From positions 1 through 61,700 of the forward strand of contig JAIBJG010000013.1 in the NCBI GenBank assembly GCA_020029475.1: a DNA stretch of 61,700 nucleotides. Direction: 5' to 3'. Positions 1 through 61,700 of the stretch are shown here, piece by piece (the first letter of the stretch is position 1; every line of letters begins with the position of its first letter). The notes under the pieces were generated by a model, which saw only the letters and a list, made by a program, of their open reading frames with translations, did no database searches and was not told the DNA's origin. A program made the position numbers and the translations under genes. This stretch comes from Methanobacteriota archaeon. GTDB lineage: Archaea; Thermoplasmatota; Thermoplasmata; RBG-16-68-12.

Positions 1-169
1 GGCGGTCCGCAAGCTCAGGGTGCACCCCGCCCGCCAGGAGGGTGGTCCGGAACGCGCTCACGCCGGAGCGGCGCTTCTCGAGGAACCGGAGGAACCCCAT
101 CCCCATGCGGAGGGCGAGGGCGGGGACCTGGACGGCGAACACGAGGGGCAACCGGTCGCCCTCAGGCAT
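1..169 (-). CDS. Hypothetical protein, N-terminal fragment (gene runs off window start)
   Basis: ATG at 169 (minus) opens MPEGDRLPLVFAVQVPALALRMGMGFLRFLEKRRSG... with no stop before position 1. The start overlaps the stop of the 162..515 ORF by 8 nt (operon-like). It is too short in-window to appear in the ORF track. No family recognised. Confidence 0.3.
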   Translation of the reverse strand, partial: MPEGDRLPLVFAVQVPALALRMGMGFLRFLEKRRSGVSAFRTTLLAGGVHPELADR

Positions 170-515
170 CGTCCTCGTCCTTCCCCTTCATTTTCACGCG
201 GATCTCCCGCCGGTCTTCCTCCCCGCCCCGGTGGCGTCCTCGCTCGGACCCCACCGCCCCCTCGATGATCTTCCCGAGGTTCAGGGAGGACATGTACTGC
301 TCCGTGAGACGGAACGCTTGGTCGTCTGTCATCCCGCTGTCCTTCAGGGTGCGGTAGAAGTTCGCGACTGCCTGCCCGTACTTCTCCGCGGACTCCTTTC
401 CGTAAAGGACGTCCGTGAGGCTGTTCAGGAGGGCGGGGACCTTCTCCGAGAAGAGCCCCAGCATCTCCTTCATCTCTTCTGCGTTTGTTCGATGCGACTC
501 ACTCATCCTGTTCAC
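162..515 (-). CDS. Hypothetical small helical protein
   Basis: 117-aa ORF with natural composition (EEMKEMLGLFSEKVPALLNSLTDVLYGKESAEKYGQAVANFYRTLK...). It overlaps the end of the upstream wHTH regulator gene by 17 nt. No family recognised. Confidence 0.55.
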   Translation of the reverse strand: MNRMSESHRTNAEEMKEMLGLFSEKVPALLNSLTDVLYGKESAEKYGQAVANFYRTLKDSGMTDDQAFRLTEQYMSSLNLGKIIEGAVGSERGRHRGGEEDRREIRVKMKGKDEDDA

Positions 516-1017
516 CGTCCGATTTCGTACGTGACCGAGGGGTGTCCTCGTACTTAGGGAATCCGAGCACTTGTGACCAACGGCGCTCGACCTCCGGGGA
601 GACCCGGAACGTGCGGTTCCTCCCTTCCATGGACACGAGGACGAACCCCTGGCGGGCGAGCTCCTCGAGGCGCCTCCGGACGATCCGGCGGGAGGCGGTC
701 CCCCGCCGCTCCTTCACCGCGTCCGTGACCTGGGAGACGTTCCGGTCCCCCCGCTCGAGGAGGACCGCGACGATGTGGCGGGAGATGTCGTCCTTCACCT
801 CGGGGACCGCGAGCCCCGGGGAGACGCCCCCGTACCGCTGGACGAGGTCGAGGATCCGGACGTATCCCCGGGAGAGGCCCTGGAGCTGCTCGACGTACCC
901 GATGAGCTCCGCGTACGGCCTCGCCACCCTCGAGAACGCCTCCCGGAGGGACTCGATCTGCTCCCGGAGCTCGCGGAGGTCCCTTCGGATGTCCTCGCTT
1001 TCCATCCAGGGTCCCAT
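499..1017 (-). CDS. Winged-helix transcriptional regulator with N-terminal coiled-coil
   Basis: Start trimmed to the ATG at 1017 (MGPWMESEDIRRDLRELREQIESLREAF...). The C-terminal half looks like a wHTH (ISRHIVAVLLERGDRNVSQVTDAVKERRGTASRRIVRRRLEELARQGFVLVSMEGRNRTFRVS). The longer ORF-track start at 1215 adds R/A/G-rich sequence that looks non-coding. Confidence 0.65.
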   Translation of the reverse strand: MGPWMESEDIRRDLRELREQIESLREAFSRVARPYAELIGYVEQLQGLSRGYVRILDLVQRYGGVSPGLAVPEVKDDISRHIVAVLLERGDRNVSQVTDAVKERRGTASRRIVRRRLEELARQGFVLVSMEGRNRTFRVSPEVERRWSQVLGFPKYEDTPRSRTKSDGEQDE

Positions 1018-1389
1018 CCCTGCGGAGGGGCTTAACCCCGCGGTTCGGTCCCCTTGGGCGGCCCGGTGAGCGTCTGCTGGACCGCGACGTCCCGACGGAT
1101 CTCCCGCTCGCGGGCGCGCCCGAGATGCCATGCGATCATCCGCGTCTCCGATGCCCACGGACGTGCGGTCCATGTTCTTGTGCTGTGCGGTGATTTGTGA
1201 CCACCCGGCCCTCACGCGTGTTTCGCGGGAAAGGTTCTAGACGAGCGGACACGATGCGGACGCATGGTATCTCATGAGGGAGGCGCGTCCTCTGCGGACG
1301 GATCTCGTTCGTCCGGCTTGAGCAATGCATTGAGCACCTTTGCGGTCGTGTTGGCCGTGATCGCAATCGCCACATCGATCGCAATCTCG

Positions 1390-1554
1390 GGTCCAAGAGG
1401 AGATCCTGGAACACCAGGAACCGCGGGCGACACGGGACCACAGGGACCCGCAGGCCCTGGAGGCCCCACAGGACCACCAGGGTCGGACGGACTCCAGGGA
1501 CCGGGTGGGCCCGCCGGACCCCAAGGACCCGCCGGACCCCAAGGACCGGCGGGT
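1390..1554 (+). repeat. Collagen-like G-X-Y triplet repeat (18 triplets)
   Basis: [55 protein letters not shown] read directly from frame 1. Codons are enriched in GGA/CCA/CCT/AGA, unlike the GC3-rich surroundings. Confidence 0.85.
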
Positions 1555-1575
1555 TTCGGCCTCGAGCGTCCTGGT

Positions 1576-2434
1576 TTCGCGGTCACAGCCATCGACACCG
1601 CGGGCGACGTCGGGCTGTCCACCTCCGTGGCGATCGGATCGGACGGGCTCGGACTAATCAGCTATCAGGACCTCACGAACCACGACCTGAAAATCGCACA
1701 CTGCTCGAACGTGCGCGGCAATCGGCGGCGGGACTTCCGTGACAATCGGCGCCGACGGACTCGGGCTGATCACCTACGAGGGCAGCGGGAACCTCAAGGT
1801 GGCCCACTGCTCCAACGTCGGCTGCACGACGGCGGAAATCAGAACGCTCGACGGAGATCCCGTGGCGAACGTGGGCACGGGCAGCTCCATAACAGTCGGT
1901 GTCGACGGGCTCGGACTCATCAGCTACTGGGACGCCACGAACAGCGACCTCAAGGTCGCGCACTGCATCAACGTGTCCTGCGGGGGCGCGACCAACGTGA
2001 CTCTCGACTCCGCCGGCTCGGTGGGCTGGTGGACCTCCATCGCAATCGGGCGGGATGGACTCGGTCTCATCGCCTACTTCGATGACACGAATCGCGCCGT
2101 CAAGGTCGCCCATTGCGTGGACATGGCCTGCACCGCCGCTAACATCACAACGGTCGATTCCACCAGTCGGTTCAGCCAGGGGCTTTCCGTGACGATCGGT
2201 TCCGACGGATTCGGACTCATCTCCTACTATTACGAGGCCCTCCGGTACGACCTCAAAGTGGCCCACTGCTCGAACGTGCTCTGCACCGCGACGACCAGCG
2301 TGACTGTCGACGACCCGGTCGACGTGGGCTGGTTTAGTTCCGTTACGATTGGGACGGACGGGTTTGGGCTCATCAGCTACTTTGATTCCAACAACCTCGA
2401 CCTCAAAGTGGCTCACTGCTCGAACGTGTACTGC
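1576..2434 (+). repeat. Six tandem blade-like repeats of about 48 aa (blade 2 shortened)
   Basis: The consensus [37 protein letters not shown] recurs six times. Each unit is bracketed by conserved Cys residues. Unit 2 is only about 35 aa and coincides with the frameshift. Confidence 0.75.
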
Positions 2435-2597
2435 ATTCCCTACCATCGAAGTCGCTAGCATCCCCTAGCCGACATGAAGCGTACCAAGCGGGCCGCGGCA
2501 TAGGAGCCGTAGAGATCGCCCCCGTTTGGCGCCTGGGCCGGATCCGGATCTCGACACGTTCCGAACTCCGCGTCGTAGGGCGCACCTCATCCCTCGT

Positions 2598-4007
2598 CTA
2601 CGGCGACATGGGTGCGTCGTGGTCCGGGAGGATCGTCTCCGCGTTGCGGACCGCGCGAACGAAGTACCCGCCGATCCCCACGATCGCCCCGAGGGCGCCG
2701 AAGACGATCAGCATCAGGGCCATCCCGGCGCCCGGACCTGTCCCGACCGCCCACCCGAAGACGCCGGTGAGGCTCCCGCCGACCGCCATCGCGGGCTCGA
2801 AGACCCCGTCGGCAAGGGGGCCGGCGATCACCATCGCGGCGGGCGCCGTGATCTGCGCGATGAGTCGCCGAGCGGCGAACACCTTCCCCTGCACGTCCGG
2901 GGCGACCTTCGCCTGCCAGATCGCCTGGTTCGAGCCGTTGATGAACGGGAGGAGGAAGGACCCGGAGAACGCGGCAATCCCCCAGATCGCGACCTCCCGT
3001 CCGACGCCCATCAGGATCGAGCCGAGGATCCCGGCGAGGGCCATCCCGCCGAGGACCCCGTGGACCCGCCGCTTCGGCCCGCCCCAGAGGCTGAGGGCGA
3101 GCCCGCCCGCGACCCCGCCGATCGCCGCAATCGAGTTCACGGCGCCGAGGACGACGACGTCGTTGCCCGTGCGGGAGAGGATCATCGGGGTGACGACGAT
3201 GAACCCGAGGGGGAAGATGAAATTGATCAGGAAGAACACGAGCTGGAGCCCGAGGAGGCTCCGGCGGGCGGCGATGTACCGGAACCCGTACACGCTCTCG
3301 GAGAGGAGGCTGCCGCGGGCCTTCCGGCCCGTCTCCGTGACCGCGGGCTGCGGGATGTGGACCGCGAGGAGGATGGAGACCGCGATCACGAACGTGACGA
3401 TGTCGATCGCCAGGATCACCGCGATCCCCGGCCCCACCAGGAGGACCCCGAGGATCGCGGCCGCGAAGACCGGGGAGAAGACGCCGGAGATCGACTGGGC
3501 CGTGGAGAGCATCCCGCTCGCCCGCCCGTACTGGGACTTCGGGAGCATCGTGGAGACCGCCGCGGAGTATGCGGGCCACTGGAACGCCTCGAACGCGCCC
3601 TCGAAGGCCCCCAGGACGAACCAGTGCCACACCTGGAGGGCCCCCGGGAGGTAGAGGACCAGGAGGACGATCGTGCCGACCCCCGCCGCGAGGTCGCTGA
3701 GCATCATCGTGAGCTTCCGGTTCCACCGGTCCACGAGCGCGCCCGCGATCGGGCTCAAGATTACGGTCGGTGCAAAGCGGAAGAACGCCGCGAGGGCGAG
3801 GGTCGTCGCCTGGCCCGTCTGGAGGTACGCCCAGATCACGAGGGCGAAGCCCGTCATCCCCGTGCCGAGAAGGGAGAATGTCTGGCCCGCGCACACGAGG
3901 GTGAACGCGCGCATTCCACGGAGGCGGGGCGTCTTCGGTGCGGTGGGCTCCGTCGTGGCGTTCAGGCGGCGTACCTCCCCTCGGGTCCGGGGATCCGCGA
4001 GGCTCAA
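2598..4007 (-). CDS. MFS transporter (EntS/macrolide-efflux-like MFS_3 type)
   Basis: 469-aa polytopic membrane ORF (FTLVCAGQTFSLLGTGMTGFALVIWAYLQTG..., SPIAGALVDRWNRK motif). The start was taken as the TTG at 4007 because it overlaps the TGA of the upstream 30-codon ORF (TTGA). An alternative ATG lies at 3914. Confidence 0.8.
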   Translation of the reverse strand: MSLADPRTRGEVRRLNATTEPTAPKTPRLRGMRAFTLVCAGQTFSLLGTGMTGFALVIWAYLQTGQATTLALAAFFRFAPTVILSPIAGALVDRWNRKLTMMLSDLAAGVGTIVLLVLYLPGALQVWHWFVLGAFEGAFEAFQWPAYSAAVSTMLPKSQYGRASGMLSTAQSISGVFSPVFAAAILGVLLVGPGIAVILAIDIVTFVIAVSILLAVHIPQPAVTETGRKARGSLLSESVYGFRYIAARRSLLGLQLVFFLINFIFPLGFIVVTPMILSRTGNDVVVLGAVNSIAAIGGVAGGLALSLWGGPKRRVHGVLGGMALAGILGSILMGVGREVAIWGIAAFSGSFLLPFINGSNQAIWQAKVAPDVQGKVFAARRLIAQITAPAAMVIAGPLADGVFEPAMAVGGSLTGVFGWAVGTGPGAGMALMLIVFGALGAIVGIGGYFVRAVRNAETILPDHDAPMSP

Positions 4008-4096
4008 CGGATGAGCGGGGCGAACCCCGAGCGCACGTGGGAATCCAGGTACACCGTCATCTCGATTTCCTTTCGGACCGACTTGTCGCGGGACAT
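4004..4096 (-). CDS. 30-codon upstream ORF, copy 1 (MSRDKSVRKEIEMTVYLDSHVRSGFAPLIR)
   Basis: The ATG at 4096 lies 23 nt downstream of a TAAATA box. The stop TGA (4006..4004) overlaps the TTG start of the MFS gene. It is homologous (17/30 identical by hand alignment) to a second copy at 15188..15280. Confidence 0.5.
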   Translation of the reverse strand: MSRDKSVRKEIEMTVYLDSHVRSGFAPLIR

Positions 4097-4119
4097 AGTC
4101 CTCTGGAGATGCCCGCGGC

Positions 4120-4132
4120 TATTTAGGCGAGC
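4120..4132 (-). promoter_or_regulatory. TATA/BRE-like promoter core GCTCGCCTAAATA (copy 1)
   Basis: A 13-nt block identical to 15304..15316. The TAAATA box is followed by exactly 23 nt and then ATG, consistent with a leaderless transcript. Confidence 0.5.
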
Positions 4133-4219
4133 CTCAAGGGAGGGGGCGAGAGGGTCTACCGATGGGGGGACACCCGCAACCCCGGGGTTGAAAAACACGA
4201 TCGATCCCGCCCCGTGCCC

Positions 4220-4936
4220 CTACGAGACGACGACATCGATGAGGAGGAGCTCGGCGTCCGCGTCGGAAACGGTGGTGACGTCCTCCTCGTCCACGATCTT
4301 CGCGGCCCCGAACTGCGGGAGGGATTTGCCCGCCACCGTGATCGGCCCGCCCTCGACGACGTACAGGTACGCGCCGCGGTCCCGGGCAATCTCGTACTCC
4401 AGCGAGCGGCCGTTCTCGAGGAAGCTCGCGTGGACCTGGGCGTCCTGACGGATTGGGAGCGCACCCGGGTGCGTGTTCGAGACGAGGGGGAGCCACCGGT
4501 TCGTCCGCTCCGGCCGCTCCACCGCCTTCTGCTCCACGGAGGGATCGAGCCCCCTCTTCTCCGGGTGGAACCACATCTGGATGAAGCGCATCTCCACGTT
4601 CTTCTTGTGGTTGATCTCGGAGTGCCACATCCCGCGGCCCACGGTCGTGTGCTGGACCCAGCCTTTCTTCAGGATCCCGCCGACGCCGTGCTCGTCCGCG
4701 TGGCGGAACTCCCCCTCCGCGCAGTACGTGACGACCTCGATCTCCCGGTGCGGGTGGAGGGGCCATACGGAGCCCGGGGAGAGGGTGTCGTCATTGAACA
4801 CACGCAGGGTGCCGAACCCCATGTTCTCGGGGTCGTGGTGCTCGCCGAAGCTGAAGTGCCACCGGCCGAGGAACGTGCCGTCCTCGATGACGCCGCTCGC
4901 GAGGTAGATGTCCGCGGGCTTCCGGATCGTGATCAT
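4220..4936 (-). CDS. Pirin-family cupin protein (YhhW-like)
   Basis: WHFSFGEHHDPENMGFGTLRVFNDDTLSPGSVWPLHPHREIEVVTYCAEGEFRH matches the pirin N-terminal cupin and its metal-binding His pattern. The start is set at the ATG at 4936 (MITIRKP...). The ORF-track ATG at 5023 abuts the TATA box. Confidence 0.85.
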   Translation of the reverse strand: MITIRKPADIYLASGVIEDGTFLGRWHFSFGEHHDPENMGFGTLRVFNDDTLSPGSVWPLHPHREIEVVTYCAEGEFRHADEHGVGGILKKGWVQHTTVGRGMWHSEINHKKNVEMRFIQMWFHPEKRGLDPSVEQKAVERPERTNRWLPLVSNTHPGALPIRQDAQVHASFLENGRSLEYEIARDRGAYLYVVEGGPITVAGKSLPQFGAAKIVDEEDVTTVSDADAELLLIDVVVS

Positions 4937-5023
4937 CCCCCGCGCGACTCCGGGATTGGACTTGAACCTTGGGGGCGCGGGAAACAGACCAACATCTTGG
5001 TCCGGAGCGGAGACCCGCCGCAT

Positions 5024-5031
5024 CTATAAGT
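5024..5031 (+). promoter_or_regulatory. TATA-like box (CTATAAGT) upstream of the NFACT gene
   Basis: It is centred about 30 nt upstream of the ATG at 5058. The near-palindromic element could also serve the divergent pirin gene. Confidence 0.4.
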
Positions 5032-5057
5032 AAGCCGACCCGCTTCGGAACCGTCCC

Positions 5058-6953
5058 ATGAAGGAGGCCCTCACGTCCTTCGACCTCATGGCCCTCGTCG
5101 CGGAGTGGCAGGGCCTCGTCGCAGGGTTCGTCGACAAGGTGTACCAGGCGAAGGACGAGGTCACCCTCCGCCTCAACGTCCCCGGGGAAGAGCGGACGGA
5201 GCTGTACTGCAAGGCGGGGAAGTGGCTCGGCCTCCACAAGACGGAGGAGAAGCGCGAGACCCCGGGGCCATTCGCGATGGCCCTCCGGAAGACGATCGAC
5301 AACGCCCGCATCACCGCAATCGAGCAGCCGGGTTTCGACCGCGTCGCAATCCTCCGCCTCGAGAAGGGGGCGACGTACGATCTCGTCTTCGAGATGTTCG
5401 GGAAGGGGAACATCATCCTCGTCCAGGGCGGGAACACGGTCGCCGCGATGCGGACGCAGTCCTTCAAGGGCCGCCAGATCCGGCCCGGGATCGCGTACGA
5501 CTTCCCGCCTCCCGGGACGAACCCTCTCGAGCTCGACCGACAAGGCTTCCACAAGGCGGTCCGGTCCGCAAAAGGGCAGATCGTGAAGGTCCTCGCGTCC
5601 CCCCTGAACCTCGGCGGCACGTACGCGGAGGAACTGTGCCTCCGGGCGGGCGTCACGAAGGACGCGACCGTCGCCTCCCTGAAGGACGCGGACTTCGACG
5701 CCCTCTTCACCGCCCTGAACAACCTCGCCGTGGCGGTGGAGCAGGAGCGCCGGCCCGCCGTCATCCTCGATGGCGGGAAGCCGATCGATGCCGTCCCGAT
5801 CGATCTCCTGATCCACGCGGGGAAGGAACGGCGGGAGTCTCCCACGTTCAACGACGCCCTTTCGTCCTACCTCTCCTCGCTGGCCGCGGAACCCTCCGTC
5901 GCCACGAAGGACGCGACCGCCACCCTCCGGCATCGGATCGAGCAGCTGAAGGAGAACCTTGAGTCCCTCCGGAGGGAGGCGATGGCGGCGGAGGCGAAGG
6001 CGCTGTTCCTGTACAACCACTTCCCCCTCTTCGAGGAGCTCCTCCGGGCGGCGCGGGAGGGCCGCGCGTTCGACGGGGCCCAGATCAAGGGCGTGGACAA
6101 GGAGCGGCACACGGTCACCGTCGCGATCGGGGACTTCGACGACCTGGAGCTCGACTACGACAAGGACGTGAACGGGAACGCGCAGGCTCTATACGAAGCC
6201 CGGCGGGAGGCGCTCCGGAAGGCGGAGCGCGTCGTGGAGGCGATCCAGGCCGCGGAGGACGAGGTCCGCATCGTGGAGAAGAAGGCGGTGCGCGCGGCGA
6301 AGCGCCCGAAGGTGAAGCCCACGAGGCGCCTGTGGTTCGAGGCGTACCGCTGGACCCTCTCCTCGGAGGGATTCCTGATCCTCGGCGGGCGGGACGCGAA
6401 GACGAACGACGCCCTCGTCCGGAAGCACCTGAAGGAGGGAGACCGGTACGCGCACGCGGACGTCCACGGGGCCCCGAGCGTCGTCGTGAAGGACGGGGCG
6501 AAGGCGGGGGAGGCAACCCTGCGGGAGGCGTGCGAGTTCGCCCTGATCTACTCGAAGGCGTGGCCCGCGGGGCTCTCGAGCGGGAGTGCGTTCTGGGTCC
6601 TCCCGGAACAGGTGAGCAAGCAGGCGGAGAGCGGGGAGTTCCTTCCGCGGGGCGGGTTCGTCGTGCGGGGGAAACGGAACTACGTCCACGACATCCCCGT
6701 CCAGATGGCCGTCGGCGAGGTCGAGGTCGAAGGGCACCGCAAGGTGATGGGGGGCCCCGTGAGCGCCCTCGCGGCGCGATCGACGAGGTACGTCGTCCTC
6801 CGCCCTGGGGAAATGGACCGCGACCGGCTCGTCGCGAACCTCGCGAAGGCGTTCGAGGTTCCCGAGGAGGAGGTCTCCCGCGTCCTCCCGTCAGGAGGGT
6901 TCGCGATCCTGAAGGTCCATGGCCTGGAACTCGGGCTCGACGCGGCGGGCTGA
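5058..6953 (+). CDS. NFACT-family ribosome quality-control protein (Rqc2/RqcH/FbpA homolog)
   Basis: 631 aa. It has an NFACT-N-like N-terminus, a central coiled coil, and an NFACT-R/DUF814 block (FLILGGRDAKTNDALVRKHLKEGDRYAHADVHGAPSVVVK). Confidence 0.85.
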   Translation: MKEALTSFDLMALVAEWQGLVAGFVDKVYQAKDEVTLRLNVPGEERTELYCKAGKWLGLHKTEEKRETPGPFAMALRKTIDNARITAIEQPGFDRVAILRLEKGATYDLVFEMFGKGNIILVQGGNTVAAMRTQSFKGRQIRPGIAYDFPPPGTNPLELDRQGFHKAVRSAKGQIVKVLASPLNLGGTYAEELCLRAGVTKDATVASLKDADFDALFTALNNLAVAVEQERRPAVILDGGKPIDAVPIDLLIHAGKERRESPTFNDALSSYLSSLAAEPSVATKDATATLRHRIEQLKENLESLRREAMAAEAKALFLYNHFPLFEELLRAAREGRAFDGAQIKGVDKERHTVTVAIGDFDDLELDYDKDVNGNAQALYEARREALRKAERVVEAIQAAEDEVRIVEKKAVRAAKRPKVKPTRRLWFEAYRWTLSSEGFLILGGRDAKTNDALVRKHLKEGDRYAHADVHGAPSVVVKDGAKAGEATLREACEFALIYSKAWPAGLSSGSAFWVLPEQVSKQAESGEFLPRGGFVVRGKRNYVHDIPVQMAVGEVEVEGHRKVMGGPVSALAARSTRYVVLRPGEMDRDRLVANLAKAFEVPEEEVSRVLPSGGFAILKVHGLELGLDAAG

Positions 6954-7009
6954 CCGGCGGGGCTTCCCGGCAAAGGTTCTCATACCTCGCCCCGGTAGGA
7001 ACCGGTGCC

Positions 7010-7894
7010 ATGGGCGCACGACTCCGCACCGCGGGACTCTTCTTGCTCCTGACGATGATCTTCGTCGGATTCGGCTGGATCATCGGCAGCGTGTTCTTCG
7101 GGAACTGGCTCTCAACCGTCCTCCTCTTCCTCGTCTTCGCGGGGCTGATGAACGGAATCTCGTACTTCTTCGCCGACCGGATCGTCCTCTGGTCGTACCG
7201 GGCCCGCCCGGTGACGGAGGCGGATGCACCGGCCCTCTATCGGGTCGTCCAGAGGGTCGCCGCAATGAGCAACCTTCCGATGCCCCGGGTGTACACCGTG
7301 CCCTCCGCGACCCCGAACGCGTTCGCGACGGGGCGGAACCCGAAGCACGCCGTGGTCGCGGTGACGGAGGGCGCCTTCCGGGTTCTGAACGAACGGGAGC
7401 TCACCGCCGTGATCGCGCACGAGATGGCCCACGTGAAGGACCGGGACATCCTCGTGATGTCTGTCGCGGCCACGATCGCGGGCGCCCTCACGATCCTCGC
7501 GCGGTGGGCGTTCTGGAGCACGCTGTTCGGCGGGGGTCGCCGGGACCGGGAGGGGAACGCCCTCATGTGGGTCCTTGCGATCGTGGGACTGATCCTCGTG
7601 CCGATTGCGGTCGTCCTCATCCAGCTCGCGATCTCTCGGAGCCGGGAGTACAAGGCCGACTATGTCGGGGCAAAGACGATCGGCGCGCCCGACGCGCTCG
7701 CGGACGCGCTGGAGCAGCTCGAGTACCGGAACCGCCTGAACCCGATGGACTTCGGAAGCCCCTCCTCTTCCAGCCTGTGGATCGTCAACCCGTTCGCGGG
7801 GAACTGGCTGTCCCGGATCCAGTCGACCCACCCGCCGGTCGACAAGCGGATCCGAAAGCTCCGCCTCCTCGCTCAAGGGCAGGATACGTACTGA
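7010..7894 (+). CDS. htpX: Zinc metalloprotease HtpX (M48 family)
   Basis: HEMAH zinc motif (VIAHEMAHVKDRD), four TM segments, C-terminal STHPPVDKRI. The start is set at the ATG at 7010. The upstream part of the ORF is R/G/P-rich non-coding-looking sequence overlapping the NFACT gene. Confidence 0.9.
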   Translation: MGARLRTAGLFLLLTMIFVGFGWIIGSVFFGNWLSTVLLFLVFAGLMNGISYFFADRIVLWSYRARPVTEADAPALYRVVQRVAAMSNLPMPRVYTVPSATPNAFATGRNPKHAVVAVTEGAFRVLNERELTAVIAHEMAHVKDRDILVMSVAATIAGALTILARWAFWSTLFGGGRRDREGNALMWVLAIVGLILVPIAVVLIQLAISRSREYKADYVGAKTIGAPDALADALEQLEYRNRLNPMDFGSPSSSSLWIVNPFAGNWLSRIQSTHPPVDKRIRKLRLLAQGQDTY

Positions 7895-7968
7895 CGAGCC
7901 CTGGCAGCAGCCCTCCAGGGGCCCTCCGGGGAAAGGCTAAGTAACCTCCGTCCACTCGGAGGCCCGCC

Positions 7969-8424
7969 GTGGTCGTGAAACTCCTCGACGAACTCGACGT
8001 CGCGATTCTGCGCAGGCTGAACCAGGACGCGCGGAAGAGCTTCCGGGACATCGCGCGGGAGCTGAGGGTGAGCATCAGCACCATCAGCAACCGCGTGAAA
8101 CGGCTCGAGCAGGAGGGGATCATCGTCGGCTACATCCCCGTCCTCGACGAGAAGAAGCTCGGGTACGACGTCCTCGCCGTGATCGGGATCCGGATCTCGA
8201 AGGGGAAGCTCCTCGAGGTCCAGCGGAAGATCGGGCGGGAGGACAAGGTCGTCGACGTGTACGACGTCACGGGCGAGTACGACAGCGTGATCATCGCGCG
8301 CTTCAAGAACACGAAGGAGCTCGACGCGTTCATCAAGCGGCTCGTCGCGATGGAGAACGTCGAGCGGACGTACACGCAGGTCGTCCTGAACGTCGTGAAG
8401 CAGGAGAAACGGTCGCCGATCTAG
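7969..8424 (+). CDS. Lrp/AsnC family transcriptional regulator
   Basis: HTH_AsnC-type N-terminus (LDELDVAILRRLNQDARKSFRDIARELRVSISTISNRVKRLEQEGII) plus a RAM-domain C-terminus. The GTG start lies about 29 nt downstream of CTAAGTAA (7937..7944). Confidence 0.9.
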   Translation: MVVKLLDELDVAILRRLNQDARKSFRDIARELRVSISTISNRVKRLEQEGIIVGYIPVLDEKKLGYDVLAVIGIRISKGKLLEVQRKIGREDKVVDVYDVTGEYDSVIIARFKNTKELDAFIKRLVAMENVERTYTQVVLNVVKQEKRSPI

Positions 8425-8522
8425 GCCGGTTCCTATGGGGAGACCCGGGGGTCCCCGGGAGTTCCATGCACAACTTTTAAGGGGGAGCCTCCCCCTAAGG
8501 AGCTTGACGGAGTGAAGGGGCC

Positions 8523-9188
8523 GTGCCGAACCTTCTCAACTTCAACTCGAACCGGGACCTCGGGTTCTACCACATCCGGGAGCTCCAGTTCGACCTGGAC
8601 CGCCCCCTCGACTTCGACATGAACCGCGAGCTCGTCTTCAACCCGGACCGGGACCTGGGATTCGGAAAAAAGGGGGTCCTCTTCCGCGGGTTTGTGTGCG
8701 AGAAGTGCGACGCGATCGTGTCTGTGGACGCGACCTCGTGCGACGCGTGCGGGGCCGTCTTCGAGAAGCCCAAACTGGTCGGGGTGATGAAAGCGTCGCC
8801 GATGATGACCTCCGACTTCGAGAGGGCGTCGGCCCCAACGACAACCCCCGCCACGAAGCGTGACGGTGCGACCGCCTCTAGCGTTTATCCACCATCGCCG
8901 ACACCGCGGGCGATTCCGCCGACAACGGCCGCCCCTCAGCCTCCAAAGACAGCGCCGCCAACCGCGCCGACCACGGGTTCGGCCTCCCGGTTCTGCCCGA
9001 ACTGCGGCGCCCGCTCGTGGCAAGGAGACGCCTTCTGTTGGAACTGCGGAGCGAGGTTCACGGGGTCGAGCGTGCCGACGCCTCCTTCCGCGGAGAAGGT
9101 CCAGCTTCCCCCGAAGAAAGCGAAGAAAGTCGTGAAGGACTGGCAGGAGACGGGGAAGACGTGGGAGGAGTACTCGGAGGAGAAGTGA
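8523..9188 (+). CDS. Double zinc-ribbon protein with N-terminal 8-aa tandem repeats and a Pro/Thr/Ala-rich linker
   Basis: Two CxxC...CxxC ribbons (FVCEKCDAIVSVDATSCDACGAVFE and RFCPNCGARSWQGDAFCWNCGARF). GTG start. It lies immediately upstream of the NfeD/flotillin pair. Confidence 0.65.
   Translation: MPNLLNFNSNRDLGFYHIRELQFDLDRPLDFDMNRELVFNPDRDLGFGKKGVLFRGFVCEKCDAIVSVDATSCDACGAVFEKPKLVGVMKASPMMTSDFERASAPTTTPATKRDGATASSVYPPSPTPRAIPPTTAAPQPPKTAPPTAPTTGSASRFCPNCGARSWQGDAFCWNCGARFTGSSVPTPPSAEKVQLPPKKAKKVVKDWQETGKTWEEYSEEK
8550..8669 (+). repeat. Five degenerate 24-nt (8-aa) tandem repeats, [ND]R[DE]LxFxx
   Basis: NRDLGFYH / IRELQFDL / DRPLDFDM / NRELVFNP / DRDLGFGK, read in frame from the sequence. 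Confidence 0.7.
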
Positions 9189-9192
9189 TCCG

Positions 9193-9792
9193 ATGGCCGT
9201 CGATCCGGTGTTCGTCTATCTGGTAATTACGATCGTGTTCTCGATCCTCCTGATCACGATGGGGTTCCTCGGAGGGCTGGGGGGAGTCTTCGACATCCAC
9301 CTCGACATCGGCCATGGCATCGATGCGGGCGGCGTCGACGTGGGAGGCGCCGGCCACGACCTCGCGACGGACCAGGGCCAGTTCGCGGGTGCGGGGATCT
9401 CCCCTCTGAGCCTGCCGATCCTGTTCGTCTTCGGGACCTTCTTCGGCGTGTTCGGTACCGTCATGGAAGTCACCCGATTCCTCCCGACGTACGGCGTGCC
9501 GTTCGCAGCGGGCGTCCTCTCCGCGCTCCTCACCGCGATCGTGTACTGGGCGATGGTCAACGTCTTCGTGAAGACCCAGGCCACGAGCGAGTACCGGCTC
9601 AAGGACCTCATCGGGTCTCACGGAGAGATCACCGTGCCCGTAGGACCCGGGAACCGGGGGCAGGTCCTCGTCGTCACGGAGGCGGCGGGACGCACCCTGA
9701 TTTCCGCGGTTTCGAAGGACAGCCTGAAGACGGGCGACCGAGTTCAAGTCACCGGAATGGAGGGAAGCTCCCTCATCGTCGAGAAGGTGTGA
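9193..9792 (+). CDS. NfeD/YqiJ-like membrane protein
   Basis: TM-rich N-terminal part plus a C-terminal OB-like NfeD segment (GEITVPVGPGNRGQVLVVTEAAGRTLISAVSKDSLKTGDRVQVTGMEGSSLIV). It sits directly upstream of a flotillin gene, as in yqiJ-yqiK. Confidence 0.75.
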   Translation: MAVDPVFVYLVITIVFSILLITMGFLGGLGGVFDIHLDIGHGIDAGGVDVGGAGHDLATDQGQFAGAGISPLSLPILFVFGTFFGVFGTVMEVTRFLPTYGVPFAAGVLSALLTAIVYWAMVNVFVKTQATSEYRLKDLIGSHGEITVPVGPGNRGQVLVVTEAAGRTLISAVSKDSLKTGDRVQVTGMEGSSLIVEKV

Positions 9793-9808
9793 AGGGGGAA
9801 GTGAAGGC

Positions 9809-11278
9809 ATGGCAGGCGAAGAGACTATCTTGATCGTGGTGGGCATACTGGGCATCCTGGCCTTCCTGGGACTGGTCGGCGCGTACGCGGCCCGTTACAA
9901 GAAGGTCCCGCCGGATGCGGCGATGGTCGTGTACGGCAGGGGATTCGGAGGAAAGGGATACGACGTCCGGAGGGGCGGCGGGAAGTTCATCGTCCCGATT
10001 CTGGAGAGCTATCGCTTCCTCCCCCTCGGGATCCGGACCCTGGACGTGAACGTGAACGAGCTCGTCACGGACGTCGCGCGGAGCGGCGCCAGGGTGAACG
10101 TGAAGGCCGTCGCACAGGTGCGGATCTCCGACGACGCGGACGTCCTGAGGACGGCGGCGGGGCAGCTCCTCCACAAGACTGACCTCGAGATCAACGAGAT
10201 CGCCCTGAAGACGCTCGAGGGCCACGTCCGTGGCGTGTGCGCGACGCTCACAATCGAGCAGATCAACAGCGAGCGGGACGCGATGGCGTCAAAGATCCTG
10301 ACGATGGCGGGGGAGGACCTCAAGAACATGGGCATCGAGATCCGCTCCTTTGTGATCAAGGAGATCGAGGACGAACACGGCTACCTCGACGCCCTCGGAA
10401 TCAAGAGGACGGAAGAGGTGAAGCGGGACGCCCGCGTCGGGAAGGCGAACGCGAACCGGGAGGCGACGATCGCCGAGGCCATCGCCGCGCAGCAGGCGGA
10501 GAAGGCGAACGCGGACGCGGAGGCGCAGGTCGCCCAATATCACCGGGACCGCGACGTGATTCGGTTCAAGGCGGAGACGGAAGTCGAGACGGAACGGTCG
10601 AACCGGGAGATCGCCTTCCAGATGCAGACCGCCCGCCGGAACCAGGAGCTCGTCGTCGAGCAGACGAAGATCGACATCCGGCAGAAGGAGCAGCAGGTCC
10701 TCGTCCAGACGCAGGAAGTCCTCCGGCGTCAGCAGGAGCAGGCCGCGGATCAGGTCGTCCCCGCGAAGGCGAAGGCGGACGCGGTGGCGGCGGAGGCCGA
10801 CGGCGAGAAGCGCCGGCTCGTGACTACCGCGGAGGGCGAGAAGGAACGCGCAATCCTCGTGGCGGAGGGCGAGAAGGAGCGACTTTCTCGTGTCGCCCAA
10901 GGCGAAGCGGAGCGGATCCGCCAGGAGGGGACCGCGGAGGCGGACATCATCCGGCTCAAGGGCGAGGCGAACGCCTACGCGATCAAGGCGACCGGACTCG
11001 CCGAGGCGGAGGCGATGCGGGCGAAGGCGGCGGCGTGGGAGCAATACGGCAAGGCCGCGATCACGCAGATGATCGTCGAGAAGCTCCCCGAGATCGTCGC
11101 GAACGCCGCGAGGTCCCTCGAGTCCACGGAGAAGCTGATCATCATGGGGGACCGCGGGCCGTCCCAGCTCGTGAGCAGCGTCGTGGACATCGCCGCGACG
11201 GCGCCGGCCCTCGTGAAGAGCCTGACGGGGATGGACCTGTCCGAGCTCGCGGGCAAGCTGAAGGACGTCGTCAAGTAG
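9809..11278 (+). CDS. SPFH/band-7 flotillin-like protein (YqiK/FloT type)
   Basis: N-terminal anchor, SPFH domain, and a long EA-rich coiled coil (AEAIAAQQAEKANADAEAQVAQ..., EGEKERAILVAEGEKERLSRVAQGEAERIRQEG). Confidence 0.9.
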   Translation: MAGEETILIVVGILGILAFLGLVGAYAARYKKVPPDAAMVVYGRGFGGKGYDVRRGGGKFIVPILESYRFLPLGIRTLDVNVNELVTDVARSGARVNVKAVAQVRISDDADVLRTAAGQLLHKTDLEINEIALKTLEGHVRGVCATLTIEQINSERDAMASKILTMAGEDLKNMGIEIRSFVIKEIEDEHGYLDALGIKRTEEVKRDARVGKANANREATIAEAIAAQQAEKANADAEAQVAQYHRDRDVIRFKAETEVETERSNREIAFQMQTARRNQELVVEQTKIDIRQKEQQVLVQTQEVLRRQQEQAADQVVPAKAKADAVAAEADGEKRRLVTTAEGEKERAILVAEGEKERLSRVAQGEAERIRQEGTAEADIIRLKGEANAYAIKATGLAEAEAMRAKAAAWEQYGKAAITQMIVEKLPEIVANAARSLESTEKLIIMGDRGPSQLVSSVVDIAATAPALVKSLTGMDLSELAGKLKDVVK

Positions 11279-11290
11279 GCGGGGCGTCAA

Positions 11291-11325
11291 GGGACGCCGT
11301 AACGGCGTCCCATTCTTCCTTTGTG
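11291..11325 (+). terminator. Perfect 8-bp hairpin followed by a T-rich tract downstream of the flotillin gene
   Basis: GGGACGCC-GTAAC-GGCGTCCC (11291..11311), then ATTCTTCCTTTGTG. It begins 13 nt after the TAG at 11276..11278. Confidence 0.45.
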
Positions 11326-11501
11326 CAGGGGTGTTCCGCGTGAGGATTGCGTCCGCCGAATGGGGTCCGGGGCAGGACCCCGAGTTGATGGTCGAGGTGT
11401 GGAACACGGCCGCCCTCCTGGAAGCCGTGCTCGAGGCGCTGCTGGAGGACCCTCAGGCGATGACGAAGGCGATGGGGCTGTTCCGGCCGACCCGCTGAGG
11501 C

Positions 11502-11750
11502 CTACGTCCCGCCGCCGACGTTCATCACGACGACGTCCTTGATCGCCTTCATCCCGTTGAAGGGGAGGATGATCCGGCCCGCTGGGTCCGTCTTGAACAT
11601 CCTCGGCTCCACCTCTTCCGCGGGAACGACGAGAACGTTCTCCACCTTGCCCGAACGGGTGTCAATGATGAAGTTCTCAATCATCCCGAGGATCTGACCG
11701 TCCTGAGTCATGACGGTCTTGCCTTTCAGCTCCGTAGCGAATTTCTTCAT
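11502..11750 (-). CDS. PRC-barrel domain protein
   Basis: MKKFATELKGKTVMTQDGQILGMIENFIIDTRSGKVENVLVVP... is typical of small archaeal PRC-barrel proteins. Start set at the ATG at 11750. Confidence 0.75.
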   Translation of the reverse strand: MKKFATELKGKTVMTQDGQILGMIENFIIDTRSGKVENVLVVPAEEVEPRMFKTDPAGRIILPFNGMKAIKDVVVMNVGGGT

Positions 11751-11832
11751 CCCATCACGTCCCTTCTGACGCTGGGACCGCATCCGTCGGGGGTCTATTT
11801 GAGGATTGTGCGGGAGGGAGGAGGCCGCGGGC

Positions 11833-14052
11833 TCACCGGAAGTACCCGAGAGCGAGCTCCTCCTTCCGGCGGGCGATCCCCTTCTCGAGGTCCCGGCCGA
11901 TCCGCTCGTAGAACTTCATCGTCTCCTCGTCGATCGATGGCCGGACCGCCTTCGTGGCCTCCTGGAAGTGGACCATGGTGACCTTCTTCGCCTTCTTGTT
12001 CTCCCGGAGGGCGAGCATCGCGGCCTCCCGGCAGAGGCCCTCGATGTCCGCGCCCGTGTACCCCTCGAGCTCCACCGCGAGTTCCTCGATGTCGACCCCC
12101 TCCAGGGGCATCTCTTTCGTGTGGACCTTGAGGATCTCGAGGCGGGCGTTCTTGTCCGGGACGGGGACGAGGATGATCCGGTCGTACCGTCCGCTCCGCA
12201 GGAGTGCCGGATCGATCATGTCCGGCCGGTTCGTGGCGCCGATCACGACGACCCCCTCCATGCTTTCGAGGCCGTCGAGGCTCGTGAGGAGCTGGTTCAC
12301 GACCCGCTCGCTCACCCCGCTGTCCGCGTCGAACCCGCGTCGGTGCGCGATCGCGTCGATCTCGTCGAGGAAGACGACGCACGGTGCGACCTGCTTCGCC
12401 TTCTTGAAGATCATGCGGACCGCCTTCTCGCTCTCCCCGACCCACTTCGACATCACCTCGGGGCCCTTGATCGAGATGAAGTTCGCCTCGCTCTCCGTGG
12501 CGACAGCCTTCGCGAGGAGGGTCTTCCCGGTCCCCGGGGGACCGTAGAGCAGGATGCCGCGGGGCGGGCGGATCCCCATCCGCTTGAACGCGTCCGGGTC
12601 CTTCAGGGGCATCTCGACCGCCTCTTTCAGCTTCAGCTTCACGTCCTCGAGGCCGCCGACGTCCGCCCAGGTGATGTGGGGCACCTCGACGAGGACTTCC
12701 CGCATCGCGCTCGGCTCCACTTCCTTCAGGGCCCCCTTGAAGTCCTCCGTGAGCACCCGCATCTTCTCCAAGATCTCCGCGGGGATCGGCTTCTCGAGGT
12801 CGATGTCCGGGAGGTACCGCCGCAGAGCCTTCATCGCGGCCTCCCGTGCGAGGGCGGCGAGGTCCGCCCCGACGAAACCGTGGGTCACGTTCGCGAGGTC
12901 CGAGAGCAGCCCGTCCCGCTCCTCTTCGGTCCCCTCGATCGGCATCCCTCGGGTGTGGATCTGGAGGATCTCCTTCCGTCCGATGCGGTCCGGCACCCCG
13001 ATCTCGATCTCCCGGTCGAAGCGGCCCGGCCGCCGGAGCGCGGGGTCGATCGCCTCGTCCCGGTTCGTCGCGCCGATCACGATGACCTGCCCGCGGCCGC
13101 TGAGGCCGTCCATCAGGGTGAGGAGCTGTGCGACGACGCGTCGCTCCACTTCCCCGGTGACCTCCTCCCGCCGCGGGGCGATGGAGTCGAGCTCGTCGAT
13201 GAACAGGATCGAGGGCGCGTTCTTCTGGGCCTCCTCGAACTTCTCCCGGAGCCGCTCCTCGGACTGACCGTAGTACTTCGACATGATCTCCGGGCCCTGG
13301 ATGGAGTAGAAGTTCGCCCCCGCCTCGTTCGCGACCGCCTTCGCGATCAGGGTCTTCCCGGTGCCCGGGGGCCCGAAGAGGAGGACGCCCTTCGGCGGGT
13401 CGATGCCGAGGCGCTCGAAGAGCTCCGCGTGCTTCAGCGGGAGCTCGATCATCTCGCGGACCTTCCGGAGCTCCTCCTTCAGGCCGCCGATGTCCTCGTA
13501 CGTGACCGTCGGTGTGAGGACCTCGCCCTCGCGGACGGGCTCCTCCTTCATCTCGATGATCGTGTCGTCCACGATCTGGACGACGCCCTTCGGGATTACC
13601 TTGATCACCATGAACGGGAGGGCGCCGCCCATCAGCGCGATCCCGGGGACGATCACGACGTCCCCCTTCGTGAGCGGGCGCTTCAGGAGGCCGCGCTTCA
13701 CGAAGTTCTCGATCCCCTGGCCGAAGCTGATCTTGTGGCCCTCGGAGATGATCGGCGCGATCGTCACCCGCTCCGCGGGGAAGACGTCCGCCTTCCGGAC
13801 TTCGACCTTGTCCCCGATCGACACGCCGACGTTCCGGCGGACGAGGCCGTCGATCCGGATGATCCCCTTGCCCTCGTCCTCCTGCATCACTCGGAACAGT
13901 TTCGCTGCGGTGGACTTCTTCCCGATGATCTCGATGATCTCGCCCACGTCCACGCCGAGAGCCATCCGCGTCTTCGTGTCCACCCGCGCGCGGCCGAGGC
14001 CCACGTCGGACTGGGGCGCTTCGGCGACCTTGAGAACAACCCTTTCGGGCAC
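11833..14052 (-). CDS. cdc48: CDC48/VCP-type AAA+ ATPase
   Basis: N-domain plus two AAA modules with Walker A GPPGTGKT (twice) and DELD/DEID Walker B. The start was moved to the GTG at 14052, about 28 nt downstream of the TATA box. The ORF-track TTG at 14073 lies only 4 nt from the TATA box, too close for a start. Confidence 0.95.
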
Positions 14053-14076
14053 GCGAGATTCCAACCCAGACAACCC

Positions 14077-14084
14077 TTATAAAA
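14077..14084 (-). promoter_or_regulatory. TATA box (TTTTATAA on the minus strand) for cdc48
   Basis: A strong AT-rich octamer in an otherwise GC-rich intergenic region, about 28 nt upstream of the GTG at 14052. Confidence 0.5.
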
Positions 14085-14099
14085 GTGTCCACCCGATTG

Positions 14100-15191
14100 T
14101 CAATCCGAGGACGGGCCCTCCGGCGGCACCGGAGGCGCGGGCGGACTCGGCGGGGATGGCGGGGCCGCGGGAGCTGGCGGAGGAGGTGCGCCGCTTCCTC
14201 GGTACCCCGCTTGAGCATCAATGGCCCCGCGGGTCAGGGGCCTGCGTTCCTTCACCTCGGAGGACTCGTGGACGGTGAGGTCGCGGGCCTCGACGGCCCC
14301 GATCCGGCAGTGCGGGCCGATCACGACCTCCTCGCCGACGACGAGGTTCGCGATCGTGCACTCCAGGTTCACCTCGCGGGCCGCGATCCGGTCCGCTCGG
14401 AGTTCGCAGCGGCCGCGGAAGAACCCGCCGGGCCGGCGGACGTTCACCTCTGTCCCGTGGATCACCGGCGCGCTCACGTCCCCGCCGAGTTCGATGTCGA
14501 CCTCCTGGGCCTCGATGGGGCCGCCGAAGTTCCCCCCGCCGGCGAGCCGGAACTCCTGCGCGGTCGTTCGTCCGCCGACGCTCATGCTTCCGCGGACGTG
14601 GACCTCGTGGGCCTCGACGTCCCCGCCGACGGAGAGGGAGCCGGAGCTGTGGACCTCCTGTCCCTTCAGGTCCCCGTTCACCTTGGCGGAGCCCGCGGTG
14701 TGGAACTCCCGCGCGGTCACGTTCCCCTCGAACATGCAGGATCCCGCCGCCTTCGCGAGGTCCGCCTCGAGGTCCCCGGCGACCCGGCCGGACCCCGCGG
14801 ACTTGAACTCGTGGGCGCGCACGGGGTTCCCCGAGACGACGCCCGAACCGACGATCTTCACGTTCCCGTTCCGGGACTGGACCCCCTCGCCGAAGTCCCC
14901 GAAACGCATGCCGGAGATCGCGGGGTCCACGGACTCGCGGATCCTCCGCTCGAGGTCCGGCATGCCCCGGAGCATCGGCTCGACGGACTCGCGGATCGTC
15001 CGCTCGATCAGCATGCCGAGGTCCTCGGGGTGGCCCGCGTGCCCGGCGTGCCCCACCTGCGAGGACTCCTGGGGCTCGGGCTCGTCGGGCTCCGCCTCGT
15101 ACCGGCCCTTGATCTCCACGTACGTCTTCTCGGAGATCTCGCCCCGTGCGAGCCGCTCCTCGAGCCGCCGGAGGATCTCGGACCGCTTCAC
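14100..15191 (-). CDS. SHOCT-like domain plus bactofilin-like (polymer-forming, beta-helical repeat) protein with a Pro-rich tail
   Basis: The GTG start at 15191 overlaps the TGA of upstream ORF copy 2. The N-terminus ILRRLEERLARGEISEKTYVEIKGRY is SHOCT-like. The middle has repeated xEFxxxGSxxVxGD-type segments. The C-terminus is PPPPAPAAPPSPPSPPAPPVPP. Confidence 0.65.
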   Translation of the reverse strand: MKRSEILRRLEERLARGEISEKTYVEIKGRYEAEPDEPEPQESSQVGHAGHAGHPEDLGMLIERTIRESVEPMLRGMPDLERRIRESVDPAISGMRFGDFGEGVQSRNGNVKIVGSGVVSGNPVRAHEFKSAGSGRVAGDLEADLAKAAGSCMFEGNVTAREFHTAGSAKVNGDLKGQEVHSSGSLSVGGDVEAHEVHVRGSMSVGGRTTAQEFRLAGGGNFGGPIEAQEVDIELGGDVSAPVIHGTEVNVRRPGGFFRGRCELRADRIAAREVNLECTIANLVVGEEVVIGPHCRIGAVEARDLTVHESSEVKERRPLTRGAIDAQAGYRGSGAPPPPAPAAPPSPPSPPAPPVPPEGPSSD

Positions 15192-15280
15192 CGCAGCACC
15201 ACGCTGAAGGGTGGGCGGACCTCGACATCGAGGTAGATCGTCATCTCGTGTTCCTTTCCGACCGACTTCTTGCCGGACAT
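15188..15280 (-). CDS. 30-codon upstream ORF, copy 2 (MSGKKSVGKEHEMTIYLDVEVRPPFSVVLR)
   Basis: The ATG at 15280 lies 23 nt downstream of TAAATA. The stop TGA overlaps the GTG start of the downstream gene (GTGA). It is a paralog of 4004..4096. Confidence 0.5.
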   Translation of the reverse strand: MSGKKSVGKEHEMTIYLDVEVRPPFSVVLR

Positions 15281-15303
15281 GAGAGAGACCAAGCACGTGG
15301 GCG

Positions 15304-15316
15304 TATTTAGGCGAGC
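15304..15316 (-). promoter_or_regulatory. TATA/BRE-like promoter core GCTCGCCTAAATA (copy 2)
   Basis: Identical 13-mer and identical 23-nt spacing to the ATG as at 4120..4132. Confidence 0.5.
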
Positions 15317-15409
15317 TTCACGGAGCGCGAAGAAAGCCTCCACGCGTCGGAGGACAACGTCAACCCGAGGGTTGAAGAAGGTTGATTTGCGCCGCGCCGA
15401 TGCGGGCGC

Positions 15410-15832
15410 GTGCCGGACGACCCCCTGGAGCTCATCCGCATCGTGGCCTCCGCGACCCGGCTCCAGATCCTGAAGCTGCTCCAGCAGGGGTTCGACCATC
15501 CCGAGGACCTCGCGAAGAAGATGAAGATCCGCCGCCAGGCAGTGGACAAGCAGCTCGTCGAGCTGTTCGACTGGGGCCTTGTGGACCGGGCCGCGGTGTT
15601 CCCGCCCACGGGCCGGCCCCGGATCGTGTACCAGGTCACGCTGCGGGGGAAGGACCTCGTCGAACTCCTCGACCGCGCGGCGAAGGAGCACCACGACGGA
15701 TTCCGCCAGGACTTCCAGCGGGAGATGGACGACCTCGAGGCGAAGCTTGCGGCGGGGGAGATCGCGGAGGAGATGTACTTCAAGAAGCGAAAGGAGATCG
15801 AGGCCCGCTACAAGCGGGTCGTGGGCCCATGA
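15410..15832 (+). CDS. ArsR-family wHTH regulator with a C-terminal SHOCT-like helix
   Basis: LELIRIVASATRLQILKLLQQGFDHPEDLAKKMKIRRQAVDKQLVELFDWGLV is ArsR/SmtB-like. The C-terminus is LEAKLAAGEIAEEMYFKKRKEIEARY. GTG start. It is divergent from the SHOCT-bactofilin-like gene. Confidence 0.8.
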   Translation: MPDDPLELIRIVASATRLQILKLLQQGFDHPEDLAKKMKIRRQAVDKQLVELFDWGLVDRAAVFPPTGRPRIVYQVTLRGKDLVELLDRAAKEHHDGFRQDFQREMDDLEAKLAAGEIAEEMYFKKRKEIEARYKRVVGP

Positions 15833-15841
15833 CCCCGGGCC

Positions 15842-16585
15842 TCATTCGAGGTGTCTCTGCTTCCGGATCGCCTCGTCCAGCGTGATCTCCCCGCGGGCGA
15901 CGCGGGACGCGAGGTCCTTCGAGATCGTGACGCCCCCCTCGCTCGACACCCGGCTCCTCCGCTGGATCTCCCGCACCTCTCCCGGCGTGGGCTCCACGTC
16001 GTACGGCGGGGTCGCGCGCACCCCGGGGACGAACGCAATCTTGATCGCGGCGTCAATGTCCGGCTCCTGGGTCCGGTCCGTCGTGCCCGCCTCGTCGACG
16101 ATCTCCGTCGGGAGGCTCTCCCGCGCGAGCGCGTTCAGGATCCGGTTCCGGTTCGTCCGGTCCCCGTGGCCGATCCGGACCCGCCGCCTCGCGGACGGGA
16201 ACGTCCCGAGGGCGTCCCGCACAATCCCCGCGACCGCCTCCGGCGAGGGCGCGTGGTACGTCGCGAGGACCTGTCCGTCCCCCACGACCGCGACCCCGGG
16301 CTCCTCGCCCGGGTCGATCCCCACGAGGACCTCCTCCCACTCCGTCTTCCCATGGAGGACCTGGACCGCGCGGGCGATCGCCGCGCCGATGTCCCCCTCC
16401 GCGACGACATGGGGCCTCCGGACCCGGTCCGCTTCCTTCGGGGAGGTGACGATGACCCCGACGTTCTCCGGGATCCGGCGGGAGAAGGAGAGGCTGACGA
16501 ACGGGATGTCGCGGGCCTTCAGCTCCGCGACGAGGTCGTGGTACAGGCGGAAGTCCTCCGTCATCACCCCGAGGACCTTCGGCAT
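15842..16585 (-). CDS. Conserved hypothetical protein with a possible RNase H-like (RuvC/YqgF-type) fold
   Basis: 247-aa ORF with natural composition. VLVGIDPGEEPGVAVVGDG resembles the first strand and acidic motif of RNase H-fold nucleases. The function call is tentative. A TATA-like GTTTTAGC lies about 25-30 nt upstream. Confidence 0.55.
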   Translation of the reverse strand: MPKVLGVMTEDFRLYHDLVAELKARDIPFVSLSFSRRIPENVGVIVTSPKEADRVRRPHVVAEGDIGAAIARAVQVLHGKTEWEEVLVGIDPGEEPGVAVVGDGQVLATYHAPSPEAVAGIVRDALGTFPSARRRVRIGHGDRTNRNRILNALARESLPTEIVDEAGTTDRTQEPDIDAAIKIAFVPGVRATPPYDVEPTPGEVREIQRRSRVSSEGGVTISKDLASRVARGEITLDEAIRKQRHLE

Positions 16586-16691
16586 CGACCTCGAAAGCCC
16601 GGGTGGCGGCTAAAACGTTGCGAGCGTGCCGCGATGTTCACGGACGTGAAAATCGGCGTCGATAGCCGTTTCACATCCTATTCATACACGG

Positions 16692-16868
16692 ATGCCCCAT
16701 CCGGCGGGCGTTCCGAGGGAGACTCTGGCCCAGGCGGAGAAAATCGTCCAGGAACGGCCGACGATTGGCCGAGACCTCGTGATCATACTGATCGTCGCCT
16801 GCGGCCTCCTCGGCTTCTACGCGCTCTTCAAGGCCGTCTCGATCCTCGCCGGCCTGCCGTTCCCGTGA
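16692..16868 (+). CDS. Possible 58-aa single-TM protein (below the ORF-track length cutoff)
   Basis: Hand translation gives MPHPAGVPRETLAQAEKIVQERPTIGRDLVIILIVACGLLGFYALFKAVSILAGLPFP. It has one clear hydrophobic helix and GC3-rich codons. It ends one nt before the dnaJ stop on the other strand. Confidence 0.35.
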   Translation: MPHPAGVPRETLAQAEKIVQERPTIGRDLVIILIVACGLLGFYALFKAVSILAGLPFP

Positions 16869-18035
16869 TCACCGATCGCGGGACGGGGGCCGGGATTCCG
16901 GCGGCCGCGGATCCCCGACGAGCGTGTCGAGCCGGTCCAGGAGCTTCCGGGCTTCCCCATCCAGCCGCTCTGGGGTCACGACGGTGACGTGGACGAGCTC
17001 GTCTCCTCGGCGCCCTGTCTCCAGGTCCGGCAGCCCCTTCCCCCGGAGGCGGAACACGGTACGGGTCTGGGTCCCCGGCGGGATTCTCACCCGCGCGGAC
17101 CCGTCGAGCGTCGGGACCTCGACCTCTCCCCCGAGGGCCGCCCTCGGGAACGAGATCGGCCAGTCCAGGAGGAGGTCCCTTCCTTCCCGCCGGAACCGGG
17201 GATGCTCCCGGGTCCGGACGACGACGTACAGGTCCCCCGGCGGCGCACCGGGGTCTCCGGCGTCCCCCTTCCCGGGGACCCGCAACTGGAGGCCGTCGGG
17301 AGCCCCCGCGGGGATCTCCACGTGCAGGGTCGACGTCGTCTGGATCCGGCCCGCGCCCCGGCACGTCGGACACGCGGCCTCCGGGTACCGGCCCCGCCCC
17401 TGGCACTTCGGGCACGTCGTGATGCTGATGAACTGGGAGAATCCGCGGCTCTGGCTCCGGCTCACCTGGCCCTGGCCGTTGCACTGGGGGCACGTCACGA
17501 GCTTGCCCCCGCGCGCTCCCGTCCCCCCGCACGCATCGCACGGCGCGGACCGGGGGACGCGGATCTCCTCACGGATGCCGTGGACGAGCCCCTCGAGGGG
17601 GACGTCCACCTCGACCTGGAGGTCCTGGCCCCGCCGCGGGCTCCGCCGACGCCCGCCGCGGCCGCCGAGGAGGTCCTCGAACAGGCTCCCGCCGAACGGA
17701 GAGCGGCCGAAGAAGGACTGGAACAGCTCGTCGCCGAAGAGGTCGCGGATGTCCCCGGCGTGGGTGAAGCGGGACCAGTCGAAGTCCTGGCCGCCCCAGA
17801 CCTGCTGCTTCAGGCCGTCGTGGCCGTACGTGTCGTAGATCTTCCGCTTCCCCTCGTCCGCGAGGACCTCGTACGCCTCGGAGAGCTCCTTGAACCGCTC
17901 CTCGGCGACCTTCTTGTCCCCCTTCGCCATGTCGGGGTGGTACTCCTTCGCGAGCCGACGGTACGCCTTCTTGATCTCCTCCGCGCTCGCGGTCTTCGGG
18001 ATCCCGAGGACCTCGTAGTAGTCGCGCTTGCCCAT
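16869..18035 (-). CDS. dnaJ: Molecular chaperone DnaJ
   Basis: J-domain with HPD ([10 protein letters not shown]...EYHPDM), G/F region, four CxxCxGxG zinc repeats, C-terminal domains. Start set at the ATG at 18035. Confidence 0.95.
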
Positions 18036-18082
18036 CGCGGATTGCGATTCCCGCGCCATGCCTTATGGGTTCCTACCTGTGT

Positions 18083-19954
18083 TTACTTGTCGACTTCCTC
18101 GAAGTCCGCGTCCACGACCTTCGGGCCGCTCGCGCCGCCACCGTCCCCGGAGTCGCCGGAGCCGCCGCCGGACCCGTCCCCCCCGGAGGGCGGCGGGGCT
18201 GCGGCCGCCTGGGACCGCTGGTAGATCTCGATCCCGATCTTCTGGGCCTCCGTGTTCAGCGCGTCGATCGCCTTCCGCAGGGTCGAGAGGTCCTTCGAGT
18301 CGAGCGCCTTCCTCACGTCCTCCACGCGCTCCTGGACGGACTTCTTCGTCGCCTCGGAGATCTTGTCTCCCATCTCGCGGAGCATCTTCTCCGTCGCGTA
18401 GATCAGGGAGTCCGCCTGGTTCCGCGTCTCCACGAGCTCCTTCGCACGGCGGTCGTCCTCCGCGTGGCTTTCCGCGTCCCGCATCGCGCGGTCGATCTGG
18501 TCCTTCGAGAGCCGCTGCGGGGCCATGATCGTCAGCTTCTCGGACTTCCCGGTCCCCTTGTCCGTCGCGGTCACCGTGAGGATCCCGCTCGCGTCGATGT
18601 CGAACGTGACCTCGATCTGCGGCAACCCGCGGGGCGCGGGCGGCAACCCGGTGAGGTAGAACTTCCCCAGGCTGATGTTGTCCGAGGCCATCGACCGCTC
18701 CCCCTGGAGCACGTGGACCTCGACCGTGGACTGGCCGTCCGCGGCGGTCGTGAAGATCTCCGACTTCCGGGTCGGGATCGTCGTGTTCCGCTCGATGAGC
18801 TTGTGGAAGACGCCGCCGAGGGTCTCGACGCCCAGGGACAGCGGGGTGACGTCGAGGAGCAGGATGTCCTTCACCTCGCCGCTCAGGATCCCCGCCTGGA
18901 TTGCGGCGCCGAGGGCGACGCACTGCATCGGGTCGACGCCCCGCTCCGCGGGCCGGCCGAGGATCCTCTCGAACCGCCCCCGCACGACGGGCATCCGCGT
19001 CGGGCCCCCGACGAGGATCACGTGGTTCACGTCGGAATACTTCCAGCCGCCGTCCTTGAACGCCTGCTTGATCGGCCCCTCGAGGCGGGTGAGCACGGGC
19101 TCGACGAGCTCCTCGAGCTTCGCGCGGGTGAGCCGCTTCTCCAGGTGGAGGGGCTTGTCCCCCTTCTGGGTGAGGAACGGCAGGTTGATCGTCGTCTCGA
19201 GCGTGCTGGAGAGCTCGATCTTCGCCTTCTCTCCCCCGTCCCGGATCCGCTGCATCGCCTGGCGGTCCTTGGACACGTCGACACCGGTCTCGGCCCGGAA
19301 CTCGGAGACGAGCCACGTCACGAGGGCGTTGTCCATGTCCATCCCCCCGAGCTGGGTGTCGCCGCTCGTCGAGACGACCTCGAACACTCCGTCCCCCATT
19401 TCCATGAGGGTGACGTCGAACGTCCCGCCCCCGAGGTCGAGGACGCAGATCTTCCCCTCGCCTTTCCTGTCGAGGCCGTACGCGAGGGCGGCCGCCGTGG
19501 GCTCGTTCACGAGCCGCTGGACCTCGAGTCCCGCGATTTTCCCGGCGTCCCGCGTCGCCTGACGCTGGTTGTCGTTGAAGTACGCGGGGACCGTGATCAC
19601 CGCCTGGGTGACCTTGTCCCCGAGGAACGCCTCCGCGTCCGTCTTGATCTTCCGCAGGATCATCGCGCTGATCTCCTGCGGCGTGTACGACTTCCCGTCG
19701 ATCGTGACCTTGAAGTCCGTCCCCATCTTGCGCTTGATCTGCATCACCGTGCGTTCGGGGTTCAGCACGGCCTGCCGCTTCGCGGGTTCGCCGACGAGGA
19801 TCTGCCCGTCCTTCGTGAACGCGACGACGGACGGGAACATCTTCCCGCCGTACGTCGAGCCCTCCGCGCTCGGGATGATCTTCGGCGCCCCGCCCTCCAT
19901 GTAGGCGGCTTCCGAGTTCGTCGTTCCCAGATCGATTCCTATGATCTTAGCCAT
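18083..19954 (-). CDS. dnaK: Molecular chaperone DnaK (Hsp70)
   Basis: [18 protein letters not shown], and full-length Hsp70 architecture. The ATG at 19954 overlaps the grpE stop by 8 nt. Confidence 0.97.
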
Positions 19955-20486
19955 CTTGATCACCTTCGGATTCCGTGGTCTTGTGCTTCACGACCGCGAC
20001 CCGGGCGGGTCGCAGTACCCTCTTCTGGAACGTGTACCCCTTCTGGACGACCTCCTTCACCTGGCCGTCCGGCAGGGTGTTGTCCTCCACGAGCTGGATG
20101 CACTCGTGGACGAACGGGTCGAAGGGCCGCGCTTCCGCGGGGATCTCCTCCAGACCGGCTTCTCTCAGGGCCTTCACGATGTTCTCCCGGATCATGTCCA
20201 AACCCTTCCCCTCTTTCCCCTTTGCGGATTGGACCGCCGCGTCCATGTCGTCGAGGACGGGGAGGAGTCGCGCGACGAGGGCTTCGTTCGCGTAGAGGAC
20301 CGCCTGGTCCATCTCCCGCGCCGCCCGCTTCCGGGTGTTCTCGAGCTCCGCCTGGAGGTACGCGAGGCGGGTGAGGACCTCCTCGAACCGCTTCTTCGTC
20401 TCCTCGAGCTCCCCCTCGAGCCGGACCGCGTCCGGCGACGCGGCGACCGTCTCCGCCGTTTCGGGGTCCGGGGCCTCGTTCGCCAT
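19947..20486 (-). CDS. grpE: Nucleotide exchange factor GrpE
   Basis: Coiled-coil N-terminus and GrpE C-terminal beta-domain ([13 protein letters not shown]...[20 protein letters not shown]). Start set at the ATG at 20486, 8 nt after the hsp20 stop. Confidence 0.9.
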
Positions 20487-20494
20487 CGCCCACC

Positions 20495-20920
20495 TCACCG
20501 GATAGGAACGTTCCATTTCCGATCCTTCCTCTCGAGGGACACGTCGAGGACCCCGTTCTTGTACGTCGCCCGGATGATGTCCGTCCTCACGGGCGCGGGA
20601 AGCGGGATCTCCCGGGAGTACGTTCGCCTCGGCGAGTCCGCGCTGACGACGAGGGTCCCCTCCGTCGCTCTCAGGTGGATGTCCTTCCGGGTCACGCCGG
20701 GGAGCTCGATCGTAACGAAGACTGTGTGGATTCCCTCGATCACGTCCGTGACGGGTTCGATCTCTCGGCCATGAAGGTCAAGGCTCACGGCCCCGGGTCC
20801 CAGGCGTGGGATCGGGCCCGTGCCGGGGGGAAGGGGCGCGAAGCGCTCGAGACGCTCGAGGAGCCGCCGGAACGCTTCCGGAACGGAGGGCCACCGGAGG
20901 GCTCCGTCCTCACCGTCCAT
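20495..20920 (-). CDS. Hsp20/alpha-crystallin small heat-shock protein
   Basis: Alpha-crystallin domain (HTVFVTIELPGVTRKDIHLRATEGTLVVSADS...IIRATYKNGVLDVSLER). Confidence 0.85.
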   Translation of the reverse strand: MDGEDGALRWPSVPEAFRRLLERLERFAPLPPGTGPIPRLGPGAVSLDLHGREIEPVTDVIEGIHTVFVTIELPGVTRKDIHLRATEGTLVVSADSPRRTYSREIPLPAPVRTDIIRATYKNGVLDVSLERKDRKWNVPIR

Positions 20921-20945
20921 GGGAATCCCGGGCCCTGCAGGGACC

Positions 20946-22595
20946 CTAGAACTCCTCTCCGTCTCCGCCGCCGTCCTCGCCGCCCTTCGGGCCGCCGGCG
21001 CCCCCGCCGGCCCCGCCCGCCTTCGCGGCGATAACGTCGTCGATCCGGATGATCATCACGGCCGCCTCCGTGGCGGAGGCGATCGCTTGCGCGCCCACGC
21101 GGATCGGCTCCACGACGTTCTCCTTCCGCATGTCGGAGACCTTCCCCGTGAAGACGTTCACGCCGGCGTGCTTGCTGCCTTTCTTGTGCTCCTTGCGGAT
21201 CGCAATCAGGGTGTCGATCGGGTCGAGTCCCGCGTTCTCCGCGAGGGTGCGGGGGATGATCTCGACCGCGTCCGCGAACGCCTCGATCGCGATCTGCTCG
21301 CGGCCGCCGACCGTGGACGCGTAGTCCCGCAGGCCGAGGGCGATCTCCGCGGCAGACGCGCCGCCTCCCGTGATCACCTTGCCGTCCTCGACCGCGCACG
21401 CGACGACGCTGAGGGCGTCCTCGAGGGACCGCTCCACTTCGTCGACGACGTGCTCCGTCCCGCCGCGGATCAGGATCGAGACCGCGTGGGGGTCCTTGCA
21501 ACCCGTCACGAACGTCATCTGGTCGTCCCCGATCTTCTTCTCGTACACGAGCTTCGCATGTCCGAGGTCGTCCTTCGAGAGCTCGTCCAGCTTCGTGACG
21601 AGCTTCCCGCCCGTCGCCTTCGCGAGCTTCTCCATGTCGGACTTCTTCACCCGACGGACCGCGTAGATCCCCGCCTTCGCGAGGAAGTGCTGCGAGAGAT
21701 CGTCGATCCCCTTCTGGCAGAACAGGACGGTCGCGCCGGACTTGTGGACCGTGGCGACCATCCGGCGGAGCATGTTCTCCTCCTCAGAAAGGAACGCCTG
21801 GAGCTGGCTCGGGTCCGTAATCTCGATCTTCGCGTCAATCTCTGTCTTCTTCACCTCGAGGGCGACGTCGATCAAGGCGATCTTCGCGTTCTCGACCTGG
21901 GCGGGCATGCCCGGGTGGACGCGCTCCTTGTCCACGATGACCCCTTCGACGAGCTCCGTGTCCGCGATGGAGCCGCCCTGCTTCTTCGTGATCTGGATGT
22001 CGTCGTCATCGACGTAGTGGGAGCCGTCCGCTCGCTCCTCCGCGACCATCGTGACGGCCTTCACGACGACGTTCGCGAGGAGATCCCGGTGGCCGCTGGA
22101 CGACTTGGAAGCCATCGCGGTGATTGCGACCTTCCGCAGGACGTCCGTGTCCGTCATCGACACCTTCGTGGCGATCTTGTCCAGGACCTCGCGGGCCTTC
22201 TCGCTCGCGAGCCGGTACCCGCCCGCGATCACGGTCGGGTGGATGTTCTGCTCGATCATGTCCTCCGCCTTCTTCAGCAGCTCCCCCGCCAGGATCACGG
22301 CGGTCGTCGTGCCGTCCCCGGCCTCCTCGTCCTGGGTCTTCGCGACCTCGACGAGCATCTTCGCGGCGGGGTGCTCGATGTCCATCTCCTTCAGGATCGT
22401 CACGCCATCGTTCGTGATGACGACGTCCCCGAGGGAGTCGACGAGCATCTTGTCCATCCCCCGCGGGCCGAGAGTGCTCCGGACCGCGTCCGCGACCGCT
22501 TTCGCGGCCGCGATGTTGTTGAACTGGGCCCCTTTGCCCTTCTCCCGGCGCGTCCCTTCCTTCAATACCAAGATCTGCGTTCCTGCAGGCATCAT
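20946..22595 (-). CDS. ths: Thermosome subunit (group II chaperonin)
   Basis: [48 protein letters not shown], and a C-terminal GGAGG-rich tail. GGAGGAG lies 7-8 nt upstream of the ATG ATG. Confidence 0.97.
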
Positions 22596-22642
22596 AAAGC
22601 GACTCCTCCGACGTCTGAGTCGGCCGAACTAAGTAAGGACTT

Positions 22643-22650
22643 CTATATAA
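22643..22650 (-). promoter_or_regulatory. TATA box (TTATATAG on the minus strand) for the thermosome gene
   Basis: The only strongly AT-rich octamer in the 22596..22702 intergenic region. It lies about 50 nt upstream of the ATG, implying a 5' UTR of about 25 nt carrying the SD-like GGAGGAG. Confidence 0.55.
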
Positions 22651-22702
22651 GCATGTCCCTCACCTCGGGAGGGTTCTTTACCCGGGGTTCCCTCGTCCTC
22701 CC

Positions 22703-23494
22703 GTGAAGGCCGTCCTGGAGGGAGCCGCGGACGCGATCCAAGCCGCGATCCGCGGGTTCGCGGGGGACCTCGGGGAGATTGTCGGGAGGGGGGCGACGGG
22801 GGCGGACACCCAGCGGATCGACCTCGTCGCCGAGCGGGCCGCCTTCGCGTTCCTCAGGGACCGGGGCCTCCCATACACGGTCGTGAGCGAGGAAGCGGGG
22901 CGGGTGGACGGGGAGGGCGAGTGGACCCTCGTCCTCGACCCCGTGGACGGCACGCACAACGCGGTTCGGGGGTTTCCCGCGTACGCGGTCTCGATCGCCG
23001 CAGTCCCGCGGGGGAGGCGGGGGAAGGTCGAACGTCTCCGGGATGTCGCCGCCGGACTCGTTCGGGACCTCGTGACAAGCCACACGTACTTCGCGGAGGC
23101 GGGAAAGGGGGCGTCCCTCGACGGGAGGCCGATCCGCGTCCGGAATCCGTTCGCCGCACGGGACACCGTCTTTGACGTGTATCTCGGGGAAAAGGCGCAT
23201 ACGGACGCACTCCTCGTGGCAAACGCCGCACGCCGGGTCCGGAACCTCGGCGCCGCCTCCCTCGATCTGTGCATGGTCGCGAGGGGCGCCGTTGACCTTT
23301 ATTATCTCCATAGCACTGAGGTCGGTCACGAGTTGCGCGCGATGGATGTCGCTGCGGGCGTCCTCATCGTCCGGGAGGCGGGAGGGGAGGTCGTCGGACT
23401 CGACCGGGAGCCCCTCGACATGGACCTCAGCCCGGAGGCCCGGGCGAACGTGATCGCGTACGGGGACTCGCAGATCCTGGGGATGCTCCCATGA
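22703..23494 (+). CDS. suhB: Inositol monophosphatase/FBPase-family phosphatase (SuhB-like, possible NADP phosphatase)
   Basis: VLDPVDGTHNA and MDVAAG (WD-x-AAG-like) IMPase motifs. GTG start. The stop overlaps the NAD kinase start (ATGA). Confidence 0.85.
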   Translation: MKAVLEGAADAIQAAIRGFAGDLGEIVGRGATGADTQRIDLVAERAAFAFLRDRGLPYTVVSEEAGRVDGEGEWTLVLDPVDGTHNAVRGFPAYAVSIAAVPRGRRGKVERLRDVAAGLVRDLVTSHTYFAEAGKGASLDGRPIRVRNPFAARDTVFDVYLGEKAHTDALLVANAARRVRNLGAASLDLCMVARGAVDLYYLHSTEVGHELRAMDVAAGVLIVREAGGEVVGLDREPLDMDLSPEARANVIAYGDSQILGMLP

Positions 23495-24297
23495 GGATCG
23501 GGATCACCGCGAACCCGAAAATCCCGGGGACGATGGAGCTCTGCCTGCGGATCGTGAAGTCCATCGGGAAGGGGCACGAGGTCGTCCTCGAGAAGGAGAT
23601 CGCGGACCAGCTGAAGGCGAAGGGCGTCCCGTTCCAGGGGGAGAGGTTCGACGTGATCCTCGCCGTGGGCGGGGACGGGACAATCCTCCGGGCGTTCCAG
23701 CTCGCGGACGGGGACCTCCTCGGGATCAACAGCGGCTCCCTGGGGTTCCTCGCGGAGATCATGGCGGACGAGGTGGACGCGTACCTTCCGAAGGTCCTCG
23801 CCGGGGAGTACCGCGTGCAGCCCCGGATGCGGGTCCGCGTGAGCGTAGACGGCCGCCGGATGCCGGACTGCCTGAACGAAGGGGTCGTCCACACGGCCCA
23901 CGTCTCGAAGATCCGCGCGTTCCAAATCGAGGTCGACCGCCAGGTCGCGGCGCGGGTCCGAGCGGACGGGATCATCGTCGCGACCCCGACGGGTTCCACG
24001 TCGTACTCGATGTCCGTCGGCGGGCCCATCGTGGACCCCCGGGTGGACGCCCTCATCGTGTCCGCGATCGCCCCGTTCTCGCCGTACTTCCGGCCCATCG
24101 TCTTCCCGCCGAAGAGCACGGTGAAGGTCCGCCTGACGAAGCCGAAGGAATGCCTCCTCGTCCTGGACGGCCAGAAGGAAGTCCCGCTCTCGGGGACCGC
24201 GGACCTCGCGTTCACCGCGAGCGAGAAACCCGCCAGGTTCATCCGGTTCCGCGACGACTTCTACCAGCGCATCGAGCAGAAGCTCGCGAAGCCGTGA
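23491..24297 (+). CDS. nadK: NAD kinase
   Basis: GGDGT motif (ILAVGGDGTILRA), NEGVV, and the ATPTGSTSYSMSVGGPIV conserved block. Confidence 0.92.
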   Translation: MRIGITANPKIPGTMELCLRIVKSIGKGHEVVLEKEIADQLKAKGVPFQGERFDVILAVGGDGTILRAFQLADGDLLGINSGSLGFLAEIMADEVDAYLPKVLAGEYRVQPRMRVRVSVDGRRMPDCLNEGVVHTAHVSKIRAFQIEVDRQVAARVRADGIIVATPTGSTSYSMSVGGPIVDPRVDALIVSAIAPFSPYFRPIVFPPKSTVKVRLTKPKECLLVLDGQKEVPLSGTADLAFTASEKPARFIRFRDDFYQRIEQKLAKP

Positions 24298-24304
24298 GGA
24301 CGAA

Positions 24305-24688
24305 ATGCCCGCCTTCCAGCGCCCGACCGCGATCCGGCGGAAGACCCTGCGGATGATCCTCGGCGCGTCGAAGGACGCATACCCGAACGAGTTCGGGGCG
24401 ATCCTCCGGGCGGAGAACGGCGTGATCACGGAGCTCCTCCTGATCCCCGGGACGATCGGGGGGAACCGCCACGCGATCTTCCGGCTGCACAACATGCCTC
24501 CGGACTTTAGCGTCGTGGGCACCGTCCACAGCCACCCGAGCGGGGCGTTCCACCCGTCGGATGAGGACCGGCACTTCTTCTCGAAGTTCGGAGGCGTCCA
24601 CATCATCGCGGGGAAGCCGTACGACGAGACCACGTGGGCCGCGTGGGACAACACGGGGCGTCCCGTGACGCTCGAGGTCGTACCCTAG
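24305..24688 (+). CDS. JAB/MPN (JAMM) domain metalloprotease
   Basis: NEFGAIL (Glu) plus HSHPSGAFHPSDED (HxHx7Sx2D JAMM motif). Confidence 0.85.
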   Translation: MPAFQRPTAIRRKTLRMILGASKDAYPNEFGAILRAENGVITELLLIPGTIGGNRHAIFRLHNMPPDFSVVGTVHSHPSGAFHPSDEDRHFFSKFGGVHIIAGKPYDETTWAAWDNTGRPVTLEVVP

Positions 24689-25827
24689 GGAGACTCCCCC
24701 TGCCCGACGAGATCCCGGTACACCTGCTCGATCTGGTCCACGACGGTCCGGACGGAGAAGTTCCTCTCCACGGTCTCCCGCCCCGCCCGCCCCATCGCGG
24801 ATCGCTTGCGGTCGTCCGCGAGGAGGATCCGGATCTTGCCCGCCACGCTCTCAGGGTCCACGGGGTCCGCGAGGAGCCCCTCCTTCCCGTCCGCGATCAC
24901 CTCTCGGACGCCGGGGATGTCGCTGACGACGACGGGCTTCCCGGACGCCATCGCCTCGAGGGCGACGATCCCGAACGCCTCCAGGCGGGAGACGGATGGC
25001 AGGACGAACACGTCACACGCCGCGAAGTAGGAGGGCAGGTCCTCCCCGGAGACCTGGCCCGTGAAGATGACCCGCCCCGCGACCCCGAGGCGAGCGGCGA
25101 CGCGGCGGAGGGAGTCGAGCTCTGGACCCCCGCCGACGAGGAGGAACTTCGCGTAGGCGACGGACCTCGCGGCCTCGATGAGGGTCTCGATGCCCTTGTG
25201 CGCGACCATCCGGCCGACAAACAGGACGACCGATTCTCCCTCGCGTATCCCGTGGCGGGCGCGAATCGCGCTCCCGTCATTCTCCGGACGATACCGCTCC
25301 AGGTCGACCGCGTTCGGGATCACTGCGGGACGATACGCCCACACCGCGCGGCTCGTCGCCGCGTACGTCGCGGTCGTCACGATGATCCGGTCCGCCCGGC
25401 GAATCGTCGAGTATCCCAGGGTATGGCGGTACACGGGCTCGACGAGGGGGCCGAACACAGAGGGGGCCTCGATGTCGCAGTGGTACGTGATCACGAACGG
25501 GAGGCGCAGCCGGGAACTCGCCCTCGCGGCGTAATACGACGTGAGGGGCGGTGGAGAGTGGGCGTGGACCACCTCCGCCTCCATGGAGGCGAGCGCGGCC
25601 TTCGTTGCGGGAGCGATCGGCGTGCGGAGCCAGACCGCGCGGGTCTTCACGCGCCGGACGTGGATCCCGTTGAGATCCTCCCTTTCGGGCAGACCGCGGT
25701 CCGCCCGGCTCGTGAGGACGGTCACCTCGTGCCTGCGGCGGACGAGCTCCGAGGACAGCGTGGCGACGTGGGTCTCGACGCCCCCGACGTACGGCTCGAA
25801 CCAGGGGCACACTTGGACGATCCGCAT
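24685..25827 (-). CDS. Glycosyltransferase, GT4 (GT-B) family
   Basis: MRIVQVCPWFEPYVGGVETHV N-terminus and a C-terminal EAFGIVALEAMASGKPVV E-x7-E-type block. Confidence 0.88.
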   Translation of the reverse strand: MRIVQVCPWFEPYVGGVETHVATLSSELVRRRHEVTVLTSRADRGLPEREDLNGIHVRRVKTRAVWLRTPIAPATKAALASMEAEVVHAHSPPPLTSYYAARASSRLRLPFVITYHCDIEAPSVFGPLVEPVYRHTLGYSTIRRADRIIVTTATYAATSRAVWAYRPAVIPNAVDLERYRPENDGSAIRARHGIREGESVVLFVGRMVAHKGIETLIEAARSVAYAKFLLVGGGPELDSLRRVAARLGVAGRVIFTGQVSGEDLPSYFAACDVFVLPSVSRLEAFGIVALEAMASGKPVVVSDIPGVREVIADGKEGLLADPVDPESVAGKIRILLADDRKRSAMGRAGRETVERNFSVRTVVDQIEQVYRDLVGQGESP

Positions 25828-25831
25828 GGAA

Positions 25832-27058
25832 TCAGTAGATCCGGCTGCGAGGCGCGATGACCCCCCGGGCGACCGCGCCGGGCCCGATGAACGTCTCTTC
25901 CCCGATGATCGTCCCGACGTCGATTGACGCGTTGATCCCCGTCTTCACGTCGTCCCCCATGATCACTCCGAGCTTCCGGAGTCCCGTATCGATCATCGCG
26001 CCGCGCCACGACACCTTCACGTTCTCCTCGTCGAGCCGGAGGTTCGCGACCTTCGTCCCTGCCCCGAGGTTGCACCGCTCCCCGAGAATCGAGTCCCCGA
26101 CGTAGTTCTGGTGCGGTACGTGGGTGCCGTCCATCAGGATGCTGTTCTTCACCTCGCACGCGTTCCCGACCTTGCACTTCCGCCCGATCGTCGTCGCGGG
26201 GCGGATGAAGCAGTTCGGTCCGATCTCCGAATCCCTCCCGATGAACGTCGGGCCCTGGACGTACGCACCGTCGAGGACCTTGGCGCCCGACTCGACGACG
26301 ACCTCGCCGACGAGGCTCGCGCCCTTCGCCACCTCGCCGTCGATCCGGCCCTTCAGGCCCCGCATCAGGATCGCGTTCGCCTCGAGGAGGTCCCACGGCC
26401 GACCCACGTCGATCCACGGGTCCGGGAGCCGGTACGCGAACACGTCCCGGTTCTCCATGAGGAGGCGAATCGTGTCCGTGATCTCGTACTCCCCGCGCGG
26501 GGACTTTGTGGTGCGGTCGATGAACGAGAAGATGTCCGCGGGGAACAGGTACACGCCTGCGTTGATCAGCTTCGACTTCGGGGCCTTCGGCTTCTCCTCG
26601 AGCCCGACGACCCGGTCTCCCTCGATCTCCACGACCCCGAACGCGGCGGGGTTCCCGACCTCCGCGACCGCCATCACGGGTCCCTTCACTTTCCTGTGGA
26701 ACTCCAGGAGGCCCTTCACGGCCTTCGCGGAGAACACGACGTCCCCATTTACGCTCAGGAAGTCGCCCGAGACGTGATCGCGCGCCATCCCGATCGCGTG
26801 GGCGGTGCCGAGCCGCTCCGCCTGCTCTTCGTACGACAGCTTCACGCCGAAGGCGTCCCCGCGCCCGAAGTACTCCTTCACACGGCGGCCCTGCCACCCG
26901 ATGAGCACGGCGAGCTCCGTGACCCCCGCATCCCGGAGGGCCTCGACGGTGTGCGCGAGGAACGGCTTCCCCGCCACGGGGAGAAGCGGCTTCGGAAGGT
27001 TCGCGGTGAGGGGGCGCATCCGCGTGCCCTCCCCCGCGCTCAGGATCCACGCCTTCAT
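25832..27058 (-). CDS. glmU: Bifunctional sugar-1-phosphate nucleotidyltransferase/acetyltransferase (archaeal GlmU-like)
   Basis: ILSAGEGTRMRPLTANLPKPLLPV nucleotidyltransferase signature plus C-terminal left-handed beta-helix hexapeptide repeats. The ATG at 27058 overlaps the upstream stop (ATGA). Confidence 0.85.
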   Translation of the reverse strand: MKAWILSAGEGTRMRPLTANLPKPLLPVAGKPFLAHTVEALRDAGVTELAVLIGWQGRRVKEYFGRGDAFGVKLSYEEQAERLGTAHAIGMARDHVSGDFLSVNGDVVFSAKAVKGLLEFHRKVKGPVMAVAEVGNPAAFGVVEIEGDRVVGLEEKPKAPKSKLINAGVYLFPADIFSFIDRTTKSPRGEYEITDTIRLLMENRDVFAYRLPDPWIDVGRPWDLLEANAILMRGLKGRIDGEVAKGASLVGEVVVESGAKVLDGAYVQGPTFIGRDSEIGPNCFIRPATTIGRKCKVGNACEVKNSILMDGTHVPHQNYVGDSILGERCNLGAGTKVANLRLDEENVKVSWRGAMIDTGLRKLGVIMGDDVKTGINASIDVGTIIGEETFIGPGAVARGVIAPRSRIY

Positions 27059-28167
27059 GTCGCCGCCTTCACCTTCGATGAGGCGAGTTCGTAAAGCTCT
27101 TTCGCCCGCACCTCCGTGCGGGCCTCCGCGGTGATCCGGACCTTGGGCTCCGTCCCGGAGACCCGGACGAGGAACCAGCCGTCCTCGAAGCCCAGCCGCC
27201 ATCCGTCCACGGTCTCGAGCTTCCCGTCGATCTGCCGCAGCGCCGCGTCGAGCTTCGCGACGACGGACTCACGCTCCGCGGTGGGGAACGGGACCCCACC
27301 CCGGAGGATCGGGAACTGGGGGACCTGGGCGACGAGCTCGGAGAGCGAGGTCTCCTTCACGATCGAGACGAGGTGGGCGGCCGCGTACACGCCGTCCGGG
27401 CACATCGTGACCCGCGGGAACAGCCACGTCCCGGAGGGTTCCCCGCCGAAGTCCGCCTTCCGCCGGCGGACCTCCTGCGCGACGTACACGTCCCCGACCC
27501 GCGTGCGGTACACCTTCGCCCTCGGGAGCATCTCGTCGATCGCCATCGAGGTGTCCACGGGGACGACCACGGATTTCTTCACCTCCCGCCTCGCGAACAC
27601 CGCCAGGAGCTTGTCCCCGCCGACGAACTGCCCCTTCTCGTCCACCGCGACCATCCGGTCCCCGTCCCCGTCGTGCGCGATCCCGATGTCCGCCTCGAGC
27701 GCGCGGACGGTCCTGCGGAGGAGCTCGAGGTTCTCTTCCGTGGGCTCCGGGTCCCTCCCGGGGAAGTGCCCGTCCGGCTCGGCGTTCAGAGCGGTGACCT
27801 TGCACCCCATCCCCTTCAGGACGGCGGGGGTGATCTCGGACGTCGCGCCGCTCCCGCAGTCCACGACGACTTTGAGGGCCGCGTGGCCCACGACGGCGAG
27901 GATCGATTCCTTGTGGAGCTCCGCGAGGTCCCCGCGCGTATGGCGGGTCCCGACCTTGTTCCATGCTGCGTGGGCGAACGACTTCCGTTCGAGGGTGAGG
28001 CGGGGGTCGCGACCCACGATCGCGGACCCGTGCACGGAGCCCAGGACCCGGCCCACCGCCATCGCGAGGTCGGCCGTCACGTCCACGTTCGCAATCCCCC
28101 TGATCCCCGAGGAACCGAACAGCCGCACGCCGGGTCTATCCGCCCCGCTCTCAAAACCCTTGCCCAC
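27055..28167 (-). CDS. Phosphohexomutase-family protein (GlmM/PMM-like) lacking the phosphoserine loop
   Basis: DGDGDR metal loop, GGEPSG sugar loop and RVSGTEPKVRI phosphate loop are present. No T/SASHNP loop is found anywhere. The protein is 370 aa versus the roughly 450 aa typical of the family. Confidence 0.75.
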   Translation of the reverse strand: MGKGFESGADRPGVRLFGSSGIRGIANVDVTADLAMAVGRVLGSVHGSAIVGRDPRLTLERKSFAHAAWNKVGTRHTRGDLAELHKESILAVVGHAALKVVVDCGSGATSEITPAVLKGMGCKVTALNAEPDGHFPGRDPEPTEENLELLRRTVRALEADIGIAHDGDGDRMVAVDEKGQFVGGDKLLAVFARREVKKSVVVPVDTSMAIDEMLPRAKVYRTRVGDVYVAQEVRRRKADFGGEPSGTWLFPRVTMCPDGVYAAAHLVSIVKETSLSELVAQVPQFPILRGGVPFPTAERESVVAKLDAALRQIDGKLETVDGWRLGFEDGWFLVRVSGTEPKVRITAEARTEVRAKELYELASSKVKAAT

Positions 28168-28276
28168 CGGAGCGCGGGCGCGCTCGTTGCCGGATCCGCG
28201 ACTCGCCTCCGAATCGTTAAATAGGAACCCTCAAATGCATCGCCATCCCCGGTCGAGGACCCGCGGAGGCGTTCAC

Positions 28277-28501
28277 ATGGTGATGGAACCGATCAGCGTC
28301 GAGGCCGCGAAGGAGAAGGCCCGCAAGGCGGGGCTCAAGCCCGGACGGGTGAAGGGGACGGACGGCGCGATCCAGTTCACGAAGGGGCGGAACGGCCGCA
28401 TCGAGATCATCAGCTGGGAGGAGTTCACGGACGTCCTCCTGAAGAGGAACCTCCACGTCTGCGAGTCGAACGGGTTCCTCAAGATCATGAAGAAAGCGTA
28501 G
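28277..28501 (+). CDS. Hypothetical 74-aa Lys-rich protein
   Basis: MVMEPISVEAAKEKARKAGLKPGRVKGTDGAIQFTKGRNGRIEIISWEEFTDVLLKRNLHVCESNGFLKIMKKA. Natural composition. An AT-rich GTTAAATAGG lies upstream at about 28215. Confidence 0.5.
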   Translation: MVMEPISVEAAKEKARKAGLKPGRVKGTDGAIQFTKGRNGRIEIISWEEFTDVLLKRNLHVCESNGFLKIMKKA

Positions 28502-28677
28502 GCGGCGGAACGTTCCCCGTCGTCGCCTAGCTGCAGCACGGGCACGCCTTCCACTCCGGGGCGAGTCCCGCACCGCACCTTGACCACGATTCCCTCCATG
28601 CCGGGGGTGGGAATAGAGTTCGCACGGAATCCCCACCGCAACGTTCTTGCAGACCCCGCGCATGGAGCGCCACCCGT

Positions 28678-28762
28678 GCGGCGGTAGCCAAGCCCGGTCA
28701 AAGGCGTCAGATTCAGGGTCTGATCTCGCAGGGGTTCCCAGGTTCAAATCCTGGCCGCCGCA
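28678..28762 (+). tRNA. tRNA-Leu (anticodon CAG), class II with long variable arm
   Basis: Hand-folded: acceptor GCGGCGG/CCGCCGC, anticodon stem TCAGA/TCTGA with loop TTCAGGG (CAG), 14-nt variable arm, T-arm CCAGG-TTCAAAT-CCTGG, discriminator A. CCA is not encoded. Confidence 0.9.
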
Positions 28763-28768
28763 TTCCTC

Positions 28769-30115
28769 TCACCGGGGCCCGTTCCGGAGCCCACGGACGG
28801 CGCCTACGGGCTCCCGCTCCTTCTTCCGCCCAAGGACGAAGAACCGCACCATCAGGAGGACGGCGAGGGCGATCAGGCCGAGGGACAGGAAGAACAATCC
28901 CTGGAGGGCGCCTCCGATCGCGTTGCGGACCTCGTCGACGGACGGGTTTGGCGGGAGCGAGGACGCGTACACCGCGATGATCACGAGCCCGCTGAGTTCC
29001 GCGACGAAGAACCCGAACCCGAGGGCGAAGGAGTACAGGCCCATCGTCGCCCCGTACTTCGTCTGCGGGGCGGTGTCCGCCATCAAGGCGAGGGCGGACG
29101 GGACGAACGCGCCCGACCCCAGGGCGAGGAGTCCGACGGGGGCGAGGTACAGGGGCTCGCGCGCGAGGATACGCTCCCAGAACAGGGCCGCCATCAGGAT
29201 CACGCCGAGGATGCTCAGGATCCCGTAGAACATCACGGGCACCCGGCCGACGATGTCGGAGATCTTCCCCCAGAGGGGCTGGAGCAAGAGGAGGGCCAAG
29301 CCGACCCCGCCGAACAGGAGGGCGATGTCGAGGGCCTGGACGTTCGCCTCGTACAGGACCCGCGGCAGGTACGTGAGGGCGATCCCGAGGATCGTGGAGA
29401 TGATCAGCCACACCGGGAGGAGGACGCTGATCTCGCGCACCTTCAGGACCTCTCGGAGGTCCCGGAAGTCGAAGAGCTTTGCACGGACCGCGGTGACCTT
29501 CTCCCGGCGGACGTAGATCTGGAGGATGATCGCGGAGAGCCCGAGGAAGAAGGCGACGGGGAAGAACGTCAGGCGGACCGCGCCGAACTGGCTATACCCG
29601 AGCCCCTCGAAGAGGACGATCAGGATGCCCGCGAAGACGGCCCCGATGATGTAGCCCGCGAACGTCGAGTAATCGTAGAACCCCATCTGGCGGCCGCGGT
29701 CGTGGGGGTCCGCATAGTCCGCGATCATCGCGATCGACGGCGCGACCGTGGCGGCGGCCCCGATCCCGTGGAGCCCGTGGATCGCGGCAAGGGCGAGGGT
29801 GTCCTGGGTGAACGGGTACAGGAGGACCATGAGCATCGCCCACACGGAGCCGCTCACGATCACGCGCTTCCGGCCGAGCTTGTCGGAGACGGACCCGAAC
29901 CAGTTCGCGGTGAGCATCTCCGCGAACGGATACGGCACCGCGATGATCGCGACCTGGAGGAGCGTGTTGTACTTGAACCGCGGGTCCGGGCTCACGTAGA
30001 ACGGGAGGGTGAGGAGGACGAACCCGAAGGCGAGGCGCAGGATGAAGTTCGAGAGATACAGCACCCGGAGGTACGCGTGGGTTTTCCCGCGGCGGGTGAC
30101 GAGGCTCCGGAACAC
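28769..30115 (-). CDS. MFS transporter
   Basis: 448-aa, 12-TM-like ORF with the GSVSDKLGRKRV loop 2-3 MFS signature. GTG start. Confidence 0.85.
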   Translation of the reverse strand: MFRSLVTRRGKTHAYLRVLYLSNFILRLAFGFVLLTLPFYVSPDPRFKYNTLLQVAIIAVPYPFAEMLTANWFGSVSDKLGRKRVIVSGSVWAMLMVLLYPFTQDTLALAAIHGLHGIGAAATVAPSIAMIADYADPHDRGRQMGFYDYSTFAGYIIGAVFAGILIVLFEGLGYSQFGAVRLTFFPVAFFLGLSAIILQIYVRREKVTAVRAKLFDFRDLREVLKVREISVLLPVWLIISTILGIALTYLPRVLYEANVQALDIALLFGGVGLALLLLQPLWGKISDIVGRVPVMFYGILSILGVILMAALFWERILAREPLYLAPVGLLALGSGAFVPSALALMADTAPQTKYGATMGLYSFALGFGFFVAELSGLVIIAVYASSLPPNPSVDEVRNAIGGALQGLFFLSLGLIALAVLLMVRFFVLGRKKEREPVGAVRGLRNGPR

Positions 30116-30169
30116 TGCGGGCCGCCCATCATGGACTTTCTAGATAAGGATGGCGCGGAGGCACCCGTC

Positions 30170-31443
30170 CTACGACGTCGAACCGGGCAGGCCCAGGAGG
30201 AAAGCGCCGACGACGATGAACGCGGAGGACGCGAAGATTCCCGCCGCGAACCCGAACAGGTGTGCGACGAAGCCCCCCGTCAGCGGGCCGAGGATGGCAC
30301 CGAACCCCTGGACCGCGTTGAAGGCGCCCATCACGCCGGACCGCTCCCCGGCCGGCGCGAGCTCGGAGACGATCGTGGACCCCGCGACGTTGATCGCGGC
30401 CCAGCACAGACCGACGAGCCCGTGGAACCCGAGGATCATCGCGAACATCGCCAGGGGCCCCCCGGGGAGGAGGGGCAGGAGGAGGAAGGCAGGGAAGAGC
30501 CCGGCCCGGGCCACGGACGCGTACAGCTGCACGCGCCGCCCTCCCCGGTTCCGGATCCATCCGCCGACCTGCCCGTACGCGATCGCGGACGCGACCTGGC
30601 TCGCGAGGAAGACCGCGAAGACCTGCGGCGTGGAGAGGCCCACGACGTCCCGCAGGTACACGGGGAAGATCGCGTAGAACGCCGTGAACCCGGAGAACAG
30701 GAGGAACACGACCATGAGGTATCTCCGGAGGGCGCCGGAGTACCTCCGAGACCCGCCGACGTGGTTCCGGAGGTCGAGGAGGTGGAGGATCCGCATCGGG
30801 AGGTACCGGACGCGCTCCACCCGCCAGTGGAGGTCCACGAAGTCGAGCCGCTTCCGGTCGACCTTCTCCGGGGGCTCGCGGATCCATCGCCATGCGAGGA
30901 GGGCGGAGAGGAGGGCGAGGGCGGCCCCGATCACGAAGAGGGCCCGCATCCCGCCGGCCTCCGGGAGCGGGGCGAGGACGAGCCACGCGGCCCCGAGAAC
31001 GAGGCCCGTGATCCATCCGACGCCGCCGATTCGAGAGAAGACCGCGATGCGGGAGGCCCATCCCTCCTGCTTCGTCGTCTCCAAGATCAGGACCGTGCCG
31101 ACGGGGGCGCTCGCGGCCCCCAGGACCCCCGCGAGGAGTTCGCTAGGTAAAAGTCGGAGACGCCCCGGCTCAGCCCCATCCCAAGGAGGGATAGGGCGGT
31201 CCCGAGGAACCCCACGAGCACGAAGACCTTCCTGCGGCTGAGGCGGTCCGAGAGATTCCCCCATCCGATGAACGCGGGGACGGACGCGATGCTCGATGCG
31301 GCAGCGACGGCCCCGACATCCGCAACGGACCCGCCAAGGATCCGGGTGAACAGGGGGATCAGGGGCGAGGTCGCGCCGCCCGCCATCCCGTTCGGGAGGT
31401 ACGCGTAGAACCACTTCTGGCCGTTGCTCGAGGGTCGACCCAT
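30170..31443 (-). pseudogene. MFS transporter interrupted by a single-nt frameshift near 31135..31146
   Basis: The N-terminal 100+ aa (NLSDRLSRRKVFVLVGFLG..., ORF 31087..31464) and the remaining about 320 aa (ORF 30170..31414) are in adjacent frames. The join FYLAN|LLAGVLGAAS is restored by adding one C in AAC(C)TCC. A TATA-like box lies about 35 nt upstream of the ATG at 31443. Confidence 0.7.
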
Positions 31444-31495
31444 CCCATCCCGGGGGCGCCGCACGTCCGAGATGGATATGAACGTTTGTCGCGGC

Positions 31496-32311
31496 TCACG
31501 CCAACAGGTCGTAGACGAGCTTCGCGGCGGCGATGAACAGGACGAGGACGAAGATGAGGGCGACGGGGCGGGTGCGGAGGGCCTGCAGCCCCCAACGGGA
31601 CCCGAGGTACGCCCCCGCGAACACGACGGGGAACAGGATCGGGATCAGGACGAGCTCGGAGGGCAACGGGAACCCGCCGGACTGGAGCGCATGGCTCACG
31701 AGGTACGCCGCGAACCCCATCGTCGCGGTCGGGATGATCAGGAGGGAGGAGGTCCCGATTGCCTTCCGCGTCTTCCGGCCCAGACCGTACACGAGCAGGG
31801 GGACGTTCAGGATTCCTCCGCCGATCCCCATGCTCCCGCTGAGGAACCCGGAGCCGAGGGTCGCGGCGTTCACGGCGGCGAGCCGCGACGGGGTCAACTT
31901 CGTATCGTCGTCCCGGTCCACGTCCCGCGCGTTGCGGACCCAGTCCAGGACCATGTACGCGCCGAAGACGATGAGGACGGCGGTGAAGAACGCCTTGAAC
32001 GTCCGCTCGTCGACGAGGACGTAAATCGTGAAGAGGGTCCCGATCACCGCGCCGACGAGCGCTCCCGCCACGAGGGACCGGCCGAGGCGGAAGTCGACGA
32101 GGCCCTTCCGGTGATGGTTCAGCACGGAGGAGGCCGCGGTCGCAATCGTCAAGGTGAGGGAGATCGGGACCGCGACGTCGCTGCGCGTGACCCCCGTGGA
32201 GAGGAGGATCGGGACGAACAGGAGCCCACCCCCCATGCCCAGGTTCGAGTAGATGAACGCGACTGCGAACACGAGGGCGATCTGGAGAAGGAGGAGGACG
32301 GCGGGGTCCAC
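31496..32311 (-). CDS. TauE/SafE (TSUP) family membrane transporter
   Basis: 271 aa, polytopic, with two GMGGG/GIGGG repeats (SNLGMGGGLLFVPILL and GSMGIGGGILNVPLLV). Confidence 0.85.
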   Translation of the reverse strand: MDPAVLLLLQIALVFAVAFIYSNLGMGGGLLFVPILLSTGVTRSDVAVPISLTLTIATAASSVLNHHRKGLVDFRLGRSLVAGALVGAVIGTLFTIYVLVDERTFKAFFTAVLIVFGAYMVLDWVRNARDVDRDDDTKLTPSRLAAVNAATLGSGFLSGSMGIGGGILNVPLLVYGLGRKTRKAIGTSSLLIIPTATMGFAAYLVSHALQSGGFPLPSELVLIPILFPVVFAGAYLGSRWGLQALRTRPVALIFVLVLFIAAAKLVYDLLA

Positions 32312-32385
32312 GGCGGCGCGGATTCGGCCCGCTCAGATAAAGACTCGCGCGACCCTTTATCGAGGGCGGGGGGTTCCACGGGGCG

Positions 32386-33243
32386 ATGGTCCTCCTGGTC
32401 CGGTTCGGGGAGCTCGCCCTGAAGAGCCCGTACGTCCGGCGCCAGCTCCGGGACCGGCTCGTCGCGAACATCCAGGACCTCTTCGCCGTGGACGAAATCG
32501 AGTGCCTCACCCGGGCGGACCATGCGCGGGTCTACGTGGACGTGGACGACATCCCCGCCGCATCCTCGGCCCTGAGGCGGGTCTTCGGGATCGTGTCCTT
32601 CAGCCCCGCACGGGAGACGACGAGCGACCCCGAGGACATCGCGAAGGTGGTCCTCGAGCTCGCGAAGGACCGACTGCGGGATGGCGGGAGCTTCGCGATC
32701 CGCGCAAGGAGGTCCGGGACCCACCCGTACACGAGCCAGGACCTGGCGAAACTCCTCGGCCGGCGGATTCAGGACGCGGTACCGAAGGCGACCGTGAACC
32801 TCAACGCGCCAGAGGTCGAGATCCACGCGGAGGTGCGGGAGAACCGCGGGTTCGTGTTCACGGAGATCGTGGACGGGCCCGGAGGCCTCCCGTTGGGGAG
32901 CCAGGGTCGCGGCCTTGCCCTCGTGGACTCCGACGCGGGGATGGTCGCCGCGTGGCTCGCGATGAAGCGGGGGTGCAAGGTCACCGTCGCCGCCGCGAAC
33001 GGGACGAAGGCCCACGACGCCCTCCGGCGGTGGGACCCCCATCTCAAGGTCCTCTCCTGGGAGCGCGACGTAGACCTCCAGGAGCTCGTGCGGGTGTCCC
33101 GCTCGGAAGCCGTGTTCCTCGGCTCCCGAATCGCGGAGGTCGAATCGACGAAGCCGGCCCTCGAGGTGCCCGTCTTCCATCCCGTCGTCGGGCTCGACGA
33201 CGTCCGCCTCCGGGAGATCGCGGCTCGGATCCGGTCCGCCTGA
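32386..33243 (+). CDS. THUMP-domain ThiI-like protein with degenerate PP-loop
   Basis: ThiI-like N-terminus (LLVRFGELALKS..., THUMP region, GGLPLGSQGRGLAL). Where ThiI has SGGIDS this protein reads VDSDAG. The C-terminal domain is only about 110 aa. Confidence 0.65.
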   Translation: MVLLVRFGELALKSPYVRRQLRDRLVANIQDLFAVDEIECLTRADHARVYVDVDDIPAASSALRRVFGIVSFSPARETTSDPEDIAKVVLELAKDRLRDGGSFAIRARRSGTHPYTSQDLAKLLGRRIQDAVPKATVNLNAPEVEIHAEVRENRGFVFTEIVDGPGGLPLGSQGRGLALVDSDAGMVAAWLAMKRGCKVTVAAANGTKAHDALRRWDPHLKVLSWERDVDLQELVRVSRSEAVFLGSRIAEVESTKPALEVPVFHPVVGLDDVRLREIAARIRSA

Positions 33244-33246
33244 ACT

Positions 33247-33903
33247 CTACTTGCCCTTCCGGTCGTGGGCCCCGATGCTCGGGCGGGCCCGCTCCGCGCC
33301 CTTCCCCTTGTACATGAGGCCGCGGCCCTTCCGGCCCGCGCTCGTGAGCCCGCGGAACGCGCGCCCGCGGTGCTGGGGCTCGCAGATCCAGTTGATCTTC
33401 GGGTCGTTCTTGATCGAGGGGTGCTGCGGGTCCACGAGGATCACCTCGTAGTACTTGTGGCCGCCGTCCTCCCCGACCCAGTACGAGTTCAGGACCTCCA
33501 TGTTCGGGTGGCGCTTCGAGACCCGCTCCTCCGCCATCCGCTGGATCGACTTCCCCATCGTGATCTTGTTCATCCCGCGGCGCTTCGGGTGGCGCCCGCC
33601 CATCGGCCACGGCTTCCGCCGCCCGCCGCGGCGCACGCGGGCCCGCACGACCACGTACCCGGGCTTCGCACGGAACCCGAGCTCCCGAGCGCGGTCGATC
33701 CTCAGAGGATGTTCGACCCGCACGAAGGACGGCCCCCGGCGCCACTCGATCTGGCGGCGCCAGGCGAGCTCCTTCACGTAGGACTTCGAAGGAATCTTCC
33801 ACGCCTGCCGCACGTACCCGTACAGGTTCCGGGGCCTCTTCGGCGTCTTCTCGGCTTCCTCGCCCGTGATCGAGACGGGCTCCGTCGGCTTCTCGTCCGG
33901 CAT
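33247..33903 (-). CDS. rpl15e: 50S ribosomal protein L15e
   Basis: [12 protein letters not shown]...[17 protein letters not shown]...[10 protein letters not shown]...[12 protein letters not shown]. Start taken at the ATG at 33903. A GTG at 33942 would add 13 aa. Confidence 0.92.
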
Positions 33904-34103
33904 GGTGCTCACCCCTGGATTTGCGGATTCACCCGGAGGCACATCTCCCGACCAGGGTCGCCGCCCCGTGGGGCGGTAGCGGGGTCGAAGAGGGGCGGGC
34001 TATAAAGCGTTTTGGCCGCGCCCGGGTCTCCCGCCGTTTATCCATCTTGCAAACGGAAATCCATATCGGGTGGGCCGGGCCTCCGGAGGGTCGGATTCCT
34101 GCC

Positions 34104-34628
34104 ATGGCGGTCCCCGGCCTGTTCTGGATCGAGCTCGGCCTTGGCGTCGTCCTTCTCTTCCTGAGCGCGAAGGCCCACGGACGCCAGATCCGACTCGAAC
34201 GAGAGCGCGAGGGCTACATGGAGGTCGATTTCATGAAGGAGAACCCGCCGTGGGTCGAAGCCCTCTGGCGGAAGGACCGCCGGCGATACTGGGCCACGGT
34301 CCCTGTCGCGATCGCGGTCCTCCTGCTGCTCGGTGTCCCGACTCTCCCGTTGCGATTCGGGACGGAGCCCCTGGGGAACCCGATACTCGGCACGATCATC
34401 GTCGCCGGGTTCCTCTGGCCCCTAGTCGTCGCGTTCACGTCCAACGGGATTCAAAGTGCGCTTCGCCTTCGCACCGCCCTGAACCAGGGAGGACGAGATC
34501 GCCCAGAAGGACCGCCCGAACATCCGGAAAGTACCCCGTGGCGGAGAGCCGCTCGTCGTGTCACCATCTGGTACTGGGCACTAGTACTCGCGATTGGGGG
34601 TGTTGCCGTCGTTGTCGCCTTTATCTGA
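34104..34628 (+). CDS. Hypothetical membrane protein (about 4 TM)
   Basis: MAVPGLFWIELGLGVVLLFLSAK..., WATVPVAIAVLLLLGV, ILGTIIVAGFLWPLVVAF, IWYWALVLAIGGVAVVVAFI. No family recognised. Confidence 0.55.
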   Translation: MAVPGLFWIELGLGVVLLFLSAKAHGRQIRLEREREGYMEVDFMKENPPWVEALWRKDRRRYWATVPVAIAVLLLLGVPTLPLRFGTEPLGNPILGTIIVAGFLWPLVVAFTSNGIQSALRLRTALNQGGRDRPEGPPEHPESTPWRRAARRVTIWYWALVLAIGGVAVVVAFI

Positions 34629-34646
34629 CGAAGGACGGGCCGTGGC

Positions 34647-34880
34647 TCAGGTGGGACGAAAGCCGTTCAATCGGCGCTCGAAGGCGGCGAATCGGCCGTC
34701 GATGTCTGCCGCCGCGAATTCCAGCGCTTCACGAAACTCTCGTAGTCGTCCGGGGACAACTCTCTCCGCAACATCAAGAACAACGCCCGCCCGAGTGAGG
34801 AGCGCGTCAACGGTTCTTGCGACATCGAGCGCGAAATCCTCGTACGTCGCTTTAGGTCTTTTCCACTCGTCATCGTCCAA
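34647..34880 (-). CDS. Hypothetical 77-aa helical protein (TTG start only)
   Basis: The ORF follows the upstream gene after an 18-nt spacer. Codon usage is atypical for the window (AGA, CGA, GTT, CTT, TTG). There is no in-frame ATG or GTG. Confidence 0.35.
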   Translation of the reverse strand: MDDDEWKRPKATYEDFALDVARTVDALLTRAGVVLDVAERVVPGRLREFREALEFAAADIDGRFAAFERRLNGFRPT

Positions 34881-34898
34881 CTCTCTTCACGTCCGCGC

Positions 34899-35327
34899 CT
34901 AGCCCAGAGGCAATCTGGCTTGGTGCGCGCTGCCCTGCCGACTGCGCCGCGCGCGGTGGCGCGTACGGACAGGAGTCTCGTAGCTCTGGCGAATCAACGA
35001 CAGGGCGGCCTTTCCATGACCGTTCCCGACGACGTGGAATTTCGTGCGGAACCAGTTCCATCCTTGGGTCCTCGGCGAGGGCCGGGCGATCCCCGCAGGG
35101 TCCGAGAGACTCCGCCGCTCCGGGAGGATGAACACCTCTACCCGATGGCGGGTCGGCCGGATCTCCGCGAACGCCCGCTGTTGGTTCTCGCTCCGGAACG
35201 CGATCCAATTCCGGTTCACCCGCATCACGACGTGGTCGCCGCGTCCCGCCGCGACCTTCTGCAGGCTCGCAAGCCACTCGTTGATCAGTTGGCGGGGTTC
35301 CCGCCCCGCGCGCTTCCATGCCGTCAT
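34899..35327 (-). CDS. Hypothetical protein resembling DUF5655-type domains
   Basis: RVNRNWIAFRSENQQRAFAEIRPTRHRVEVFILPE...DPAGIARPSPRTQGWNWFRTKFHV resembles the pattern I recall for that family. The ATG overlaps the methyltransferase stop (ATGA). Confidence 0.5.
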   Translation of the reverse strand: MTAWKRAGREPRQLINEWLASLQKVAAGRGDHVVMRVNRNWIAFRSENQQRAFAEIRPTRHRVEVFILPERRSLSDPAGIARPSPRTQGWNWFRTKFHVVGNGHGKAALSLIRQSYETPVRTRHRARRSRQGSAHQARLPLG

Positions 35328-36118
35328 TCGAACGCTCCCTCCGACGGTCGCGCACCGGGCTTCCTCAGGATGAAGAGATACTTGAATCCCCGAAGGTAGA
35401 AGCCGAACCGCCTCGCCCGGTGTTCCCACATTGGATTCGCGGACCGGTCGTTGTGGCGGGCAACGCAGACCACATCCACGGGCTCGAAATACTTCGCGAG
35501 CATCTCGAACGTGAGGAATCCCAGGGGCGTGAACCGGCCGTGGCGGTACGCGTCGCTCGTCAGCCATCCGAGGGCATGGCGGGGCTTGAGCGTGCGGAGG
35601 AGCTCCCGCGCGATCATCTCCATCGCCTCGAGGAACTCCTCCTCGCGACAGGAGATTCTCCCCAGGCACGCGGCCTCGTCGCTGTACCGCACGTTGTCCG
35701 AATACGGCGGATCGACGAAGTGGAGGTCGACGGAGTCGTCAGGGAGCGGGAGGTGGCGGGCGTCGTTCCTCGCGATATCCGGACGGCGGGGAGCGAGATC
35801 GAAGGCGAGAACCCTGCGTCCGAGGGTGCGTGCGACATCCAAGGTTGTGCCCGATCCGGCCATTGCGTCCACGACGAGGTCCCCGGGTCGCGAGTACCGT
35901 CGCACGAGGTTCATCACGAGGGATGCGGGCGTCACCCCGTTGAACCGGTGGTCCCCGAAGTCCACGGGGCCCGGGCTCTGGGCGGGGAAATCCCAGAGCG
36001 TCGTCGCCTCGAGGTCGTAGTCGCGGAGCGCGTCCCATCCTTTCAGGACCGGGACCGCGAGGTCGCGCGGCCGGTCCATCGTCGCATTCATCGTGGGAGA
36101 GGTCCAAGGGGCGTCCAT
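35324..36118 (-). CDS. SAM-dependent methyltransferase with DPPY motif (probable N6-A/N4-C DNA methyltransferase)
   Basis: Motif I VVDAMAGSGTTLDVA, then about 45 aa later motif IV FVDPPYSDNVRY, followed by EEFLEAMEMIARELLRTLKP. The motif order I then IV is permuted relative to classic beta-class enzymes. Start taken at the ATG at 36118. Confidence 0.7.
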   Translation of the reverse strand: MDAPWTSPTMNATMDRPRDLAVPVLKGWDALRDYDLEATTLWDFPAQSPGPVDFGDHRFNGVTPASLVMNLVRRYSRPGDLVVDAMAGSGTTLDVARTLGRRVLAFDLAPRRPDIARNDARHLPLPDDSVDLHFVDPPYSDNVRYSDEAACLGRISCREEEFLEAMEMIARELLRTLKPRHALGWLTSDAYRHGRFTPLGFLTFEMLAKYFEPVDVVCVARHNDRSANPMWEHRARRFGFYLRGFKYLFILRKPGARPSEGAFE

Positions 36119-36240
36119 ACTTGGAGTCGGGCGGGGGAGGGGAGTGAAAGTGAACGACACATTTCGTTCAAGGGCGGTGAAAGTACTCGCCCTTCGTTTG
36201 GCGGGTGCAACGTTATACGCCCGGGCGGGGTAGCCGCGGC

Positions 36241-37194
36241 GTGGCCACGCGTCTCACGTACGGCGCCGCGTTCACGATGCTCTGTGCGATCTGGGGCTCC
36301 ACGTGGCTCGTGATCAAGATCGGCCTCCAGGGGGCGCCCCCGCTCCTCGCCGCCTCCCTCCGGTTCGTCGTCGCGTCCGTGGTCCTCCTTGTCGCGTGCC
36401 TCGTGTTCCGCTCGAAGCTCCCGAAGGGACGCACGGAGTGGGCGCTCGTCGCATTCTACGGAGTCGTGCTGTTCGGCGCGGACTACGGCCTGATCTATTG
36501 GGGGGAGGGGAACCACGTCGACAGCGGGCTCTCCGCGGTCCTCTTCGCGACGTTCCCGTTCCAGACCGCGATCGCCGCCCACGCGCTACTGAAGACGGAG
36601 AGGCTCTCCGCACAGAAGCTCGTCGGGATTGCGCTCGGGTTCGCGGGGATCGCGTTCATCTTCCGGGCCCAGCTGGCGGCGTCCGCGGACCTGTTCTTCC
36701 CGATGCTCGCGATTGTGCTCGCCGCCACGTGCGCCGCGGCCGCGAGCGTCGCGGTGAAACGGTGGGGCCACGACATGGATCCCGTGAGCCTGAACGCGTT
36801 CTCGATGGGGGCGGGGGCAGTCACCTTGGCGGCAGCCTCCCTCGGCGCGGGGGAGACCTGGGCCGTGCCCTCCTGGCCCACGGGGATCCTCGCGATCGTG
36901 TACCTGAGCCTCGCGGGTTCCGTCGTCGCGTTCGTCACGTACCTCTGGCTCCTGAAGCGAATCGAGGCGACCTCCCTCTCGTACATCGCGTTCGTGAACC
37001 CGGTCGTCGCGGTGCTCCTCGGGTTCCTCGTCGGCGACGAGAGGCTCGATGCGCTCGTCCTCGCCGGGGCGGGGATGACCTTGGCGGGGATCTGGCTCGC
37101 GACGTCGAAGCGGGTCGGGGCGTGGATCCGGATCGCGATGGGCACGGGGGTCGTCCCGGGGACCGCCGGGGACCCTCCCGGAAAGGATCCCTGA
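36241..37194 (+). CDS. EamA/DMT-family transporter
   Basis: Ten-TM-like ORF with two EamA halves (AIWGSTWLVIKIGL..., AFVTYLWLLKRIEATSLSYIAFVNPVVAVLLG). The GTG at 36241 lies about 28 nt downstream of TTATAC (36213..36218). Confidence 0.85.
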   Translation: MATRLTYGAAFTMLCAIWGSTWLVIKIGLQGAPPLLAASLRFVVASVVLLVACLVFRSKLPKGRTEWALVAFYGVVLFGADYGLIYWGEGNHVDSGLSAVLFATFPFQTAIAAHALLKTERLSAQKLVGIALGFAGIAFIFRAQLAASADLFFPMLAIVLAATCAAAASVAVKRWGHDMDPVSLNAFSMGAGAVTLAAASLGAGETWAVPSWPTGILAIVYLSLAGSVVAFVTYLWLLKRIEATSLSYIAFVNPVVAVLLGFLVGDERLDALVLAGAGMTLAGIWLATSKRVGAWIRIAMGTGVVPGTAGDPPGKDP

Positions 37195-37371
37195 TTCGGG
37201 TCGGCCAGACCTCTCGGTAGCACATGGAACAGAAAAAGGAGGGAGCGGCGGAGATTCGATTCCCTTGCCGTGGGAGACCGCCCGCCATCCCATAGCCTCC
37301 AGGGATGAAGGTGTGCGGATGCGTGTTCGCCCGTGCCTGGGTCCGTGAAGTACCTCGCGATGGGACCGGGT

Positions 37372-38325
37372 CTAGGGAGGGCCAAGCGACATCTGGAAAC
37401 GGGCCCTGAGGTCGCGGAGACTCGGGTACGGTTTCGAGGGGTTCTCCAGGTGCCATGCGGCCGCCGCGTTCGCGAACCGGAGACGATCTCCCAGGGTCCG
37501 CCCCGCCAGGGAGGCCCGGACGTACCCCGCATTGAACACGTCCCCGCAACCCGTTGGATTCAAGGCTCGGACCCGGAACCCGCGCGAGGTGGTGGGTCCG
37601 GCCGCGGTGAACACCGTCGACCCGCGGCGGCCCTCGTGGACGACGACCTCGCCCACGCCCCTCCCCAAGAGGACCCGCGCCGCCCCGCGAAGGGAGGGGG
37701 AGCTCGCGAGGCGGGTGACCTCCTCCGCGTTCCCGAAGAACGTGTCCACGTGCGGGAGGGCGGAGAGCGCCGCCTCCCGGCGGTGCATCGGCCACCCTTC
37801 GGGGTCCGTCGAGAGGTCCAGGGAGGTCGTCGCGCCCGCCGCCCGGGCCCGGGCGAGGAGCCGCACCGTGGGCGCGCCGATCAGCCCGGAGGCCCACCAG
37901 TATCCCGATCGGTGGAGATGGCGGGTGCCCGCAATCCACGAGGCGGGGACCTGTGGCAGGCGGAGGTCCGCGTTCGCGCCGGGTGCGGTGATCAGATGGC
38001 GGGTGCCATTGGAGAACGTCACCGCGACGGTCGTCCCTGTGCCGCGAGACGCTGAGGCCCGGAGGCGGGTCCGCACATGCCCCGTTCGATACGCGATCCT
38101 CAGGACCTCGCCCGCCCAGTCCTTTCCGAGGGACGCGACCAGCCCCGCGCGGCCTCCGAGGGCCGCGAACGCGAGGGCGAAGTTCGTTGCGTTCCCGCCG
38201 GGAAGGTATCGGAACCGTTCCACGCGGGACTGCCGGTCCCCCGCTCCCGCGGGGTGCAGGGGCGGGTTCACGATGTCGAGGATCGCGTCGCCCACCGCCA
38301 CGACATCGAACCGCGGGTGGGCCAC
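37372..38325 (-). CDS. PfkB-family carbohydrate kinase
   Basis: DVVAVGDAILDIV N-terminus and the C-terminal NPTGCGDVFNAGY (PfkB signature 2-like) block. Confidence 0.85.
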   Translation of the reverse strand: MAHPRFDVVAVGDAILDIVNPPLHPAGAGDRQSRVERFRYLPGGNATNFALAFAALGGRAGLVASLGKDWAGEVLRIAYRTGHVRTRLRASASRGTGTTVAVTFSNGTRHLITAPGANADLRLPQVPASWIAGTRHLHRSGYWWASGLIGAPTVRLLARARAAGATTSLDLSTDPEGWPMHRREAALSALPHVDTFFGNAEEVTRLASSPSLRGAARVLLGRGVGEVVVHEGRRGSTVFTAAGPTTSRGFRVRALNPTGCGDVFNAGYVRASLAGRTLGDRLRFANAAAAWHLENPSKPYPSLRDLRARFQMSLGPP

Positions 38326-38332
38326 CCTCCCC

Positions 38333-38473
38333 TCACTCCCGCCAGAGTCCCTGCTTCTTCAACTCCTCGACGACGATCTTGTAGTCCGCGGGGCGCCCGC
38401 ACTCCGGGCAGAATATGGAGCCGTGCGCGTCCCGGGAGGGGTTCGGGCCTTCCCACCCGCAGAACCGGCACAC
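38333..38473 (-). CDS. Possible 46-aa zinc-ribbon protein downstream of polB
   Basis: GTG start 18 nt after the polB stop: VCRFCGWEGPNPSRDAHGSIFCPECGRPADYKIVVEELKKQGLWRE (CxxC...CxxC). It is below the ORF-track cutoff as an independent ORF. Confidence 0.4.
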   Translation of the reverse strand: MCRFCGWEGPNPSRDAHGSIFCPECGRPADYKIVVEELKKQGLWRE

Positions 38474-38490
38474 GGCGTCGTGGACGGAGG

Positions 38491-40914
38491 TCAGAAGAAG
38501 TCCTCCAGGGTGAGCTCTTTCTTCGTCTTCTGCACCTCCAGCTTCCGGGGCTTCTCCTCCTCGCCCTCGAACCCCGTGTGGAACAGGTCCGCCTGGACCG
38601 TGCCCATCAGGAGGGCCCGTTCGTCCCAGCCGTAGATCTCCGTGACGTACGACAGGGTCTGCGCGACCCGCCGGGCGTAGTACTCCCAGTCCGGCTTCGA
38701 CGTGAAGGGGCGGCCCGAGACCCATGGCTCCACGTGCATCGGGGCCTTCTTCGCGTCCACGACGACCCAGGAGACCTTCATCCCGGGGACGACCTCGTAC
38801 CCAAGTTCTTTCATCTTCCGGGCCGCGAGGACGTTCGACATCGAGTCCGGGTTCACGTACCGGCTGTCCTCCGCGACGGTGCGGGAGATCACGAGGGGCT
38901 CCAACGGGTCCCCGTCGTCGGGCAGCATGTCCTGCGGGATCCGGCCCGTCTTGATCTCCGCGACGAGCTCCTTCGCGAGCCGCACGGCCCCCTCGATGTC
39001 GTTCTCGAGGACCCGGTCGAACACCCGCTTCTGGGCCTCGCTCTGGAGGTCGAACGCGTCCGTCCTCCGGATCTCGTACCCCCGGACGATGAGTTCGTCC
39101 TCCACGGGCCATGCGGTCTTCGCGGCGTACCGCTTCTTCTTCCCGTGGCTGAAGAACGTGCGGAAGATCCGCTCGAGCTCCATGTTCACGTTCGCGGTGC
39201 TGAACCGCTCCGCCACCTTCCGTCCGAACTCGAGGGACTTCTCCTTGTCCTTGTGCGGGCTTTCCAGGAAGATGGAGTCCGTGTCGCTGTAGATTACCCG
39301 CACTCCGTCCGCCTCGAGCTGGCTGATCACGGACTTGATGTTCTCCCGTGCGAAGGCGGTGATGCTCGCCCCGATCTGGGGGTTCGTGAATCGGTAGAAC
39401 GAGGAGGCGAGGACGCCGTAGAAGGCGTTCATCAGGACCTTCACCGCGTCCTGGAGACGGCCATAATACTTCTTCCTCTCCGGGTCCGTCTCGGCTTTCA
39501 GTTTCGCCTTCACATCCCGTCGTTGCCGCATCAGGTCCCCGAGGATCGTGGGCAGGAGGCCGACCCGCTGCTGCGCGTTCAGGAAGCGCACGCCAATGGG
39601 GCTCTCGACGGTCCCCGCGTCGCTCAGGGTCGTGAAGCATATGTTCTTCTCGATAATAATCGACGGATACATCGAAGAGAAGTCGAGGGCGATCACCCAT
39701 TCGTAGAGCCCGGGCTCCAGGCTGTGGACGTACCCGCCCTCGATCGACTTCCCGCCGGAGCCCGAGCGGGTCATCGGGACCGCGACCCCCTGCCGGTCCG
39801 CGGCCCGGATCAGGATCGAGTCAATCATCGTGGACGTGCGGCTGTTGAACGTGTCGTCGACCGGGAGCTTCGAGACGACGCCGAGGTCCATCGCCTTGTC
39901 GAGGCGCGCGACCTTCTCGAGGACCCGGAGGGCGAGCTCCGCATCCTTTTTGCAGTACTCCAGGACCTTCTCCCGGTTCCGGGCCCACTCGTCCTCCATG
40001 TGGACCCGGTCCACGTCGTGCTTCCCCTCGCCGAGGAGCCACCGGGCGACCGCGTCCAGGGTCTCCTGCTTCGGGTGGAGCTCGAGTTTCACCGCCCACC
40101 ACGCGTCCGCGATGATCCGCCCGTGGGCCCGCCAGAACCGTTCGCTGATGTTGCTGATCCCCTGCCCGTCCCGGGAGAGCGGCAGGTTCATGATCCCGTG
40201 GACACGCGCCCGCTGCTCGAGGATCGGGAGGTCGTACCCGTCGATGTTGTACCCCGTGATCACGTCCGGGTCCATCTTCGTGATGAAATCGATGAACCGA
40301 CGGATGATCTCCTTCTCGTCTCCCGTGAGGATGTCCGTCTTCAGGGCGCCGTCCTCCCGCCACGCGAGGCCGAGGCACAGGACCGTCGGGTCCGTGATCG
40401 TGTTCTCGATGTCGAAGGAGACGACCTTCAGGGCGGGGTTGAACACCTCGCAGGGCTCGAACCGCTCCGCCCGGACGACGAGGTCCGTCGTGTACCGGCC
40501 CTTCGCGAGCGCGCCATGGATCCGGACGCACGCGGCGATGTCCATGTCGTAGATGAAGCGATGCGCGAACGGGATGTCCGCCGCCATCACCTCGGACCCG
40601 TGCTTGCGGGCCCGCTCCCGGTATTCGGGGGTCTTCCACGGGTGCTGGAGGGTGACCTTCGCGCACGGCGCCTTGCGGCCCTGGACCTCGAGCTCGACGG
40701 TCTCCACTTTCAGGACCTCGGAGTCCCGCTGGAGGTAGTTGAGGAGGACCTGCGAGGGCCTCACCGCGTAGAAATACGGCTTGAAGCCCCAGTACTCCGC
40801 CGCGATCGACCGGCCCTCCCGGGTCCGCCCGAAGAGCTCGATCACGGGCTCCTCCTGCGGCCCGTCCCGGCGGTACGACGCCGTCAGTATCCGAACGTCC
40901 CAGGACTCCGTCAT
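38491..40914 (-). CDS. polB: Family B DNA polymerase
   Basis: Exo I FDIEN, Exo II YNIDGYDLPIL, Pol A DFSSMYPSII, Pol B KVLMNAFYGV, Pol C YSDTDS. 807 aa with no intein-sized insertion. The ATG at 40914 overlaps the upstream GTPase stop (ATGA). Confidence 0.95.
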   Translation of the reverse strand: MTESWDVRILTASYRRDGPQEEPVIELFGRTREGRSIAAEYWGFKPYFYAVRPSQVLLNYLQRDSEVLKVETVELEVQGRKAPCAKVTLQHPWKTPEYRERARKHGSEVMAADIPFAHRFIYDMDIAACVRIHGALAKGRYTTDLVVRAERFEPCEVFNPALKVVSFDIENTITDPTVLCLGLAWREDGALKTDILTGDEKEIIRRFIDFITKMDPDVITGYNIDGYDLPILEQRARVHGIMNLPLSRDGQGISNISERFWRAHGRIIADAWWAVKLELHPKQETLDAVARWLLGEGKHDVDRVHMEDEWARNREKVLEYCKKDAELALRVLEKVARLDKAMDLGVVSKLPVDDTFNSRTSTMIDSILIRAADRQGVAVPMTRSGSGGKSIEGGYVHSLEPGLYEWVIALDFSSMYPSIIIEKNICFTTLSDAGTVESPIGVRFLNAQQRVGLLPTILGDLMRQRRDVKAKLKAETDPERKKYYGRLQDAVKVLMNAFYGVLASSFYRFTNPQIGASITAFARENIKSVISQLEADGVRVIYSDTDSIFLESPHKDKEKSLEFGRKVAERFSTANVNMELERIFRTFFSHGKKKRYAAKTAWPVEDELIVRGYEIRRTDAFDLQSEAQKRVFDRVLENDIEGAVRLAKELVAEIKTGRIPQDMLPDDGDPLEPLVISRTVAEDSRYVNPDSMSNVLAARKMKELGYEVVPGMKVSWVVVDAKKAPMHVEPWVSGRPFTSKPDWEYYARRVAQTLSYVTEIYGWDERALLMGTVQADLFHTGFEGEEEKPRKLEVQKTKKELTLEDFF

Positions 40915-42101
40915 GCCTTCGCCACGATCTTGATCACGTCGCCATCCTGGACCGCATAGTCGTGCCCGACGACCATCCTGGTGCGGGCGTTGATGGCGCG
41001 GATGAACCCTCTTCCGAGGTCCGTATGCACGCGAAACGCTAAATCCTTCGCAGTCACACTGCGCGGGACGAGGAACGCGTCGGGCAGGACGTTCCCCTTC
41101 TTGTCCGTCCAGTGCGTCTCGTCCTCCACAGGGAACACGACGATCAGGTTCAGGAGGTCCCGCCCCGCGCGCTCGATGCACGGCTGCACCCCCGTGGACC
41201 CGTGGGTCCCGAGGAACGCCTCGATCTTCTTCAGGCCCGCGAGCTGCTCCGCGGAGAGTTTCCCGGGGTCCAGGATCCGGAACGACGGCGCCCCGGGCTC
41301 GTACGCGATGAGCCCCGCCTTCGCGGCGCGCCGGAGCGCGAGCTCGTACGCGGCGGCCGTCGGGACGACGATCGTCCCCGCCTCCTTCGTCAGCCGCTCG
41401 ATCGCCTCGGCGGGAGCAATGTCCGCCTTGTTCGCGGCGACCATCATCGGCTTCCCCCGCTGGAGGATCCGCTTCGAGAGCCGGAGGGCGTCCTCCGCGG
41501 TCCACTTCGAGGGGCGCGGGTCCATCCCCGCCTCCAGGAGGGCGGTGTGGATCTGGTTCTCCGTCACGCCGAGCCCCGCGAGCCGATCGTGGAGGACGCG
41601 TTCGATCGGGGTCTCCTCGAGCTCCGCGCGCCGGGCGACCTTCTCCAGGTCCCGCGAAAGGATCCCCCGGACCCAGTGCGCGAGCTCATCCTCCAAGAAC
41701 CGCACGTCTTCGAGGGGGTCGTGGGTCCCGGGTTTCACGGGGTTCCCCTCGAAGTCCGTGGACCCGCTCGCGTCCACGACGTGGATGAACGCGGCGGCCT
41801 GGCGGAGATCGTCGAGGAACTTGTTCCCGAGGCCCCGCCCTTCGTGGGCCATGGGGACCAGGCCCGCGACGTCGAGGACGTCCACGGGGACGAACCGCTT
41901 CCCGTCCTGGCAGCCGCCGTGGATCGGCGCGCACGGCTTCCCGAGTTCCACGTGCGGGCACGGGACGCGGATGAACGCGACCCCGCGGTTCGGTTCGATC
42001 GTCGTGAACGGGTAGTTCGCGATCTGCGCAGGGGCCAGCGTCGCGGCGGAGAAGAACGTCGACTTCCCCACGTTCGGCTTCCCGACGATCCCGAGTTCCA
42101 C
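40911..42101 (-). CDS. Obg-like GTPase/ATPase with C-terminal TGS domain (YchF/OLA1/Drg-like)
   Basis: G1 GKPNVGKST, YPFTTIEPN, DVAGLV, NKAD, and a TGS-like VQDGDVIKIV end. The start was moved to the GTG at 42101, about 29 nt downstream of TTTATTTG. The TTG at 42128 lies inside the TATA box. Confidence 0.88.
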   Translation of the reverse strand: MELGIVGKPNVGKSTFFSAATLAPAQIANYPFTTIEPNRGVAFIRVPCPHVELGKPCAPIHGGCQDGKRFVPVDVLDVAGLVPMAHEGRGLGNKFLDDLRQAAAFIHVVDASGSTDFEGNPVKPGTHDPLEDVRFLEDELAHWVRGILSRDLEKVARRAELEETPIERVLHDRLAGLGVTENQIHTALLEAGMDPRPSKWTAEDALRLSKRILQRGKPMMVAANKADIAPAEAIERLTKEAGTIVVPTAAAYELALRRAAKAGLIAYEPGAPSFRILDPGKLSAEQLAGLKKIEAFLGTHGSTGVQPCIERAGRDLLNLIVVFPVEDETHWTDKKGNVLPDAFLVPRSVTAKDLAFRVHTDLGRGFIRAINARTRMVVGHDYAVQDGDVIKIVAKA

Positions 42102-42143
42102 GGCCCGCCGAACACGGCCGTGACACAAATAAACTTAGGCGGG

Positions 42144-45100
42144 TCAGGGGGACCCGCGATCGCGTCTCCGGCCCCTCCGGAGGGCCAGCACGACGACCAG
42201 GACAAGCGCCGCGGGAACCGCGACCTCGTGGAACTCCGGGAGCGGGACCGGGCCGCCGTCGGTCCGGGTCGACGGGGGATCCGCGGAACGTGTGACGATC
42301 ACGTCTGTGACGTCTCCGTTCCCGGACCAGTCGCTCGTCTGGAACGCCATCCGCGTGCCGTTCAGCTGGGACGGGTTCAGTCCGATGGAACCCTCCATCG
42401 CGGTCGTGTTCTTCGCGACCTGCAGCGAGAGGAGGGCGGGCACCCAGCCCGATTGCCATCGGAACAAGTCCTGGCGGGTCATCCTGCCATTCGACCCGCG
42501 GACTTCCACCATGTAATCGGCGAGCATGCCGGCGAACGGGAGCCCCGCGGTATCCGTCGCGTTCGAATCGATGTACACCCGCGCGATGTCCTCGCCCGTG
42601 ATCCTCGGAGGGGGAGAGCCGGATCCCCCGCCACCGCCGCCCCCGCCCTGGACCGCGCGAGGGACCTTCTGCGGGACGGGGACGCCCTCGACGAGCGCGC
42701 CCGCGACCTGGAGCATGAAGAACGTGCCGGACGCGTTCGCGGCTCCTCCGTGGGACCGGATGTCCAGCCCCGCCCGGGGGATCGCGACGGAATCGGAATC
42801 GAGGACCGTGAGGCCGGCCCAGTCCGCGAACAGCCCGTCGATCCGGATCCCCGCCGGCGGGGCGAGGAAGTACGCGTCGAGCCCGGGACCGGTCACGGTG
42901 ACGGGGCGCGGGGCGGGCGCGGACCGGAGGGCGACGGAGACGGGGGAGCCGGAGGGGAATCCCGTCACGGTGACGGAGACCGTCACGGACGCCGTCGGGG
43001 TGGCCCGCATGAGGGGGACCGTCGAGAGGGATGGACTCACCGTGACCCCGGTCGTCGCGGTGAACCCGAAGGGACCCACGACCCACGTGCTCCCCTCTGG
43101 GATCTGTCCCAGGGCGACGACGTCGAGCCGGAGGGCCTGGGTCGTCCCGGACGGGAGGACGGTGGCGAGGGGGGTCTGCCGGATCCGGATCGCTCCGAAC
43201 GTCGCGGAGAGGGCGACGCTCGCGCGGGACACGGACCCCTCGAAGTCGTCCGCGACGATGAGGATCGTCGAGACGCTCGTGGAGAACGCGGCGAAGTCGT
43301 CCGTGGAGACCCGGAACTCGAGGGTCGGCCCGGAGGCCGCGGCGGGGAGCCCCGCGACCGCGGCCCGGCGGCTCCAGTTCAGCTCCGCGTTCGCCGGGAA
43401 CTCAAAGAGGCGGGCGGACTCCACGCGGCCCGAGCCGCCGAGGACCTCCGCGACGTACTCCGCCCCGAGGGCCTGCACCTGGTACCCCGTCACGGCGGAC
43501 CCGTCCGCGTCGAAGAACGCGTAGAACGCGTCGTTCCCCACGGAGTCCCCGAGGGCCGTGCCGGAGACCTGGACGAGGAACGAGAGGAGATTCCCCTCCG
43601 GGTAGACGCCGTACGACTGGATTGTGACGTTGGGGTTCGAGGCTGCCGCCGGATCCGAGTACCTGGGGAGGGCGGACCAGTCCGTCGGGTTCCCGTCGAT
43701 CGCGACCGCGGTCGCGGGGCCCGTCGGGGGCGGGAGGAGGGCGGCGACGATCGCGAACACGAGCAGAAGGGAGCCCGCGATCACGCCGTACCGGAACAGG
43801 AGGGACCGCGGCGGGAGACCGAAGTCCGTGATCGCGCTCGTGTCCATGAACCCGAAGCCGTTCACGAGGCCGTTCACCCGGCCGCTCCCGTTGATCAGGC
43901 CGTGACCGTTGATGAGACCGCGGCGGAGGCGGGTCTGCGGGGCGGGGAGGACGCGGGCGCGGGGCGCCGGCGCCTCCATCGGGCGGCGGGGCGGGGGCTC
44001 CGGGACGACTTCCGGCTCGGCCTCCGGCGTCTCCTCGTCGAGCTCCTCCACGTCGACCTCCTCCCCGGGCACCGGGATGGGTTCTGGAGCGCGCTTCGGT
44101 GTGAATTTCGGGATGAGCTCCGGAGAGGGCTCCGGCTCCTTCGCCGGCGCCGGGGCGAGATCGCGGTCGGCGGGCGCCTGCTGGAAGATCCTCTCCAGTT
44201 CCTTGATTGCGACGAGCTCCGGCGTGAGGGGCTCGTCCGGCTCTGCCGGCTCCGCCGCCGGCGCGGGCGGCGCCTCGACGTCGAGCTCCTCCGCGGGCAC
44301 GCGGGGGGCGGCCTCGGGCTCGACCTTGTGGCCGCACGCCGGGCACACCTGCGCATCCGGAAGGACGCCCTCCCCGCAGATCGGGCACTCCCGTTCCGCG
44401 AGGGAGGACAGGGCCGCAAGGGCGTCCGTGGCGGCCTCGACCTCCTCCTCTGGGGGCCTCTCTTGCTCCGGCGGAGCGGCCGCCAGGGCCTCCCCCGCCA
44501 CAGGGATCGTCCTTAGGGTCCCGCGGAGGACCTGGGACGCCTGTTTAATCTCCCGCATCGCTGCGAGGACCCGGGAGCGGACCGTCATCACCCGCCGGGA
44601 CTCGGGGTCGAGGCGGGCCGCCATGTCGATGGAGCGCATCGCCTCCTGGAGCTCCTGGATGTCGAGCAGGACGAGGGCCCGGGCGTACCACAGGTCCCCG
44701 TCCTTCGGGGTCTCCTCGAGGTGGACGTCGTAGAACGCGAGGAGTCCCTTCTCGAGCTCCTTCGTGACCTCCCGCCGGAGCTCGTCGTCAATCTCCTCCT
44801 CGTCGAACACCGCCCCGCAGTCCGAGCAGCCCTTCGCGAACAGGGACGTGACGCACTCGCACAGGGGGCACGCGTACTCCTCGGAGAGGACCTCCTCCTT
44901 CGACTTCCGTCGCGGGAGGAGGAGGATGAACCGGAGGGAGTCCTTCACCATCTTCGCGCCGCGGGGTCCGATCAGCCGGACCCGTCCGAGCTCCTCGTCG
45001 GACGCCCGCTTGATCCGCCATATCGCGTTGTACCCCGCGCGGCACAGGGCCTCCGCCTTCGCGCGCCCCACGCCGGGGATCCGGGCGATCTCGTCCACGT

Positions 45101-45479
45101 CCGCGTCCGTGTACTCGCCCCGGATCTTCCGCTTCGGACGCACCTTCTTCGCGGCCGGCGCGCCTGCCGCCTCCTCCTCGAAGACGGCGCCGCAGGCGGG
45201 ACAGGACTTCGCGTCCGCGTCGACGAACGTGCCGCACAGGAGGCACGCGAACTGCTCCTTGTGGGGGCCCGCGACCTCCTCGAACAGGAACCGGTTGTCG
45301 CACTTCTCGCACACGAAGAGGGTGGGGTTCTCCGTCTTGCACTCCGTGCACACGATCCGGCGGTCCACCTCCGTCGAGTCCGCGCGGACCGCGACGCTCC
45401 CGCACGTGTTGCAGATGGAGACGGGGACGACCTTTGAGGCGCAGTTCGGACAGGGGCGCACGTCCGCGGTGCGGACCAT
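42144..45479 (-). CDS. 1111-aa multi-zinc-ribbon / HhH / TPR-like / TM protein with a large extracytoplasmic domain and a PEF-CTERM-like tail
   Basis: The real start is the ATG at 45479 (MVRTADVRPCPNC...). The upstream part of the 1296-aa ORF is antisense-frame overlap with the TPR gene. It has ten CxxC pairs, HhH-like IARIPGVGRAKAEAL, a Pro/Glu linker, GLING-type mini-repeats, the TM helix LLFRYGVIAGSLLLVFAIVAALL, two IDGxxxDW-containing regions, and a C-terminal PEF+TM+RRGRRR. Confidence 0.8.
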   Translation of the reverse strand: MVRTADVRPCPNCASKVVPVSICNTCGSVAVRADSTEVDRRIVCTECKTENPTLFVCEKCDNRFLFEEVAGPHKEQFACLLCGTFVDADAKSCPACGAVFEEEAAGAPAAKKVRPKRKIRGEYTDADVDEIARIPGVGRAKAEALCRAGYNAIWRIKRASDEELGRVRLIGPRGAKMVKDSLRFILLLPRRKSKEEVLSEEYACPLCECVTSLFAKGCSDCGAVFDEEEIDDELRREVTKELEKGLLAFYDVHLEETPKDGDLWYARALVLLDIQELQEAMRSIDMAARLDPESRRVMTVRSRVLAAMREIKQASQVLRGTLRTIPVAGEALAAAPPEQERPPEEEVEAATDALAALSSLAERECPICGEGVLPDAQVCPACGHKVEPEAAPRVPAEELDVEAPPAPAAEPAEPDEPLTPELVAIKELERIFQQAPADRDLAPAPAKEPEPSPELIPKFTPKRAPEPIPVPGEEVDVEELDEETPEAEPEVVPEPPPRRPMEAPAPRARVLPAPQTRLRRGLINGHGLINGSGRVNGLVNGFGFMDTSAITDFGLPPRSLLFRYGVIAGSLLLVFAIVAALLPPPTGPATAVAIDGNPTDWSALPRYSDPAAASNPNVTIQSYGVYPEGNLLSFLVQVSGTALGDSVGNDAFYAFFDADGSAVTGYQVQALGAEYVAEVLGGSGRVESARLFEFPANAELNWSRRAAVAGLPAAASGPTLEFRVSTDDFAAFSTSVSTILIVADDFEGSVSRASVALSATFGAIRIRQTPLATVLPSGTTQALRLDVVALGQIPEGSTWVVGPFGFTATTGVTVSPSLSTVPLMRATPTASVTVSVTVTGFPSGSPVSVALRSAPAPRPVTVTGPGLDAYFLAPPAGIRIDGLFADWAGLTVLDSDSVAIPRAGLDIRSHGGAANASGTFFMLQVAGALVEGVPVPQKVPRAVQGGGGGGGGSGSPPPRITGEDIARVYIDSNATDTAGLPFAGMLADYMVEVRGSNGRMTRQDLFRWQSGWVPALLSLQVAKNTTAMEGSIGLNPSQLNGTRMAFQTSDWSGNGDVTDVIVTRSADPPSTRTDGGPVPLPEFHEVAVPAALVLVVVLALRRGRRRDRGSP

Positions 45480-46204
45480 CAGCCCTCCCCTCCCTCCGCG
45501 CGGGCCCGCTCGAGGGCCTCGACAGCCTCCGCGAAGTCGGGCCGCAGGTCGATCGCCTTCTCCAGGCAGATCACCGCCGGGTCCGGCTGTCCGGATTCCA
45601 GGAGCGCACGTCCCTTGAAGTACCAGGCGTCCGGGAGGTCCGGCCGTCGCCGGAGGGCGACGTTGTACACGTCGATCGACTCCTCGTATCGGCCGAGGGC
45701 GAAGAGAGAGGACGCCCGGTTGAACGCGGCGAGCGCGAACGCGGGGTCCGCCTCGAGGGCCTTGTTGTAGAGCTCCAGGGCCTCCTCGTGCTCCCCCTGG
45801 CGGGAGCGGAGGACCCCCTTGTCCATCAGCGCGACGGGGTGGCGGGGGTTCACCTTGAGGACTGTGTCGAAGCACTCGAGGGCCCGGTCCAGCCGGGCCA
45901 TGTGCATCAGCGCGATCCCCTTGTTGCACCACGCCTCGAGGTACGCGGGGCGGAGGCGGATCGCGCGGTTGTGGCACTTCAGGGCCTCCTCCGGCTTCCC
46001 GAGGGTCTCGAGGATGATCCCGCGGTTGTTCCACGCGGCCTCGTTGTCCGGGTCGATGTCGAGCGCCTTGTTGAACGCCTTCATCGCGGCCGCGAGCTCG
46101 CCGCGGCGGAGGAGGTGGTTCCCGCGGGCGACCTCCCTCCGGGCCCGCTGCGCCTTCGTGAGGCCAAAGGGTGCCCTAGCCAATCGCACGATTCGACCGA
46201 GCAT
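45479..46204 (-). CDS. TPR-repeat protein
   Basis: Six or seven 34-aa TPR units (AAAMKAFNKALDIDPDNEAAWNNRGIILETLGKPEEALKCHNRAIRLRP...). The stop overlaps the start of the 1111-aa gene (TGATG). The exact start is uncertain because the TATA-like box is only about 14 nt from the ATG. Confidence 0.85.
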   Translation of the reverse strand: MLGRIVRLARAPFGLTKAQRARREVARGNHLLRRGELAAAMKAFNKALDIDPDNEAAWNNRGIILETLGKPEEALKCHNRAIRLRPAYLEAWCNKGIALMHMARLDRALECFDTVLKVNPRHPVALMDKGVLRSRQGEHEEALELYNKALEADPAFALAAFNRASSLFALGRYEESIDVYNVALRRRPDLPDAWYFKGRALLESGQPDPAVICLEKAIDLRPDFAEAVEALERARAEGGEG

Positions 46205-46274
46205 TCGCGCTGACCAGCTTTATTAGGGCTTAAGCAAGTTCTCCCGCGATTATCGGGTCTGAAAGTGAAAACGT

Positions 46275-47333
46275 ATGGAGAGCGCACTCGTTCTTTGCGA
46301 AGGGGCCTTCGGTCGCACGCTGGGGAAGACCGCGAACGGGCTCGTCCGGTATTCGAAGCGGTACCGGATCCTCGGCGTCCTCGACAGCACGACGGCGGGC
46401 CGGGACGCGGGGGAGGTCCTGGACGGACGTCGGAACGGGATCCCGATCTTCGCGGGCCTGCGCGAGGCGCTCTCGCAGCTCCCCGAGAAGCCCGCCACGT
46501 TAATCGTCGGGGTCGCGACGTTCGGCGGGTACATCCCGAAGGAGTTCCGTCCCGTGATCCGCGAGGCGATCGAGGCGGGGCTGAACGTGGCGGCGGGGCT
46601 CCATGAATACCTCTCCGACGACGCCGAGTTCTCGGCCCTCGCCGCCCGCCACGGGGTCGCGCTGATCGACGTGCGGAAGCCGAGGCCCCTCCGGGAGCTC
46701 GCGCAGTTCAGCGACCTCTCCCGCCACCTCCCCTGCCTCCGCATCCCCGTCCTCGGCACGGACGGGGCGATCGGGAAGCGGACGACCGCGATCCTGCTGA
46801 CGGAAGCGCTCCGCGGGGCGGGGATTCCCGCCGAGTTCGTGGCGACGGGGCAGACGGGCCTCCTGCAGGGCGCCCGCTACGGCGTGCCGCTGGACTCGAT
46901 CAAGGGGGACTTCATGGTCGGGGAGCTCGAGCGGGAGGTCGTGCGGGCGTTCGAGGAGAACCGGCCCCGCGTCGTCGTGGTTGAGGGACAGGGTAGCATC
47001 TCCCACCCCGCGTACGTGGCGGGGACGCGGGCGATCATCATGGCGTCGATGCCGAGCGGGATCGTCCTGCAGCACGCGCCCGGCCGGAAGACGCGGAACT
47101 TCCGGAGGGACGTCGTGGCGTGGCCGATGCCCACGGTCGAAAAGGAGATTGCGATGCTCGAGATGTTCTCCGAATCGAAGGTGATCGCCCTCGCGTTGAA
47201 CCACGAGAACCTCACGCCGGAGGAGGTGCGGCGCACCGAGCAAGAGTATGAGGCCCGCTACGGGCTGCCGACGACGGACCCGCTCCTCGACGGGTGCGAG
47301 AAGCTCGTGATTAAAATTCGGTCGATGTTATGA
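46275..47333 (+). CDS. DUF1611-family P-loop protein (COG3367-like)
   Basis: GTDGAIGKRTT Walker-A-like loop, with overall length and pattern as I recall for DUF1611. The stop overlaps the next gene's start (ATGA). Confidence 0.7.
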   Translation: MESALVLCEGAFGRTLGKTANGLVRYSKRYRILGVLDSTTAGRDAGEVLDGRRNGIPIFAGLREALSQLPEKPATLIVGVATFGGYIPKEFRPVIREAIEAGLNVAAGLHEYLSDDAEFSALAARHGVALIDVRKPRPLRELAQFSDLSRHLPCLRIPVLGTDGAIGKRTTAILLTEALRGAGIPAEFVATGQTGLLQGARYGVPLDSIKGDFMVGELEREVVRAFEENRPRVVVVEGQGSISHPAYVAGTRAIIMASMPSGIVLQHAPGRKTRNFRRDVVAWPMPTVEKEIAMLEMFSESKVIALALNHENLTPEEVRRTEQEYEARYGLPTTDPLLDGCEKLVIKIRSML

Positions 47334-48097
47334 AAATACCCTCCTCCCATCCCAGGTACCGGTCCCTCGTGACCCGCGAGAGGCTCGTCCAGGCGTGGAA
47401 GGCCGGGATCGTCGTGCCGGAGGGGCTGATCGCCCACGGCCGGGGGGAGGCGTTCGACTATCTCCTCGGGGAGGAGACGAGCGCGCCCGCCCTCGTCGCG
47501 GAGAAGGCCGCGGCCGCGTTCCTCGTGCGCGCGGCGTCCCCCGTGATCTCCGTGAACGGGAACGTCGCCGCGCTGGCCGCGAAGGAGGTCGTGCGCCTCG
47601 CGGCGGCAATCCCCGCCAAGATCGAGGTGAACCTGTTCCACCGGACGCAGCCCCGCGTGCGCCGGATCGCACAGGTGCTCCGGAAGGCGGGAGCGAATAG
47701 GGTGCTCGGGCTCCGCCCGGACGCCCGGATCCCGGGCCTCGACTCGAAGCGGGCGCTCGCCCAGCGGGCCGGAATCTACGGCGCGGACGTAGTCCTCGTG
47801 CCCCTCGAGGACGGGGACCGCACGGAGGCCCTCGTCCGGATGGGGAAGGTCGTCATCGGCGTGGACCTGAACCCGCTCTCCCGGACTTCCCGCCACGCCA
47901 CGGTCCCGATCGTGGACGAGCTCACCCGCGCGATCCCGAACGTCGGGAAGTTCGTGCGGGAACTCCACAGAAACCCGAAGGAGGGCGCGCGGATCGTACG
48001 GACATGGAACAAGTCGGGGAACCTGCGCGCGTCGTACTCGTTCTTGAACTGGCGGCTCCGGACCCTCGCCCGGGGACCGCGGAAGCGCAGCCGGTGA
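47330..48097 (+). CDS. Archaeal phosphopantothenate synthetase (4-phosphopantoate--beta-alanine ligase, COG1701)
   Basis: HPRYRSL..., GLIAHGRGEAFDYLLGE, VISVNGNVAAL, VPLEDGDRTEALVRMGK and DLNPLSR blocks match the TK1686-type enzyme as I recall it. Confidence 0.85.
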   Translation: MKIPSSHPRYRSLVTRERLVQAWKAGIVVPEGLIAHGRGEAFDYLLGEETSAPALVAEKAAAAFLVRAASPVISVNGNVAALAAKEVVRLAAAIPAKIEVNLFHRTQPRVRRIAQVLRKAGANRVLGLRPDARIPGLDSKRALAQRAGIYGADVVLVPLEDGDRTEALVRMGKVVIGVDLNPLSRTSRHATVPIVDELTRAIPNVGKFVRELHRNPKEGARIVRTWNKSGNLRASYSFLNWRLRTLARGPRKRSR

Positions 48098-48103
48098 GCG
48101 GCC

Positions 48104-48634
48104 TCACTTGAAGTGGGCGGACTTCCACTTGATCGAGCAGCCCATCGGGGGCGCGAACGTGACCGGCGGCTCCTTCCCCGCCACGAGCGCGTCGAGGACC
48201 TCCCGCATGTGGCGGCGCTTCACGCCCTTCGGATCCTTCGAGTCGTCGAGACGGCCCCGGTACCGGAGCCGGCGGTTCCGGTCGAACACGAAGAAGTCCG
48301 GGGTGCAGACACCCCCGTACGCCTCCGCGACCTTCTGGCTCTCGTCCCTCAGGTACGGGAACGGGTATCCCTTCGCCTCCGCCCGCTCGACCATGTGCGG
48401 GAAGTCGTCCTCCGGATACCCCTCTGTCTCGTTCGGGTTGATCGCGACGAACTGGACGCCCTTCGCGGCGTACTCCTTCTGGGTCGCAATCGTGCGGTCC
48501 TCCCACGCCTGGACGTACGGGCAGTGGTTGCACCAGAACGCGACGACGAGAATCGGCTTGTCCTTGAAGGAGACGAGGGAGTATGTGGAACCGTCCACGC
48601 CGGGGAGGGAGAAGTCCGGCGCCCGCTCGCCCAT
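48104..48634 (-). CDS. Thioredoxin-fold redoxin (AhpC/TSA or thiol-disulfide oxidoreductase family)
   Basis: APDFSLPGVDGSTYSLVSFKDKPILVVAFWCNHCPYV with a CxxC active site. Confidence 0.85.
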   Translation of the reverse strand: MGERAPDFSLPGVDGSTYSLVSFKDKPILVVAFWCNHCPYVQAWEDRTIATQKEYAAKGVQFVAINPNETEGYPEDDFPHMVERAEAKGYPFPYLRDESQKVAEAYGGVCTPDFFVFDRNRRLRYRGRLDDSKDPKGVKRRHMREVLDALVAGKEPPVTFAPPMGCSIKWKSAHFK

Positions 48635-48753
48635 CGGAAGCCCCTGGTACTGGGTCAGTTCCAGACGATCACCGAGGCGAATTAGGCGTCGGCGCCGATA
48701 AGGCTTTGCCCCATGCGCGGAAGACTTTTCTCTAGAGGAACGATGGATGCATC

Positions 48754-49116
48754 GTGGGAAAGAGCGTCGCGGTGTTCTATCTCCCGCGGAGGGCGCAAGA
48801 GGAGATTCTAGGGGCCGCCATCGCGTTCGCCGGGGAGGAACGACTCCGCGTGGAAACGAACGGCCCGAATCACGTCCACCTCTCGAGGGGGAGCATCTGG
48901 TGGACGGGGAAGCGGGTCGTCACGGTCGTGGCGTGGAACGTCCCCGGCGGAGCGAACGTCCACGTCGAGGTGTGGGTAGTGGAGGGGCTCGTCACGCTGA
49001 ACGCGGACCCGAATGTGTTCTTCGGGTTCGTACCCCGCCGGGCCGCGTGGCGGACCGTCTCCGCGTTTGTCTCGCGGCTCGGCGTCCCCCCGGAATCCGT
49101 GTTCGTCCACTACTGA
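48754..49116 (+). CDS. Hypothetical protein
   Basis: 120-aa ORF (GTG start) with natural, beta-rich composition. No family recognised. Confidence 0.45.
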
Positions 49117-49177
49117 GCGACCTCGTGACACACAACCTTTATCTGAGCACCGCGGAATGGGTCATTCCCGTGGGACG

Positions 49178-50770
49178 ATGAAATACGTCGTGGTCACGGG
49201 TGGTGTTCTCAGTGGCCTCGGGAAGGGCATCTCGACGTCGTCGATCGGCGTCCTCCTGAAGTCCCGCGGCGTCAAGGTCAGTCCGGTGAAGATCGACCCC
49301 TACCTGAACGTCGACGCGGGCACGATGAACCCGTACCAGCACGGGGAGGTGTTCGTCCTCGACGACGGCGCGGAGGCGGACCTCGACCTCGGGAACTACG
49401 AGCGGTTCCTCGACGTGAACCTCACGGGCGACCACAACATCACGACGGGGAAGGTGTACCGCACCGTCATCGAGAAGGAGCGGCGCGGGGACTACCTCGG
49501 GAAGACCGTCCAGATCATCCCGCACATCACGGACCAGATCAAGGGGATGATCAAGGCCGTCGGCGAGAAGGAGCGCGCGGACGTCGTCCTTATCGAGGTC
49601 GGCGGCACGGTGGGGGACATCGAGGGCATGCCGTTCGTCGAGGCCCTCCGGCAGGTCGCGCTTGAGGAGGGGAAGGAGAACGTCCTGTTCGTCCACACGA
49701 CCCTGGTCCCGATCATGGGGGCCGTCGGGGAACAGAAGACGAAGCCCACGCAGCAGAGCGTACGGGAGCTCCGGTCCATGGGGGTCCAGCCGAGCGTGAT
49801 CATCGCGCGCGGGGAGCGGAGCCTGGAGCCCGAGATCAAACAGAAGATTGCGTTCTTCTGCGACGTCCCCGTGGAAGGGGTGATCAGCGCCCCGGACGCG
49901 ACGACGATCTACGACGTCCCGCTGATCTTCGAGGGCCAGGGCCTCACCGACTACATCATGGACCGGCTCCACCTGCAGCCGAAGGGGGAGGACCTCCAGG
50001 AGTGGCGGGCGTACCTGGATCGGCTGAAGAACCCGAAGGGCGAGGTGACGATCGCGCTCGTGGGGAAGTACACGCATCTAAAGGACTCCTACATCAGCCA
50101 CATCGAGGCGTTCCACCACGCGTCCGCCGCGGCGGGCGTACAGGTGAACATCAAGTGGGTCGAATCGATGGACATCGAGAAGAAGGGTACCTCGGTGCTG
50201 GAGGGCGTCCAGGGGATCCTCGTCCCCGGAGGGTTCGGGGACCGCGGGATTGAGGGGAAGATCAAGGCGATCGAGTACGCCCGGGAGAACGAAATCCCGT
50301 TCCAGGGAGTGTGCCTTGGGTTCCAGCTCGCCACGGTGGAGTTCGCCCGCCATGTCCTCGGGTTCGACGACGCGAACAGCACGGAGTTCAACCCGAAGAC
50401 GAAGCACCCCGTGATCGACCTCCTCCCGGAGCAGCGGGGCGTGAAGTCGATGGGCGCGACGATGCGCCTCGGCGCCCATCTCGTCGACGTGGACGCGAAT
50501 TCGAAGACCGCGAAACTGTACGCCGGGGAGCCCGTGAAGGAGCGGCACCGCCACCGGTACGAGGTGCACCCGGACTACATTGCGAAGCTCGAGGGCGCGG
50601 GACTGAAGTACGTCGGCCGATCCGACGACGGCCGGCGGATGGAGATCCTCGAGCTGCGGGGCCACCCGTACTTCGTCGCGTCCCAGTTCCACCCGGAGCT
50701 GAAGTCCCGCCCGCTGCGGCCGTCGCCAATCCACCTGGGACTCGTGCGTGCGGCCGCGGGGTCGAAGTAG
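49178..50770 (+). CDS. pyrG: CTP synthase
   Basis: [18 protein letters not shown], synthase domain, and a GATase domain with GVCLGFQ and HRHRYEV. Start set at the ATG at 49178. Confidence 0.97.
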
Positions 50771-50825
50771 CCTCCCGCCCGGGGGCGGCAAAGCTCTATA
50801 CCCGATAGGGACTTGCTCGCGCCGC

Positions 50826-51443
50826 ATGGGCGGCGACTATGATCAGCTCCTGAAGCGCGCGAAGTCCGCGCTCCCCCAGGCCCTGTCCTCCGGCGAGCGG
50901 TTCCAGGTCCCGGAACCGGACGTCGTCACGGAGGGGAAGACGACGATCCTCCGGAACTTCCTGGAGATCACCCAGGCGATCCGGCGGGACCCGAACATGG
51001 TCCTCACGTACCTGCTCCGCGAGCTCGGGACCGCGGGCGCTCAGGACGGACCCCGGGTCGTGTTCAAGGGGAAGGTGACCGCCCAGCAGGTCGCGGACCG
51101 ACTCAAGGCGTACATCGACAGCTACGTGATCTGCTCGGAGTGCGGCCGGCCGGACACCCATCTCGTGAAGGAGGACCGCATCCAGATGCTGGAGTGTGAG
51201 GCGTGCGGCGCCCGGAGACCGGTGAAGGCGATCAAGAAGCCCGCCAAGGTGGAGGAGAAGGTCCTCGAGGAGGGGAAGGTGTACGAGGTGATGATCCAGG
51301 ACGTGGGGAAGAAGGGGGACGGGATCGCCCGCCGGGAGCCCTACATCATCTACATCCCGGGGACCGCGAAGGGCTCCGTCGTGAAGGTGTACATCGAGAA
51401 GATCGCCGGGACGGTCGCGTTCGGCAAGGTCCACCGGGAGTAG
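50826..51443 (+). CDS. eif2b: Translation initiation factor aIF2 beta subunit fused to a C-terminal TRAM-like domain
   Basis: eIF2-beta/eIF5 core with a C4 zinc ribbon (ICSECGRPDTHL...LECEACGA), then EGKVYEVMIQDVGKKGDGIARREPYIIYIPGTAKGSVVKVYIEKI (TRAM-like). Confidence 0.85.
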   Translation: MGGDYDQLLKRAKSALPQALSSGERFQVPEPDVVTEGKTTILRNFLEITQAIRRDPNMVLTYLLRELGTAGAQDGPRVVFKGKVTAQQVADRLKAYIDSYVICSECGRPDTHLVKEDRIQMLECEACGARRPVKAIKKPAKVEEKVLEEGKVYEVMIQDVGKKGDGIARREPYIIYIPGTAKGSVVKVYIEKIAGTVAFGKVHRE

Positions 51444-51446
51444 GGC

Positions 51447-52409
51447 ATGCGGAGGGACCTCGCCTCGATCGCGGCGATGGCGGGGATGCTCGTCGTCTCC
51501 CAGCTGATCGCGCTCCTCCTCGCGCCGATCTTCCTGGACCTGAACTTCCAGGCGTTCCCGGACGCGAGCAACCCCGTGAATCCCCTCCTGTACATCCTCC
51601 TGATCCTCGCGTTCACCGGGGTGATCCTCCTCCTCGTTCGGTACCGAAAGAGGAACCTCACGAAGTACGTGATCCTCGGGTCGATCTTCTTCACGATCGC
51701 GTTCGTGTTCGTCGTCCCTCTGTACCTCGCGACGTACTGGTGGATGGACCTCGAGCTCGCGGGGAACGTCTCGACGATAGGGGCATTCCTCCTTGCGATC
51801 CTGATCGTGTACGCACTGTACAAGTACCCGGAATGGTACCTCGTGGACACCGTCGGGATCGCAATCGCGGCGGGCGTCACCGCCGTCCTCGGGATCTCGT
51901 TCGCGATCCTCCCCGCGTTCCTCCTCCTCATCGGGCTCGCACTGTACGACGCGTGGGCCGTATACCGATCGAAGCACATGGTCACCCTCGCCGACGAGAT
52001 GACGAGCCAGAGGCTGCCGATCCTTCTCGTCGTCCCGAAGAAGGCGTCGTACTCGTACCTCGAGCAGAAGAGCCTCAAAGAGCAGATCGCGAAGGGGGAG
52101 GAACGGGAGGCGATGTTCATGGGGCTCGGGGACATCATCATCCCCGGCGTCCTCGTCGTCGCCGCGTCGATCTTCCTCCGGCCCCAGTTCGGGTACCCGG
52201 ACGTCACGGTGCTCGGGCTCCCGGGATATCTGTTCGTCGCGTTGATGACGATGGTCGGGACCCTAGTCGGGTTCTCGATCCTGATGCGGTTCGTGATGAA
52301 GGGGAACCCGCAAGCGGGCCTCCCGCTCCTGAACGGCGGCGCGATCGCGGGATACCTTGTGTCCTTCGCGATCGTGTTCGGCACCATGAAGGCGTTCGGG
52401 CTCGCCTGA
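51447..52409 (+). CDS. Presenilin/signal-peptide-peptidase-like intramembrane aspartyl protease (A22 family)
   Basis: Polytopic, with YD (LALYDAWAVY) and GxGD (FMGLGDIIIPG) catalytic motifs and a PAL-like GLPLL near the C-terminus. Confidence 0.8.
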   Translation: MRRDLASIAAMAGMLVVSQLIALLLAPIFLDLNFQAFPDASNPVNPLLYILLILAFTGVILLLVRYRKRNLTKYVILGSIFFTIAFVFVVPLYLATYWWMDLELAGNVSTIGAFLLAILIVYALYKYPEWYLVDTVGIAIAAGVTAVLGISFAILPAFLLLIGLALYDAWAVYRSKHMVTLADEMTSQRLPILLVVPKKASYSYLEQKSLKEQIAKGEEREAMFMGLGDIIIPGVLVVAASIFLRPQFGYPDVTVLGLPGYLFVALMTMVGTLVGFSILMRFVMKGNPQAGLPLLNGGAIAGYLVSFAIVFGTMKAFGLA

Positions 52410-52410
52410 G

Positions 52411-53049
52411 GTGGAGCGGGTGCGAATCTTGATGGCGACGGACCTCCACGGTTCCCGCCCCGCGCTGGACACGATCCGCGCCGCGATCCGGGAGCACGTC
52501 CCGGACCTCTTCGTCGCGGCCGGGGACATCACGCACTTCGGACGCCCGCCCTCGTACGCGGAGGACCTCCTCGGGCGGATGCCCGTCCAGACCCTGGCGG
52601 TCCCCGGGAACTGCGACCCGCCCGCGCTCCTCGAGGTCCTCGATCGGCTTGGGGTGAACCTCCACATGAAGAAGGTGAAGATCGCGGGCGAGACGCTCGT
52701 TGGACTAGGCGGGGCGAACCCGACCCCGTTCCGCACTCCGTTCGAGATCGAGGAGGACGAAATCTGGCGGGGCCTCGACGGGGTGATGGAGCCTCGGGCG
52801 ATCCTCGTCAGCCACCCGCCGCCGCATGGCCATCTCGATGTCGTGCCCGGTGCGGGCCATGTGGGGAGCCGATCCGTCGCGCGCATCGTCGAGAAGTATC
52901 GCCCGAAGGCGGTCCTCTGCGGTCACATCCACGAGGCGGCGGGGATCGTGGAGGGAGACGTCACGATGATGAATCCCGGGCCCGCGATGGACGGCCACCT
53001 CGGGCTCGTCGACATCGGAGACCGGGTCGTCGCCCGCATCCTCGGGTGA
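52411..53049 (+). CDS. Metallophosphoesterase (calcineurin-like)
   Basis: ILMATDLHG, AAGDITHFG, VPGNCD, SHPPPHG and CGHIHE motifs. GTG start 1 nt after the upstream stop. Confidence 0.85.
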   Translation: MERVRILMATDLHGSRPALDTIRAAIREHVPDLFVAAGDITHFGRPPSYAEDLLGRMPVQTLAVPGNCDPPALLEVLDRLGVNLHMKKVKIAGETLVGLGGANPTPFRTPFEIEEDEIWRGLDGVMEPRAILVSHPPPHGHLDVVPGAGHVGSRSVARIVEKYRPKAVLCGHIHEAAGIVEGDVTMMNPGPAMDGHLGLVDIGDRVVARILG

Positions 53050-53058
53050 GGACGCGGA

Positions 53059-53490
53059 CTATCGGGCCCGCATCCGGTTATTCTTCGGGTTGTGCTCGAC
53101 CTCGGCGAGGTTCAGCGCCTCCATCACCGGAGGCACGTACATCCCGAACCGGCCCCGGAGCCCCTTCTTCAGGCCATACCAGCCGCCGACGGGGTTCTCC
53201 GAGGATCTCCCCCAGGCCTCGACGGTCCCCTCTGCGGCGGGCTTCTGCTCGTCCGCGGACCCGAGGAGCATCCAGTCCCCGTGCGCCTTCAACATCGAGC
53301 GGAGGTCGTCGATCCACCGGAGGTGATACCGGAGCTCCGTCGATCCGGACTTCACGACGAGGGCGGGGGGATCGAGCGCTCCGTCGCGGAACGCCAAGAA
53401 CTCGGATGTCCCGCTCGGCGTCTTCAGTTTCCACGGATGCTCGCGCGTTCCCTCGCCCGACCCACTTCCGGACTTCCCTTTCGTCGCCAT
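53059..53490 (-). CDS. Conserved hypothetical protein
   Basis: HPWKLKTPSGTSEF...GDWMLLGSADEQKPAAEGTVEAWGRSSENPVGGWYGLKKGLRGRF looks like a widespread uncharacterised family. Start set at the ATG at 53490. Confidence 0.55.
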   Translation of the reverse strand: MATKGKSGSGSGEGTREHPWKLKTPSGTSEFLAFRDGALDPPALVVKSGSTELRYHLRWIDDLRSMLKAHGDWMLLGSADEQKPAAEGTVEAWGRSSENPVGGWYGLKKGLRGRFGMYVPPVMEALNLAEVEHNPKNNRMRAR

Positions 53491-53681
53491 GAACGTCCCC
53501 CGATTGCGTCGGTCACCCCGGCGCCCGGTGGCAACCTCCCGCACCCTATTTCAACGATTCGCCGCCTTCGGGTGGCGGTCTTCATGGAGGGAATTCGCCT
53601 CCCCGGAGGAACCGTCACATCCAACCACGAGCTAAACCTTTTATAGCGACCGCCACTTCGCACGGCCTCCCGAGGTCACGA

Positions 53682-54134
53682 ATGGCTCTATGGCAAGGCC
53701 GATCCCGCCGCAAGTCCACGGGCGGACGCTACCGGCCGTTCCGCAAGAAGCGGAAGTTCGAGATCGGAGTCGAGCAGCAGTACGCGTTCCTCGGTCCCCA
53801 GAAGGTGAAGCTGTACCGCACGCGGGGCCGGAACCAGAAGGTCCGGATCCTGAACGCGGAGTTCGCGAACGTGATCGACCCGAAGACCGGGAAGACGTCG
53901 AAGTCGAAGATCGTCACCGTGCGGGAGAACCCGAGCAACCCGCACTTCGTCACGCGGAACATCATCACCCGCGGTGCCGTGATCCTGACGGAGGCGGGGC
54001 TCGCGAAGGTCCGGAGCCGCCCGGGTCAGGACGGCGTCGTGAACGCCGTGCTCTTCGAGGGTGCGAAGGCAGAGGCGCCCGCCCCGCCGAAGGAGAGCCC
54101 GAAGCCCGCCCCGACTACTCCGCGGACCTCGTAA
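53682..54134 (+). CDS. rps8e: 30S ribosomal protein S8e
   Basis: WQGRSRRKSTGGRYRPFRKKRKFEIG N-terminus, with an A/P/K-rich C-terminal extension. Confidence 0.9.
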   Translation: MALWQGRSRRKSTGGRYRPFRKKRKFEIGVEQQYAFLGPQKVKLYRTRGRNQKVRILNAEFANVIDPKTGKTSKSKIVTVRENPSNPHFVTRNIITRGAVILTEAGLAKVRSRPGQDGVVNAVLFEGAKAEAPAPPKESPKPAPTTPRTS

Positions 54135-55428
54135 TCCCGATGTCGCGGGCCAGCGCGTACGGCGCGAACGTCGGAACGTACACCTCGCCCCACCACTGGA
54201 CCTGGTCCACGTTCTTGCTCAGGCCCTCGACGGACTTCCACACGTTGATCAGGTTGTCCGTGAGCCGGATGTCCTTCCACGTCCCGACGACCTCGCCGTT
54301 CTTGATCCGGAAGATCCCGTCCCGAGGGATCGTCGAGAAGTCCCCGGTCACGTAGCTCTGATACCGCGTGTACCAGGTGTTCGTGAGCCACAGCCCGTCC
54401 TTGCACTCCTCGAAGATCTCATCCCGGGTCCACGTGCCCGGCTTGCAGAACAGGGCGTGCGCGTCGGGGGAGATGAGGCCCGCGTTCCCCGTCGTCCTCG
54501 TCTTGAACTTCTTCGCGGTGGAGGTGTTGTGGAGGTACGTCTTCAGGATCCCCTTGTTCACGATCGCGTGCTTCTTCGTGGGCACGCCCTCCGCGTCGAA
54601 CCGCTTCCTCCCGATGGAATCCGCGGAGCCGTCGTCGATGATCGTGACCGCGTCCGAGGCGACCTTCTTCCCGAGCTTCTTCGCGTACGGCGAGAGGCCC
54701 GCCATCACGGTCCATGCGCCGGCCCGGCCCCCGACCTGGTCGATCAGGGAGCCGAAGATCAGCGGGTCGAACACGATATCGAACTTCCCCGCCTCCCCGC
54801 CCACGGGGTTTTTCGCGAGGGCGGCGATCTTCCCCGCCTTGTGTCCCGCCTTCTCGGGGTCGAACTGGCTCGCCTTCGTCGCGCACGCGACCCCGTGTCC
54901 GCTGGACTCGAGGGACATCAGGGCCCGGATCGACAGGTAGAGGCTCGCCCGCCGGTCCACGCCCCGGGCGCCGTTCGACGTCCGGAGGAAGTGCTCTTCG
55001 TCGTACTTCCAGAAGGACCCCGCGCACTCCTTCGCGCCCTCCTCGATCGCGGCGTTCACGGCGGCCTGCACGTGGTCGGAACCGTCCATGAGGTCCACGA
55101 TCTTCTTGTCCACGCTGGGCCGGTCGTACTTGAACGGGCCCTTCGCGATCCCCGCGTAGTCCGGGTTCTCCTGGGAGACCTTCGCGATCTTCACGAGGTT
55201 CTCGACCTGGGCCTCGATCCTCGTCATGTCCTTGATGTCCGAGGCGACGACCCGCTTCTTGTACACGATGAACACGGAGGCGGTCGTCTCCCGCCACCGG
55301 TTGCTGATCACGATCTGGTTCTGGGCGAACCGGATCTGGTACGAGCGGTTCACCGCGACGTCCGCGACGGCGTCCTGGCATCCGAGCGCGATCGCCTTGT
55401 CGACAATCCTCTCCGCGTAGTCCTCCAT
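54115..55428 (-). CDS. pmbA: TldD/PmbA family metalloprotease (PmbA-like)
   Basis: 437 aa, paired with the adjacent TldD-like gene. It has the typical C-terminal GxFxIxNGE block (GIFRIKNGEVVG). Confidence 0.85.
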   Translation of the reverse strand: MEDYAERIVDKAIALGCQDAVADVAVNRSYQIRFAQNQIVISNRWRETTASVFIVYKKRVVASDIKDMTRIEAQVENLVKIAKVSQENPDYAGIAKGPFKYDRPSVDKKIVDLMDGSDHVQAAVNAAIEEGAKECAGSFWKYDEEHFLRTSNGARGVDRRASLYLSIRALMSLESSGHGVACATKASQFDPEKAGHKAGKIAALAKNPVGGEAGKFDIVFDPLIFGSLIDQVGGRAGAWTVMAGLSPYAKKLGKKVASDAVTIIDDGSADSIGRKRFDAEGVPTKKHAIVNKGILKTYLHNTSTAKKFKTRTTGNAGLISPDAHALFCKPGTWTRDEIFEECKDGLWLTNTWYTRYQSYVTGDFSTIPRDGIFRIKNGEVVGTWKDIRLTDNLINVWKSVEGLSKNVDQVQWWGEVYVPTFAPYALARDIGITRSAE

Positions 55429-55432
55429 CCGA

Positions 55433-56848
55433 TCACCTCAGGTACACGTTCCGGAGCCGCATCGAGGCCCCGCCCAGGGCCGCGTCCAGCGCCTGCCCCG
55501 GGTCCGACTTCCCGCAGAAGCCCGCGTGGAAGATCTCGAGGTCCTTCCCGACGGCGTCCACGGCCCCCCAGAACGTCGGCGTCGTGAGCTCGATCACGGT
55601 CTTCCGGACGGGGGTCGTCACCTCCCCGTTCTCGATCAGGTACGCCTCCCGGCCGACGTACTTCCCGTTGAACCGCTTGTCGTCGATGTTCCACTCCATG
55701 AAGGACTTCATGTAGACGCCGAACTTCACGCCGGAGATCATCTCCTCGAGGCCCCAGTCCTTTGGCTCGACGAACGTGTTCGCCATCCGGACGATCGCCT
55801 CGACGTTGTACGTCGTCGCCCGGGCGGACCCGTTCGAGCGGGTCCCGAGAATCGCGGCGGTCTCCCGGTTCTGGAGGAACTCGTTGATGATGCCGTCCTT
55901 GTACAGGTACCGCCGGCGGGCCTTCACGCCCTCGTCGTCGTACGCGTAGAACGCGATCCCGTGCTCCATCGTGGGGTCGTCGCACACGTTCACGACGGGA
56001 GAGCCGACCCGCTGCCCGATCGATGCCGGGGTGATGAAGGACTTCCCGGCCTGCGCCGCCTCGCGGCCAAGGACGCGGTCCGCCTCCGTGGGGTGGCCGC
56101 ACGACTCGTGCGCCGCGATCCCGGAGACCTGCGGTCCCGCGACGAGGTCCATCTTCCCCTCCGGGGACTTCTTCCCGTGCTCCAGGGAGTTCTCCATCGA
56201 CTTCGCCTCGTCGATCACCCGCCGCCGCATCTGGAGCTCGTTCAGGGCCTCCCAGCCGCCCGACCACCCGTAGTTCTGGTACGTCTGCTCGACGTTCCCG
56301 TTGTGCGCGACGGTGAGGAAGTAGAACAGCCGGACCCTCGGGGAGAAGGACCGGATCTTCGACCCCTCCGAGTTCACGAAGTACTTGTCGATCTGCTTGT
56401 TCGACTGCTGGAAGTACCGGGCGGGGATCTTGAACTTCAGGTCCTTGAGCTCCCGGTCGATGTGCGTGATCTCCTCGATCTTCTCCTCGACGGGGACGTC
56501 GGAGAGCTTCTTCACTTGGGGGACGGACCAGTTCGTGACGACGGGCTTCTCCGGTGCGAACGAGATCGGGTCCTTCCGGTGGGCCGCCTTCGCGATCTTG
56601 ACGGTGTCCTCCACGAGGGCCTTCACGTCCCCCTTCGTCATCGAGTTCGTCGCGCCGAAGCCGAGGCCGCCGTTCGCGAGGACCCGGACGCCGATCCCGG
56701 CGTCCTCCCCGAAGTACAGGGCGTCGAGGACGGAGTTCTTGAGGATGAAGTCCTCGTTCGTCTGGTGCTCGAACCGCGCCTCCGCGTACGTGGCGCCCTT
56801 CTGTCGCGCGTAGTCCACCGCAAAGTCCACGAGATCGAGGTCCGCCAT
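55433..56848 (-). CDS. tldD: TldD family metalloprotease
   Basis: HESCGHPTEAD (HExxxH-like TldD motif) and the C-terminal YLIENGEV block. Confidence 0.88.
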   Translation of the reverse strand: MADLDLVDFAVDYARQKGATYAEARFEHQTNEDFILKNSVLDALYFGEDAGIGVRVLANGGLGFGATNSMTKGDVKALVEDTVKIAKAAHRKDPISFAPEKPVVTNWSVPQVKKLSDVPVEEKIEEITHIDRELKDLKFKIPARYFQQSNKQIDKYFVNSEGSKIRSFSPRVRLFYFLTVAHNGNVEQTYQNYGWSGGWEALNELQMRRRVIDEAKSMENSLEHGKKSPEGKMDLVAGPQVSGIAAHESCGHPTEADRVLGREAAQAGKSFITPASIGQRVGSPVVNVCDDPTMEHGIAFYAYDDEGVKARRRYLYKDGIINEFLQNRETAAILGTRSNGSARATTYNVEAIVRMANTFVEPKDWGLEEMISGVKFGVYMKSFMEWNIDDKRFNGKYVGREAYLIENGEVTTPVRKTVIELTTPTFWGAVDAVGKDLEIFHAGFCGKSDPGQALDAALGGASMRLRNVYLR

Positions 56849-56933
56849 GTCCTTCCCCCGGGTAGGGCGGGGAATGCTTGCGCCACCATAAAGGCTCAGG
56901 CCCGGCGACGGGCGGTGTCCGCGGGAAGCCCGC

Positions 56934-57236
56934 TCAGCCCTCGACCCGATACCCGCGCTGGGAGAGCCAGGCCTTCACTTCGTCCCGGTGGTCCCCCTGA
57001 AGCTCGATCCAGCCCTTCTTCGCCGTGCCCCCGGTCGCCATCGCCCGCTTCAGCTCCCGGGCCATCTCCTTGAGGGCGCCCGTGTCCTCGAACCCCTCGA
57101 TCCGGGTCACGGCCTTGCCGTATCGCCGCGTATCCATGGAAATCCGCAGGACCGTCTGCTCCGTCTCGAGGTCCTGACAGACGCAGACCTCCTTGGGCAG
57201 GCCGCAGGTATCGCATACCTCACCCGCCAGACGCAT
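56934..57236 (-). CDS. Translation initiation factor aSUI1 (eIF1 homolog)
   Basis: N-terminal CxxC...CxC knuckle plus a SUI1 fold (RISMDTRRYGKAVTRIEG..., GTAKKGWIELQGDHRDEV). Confidence 0.9.
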   Translation of the reverse strand: MRLAGEVCDTCGLPKEVCVCQDLETEQTVLRISMDTRRYGKAVTRIEGFEDTGALKEMARELKRAMATGGTAKKGWIELQGDHRDEVKAWLSQRGYRVEG

Positions 57237-57357
57237 CCCCCCGTCTAGGCTGCGCTCTCCGGGTCCCGGGCCGCGCGCACATGTGTCGGTGCAAGTCCAC
57301 CTTGAAGAAAATCAATGCGGCGCGGGTATATGTAGCCTCGCTCCGGGGGCCCGGAAC

Positions 57358-57365
57358 CTATTTAC
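57358..57365 (+). promoter_or_regulatory. TATA-like box (CTATTTAC) for srp19
   Basis: Centred about 28 nt upstream of the ATG at 57390 (leaderless geometry). Confidence 0.4.
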
Positions 57366-57389
57366 CCCGTATTCCTCTGGGCCGGGGGG

Positions 57390-57677
57390 ATGGCGGAGGA
57401 CCGCCCGATCGTCCTGTACCCGGCGTACTTCGACCTGAAGCGGTCCCGGCAGGAGGGGCGGCGGGTCCCGAAGTCCCTCGCCGTGGACGCGCCCACCGCG
57501 GAGGAAATCGAGAAGGCCGCGAAGGCCCTCGGGCTGAGCCCGAAGGTGGAGCCGGACACGGCGTTTCCCTCGTCCCACTGGCGGAAGGAAGGGCGGGTCC
57601 TCGTGAAGGCGGACTTCTACAAGACGTCCGTGATCCGGAAGGTCGCGGAGCGGATCAAGGGCGCCCGCCAGGCGTAG
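57390..57677 (+). CDS. srp19: Signal recognition particle protein SRP19
   Basis: IVLYPAYFDLKRSRQEGRRVPKSLAV is the SRP19 signature N-terminus. Confidence 0.9.
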   Translation: MAEDRPIVLYPAYFDLKRSRQEGRRVPKSLAVDAPTAEEIEKAAKALGLSPKVEPDTAFPSSHWRKEGRVLVKADFYKTSVIRKVAERIKGARQA

Positions 57678-57679
57678 GC

Positions 57680-57970
57680 TCAGCGGTGCTGGGGGACGCG
57701 GACGTCCTCGACGAGCTTCTTCCCGGCGGAGACGCTGTCCACGGAGTGGATCACGGCCCCGCCCTCCCGCAGGGTCTGCTCGACCTTCTCGAAGTCGATT
57801 GCCGGCCCCTCGATCGTGATCCGGACGCTCTCCGTGTCCTGGTCCACCTCGTCGAGGGTGCAGTTCACGCCTTCGACGCCCTTGATTGTCGTGAGCTTCT
57901 GGCACATCTCGACGATCGACGGTTTGTGAGGCTTCAGGACGTCGAGGACGATCCGCTTGATGTCGCTCAA
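57680..57970 (-). CDS. DUF211-family protein
   Basis: IKRIVLDVLKPHKPSIVEMCQKLTTIKGVEGVNCTLDEVDQDTESVRITIEG matches the small archaeal DUF211 pattern. Confidence 0.8.
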   Translation of the reverse strand: MSDIKRIVLDVLKPHKPSIVEMCQKLTTIKGVEGVNCTLDEVDQDTESVRITIEGPAIDFEKVEQTLREGGAVIHSVDSVSAGKKLVEDVRVPQHR

Positions 57971-58027
57971 AGGGCAGGCCCTCCGGGGAAGGGGGTTCCG
58001 AACCGGGCGTGTGCGTATTAAAGGTTC

Positions 58028-59005
58028 CTAGCGCACGAGGTGGTTCCGGAGCCACGGGTCCGGATCCCCGCCGTCCTCGAACCCCGCGGCCTTCAGGGCG
58101 GGGACCTGGTGGGCGCGGACCGTCGTGCGGAAGCGGGCGACGCGGTGCCGCTTCCCGACGTGGTCCACCGCCGCGGCGACCGCCCGCCGGAGCCAGGGGA
58201 GGTTCCCGAGGGCCGCCATGGGCACCCAGAGGTCGAACTCCGCCTCCCGTTCCGGAAGCCAAGTCGCCACCCGCCCCGTGACCCCGACGGTCGCGAAGTC
58301 GACCCGAAGGAGGGCGCCGAACGGCTTCGAGACCTCCGCGAGGAGACCTGCAGACCACTCGTTCACGAGGTTCCCGATCCGGAACCCGGGCGGCTCCGTG
58401 TGGTCGAGCGCGACGAACTCCTTGAGCTCCGTGTACGAGGGCGCCGTGCTCACGACGGAGTACTCCGGCGGATCCGGCTTCCGACCTGCCTCGAGGTGGA
58501 CAGTCCGGTGCTCGGCGAGGACCGCGTACCCGTCCGCGAGGAGACGGGCCGCGTCCCCGCCCGCGTGGGCGGGCGCAATGTCGAGGCCCCGGAGGTCCCG
58601 GCCGCGGGCCTCCCGCGCCGCCGCGGCGAGGAGGGCGGGCTCGACGTCCCGGGCGACGGCCCGCTTCGCGGTGAGGGTCACGACGCCGAGATACGCGCCC
58701 ATCGGGAGGGGCTCCGCGGAGGGCCACAGCTCCGCGATCCCCGCGAGGGCGCCTCCCCGCTCCGCGGCGAGGACGACGCCGAGCGCGTCGTAGATCCGGT
58801 CGTGGTGGAGGGCGAGGAGCCCCGGGTCCATCCAGGGCCCGCCATGGAGCCACCGCTGGGCGGGGGTGAGGTCCTCGACCTTCGCCTCCTTCCCGCTGGC
58901 AAACGGGTTCTCGAACCAGCGCCCGCCGAACTCGTTGTCCGACACGTGCAGGGCGACGAGGGCGGGGATGTCCTCCTTCGTCGCGGCGCGGACGGTCACG
59001 TCCAC
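58028..59005 (-). CDS. GNAT-like acetyltransferase (possibly tandem GNAT)
   Basis: VRAATKEDIPALVALHV N-terminus and the GIAELW/LGVVTL core. The assignment is moderate. Confidence 0.55.
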   Translation of the reverse strand: MDVTVRAATKEDIPALVALHVSDNEFGGRWFENPFASGKEAKVEDLTPAQRWLHGGPWMDPGLLALHHDRIYDALGVVLAAERGGALAGIAELWPSAEPLPMGAYLGVVTLTAKRAVARDVEPALLAAAAREARGRDLRGLDIAPAHAGGDAARLLADGYAVLAEHRTVHLEAGRKPDPPEYSVVSTAPSYTELKEFVALDHTEPPGFRIGNLVNEWSAGLLAEVSKPFGALLRVDFATVGVTGRVATWLPEREAEFDLWVPMAALGNLPWLRRAVAAAVDHVGKRHRVARFRTTVRAHQVPALKAAGFEDGGDPDPWLRNHLVR

Positions 59006-59009
59006 GGGC

Positions 59010-59774
59010 TCACCGGGTCGTCACCTCGACCCCGCCGTCGTCCACGATCATCGTGTGCTCCGTCTGCGCGACGATCCCGCGGCCCGCGTCGAGGAGGGAC
59101 TCGTACGTCATGATCCGCCCCGCACGGAGGAGCCGGCTGAGGTGCGCGGGGGCCTTCCGGTCCAAGGCGTACGCCCACCGCTCCGCGAACGGGAGCCCCT
59201 TGAACGAGGTGTCGAGCTTCCGGAGGAACTCGTTCACGGCGCCGGGGGCGATCTCCCGGGTGCTCAGGACCCGGTAGATGTTCCCGGACTTCTTCCCCTC
59301 CACCTTCCCCGCCCCGTTCGTCGAGAACGGTTCGATCGCGATCGTGTCCCCCGCCTCGACGACGTCGTCCCCGAGCCCGCCGACGTTCGGGATCGACTTC
59401 CCGGCGTGGAGGTGGTACCGCTCGATCGTGTGGCCCGTGAGGTTCGAGATCGGCTTGAACCCGTAGCTCTCGATCGCCCGTTCGATCGCGGACCCGAGGA
59501 GGCGGGTCGGGGTCTTCGGGCGGCACACCTCGATCGCGGTCTCCAGGGCGACCTCGGAGGCCTTGATCAGGTCCGTCCAGTTCCGGGTGCCGACCTCCAC
59601 GGTCACCGCGGTGTCCGCGATGTACCCGTCCACCTGGGCCCCGAGGTCGAGCTTCACGACGTTCCCCCGCCTCAGGGTGAGCTTGTCGTCCTTGCAGAGG
59701 GCGACGCCGGCCCGGCGGGCATCCGCTGCGACCCGCCCCGCCACCCGGAGATTCTCCCTCGCGCCGTCGTCCAT
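59010..59774 (-). CDS. map: Type 2 (archaeal) methionine aminopeptidase with an N-terminal internal deletion of about 41 aa
   Basis: VVKLDLGAQVDGYIADTAVTV, PISNLTGHTIERYHLHAGKSIPNV, IAIEPF and GIVAQTEHTMIV match archaeal MetAP. The segment containing PAFP...[10 protein letters not shown] is absent (254 aa versus about 295 aa). Confidence 0.8.
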   Translation of the reverse strand: MDDGARENLRVAGRVAADARRAGVALCKDDKLTLRRGNVVKLDLGAQVDGYIADTAVTVEVGTRNWTDLIKASEVALETAIEVCRPKTPTRLLGSAIERAIESYGFKPISNLTGHTIERYHLHAGKSIPNVGGLGDDVVEAGDTIAIEPFSTNGAGKVEGKKSGNIYRVLSTREIAPGAVNEFLRKLDTSFKGLPFAERWAYALDRKAPAHLSRLLRAGRIMTYESLLDAGRGIVAQTEHTMIVDDGGVEVTTR

Positions 59775-60395
59775 CTAGAGGTCCTCGCGTCCTAGGGCGC
59801 CCTCTCTAATGACCTTTGGCGCGTCGCCGCTCGCGTCCACGATGGTGGACTCCTTCCTGAGGGGAGTGGGGCCGCAGTCGATGTACAGGTCCACGGTGTC
59901 CCCGAGCTGTGCCCGGGCGTCCTCGCACGTGACCGGGGAGGGCCCGCCATGGAGATTCGCGCTCGTCGTCGTAATCGGTCCGAACGCCTTCGTGATCGCC
60001 TGGGCGACGGTGTGGTCCGGGACGCGAATCCCAATCAATCCGGTGGAGGAGACGAGAGGAAGGGGGGCCTCCTTCGTGGCCCGGAGGAGGAGGGTGACGG
60101 GACCCGGAAGGTGCTTCGCGATGATCCCCTGCGCGATCCGCGTGACGTGAGCGTACTTCGGAATCTGGTCCGAGATCGTCAGGGCGAGGGCGATCGGTTG
60201 CTCTGCGGGGCGTCGCTTCACCTCGAACACCCGCTCCACAGCGGGGACCTCGAACGGGTCGCAACCGAGGCCATACAGGGTGTCGGTCGGGTACACGATC
60301 AGGTTCCCCTTATCGAGGGCATCGCAGACGGTCTCGTAGTCCTCTCTAGAGAGGACCCATCGACCCGCCTTCATCCGGCCCGGGATTGTCCTCAT
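59775..60395 (-). CDS. sua5: L-threonylcarbamoyladenylate synthase (Sua5/YrdC/TsaC family, YrdC domain only)
   Basis: IVYPTDTLYGLGCDPF, KRRPAEQPIAL, LPGPVTLLL, IGIRVPDH, TTSANLHG. Confidence 0.9.
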   Translation of the reverse strand: MRTIPGRMKAGRWVLSREDYETVCDALDKGNLIVYPTDTLYGLGCDPFEVPAVERVFEVKRRPAEQPIALALTISDQIPKYAHVTRIAQGIIAKHLPGPVTLLLRATKEAPLPLVSSTGLIGIRVPDHTVAQAITKAFGPITTTSANLHGGPSPVTCEDARAQLGDTVDLYIDCGPTPLRKESTIVDASGDAPKVIREGALGREDL

Positions 60396-60504
60396 CCTCG
60401 CGAACTCTCCGCGGTGCCCGGAGGATTCCGCCCTTCCGGCTTAACGATTTGGAACTCCTCGGGAGGATCGGACCGGACGACCCCACAAGCTCGCGTACCA
60501 CCAA

Positions 60505-61071
60505 TTGGATGTGCACGGTCTACCCTCCCGCCCATGGAGGGAACTCGTGCTGAAGAGTGCCCTGATCGTCGCGGCGGTCGTCGTGGTCGGATCCCTCGCT
60601 ATCGTCGCCGTTGCCTTCCATCCCGGCGTGCCCACGCCCGCTCAGCCCCCGTCGGGTCAGGGGGGCGAGAGGTTCGACGTTACGATCCCGACGATTGAGA
60701 TCGCTTGGGCGCGGGTCGGTGGAGACATCGTCATCACCGTGACCCGAGCGGACCCCCCGAAGCCGTTGGATTGCCGCTGGGCGACATGGGTTTTCGACAT
60801 CACCAACGGCAACGCCCTAGGGTTTGGAATCAATCTCACGAACGGAGTGGAACCGCTGGGGCCACCTCCTGGCGGGGGCGTGTGCACTCGGACGGACCCG
60901 GGGCTCGAGTTCTCAGACGCTAATGGGGACCACATGCTCTCAGCGGGGGATCGGTGGGTCCTCCACGACATCCCGGAAGGGACGGAGTGGAATTTAGAAT
61001 TCGTCCTCACCTACTGGGGGATGCAGGACGCTCGATTCCGGTGGGGCGAGCCGGGAACTCAGGCCCCCTAG
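60505..61071 (+). CDS. Hypothetical N-terminally anchored extracytoplasmic protein
   Basis: Single N-terminal hydrophobic helix (KSALIVAAVVVVGSLAIVAVAF) followed by a beta-rich domain. The likely true start is the GTG at 60547 rather than the TTG at 60505. Confidence 0.5.
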   Translation: MDVHGLPSRPWRELVLKSALIVAAVVVVGSLAIVAVAFHPGVPTPAQPPSGQGGERFDVTIPTIEIAWARVGGDIVITVTRADPPKPLDCRWATWVFDITNGNALGFGINLTNGVEPLGPPPGGGVCTRTDPGLEFSDANGDHMLSAGDRWVLHDIPEGTEWNLEFVLTYWGMQDARFRWGEPGTQAP

Positions 61072-61085
61072 TCGCCCGGGGACCG

Positions 61086-61700
61086 TCACGGTCCAAGGGT
61101 GCGTCGGTAGAAGCGGAGAACTCGGTCCCAGGCGTCCAGGGCCGCCTCCTTCCGGTACATCGTCGGGTTCGCGTCGTTGAAGAACGCGTGGCCGGCGTCC
61201 GGGTAGATCCGCATCTCGAAGTCCTTCTTGTGCTCCGCCATCGCCTTCACGAGGTCCCCGAGCCCCGCGTTGATCCGCGTGTCCTCCGCGCCGTACAGGC
61301 CGAGGACGGCCCCGCGGATGTCCTTCACCTTCTCGATGGGGGATGGGTTCTCCCCGTAGAAGACGACGCAGGCCGCGATGTCCGCCTCGCACGCGAGCCG
61401 GAGGGACATCGCCCCGCCGAAGCAGAAGCCCACGGAGCCGACCCGGTCATTTGCGACGACGGGTTGTTCGCGGAGGAACGCGACGGCGGACACGAGGTCC
61501 TTCGCGAGTCGGTCCTTGGGGAGACCGCCGATCAGCATCGCGACCGTCGGAGCGGTGGCCACTCGGTCTTCGATGGGCATCTTCGCGAGCTCCTCCTCCG
61601 CGAGGGCGGGGTCCCGGCGCGGGAGCTTGGAGAGGAGCTGCTGCGCGGCCCGCACCTTCGCGGGCGTGAGGACGGAGGCGAGCTCTGGGCTCCCGAACAG
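61086..61700 (-). CDS. Dienelactone hydrolase family protein (5' end beyond the window)
   Basis: VGSVGFCFGG nucleophile elbow and the C-terminal YPDAGHAF block. The frame stays open upstream of 61655 to the window edge. Confidence 0.8.
   Translation of the reverse strand: MFGSPELASVLTPAKVRAAQQLLSKLPRRDPALAEEELAKMPIEDRVATAPTVAMLIGGLPKDRLAKDLVSAVAFLREQPVVANDRVGSVGFCFGGAMSLRLACEADIAACVVFYGENPSPIEKVKDIRGAVLGLYGAEDTRINAGLGDLVKAMAEHKKDFEMRIYPDAGHAFFNDANPTMYRKEAALDAWDRVLRFYRRTLGP

What the first reader, a model, noticed from the sequence alone, without database searches (positions are those of the whole stretch)
42144..45479. Giant bitopic protein: cytoplasmic array of five zinc ribbons plus HhH motifs, and a large extracytoplasmic domain
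Residues 1-100 carry six CxxC pairs (three ribbons), followed by two HhH-like DNA-binding motifs (IARIPGVGRAKAEALCRAGY..., LIGPRGAKMV). Then come a fourth ribbon, a TPR-like segment, a fifth ribbon, a Pro/Glu-rich linker, GLING/RVNG/LVNG mini-repeats and a TM helix. After that lies about 530 aa outside the membrane, with two IDGxxxDW-type regions and a G8 tract. Nucleic-acid-binding modules on the inside and a large sensor- or adhesin-like domain on the outside suggest a membrane-tethered signalling or DNA-handling protein. I do not recognise this type.
Basis: partly seen in the sequence, partly recalled or inferred. Interest (0 to 1): 0.65.

Follow-up and report, generated by a model that had tools for sequence, protein, structure and literature searches.

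The report
Double-anchored archaeal surface protein, cytoplasmic head
This is a real 1111-residue membrane protein of an uncultured Thermoplasmata archaeon, with zinc-ribbon, DNA-binding-type and TPR modules inside the cell and a sugar-coated three-domain region outside; it belongs to an undescribed protein family that probably links the cell surface to intracellular regulation.

Summary
The ORF (42144-45479, minus strand, 1111 aa) is real.

One correction: the protein is not bitopic. It ends in an invariant PEF motif, a second TM helix and an Arg cluster. This resembles a PEF-CTERM sorting signal but scores below that model's cut-off.

The positive-inside rule, Cys distribution and N-glycosylation sequon bias all place the ribbons, HhH and TPR in the cytoplasm and about 500 aa outside. 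The outside part is predicted as three beta-sandwich domains. The first and third are homologous to each other and have no Pfam or PDB sequence relative.

The family is unnamed and was found only in uncultured Thermoplasmata-type MAGs, with several paralogues per genome. The conserved core runs from the NG repeats to the C-terminal PEF signal; both the cytoplasmic head and the outer modules vary.

A TPR gene overlaps the start codon here. In paralogues, a KaiC-like ATPase is either fused to the protein or encoded upstream together with a wHTH regulator.

Best reading: a transmembrane coupling or signalling receptor-adhesin. The function is inferred, not shown.

The parts
45479..46204 (-). Upstream partner gene: soluble 241-aa protein with six TPRs. 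Its stop overlaps the big gene's ATG (ATGA).
   Evidence: Pfam TPR_1 E = 1.6e-49. The overlap is seen. It is conserved directly upstream in the closer orthologue loci, and is 50% identical in L073, where the big protein is only 39% identical.
42144..45479 (-). CDS of the 1111-aa two-TM surface protein (stop included).
   Evidence: GC3 0.93. Full-length homologues.
45186..45458 (-). Residues 8-98: three tandem zinc ribbons (CxxC pairs 10/23, 44/57, 79/93).
   Evidence: AF2 predicts beta-hairpins with pLDDT of about 71-81.
44925..45152 (-). Residues 110-185: basic stretch KKVRPKRKIRGEY followed by an (HhH)2 domain (IARIPGVGRAKAEAL; RLIGPRGAKMV).
   Evidence: HHH_5 scores 25.5 bits against a cut-off of 27. 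The family profile hits the haloarchaeal eL32 N-terminal domain at E = 4.7e-6, plus RadA, Hel308 and Pol X HhH domains. Five helices are predicted at pLDDT 88-91. Residues 101-200 have a net charge of +8.
44811..44876 (-). Residues 202-223: fourth zinc ribbon.
   Evidence: Invariant C204, C207, C218 and C221.
44511..44786 (-). Residues 232-323: three TPR repeats.
   Evidence: Family profile against PDB E = 7e-15. Foldseek probability 1.00, TMt 0.7-0.78. Helices.
44328..44393 (-). Residues 363-384: fifth zinc ribbon.
   Evidence: Pfam Zn_ribbon_3 at 30.5 bits and DZR at 30.0 bits, both above cut-off. The Cys residues are invariant.
43929..44327 (-). Residues 385-517: acidic, Pro-rich, poorly conserved linker.
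   Evidence: 30 Pro and 28 Asp/Glu in residues 400-520. Length varies among homologues. Its first 26 residues, the only part inside the cytoplasmic AF2 model, have pLDDT below 50.
43848..43919 (-). Residues 521-544: juxtamembrane GxxNG repeats (GLING HGLING SGRVNG LVNG FGF).
   Evidence: Nearly invariant in orthologues. Expanded to more than ten copies in many paralogues, and present in all family members with a complete N-terminus.
43734..43802 (-). Residues 560-582: TM1, a signal-anchor with the N-terminus inside.
   Evidence: Kyte-Doolittle hydropathy (19-residue window) 2.5. Positive-inside statistics.
43203..43715 (-). Residues 589-759: ecto domain D1, an 'IDGxFxDW' beta-sandwich.
   Evidence: AF2 pLDDT mostly 80-95. 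Homologous to D3: hhalign probability 99.9%, E = 6.5e-35.
42867..43193 (-). Residues 763-871: ecto domain D2, an Ig-like beta-sandwich.
   Evidence: AF2 model. Only generic Ig/adhesin fold matches.
42291..42860 (-). Residues 874-1063: ecto domain D3, the second 'IDGxFxDW' beta-sandwich. It carries a disordered Gly/Pro loop (G8 tract at 42606-42647).
42147..42239 (-). Residues 1081-1111: PEF motif, TM2 (1086-1100) and the RRGRRRDR tail. This is a PEF-CTERM-like tripartite end.
   Evidence: PEF is invariant in orthologues, and a PEF (or PEM) + TM + basic end is kept in distant paralogues. AF2 predicts a helix here. TIGR03024 scores are below cut-off.

Best explanation
**Shown by the analyses here**
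- This is a glycoprotein-type surface protein of an uncultured Thermoplasmata archaeon. It crosses the membrane twice, with both ends inside the cell.
- About 560 N-terminal residues are cytoplasmic. In order they are: three zinc ribbons, a basic stretch plus an (HhH)2 domain, a fourth ribbon, three TPRs, a fifth ribbon, a roughly 130-residue flexible acidic/Pro-rich tether, and GxxNG repeats next to the membrane.
- About 500 residues are outside. They form a lectin/jelly-roll-like beta-sandwich (D1), an Ig-like domain (D2) and a duplicate of D1 (D3).
- The C-terminus is held by PEF + TM + Arg cluster.

**Inferred mechanism**
- The ectodomain binds an external ligand or surface, probably a glycan or a neighbouring envelope component.
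- The conserved core (NG repeats, TM1, D1-D2-D3, PEF end) passes this state, or simply tethers it, to the cytoplasmic head.
- The head acts as an adaptor platform. Its TPRs and ribbons recruit the co-encoded TPR protein and other partners. Its basic (HhH)2 module contacts nucleic acid or a partner protein.
- In paralogues, the same core is wired to a KaiC-like ATPase (fused, or in an operon) and a double-wHTH regulator. This is why I read the whole family as surface-to-cytoplasm coupling (signalling) receptors rather than passive coat proteins.

**Confidence**
- Architecture and topology: about 0.9.
- The signalling/coupling function of this particular orthologue: about 0.45.
For: **Architecture**
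-.

**Topology**
- Positive-inside rule, Cys partition and a roughly 5-fold sequon enrichment outside, across 55 members.

**Family and core**
- 72 loci, all from Thermoplasmata-type MAGs, with 3-4 paralogues per MAG.
- The core is conserved at 22-30% identity, while the cytoplasmic head ranges from about 100 to 1350 aa.
- Outer modules in paralogues are adhesin-type: DUF11, LTD, FG-GAP, BNR, CBM9.
- Relatives from a library with no taxonomy (P0077, P0096) keep the same order: HhH2, ribbons, TPR, NG repeats, TM, two IDG domains, then PEM + TM.

**TPR link, seen in three forms**
- internal TPR in this protein
- an overlapping 241-aa TPR gene here, 50% identical in L073
- a 727-aa TPR gene upstream of short-headed paralogues

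**KaiC link**
- Fused in P0019 (named 'RAD55 family ATPase') and in about 10 loci.
- In about 13 other loci the operon order is KaiC-like ATPase, then double wHTH, then the family gene.
- KaiC-like ATPases have been proposed as archaeal signal-transduction hubs (Makarova et al. 2017, seen only as a citation in PMC6393860; the rest is my own knowledge).
Against: - No KaiC-like ATPase or wHTH gene lies near this orthologue, or anywhere in the 61.7-kb window.
- Its neighbourhood is housekeeping: CoA and CTP synthesis, a YchF-like GTPase and PolB. That synteny may only reflect relatedness.
- The HhH score of this protein itself is just below Pfam's cut-off, and HhH domains can also mediate protein contacts.
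- There are no expression, localisation or binding data; no RNA runs were found.
- Fold searches of the ectodomain gave only generic beta-sandwich matches with low TM-scores, so no ligand can be named.
- Many surface proteins exist in multiple paralogues without signalling.
Confidence: 0.45

Rival explanations
1. Structural envelope protein or adhesin only. It is part of the glycoprotein coat of a wall-less or S-layer-poor Thermoplasmata cell, pinned at both ends. The cytoplasmic head merely anchors the coat to internal structures (nucleoid or scaffold) and transmits no signal.
For: - The ectodomain is beta-sandwich/Ig-like and sequon-rich.
- Paralogues carry adhesin-type modules.
- The C-terminal sorting-signal-like end is typical of archaeal surface proteins.
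- The gene context is housekeeping.
Against: - The large, strongly conserved cytoplasmic head (invariant Cys quartets, HhH) and the repeated fusion or operon link to KaiC-like ATPase and wHTH in paralogues are not expected for a passive coat protein.
- There is no match to known S-layer families.
Confidence: 0.3
2. DNA-handling protein. The basic (HhH)2 module and ribbons tether chromosomal or incoming DNA to the membrane, for nucleoid anchoring, segregation or DNA transfer. The ectodomain would mediate cell-cell or cell-surface contact.
For: - The HhH profile matches RadA, Hel308, Hef and Pol X DNA-binding modules.
- Residues 101-200 carry a net charge of +8.
- The gene sits next to PolB in more than 20 of the related loci.
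Against: - HhH is present only in some subfamilies; the family core lacks it.
- No nuclease, translocase or pilus genes are adjacent here.
- The adjacency to PolB is shared with a whole block of housekeeping genes.
- The YchF-like GTPase gene that lies between this gene and PolB appears to have its own TATA-like element.
Confidence: 0.1
3. A membrane-tethered regulator released by proteolysis. Cleavage at or near TM1, or at the PEF end, frees the head or the ectodomain. Candidate proteases are the A24 peptidase seen next to paralogues, the presenilin homologue in the window, or an archaeosortase.
For: - An A24 (FlaK-like) peptidase gene lies convergent, about 300 nt downstream of the family gene, in 8 or more paralogue loci.
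- The presenilin homologue PSH is at window 51447-52409.
- The PEF-CTERM-like end is of a type cleaved by archaeosortases.
Against: - There is no conserved class-III-like cleavage motif before TM1.
- PSH is about 6 kb away and syntenic with the whole block.
- No archaeosortase was found in the window or in about 1 Mb of related flanking DNA.
- The PEF-CTERM model scores below its cut-off.
Confidence: 0.1
4. Artefact: a chimeric or mis-called ORF created by assembly, or by a long open frame in GC-rich DNA.
For: GC-rich DNA produces many long spurious ORFs; the antisense 1134-aa ORF at 41112-44516 is one example.
Against: - GC3 is 0.93 in this frame against 0.72 for the antisense ORF.
- Full-length collinear homologues occur in more than 30 independent MAGs from soil and sediment.
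- Four sediment metagenome runs hold the sequence.
Confidence: 0.01

Closest known systems
PEF-CTERM proteins (TIGR03024), the putative substrates of archaeosortase C
   Same: C-terminal tripartite end: PEF signature, a hydrophobic helix containing a Pro, and a terminal Arg/Lys cluster. It sits on an extracellular, glycoprotein-type beta-sandwich protein.
   Different: - It scores below the model's cut-off.
- It has an internal signal-anchor after a 560-aa cytoplasmic head, not an N-terminal signal peptide.
- No archaeosortase was found in the DNA available.
- In about 1 Mb of related DNA the motif is almost confined to this one family.
Membrane-tethered regulators with a cytoplasmic DNA-binding or Zn-binding N-domain and an external sensor (ToxR/CadC-type regulators; zinc-binding anti-sigma factors)
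   Same: General layout: a nucleic-acid- or partner-binding head inside, a signal-anchor TM, and a sensor domain outside.
   Different: - The head is ribbons + (HhH)2 + TPR, not an OmpR-type wHTH or an HxxxCxxC anti-sigma domain.
- The organism is archaeal, so there are no sigma factors.
- There is a second TM at the C-terminus.
- This is a resemblance of layout only.
KaiC-like ATPase signalling modules of archaea (proposal of Makarova, Galperin and Koonin 2017)
   Same: Paralogues of this protein are fused to a KaiC-like ('RAD55 family') ATPase, or sit downstream of one together with a wHTH regulator.
   Different: The window's orthologue has no KaiC-like gene nearby. To my knowledge, from the searches, the link between these ATPases and this surface-protein family has not been described.
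(HhH)2 domains of RadA N-domain, Hel308 domain 5, Hef/XPF C-terminus and the haloarchaeal eL32 N-extension
   Same: Sequence-profile similarity over residues 125-185.
   Different: Here the domain is embedded in a membrane protein between zinc ribbons. No catalytic or recombinase domain is attached.
Modular archaeal and bacterial adhesin-like surface proteins (DUF11, FG-GAP, LTD, Ig-like arrays)
   Same: Beta-sandwich arrays outside the cell, variable outer modules in paralogues, and sequon richness.
   Different: - The D1/D3 'IDGxFxDW' domain is a sequence family with no Pfam or PDB relative.
- Such adhesins normally lack a large cytoplasmic domain.

Membership tests
PEF-CTERM sorting domain (TIGR03024) / archaeosortase C substrate | Tripartite C-terminus: PEF signature, TM helix, basic cluster at the extreme end | tested here: met
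   PEFHEVAVPAALVLVVVLALRRGRRRDRGSP. PEF is invariant in 14 orthologues, and PEF + TM + R/K is kept in about 47 ORFs of the loci. Hydropathy; predicted helix.
PEF-CTERM sorting domain (TIGR03024) / archaeosortase C substrate | HMM score at or above the curated cut-off (23 bits) | tested here: not met
   The window's tail gave no TIGR03024 hit at E <= 10. Tails of relatives scored 20.5, 17.5, 14.5, 12.7 and 9.2 bits.
PEF-CTERM sorting domain (TIGR03024) / archaeosortase C substrate | A cognate archaeosortase encoded in the same genome | tested here: inconclusive
   None among the multi-TM ORFs of the window. None among all 6-9-TM ORFs of 230-380 aa in the 72 related loci, about 1 Mb. Whole genomes were not available.
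PEF-CTERM sorting domain (TIGR03024) / archaeosortase C substrate | N-terminal signal peptide, and the signal shared by several unrelated proteins of the genome | tested here: not met
   The export signal is an internal signal-anchor at residues 560-582. In window plus loci the motif occurs almost only in this family. Flanking DNA is a biased sample.
(HhH)2 domain (Pfam HHH_5, PF14520) | Profile score above the gathering cut-off; two helix-hairpin-helix motifs | tested here: inconclusive
   - Window protein: 25.5 bits against a cut-off of 27.
- Relatives pass: PF14520 is precomputed for most homologues; L012 scores 50.5 bits; L047 scores 46.8 bits.
- Family profile against PDB eL32 HhH: E = 4.7e-6.
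- The first hairpin, PGVG, is canonical; the second, IGPRG, is degenerate.
- DNA binding itself cannot be tested here.
Zinc ribbon (Pfam Zn_ribbon_3 / DZR) | Two CxxC knuckles 9-15 residues apart; profile score above cut-off | tested here: met
   The fifth ribbon scores 30.5 and 30.0 bits, above cut-offs of 27 and 27.3. The other four are recognised by invariant Cys quartets with the same spacing. Metal binding was not tested.
TPR repeats | Tandem 34-residue helix-turn-helix repeats recognised by profile and fold | tested here: met
   Single-sequence Pfam is below cut-off. The family profile against PDB consensus TPR gives E = 7e-15. The AF2 model against TPR structures gives probability 1.00 and TMt up to 0.78.
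KaiC-like-ATPase-linked signalling module | KaiC-like ATPase fused to, or encoded next to, the protein | tested here: not met
   There is no KaiC-like hit in the window (tblastn, E < 1e-5). The feature is met only for paralogue groups.
ToxR/CadC-type bitopic regulators | Cytoplasmic OmpR-type winged-helix domain, a single TM, a periplasmic sensor | tested here: not met
   No wHTH was detected, and there are two TM segments. Only the layout is similar.
Known S-layer or surface-protein domain families | Match to a described S-layer or adhesin domain model | tested here: not met
   No Pfam hit for residues 583-1111 of the window protein. No PDB sequence hit. Only generic beta-sandwich fold matches.

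The most novel reading that the evidence does not exclude
The family is a previously undescribed class of archaeal transmembrane signalling receptors specific to Thermoplasmata-type archaea. A conserved double-anchored ecto core (NG repeats, TM, duplicated IDGxFxDW lectin-like domains, PEF end) carries interchangeable outer binding modules. Inside, it carries interchangeable output heads: a KaiC-like ATPase with a wHTH regulator in some paralogues, and in this orthologue a direct nucleic-acid-binding Zn-ribbon/(HhH)2 head working with a dedicated TPR partner.
Probability: 0.35. Interest if true: 0.75.

Novelty: new variant of a known kind. Interest (0 to 1): 0.55.

Why it matters
- Signal transduction across the membrane in archaea is poorly understood outside two-component and chemotaxis systems. 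The roles of the many KaiC-like ATPases are largely conjecture.
- This family physically joins a glycosylated surface receptor to Zn-ribbon/HhH/TPR heads and, in paralogues, to KaiC-like ATPases and wHTH regulators. That gives a concrete, testable entry point into the problem.
- It also defines a new extracellular domain (IDGxFxDW beta-sandwich).
- It shows an unusual use of a PEF-CTERM-like end on a protein that already has an N-terminal membrane anchor. This bears on how archaeosortase-type signals work.
- The organisms are abundant but uncultured soil and sediment Thermoplasmata whose envelopes are essentially unknown.

Tried and rejected
- **Word-indexed homologue searches.** They returned little beyond close orthologues. 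The candidate lists were probably saturated by low-complexity words.
- **Fold searches of the ectodomain.** Foldseek against PDB and BFVD gave only generic Ig, CBM, lectin, adhesin and tail-protein matches at low TM-scores. No specific fold family is claimed.
- **Sequence profile of the ectodomain against PDB.** Nothing found.
- **Pfam across 25 ectodomains.** Only accessory modules of paralogues matched. The two CBM9_1 hits probably fall in the extra C-terminal domain that the window protein lacks; their positions were not checked.
- **PADLOC.** No defence-system match for the big protein.
- **Archaeosortase hunt.** Nothing in the window or the loci.
- **Class-III signal-peptide-like motif before TM1.** None conserved.
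- **Expression.** No RNA runs; only four sediment and one soil DNA metagenome runs.
- **Literature.** Nothing on this family. The Haft 2012 and Makarova 2017 papers are not held in the library.
- **Functional link to the YchF-like GTPase and PolB.** Considered and set aside. The whole block is syntenic, and the GTPase seems to have its own TATA-like element.

Full report
**The observation**

The minus-strand ORF 42144-45479 encodes 1111 aa. Its ATG overlaps the TGA of an upstream 241-aa TPR gene (45479-46204) as ATGA.

Codon-position GC (0.70/0.52/0.93) matches the neighbouring genes. The in-frame extension upstream has a GC3 of only 0.44, so the start codon is right. The long antisense ORF is spurious.

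The following features are confirmed:
- There are ten CxxC pairs, forming five zinc ribbons. All 22 Cys lie in the first 382 residues. The ribbon Cys are invariant or nearly so in 14 homologues of 39-83% identity.
- The fifth ribbon passes Pfam's cut-off. HHH_5 (residues 130-183) scores 25.5 bits against 27, and the TPR hits are weak for the single sequence.
- The family profile hits consensus TPR at E = 7e-15. It also hits the HhH domains of haloarchaeal eL32, RadA, Hel308 and Pol X.
- Relatives pass HHH_5 clearly.
- The AF2 model of residues 1-410 (pLDDT 72.9) shows hairpins, a five-helix (HhH)2 domain and three TPRs. Foldseek confirms the TPR fold.
- The linker, NG repeats, TM1, both IDGxxxDW motifs and the G8 tract are present.

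**A correction to the observation**

The protein is not bitopic. It ends in PEF (1081-1083), a second hydrophobic helix (1086-1100) and RRGRRRDR.

PEF is invariant in the orthologues. A PEF (or PEM) + TM + basic end is kept even in paralogues of 22-30% identity and in more distant relatives.

This has the form of the PEF-CTERM sorting signal ascribed to archaeosortase C (PMC5244752, PMC6098224). However:
- TIGR03024 scores are below its 23-bit cut-off. The best relative scores 20.5 bits, and the window's own tail is not reported at all.
- No archaeosortase was found in the window, nor among all suitable multi-TM ORFs in about 1 Mb of related loci.

**Topology**

Statistics were taken over 55 family members:

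| Measure | Value |
|---|---|
| K/R in the 15 residues before TM1 | 2-9 |
| K/R in the 15 residues after TM1 | 0-3 |
| K/R in the 15 residues before TM2 | 0-3 |
| K/R in the 15 residues after TM2 | 4-8 |
| N-x-S/T sequons per 100 aa, between the TMs | 1.46 |
| N-x-S/T sequons per 100 aa, N-terminal part | 0.30 |
| Share of Asn lying in sequons, between the TMs | 33% |
| Share of Asn lying in sequons, N-terminal part | 9.5% |

Together with the Cys-rich ribbons, this places the head inside and residues about 583-1080 outside. The outside part is likely N-glycosylated.

**The ectodomain**

AF2 (pLDDT 80.8, pTM 0.75) gives three beta-sandwich domains followed by the C-terminal helix.

D1 (589-759) and D3 (874-1063) are homologous to each other, with hhalign probability 99.9% and E = 6.5e-35. 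D3 carries the disordered Gly/Pro loop. D2 is Ig-like.

Neither Pfam nor PDB sequences recognise D1 or D3. Foldseek gives only generic lectin, Ig and adhesin-like matches.

**The family**

All 72 related loci come from uncultured Thermoplasmata or Methanomassiliicoccales-labelled MAGs, with several paralogues per MAG. The window's sequence occurs in freshwater-sediment metagenomes.

No homologue with this protein's ribbon-HhH head carries a name.

The conserved core runs from the NG repeats through TM1 and D1-D2-D3 to the PEF end. Everything else varies:
- The cytoplasmic head ranges from about 100 to 1350 aa, with 0-20 CxxC pairs.
- The outer end carries DUF11, LTD, FG-GAP, BNR or CBM9 modules in paralogues.
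- The window protein and its closest relatives lack an extra domain of about 170 aa that most orthologues have before the PEF.

An exhaustive phmmer search with the head found 32 representatives below 1e-30. It also found giant relatives with the same domain order.

**Genomic context**

Orthologues sit in a conserved housekeeping block. The gene order is:
1. CTP synthase
2. a thioredoxin-like gene
3. phosphopantothenate synthetase
4. a DUF1611 gene
5. the TPR gene (present in the closer clade only)
6. this gene
7. a YchF-like GTPase
8. PolB
9. a sugar kinase

The TPR partner overlaps or abuts the big gene's start in the closer clade. It is better conserved (50% identity) than the big protein (39%) in L073. 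Short-headed paralogues have a 727-aa TPR gene upstream. TPR is therefore linked to the core in three ways: fused, as a small neighbour and as a large neighbour.

AT-rich TATA-like elements lie before the TPR gene and just after the big gene's stop. This suggests a two-gene operon and a separate promoter for the GTPase. This point is an inference.

**The most informative context is in the paralogues**
- In about 13 loci, a KaiC-like ATPase gene and a double-wHTH gene immediately precede a family gene. That gene has the architecture HhH, DZR, TPR, NG repeats, TM, ectodomain, LTD, DUF11 and PEF. An A24 peptidase gene often lies convergent downstream.
- In about 10 other loci, and in P0019 (named 'RAD55 family ATPase', HLE54520.1), the KaiC-like domain is fused to the N-terminus.
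- One MAG (bin_16) has the orthologue, a short-headed paralogue and a KaiC-operon paralogue together.

**Interpretation**

Shown: the architecture, the topology, the internal duplication, the family distribution and the gene-neighbourhood links.

Inferred: the family couples an extracellular binding surface to cytoplasmic adaptor or regulatory modules. This orthologue uses a Zn-ribbon/(HhH)2/TPR head together with a TPR partner, possibly contacting nucleic acid.

Rival readings:
- A passive coat protein or adhesin cannot be excluded.
- A DNA-tethering role cannot be excluded.
- Proteolytic release of the head or the ectodomain cannot be excluded.
- An assembly or ORF-calling artefact is excluded by the conservation data.

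**Comparison with known families**

The protein resembles PEF-CTERM surface proteins at its C-terminus, and membrane-tethered regulators in its layout. It fails defining tests of both, as set out in the membership table. I found no description of this family.

I rate it a new variant of known kinds, built from known module types plus one new ecto domain. There is a realistic chance (about 0.35) that it represents a new class of archaeal transmembrane signalling receptor.

Noticed in passing
window 51447-52409 (+): Archaeal presenilin homologue PSH, an intramembrane aspartyl protease (NF041679, 288.7 bits). It lies about 6 kb from the big gene and is syntenic in 11 or more related loci. This is probably just conserved gene order, but it is a candidate protease for single-pass anchors.
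   Followed up: partly
window 42124-42137 and 46218-46226: AT-rich TATA-like elements in a 68% GC genome. TAAGTTTATTTGTG lies right after the big gene's stop and about 25 nt before a GTG (42101) where the YchF-like GTPase homology begins. ctaataaag lies about 15-20 nt upstream of the TPR gene's ATG. Together they suggest a TPR + big-gene operon and a separate, near-leaderless GTPase transcript.
   Followed up: partly
L047 14918-16021 (-); also L042, L049, L052, L054, L056, L059, L066: An A24 FlaK/PibD-like prepilin-type peptidase (Arc_PepC_II) is encoded convergent, about 300 nt downstream of one paralogue subfamily. No pilin-like cleavage motif was seen before TM1 of the family proteins.
   Followed up: partly
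L047 8298-9881 (+) and about 12 other loci; L039 4418-8884: A conserved operon of a KaiC-like ATPase and a double-wHTH (TrmB/MarR/HVO_0163-like) regulator lies directly upstream of paralogues. L039 has four tandem KaiC-like genes.
   Followed up: yes
window 38491-41505 (-) / 40911-42128 (-): The longest PolB ORF overlaps the YchF-like GTPase gene in another frame. The real PolB start is probably near 40900. The TTG start listed for the GTPase (42128) is probably too far upstream; the homology starts at residue 10.
   Followed up: no
L073 14977-17037 (-) and 19644-21033 (-): Other large surface-type proteins (faint Big_7/Big_13 matches; PKD + VWA) are encoded a few kb from the orthologue in a related 49.6-kb contig.
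   Followed up: no
alignment A1, columns about 1270-1480 (homologues P0005-P0017): Most orthologues carry one of two alternative extra domains of about 170 aa between D3 and the PEF. One is CBM9-like with four Cys; the other is a different beta-rich domain. The window protein and its three closest relatives lack it.
   Followed up: partly
window 46275-48097 (+): A DUF1611/DgcN-like gene and a phosphopantothenate synthetase gene (archaeal CoA pathway) lie divergent from the TPR gene. They are syntenic in nearly all orthologue loci.
   Followed up: no
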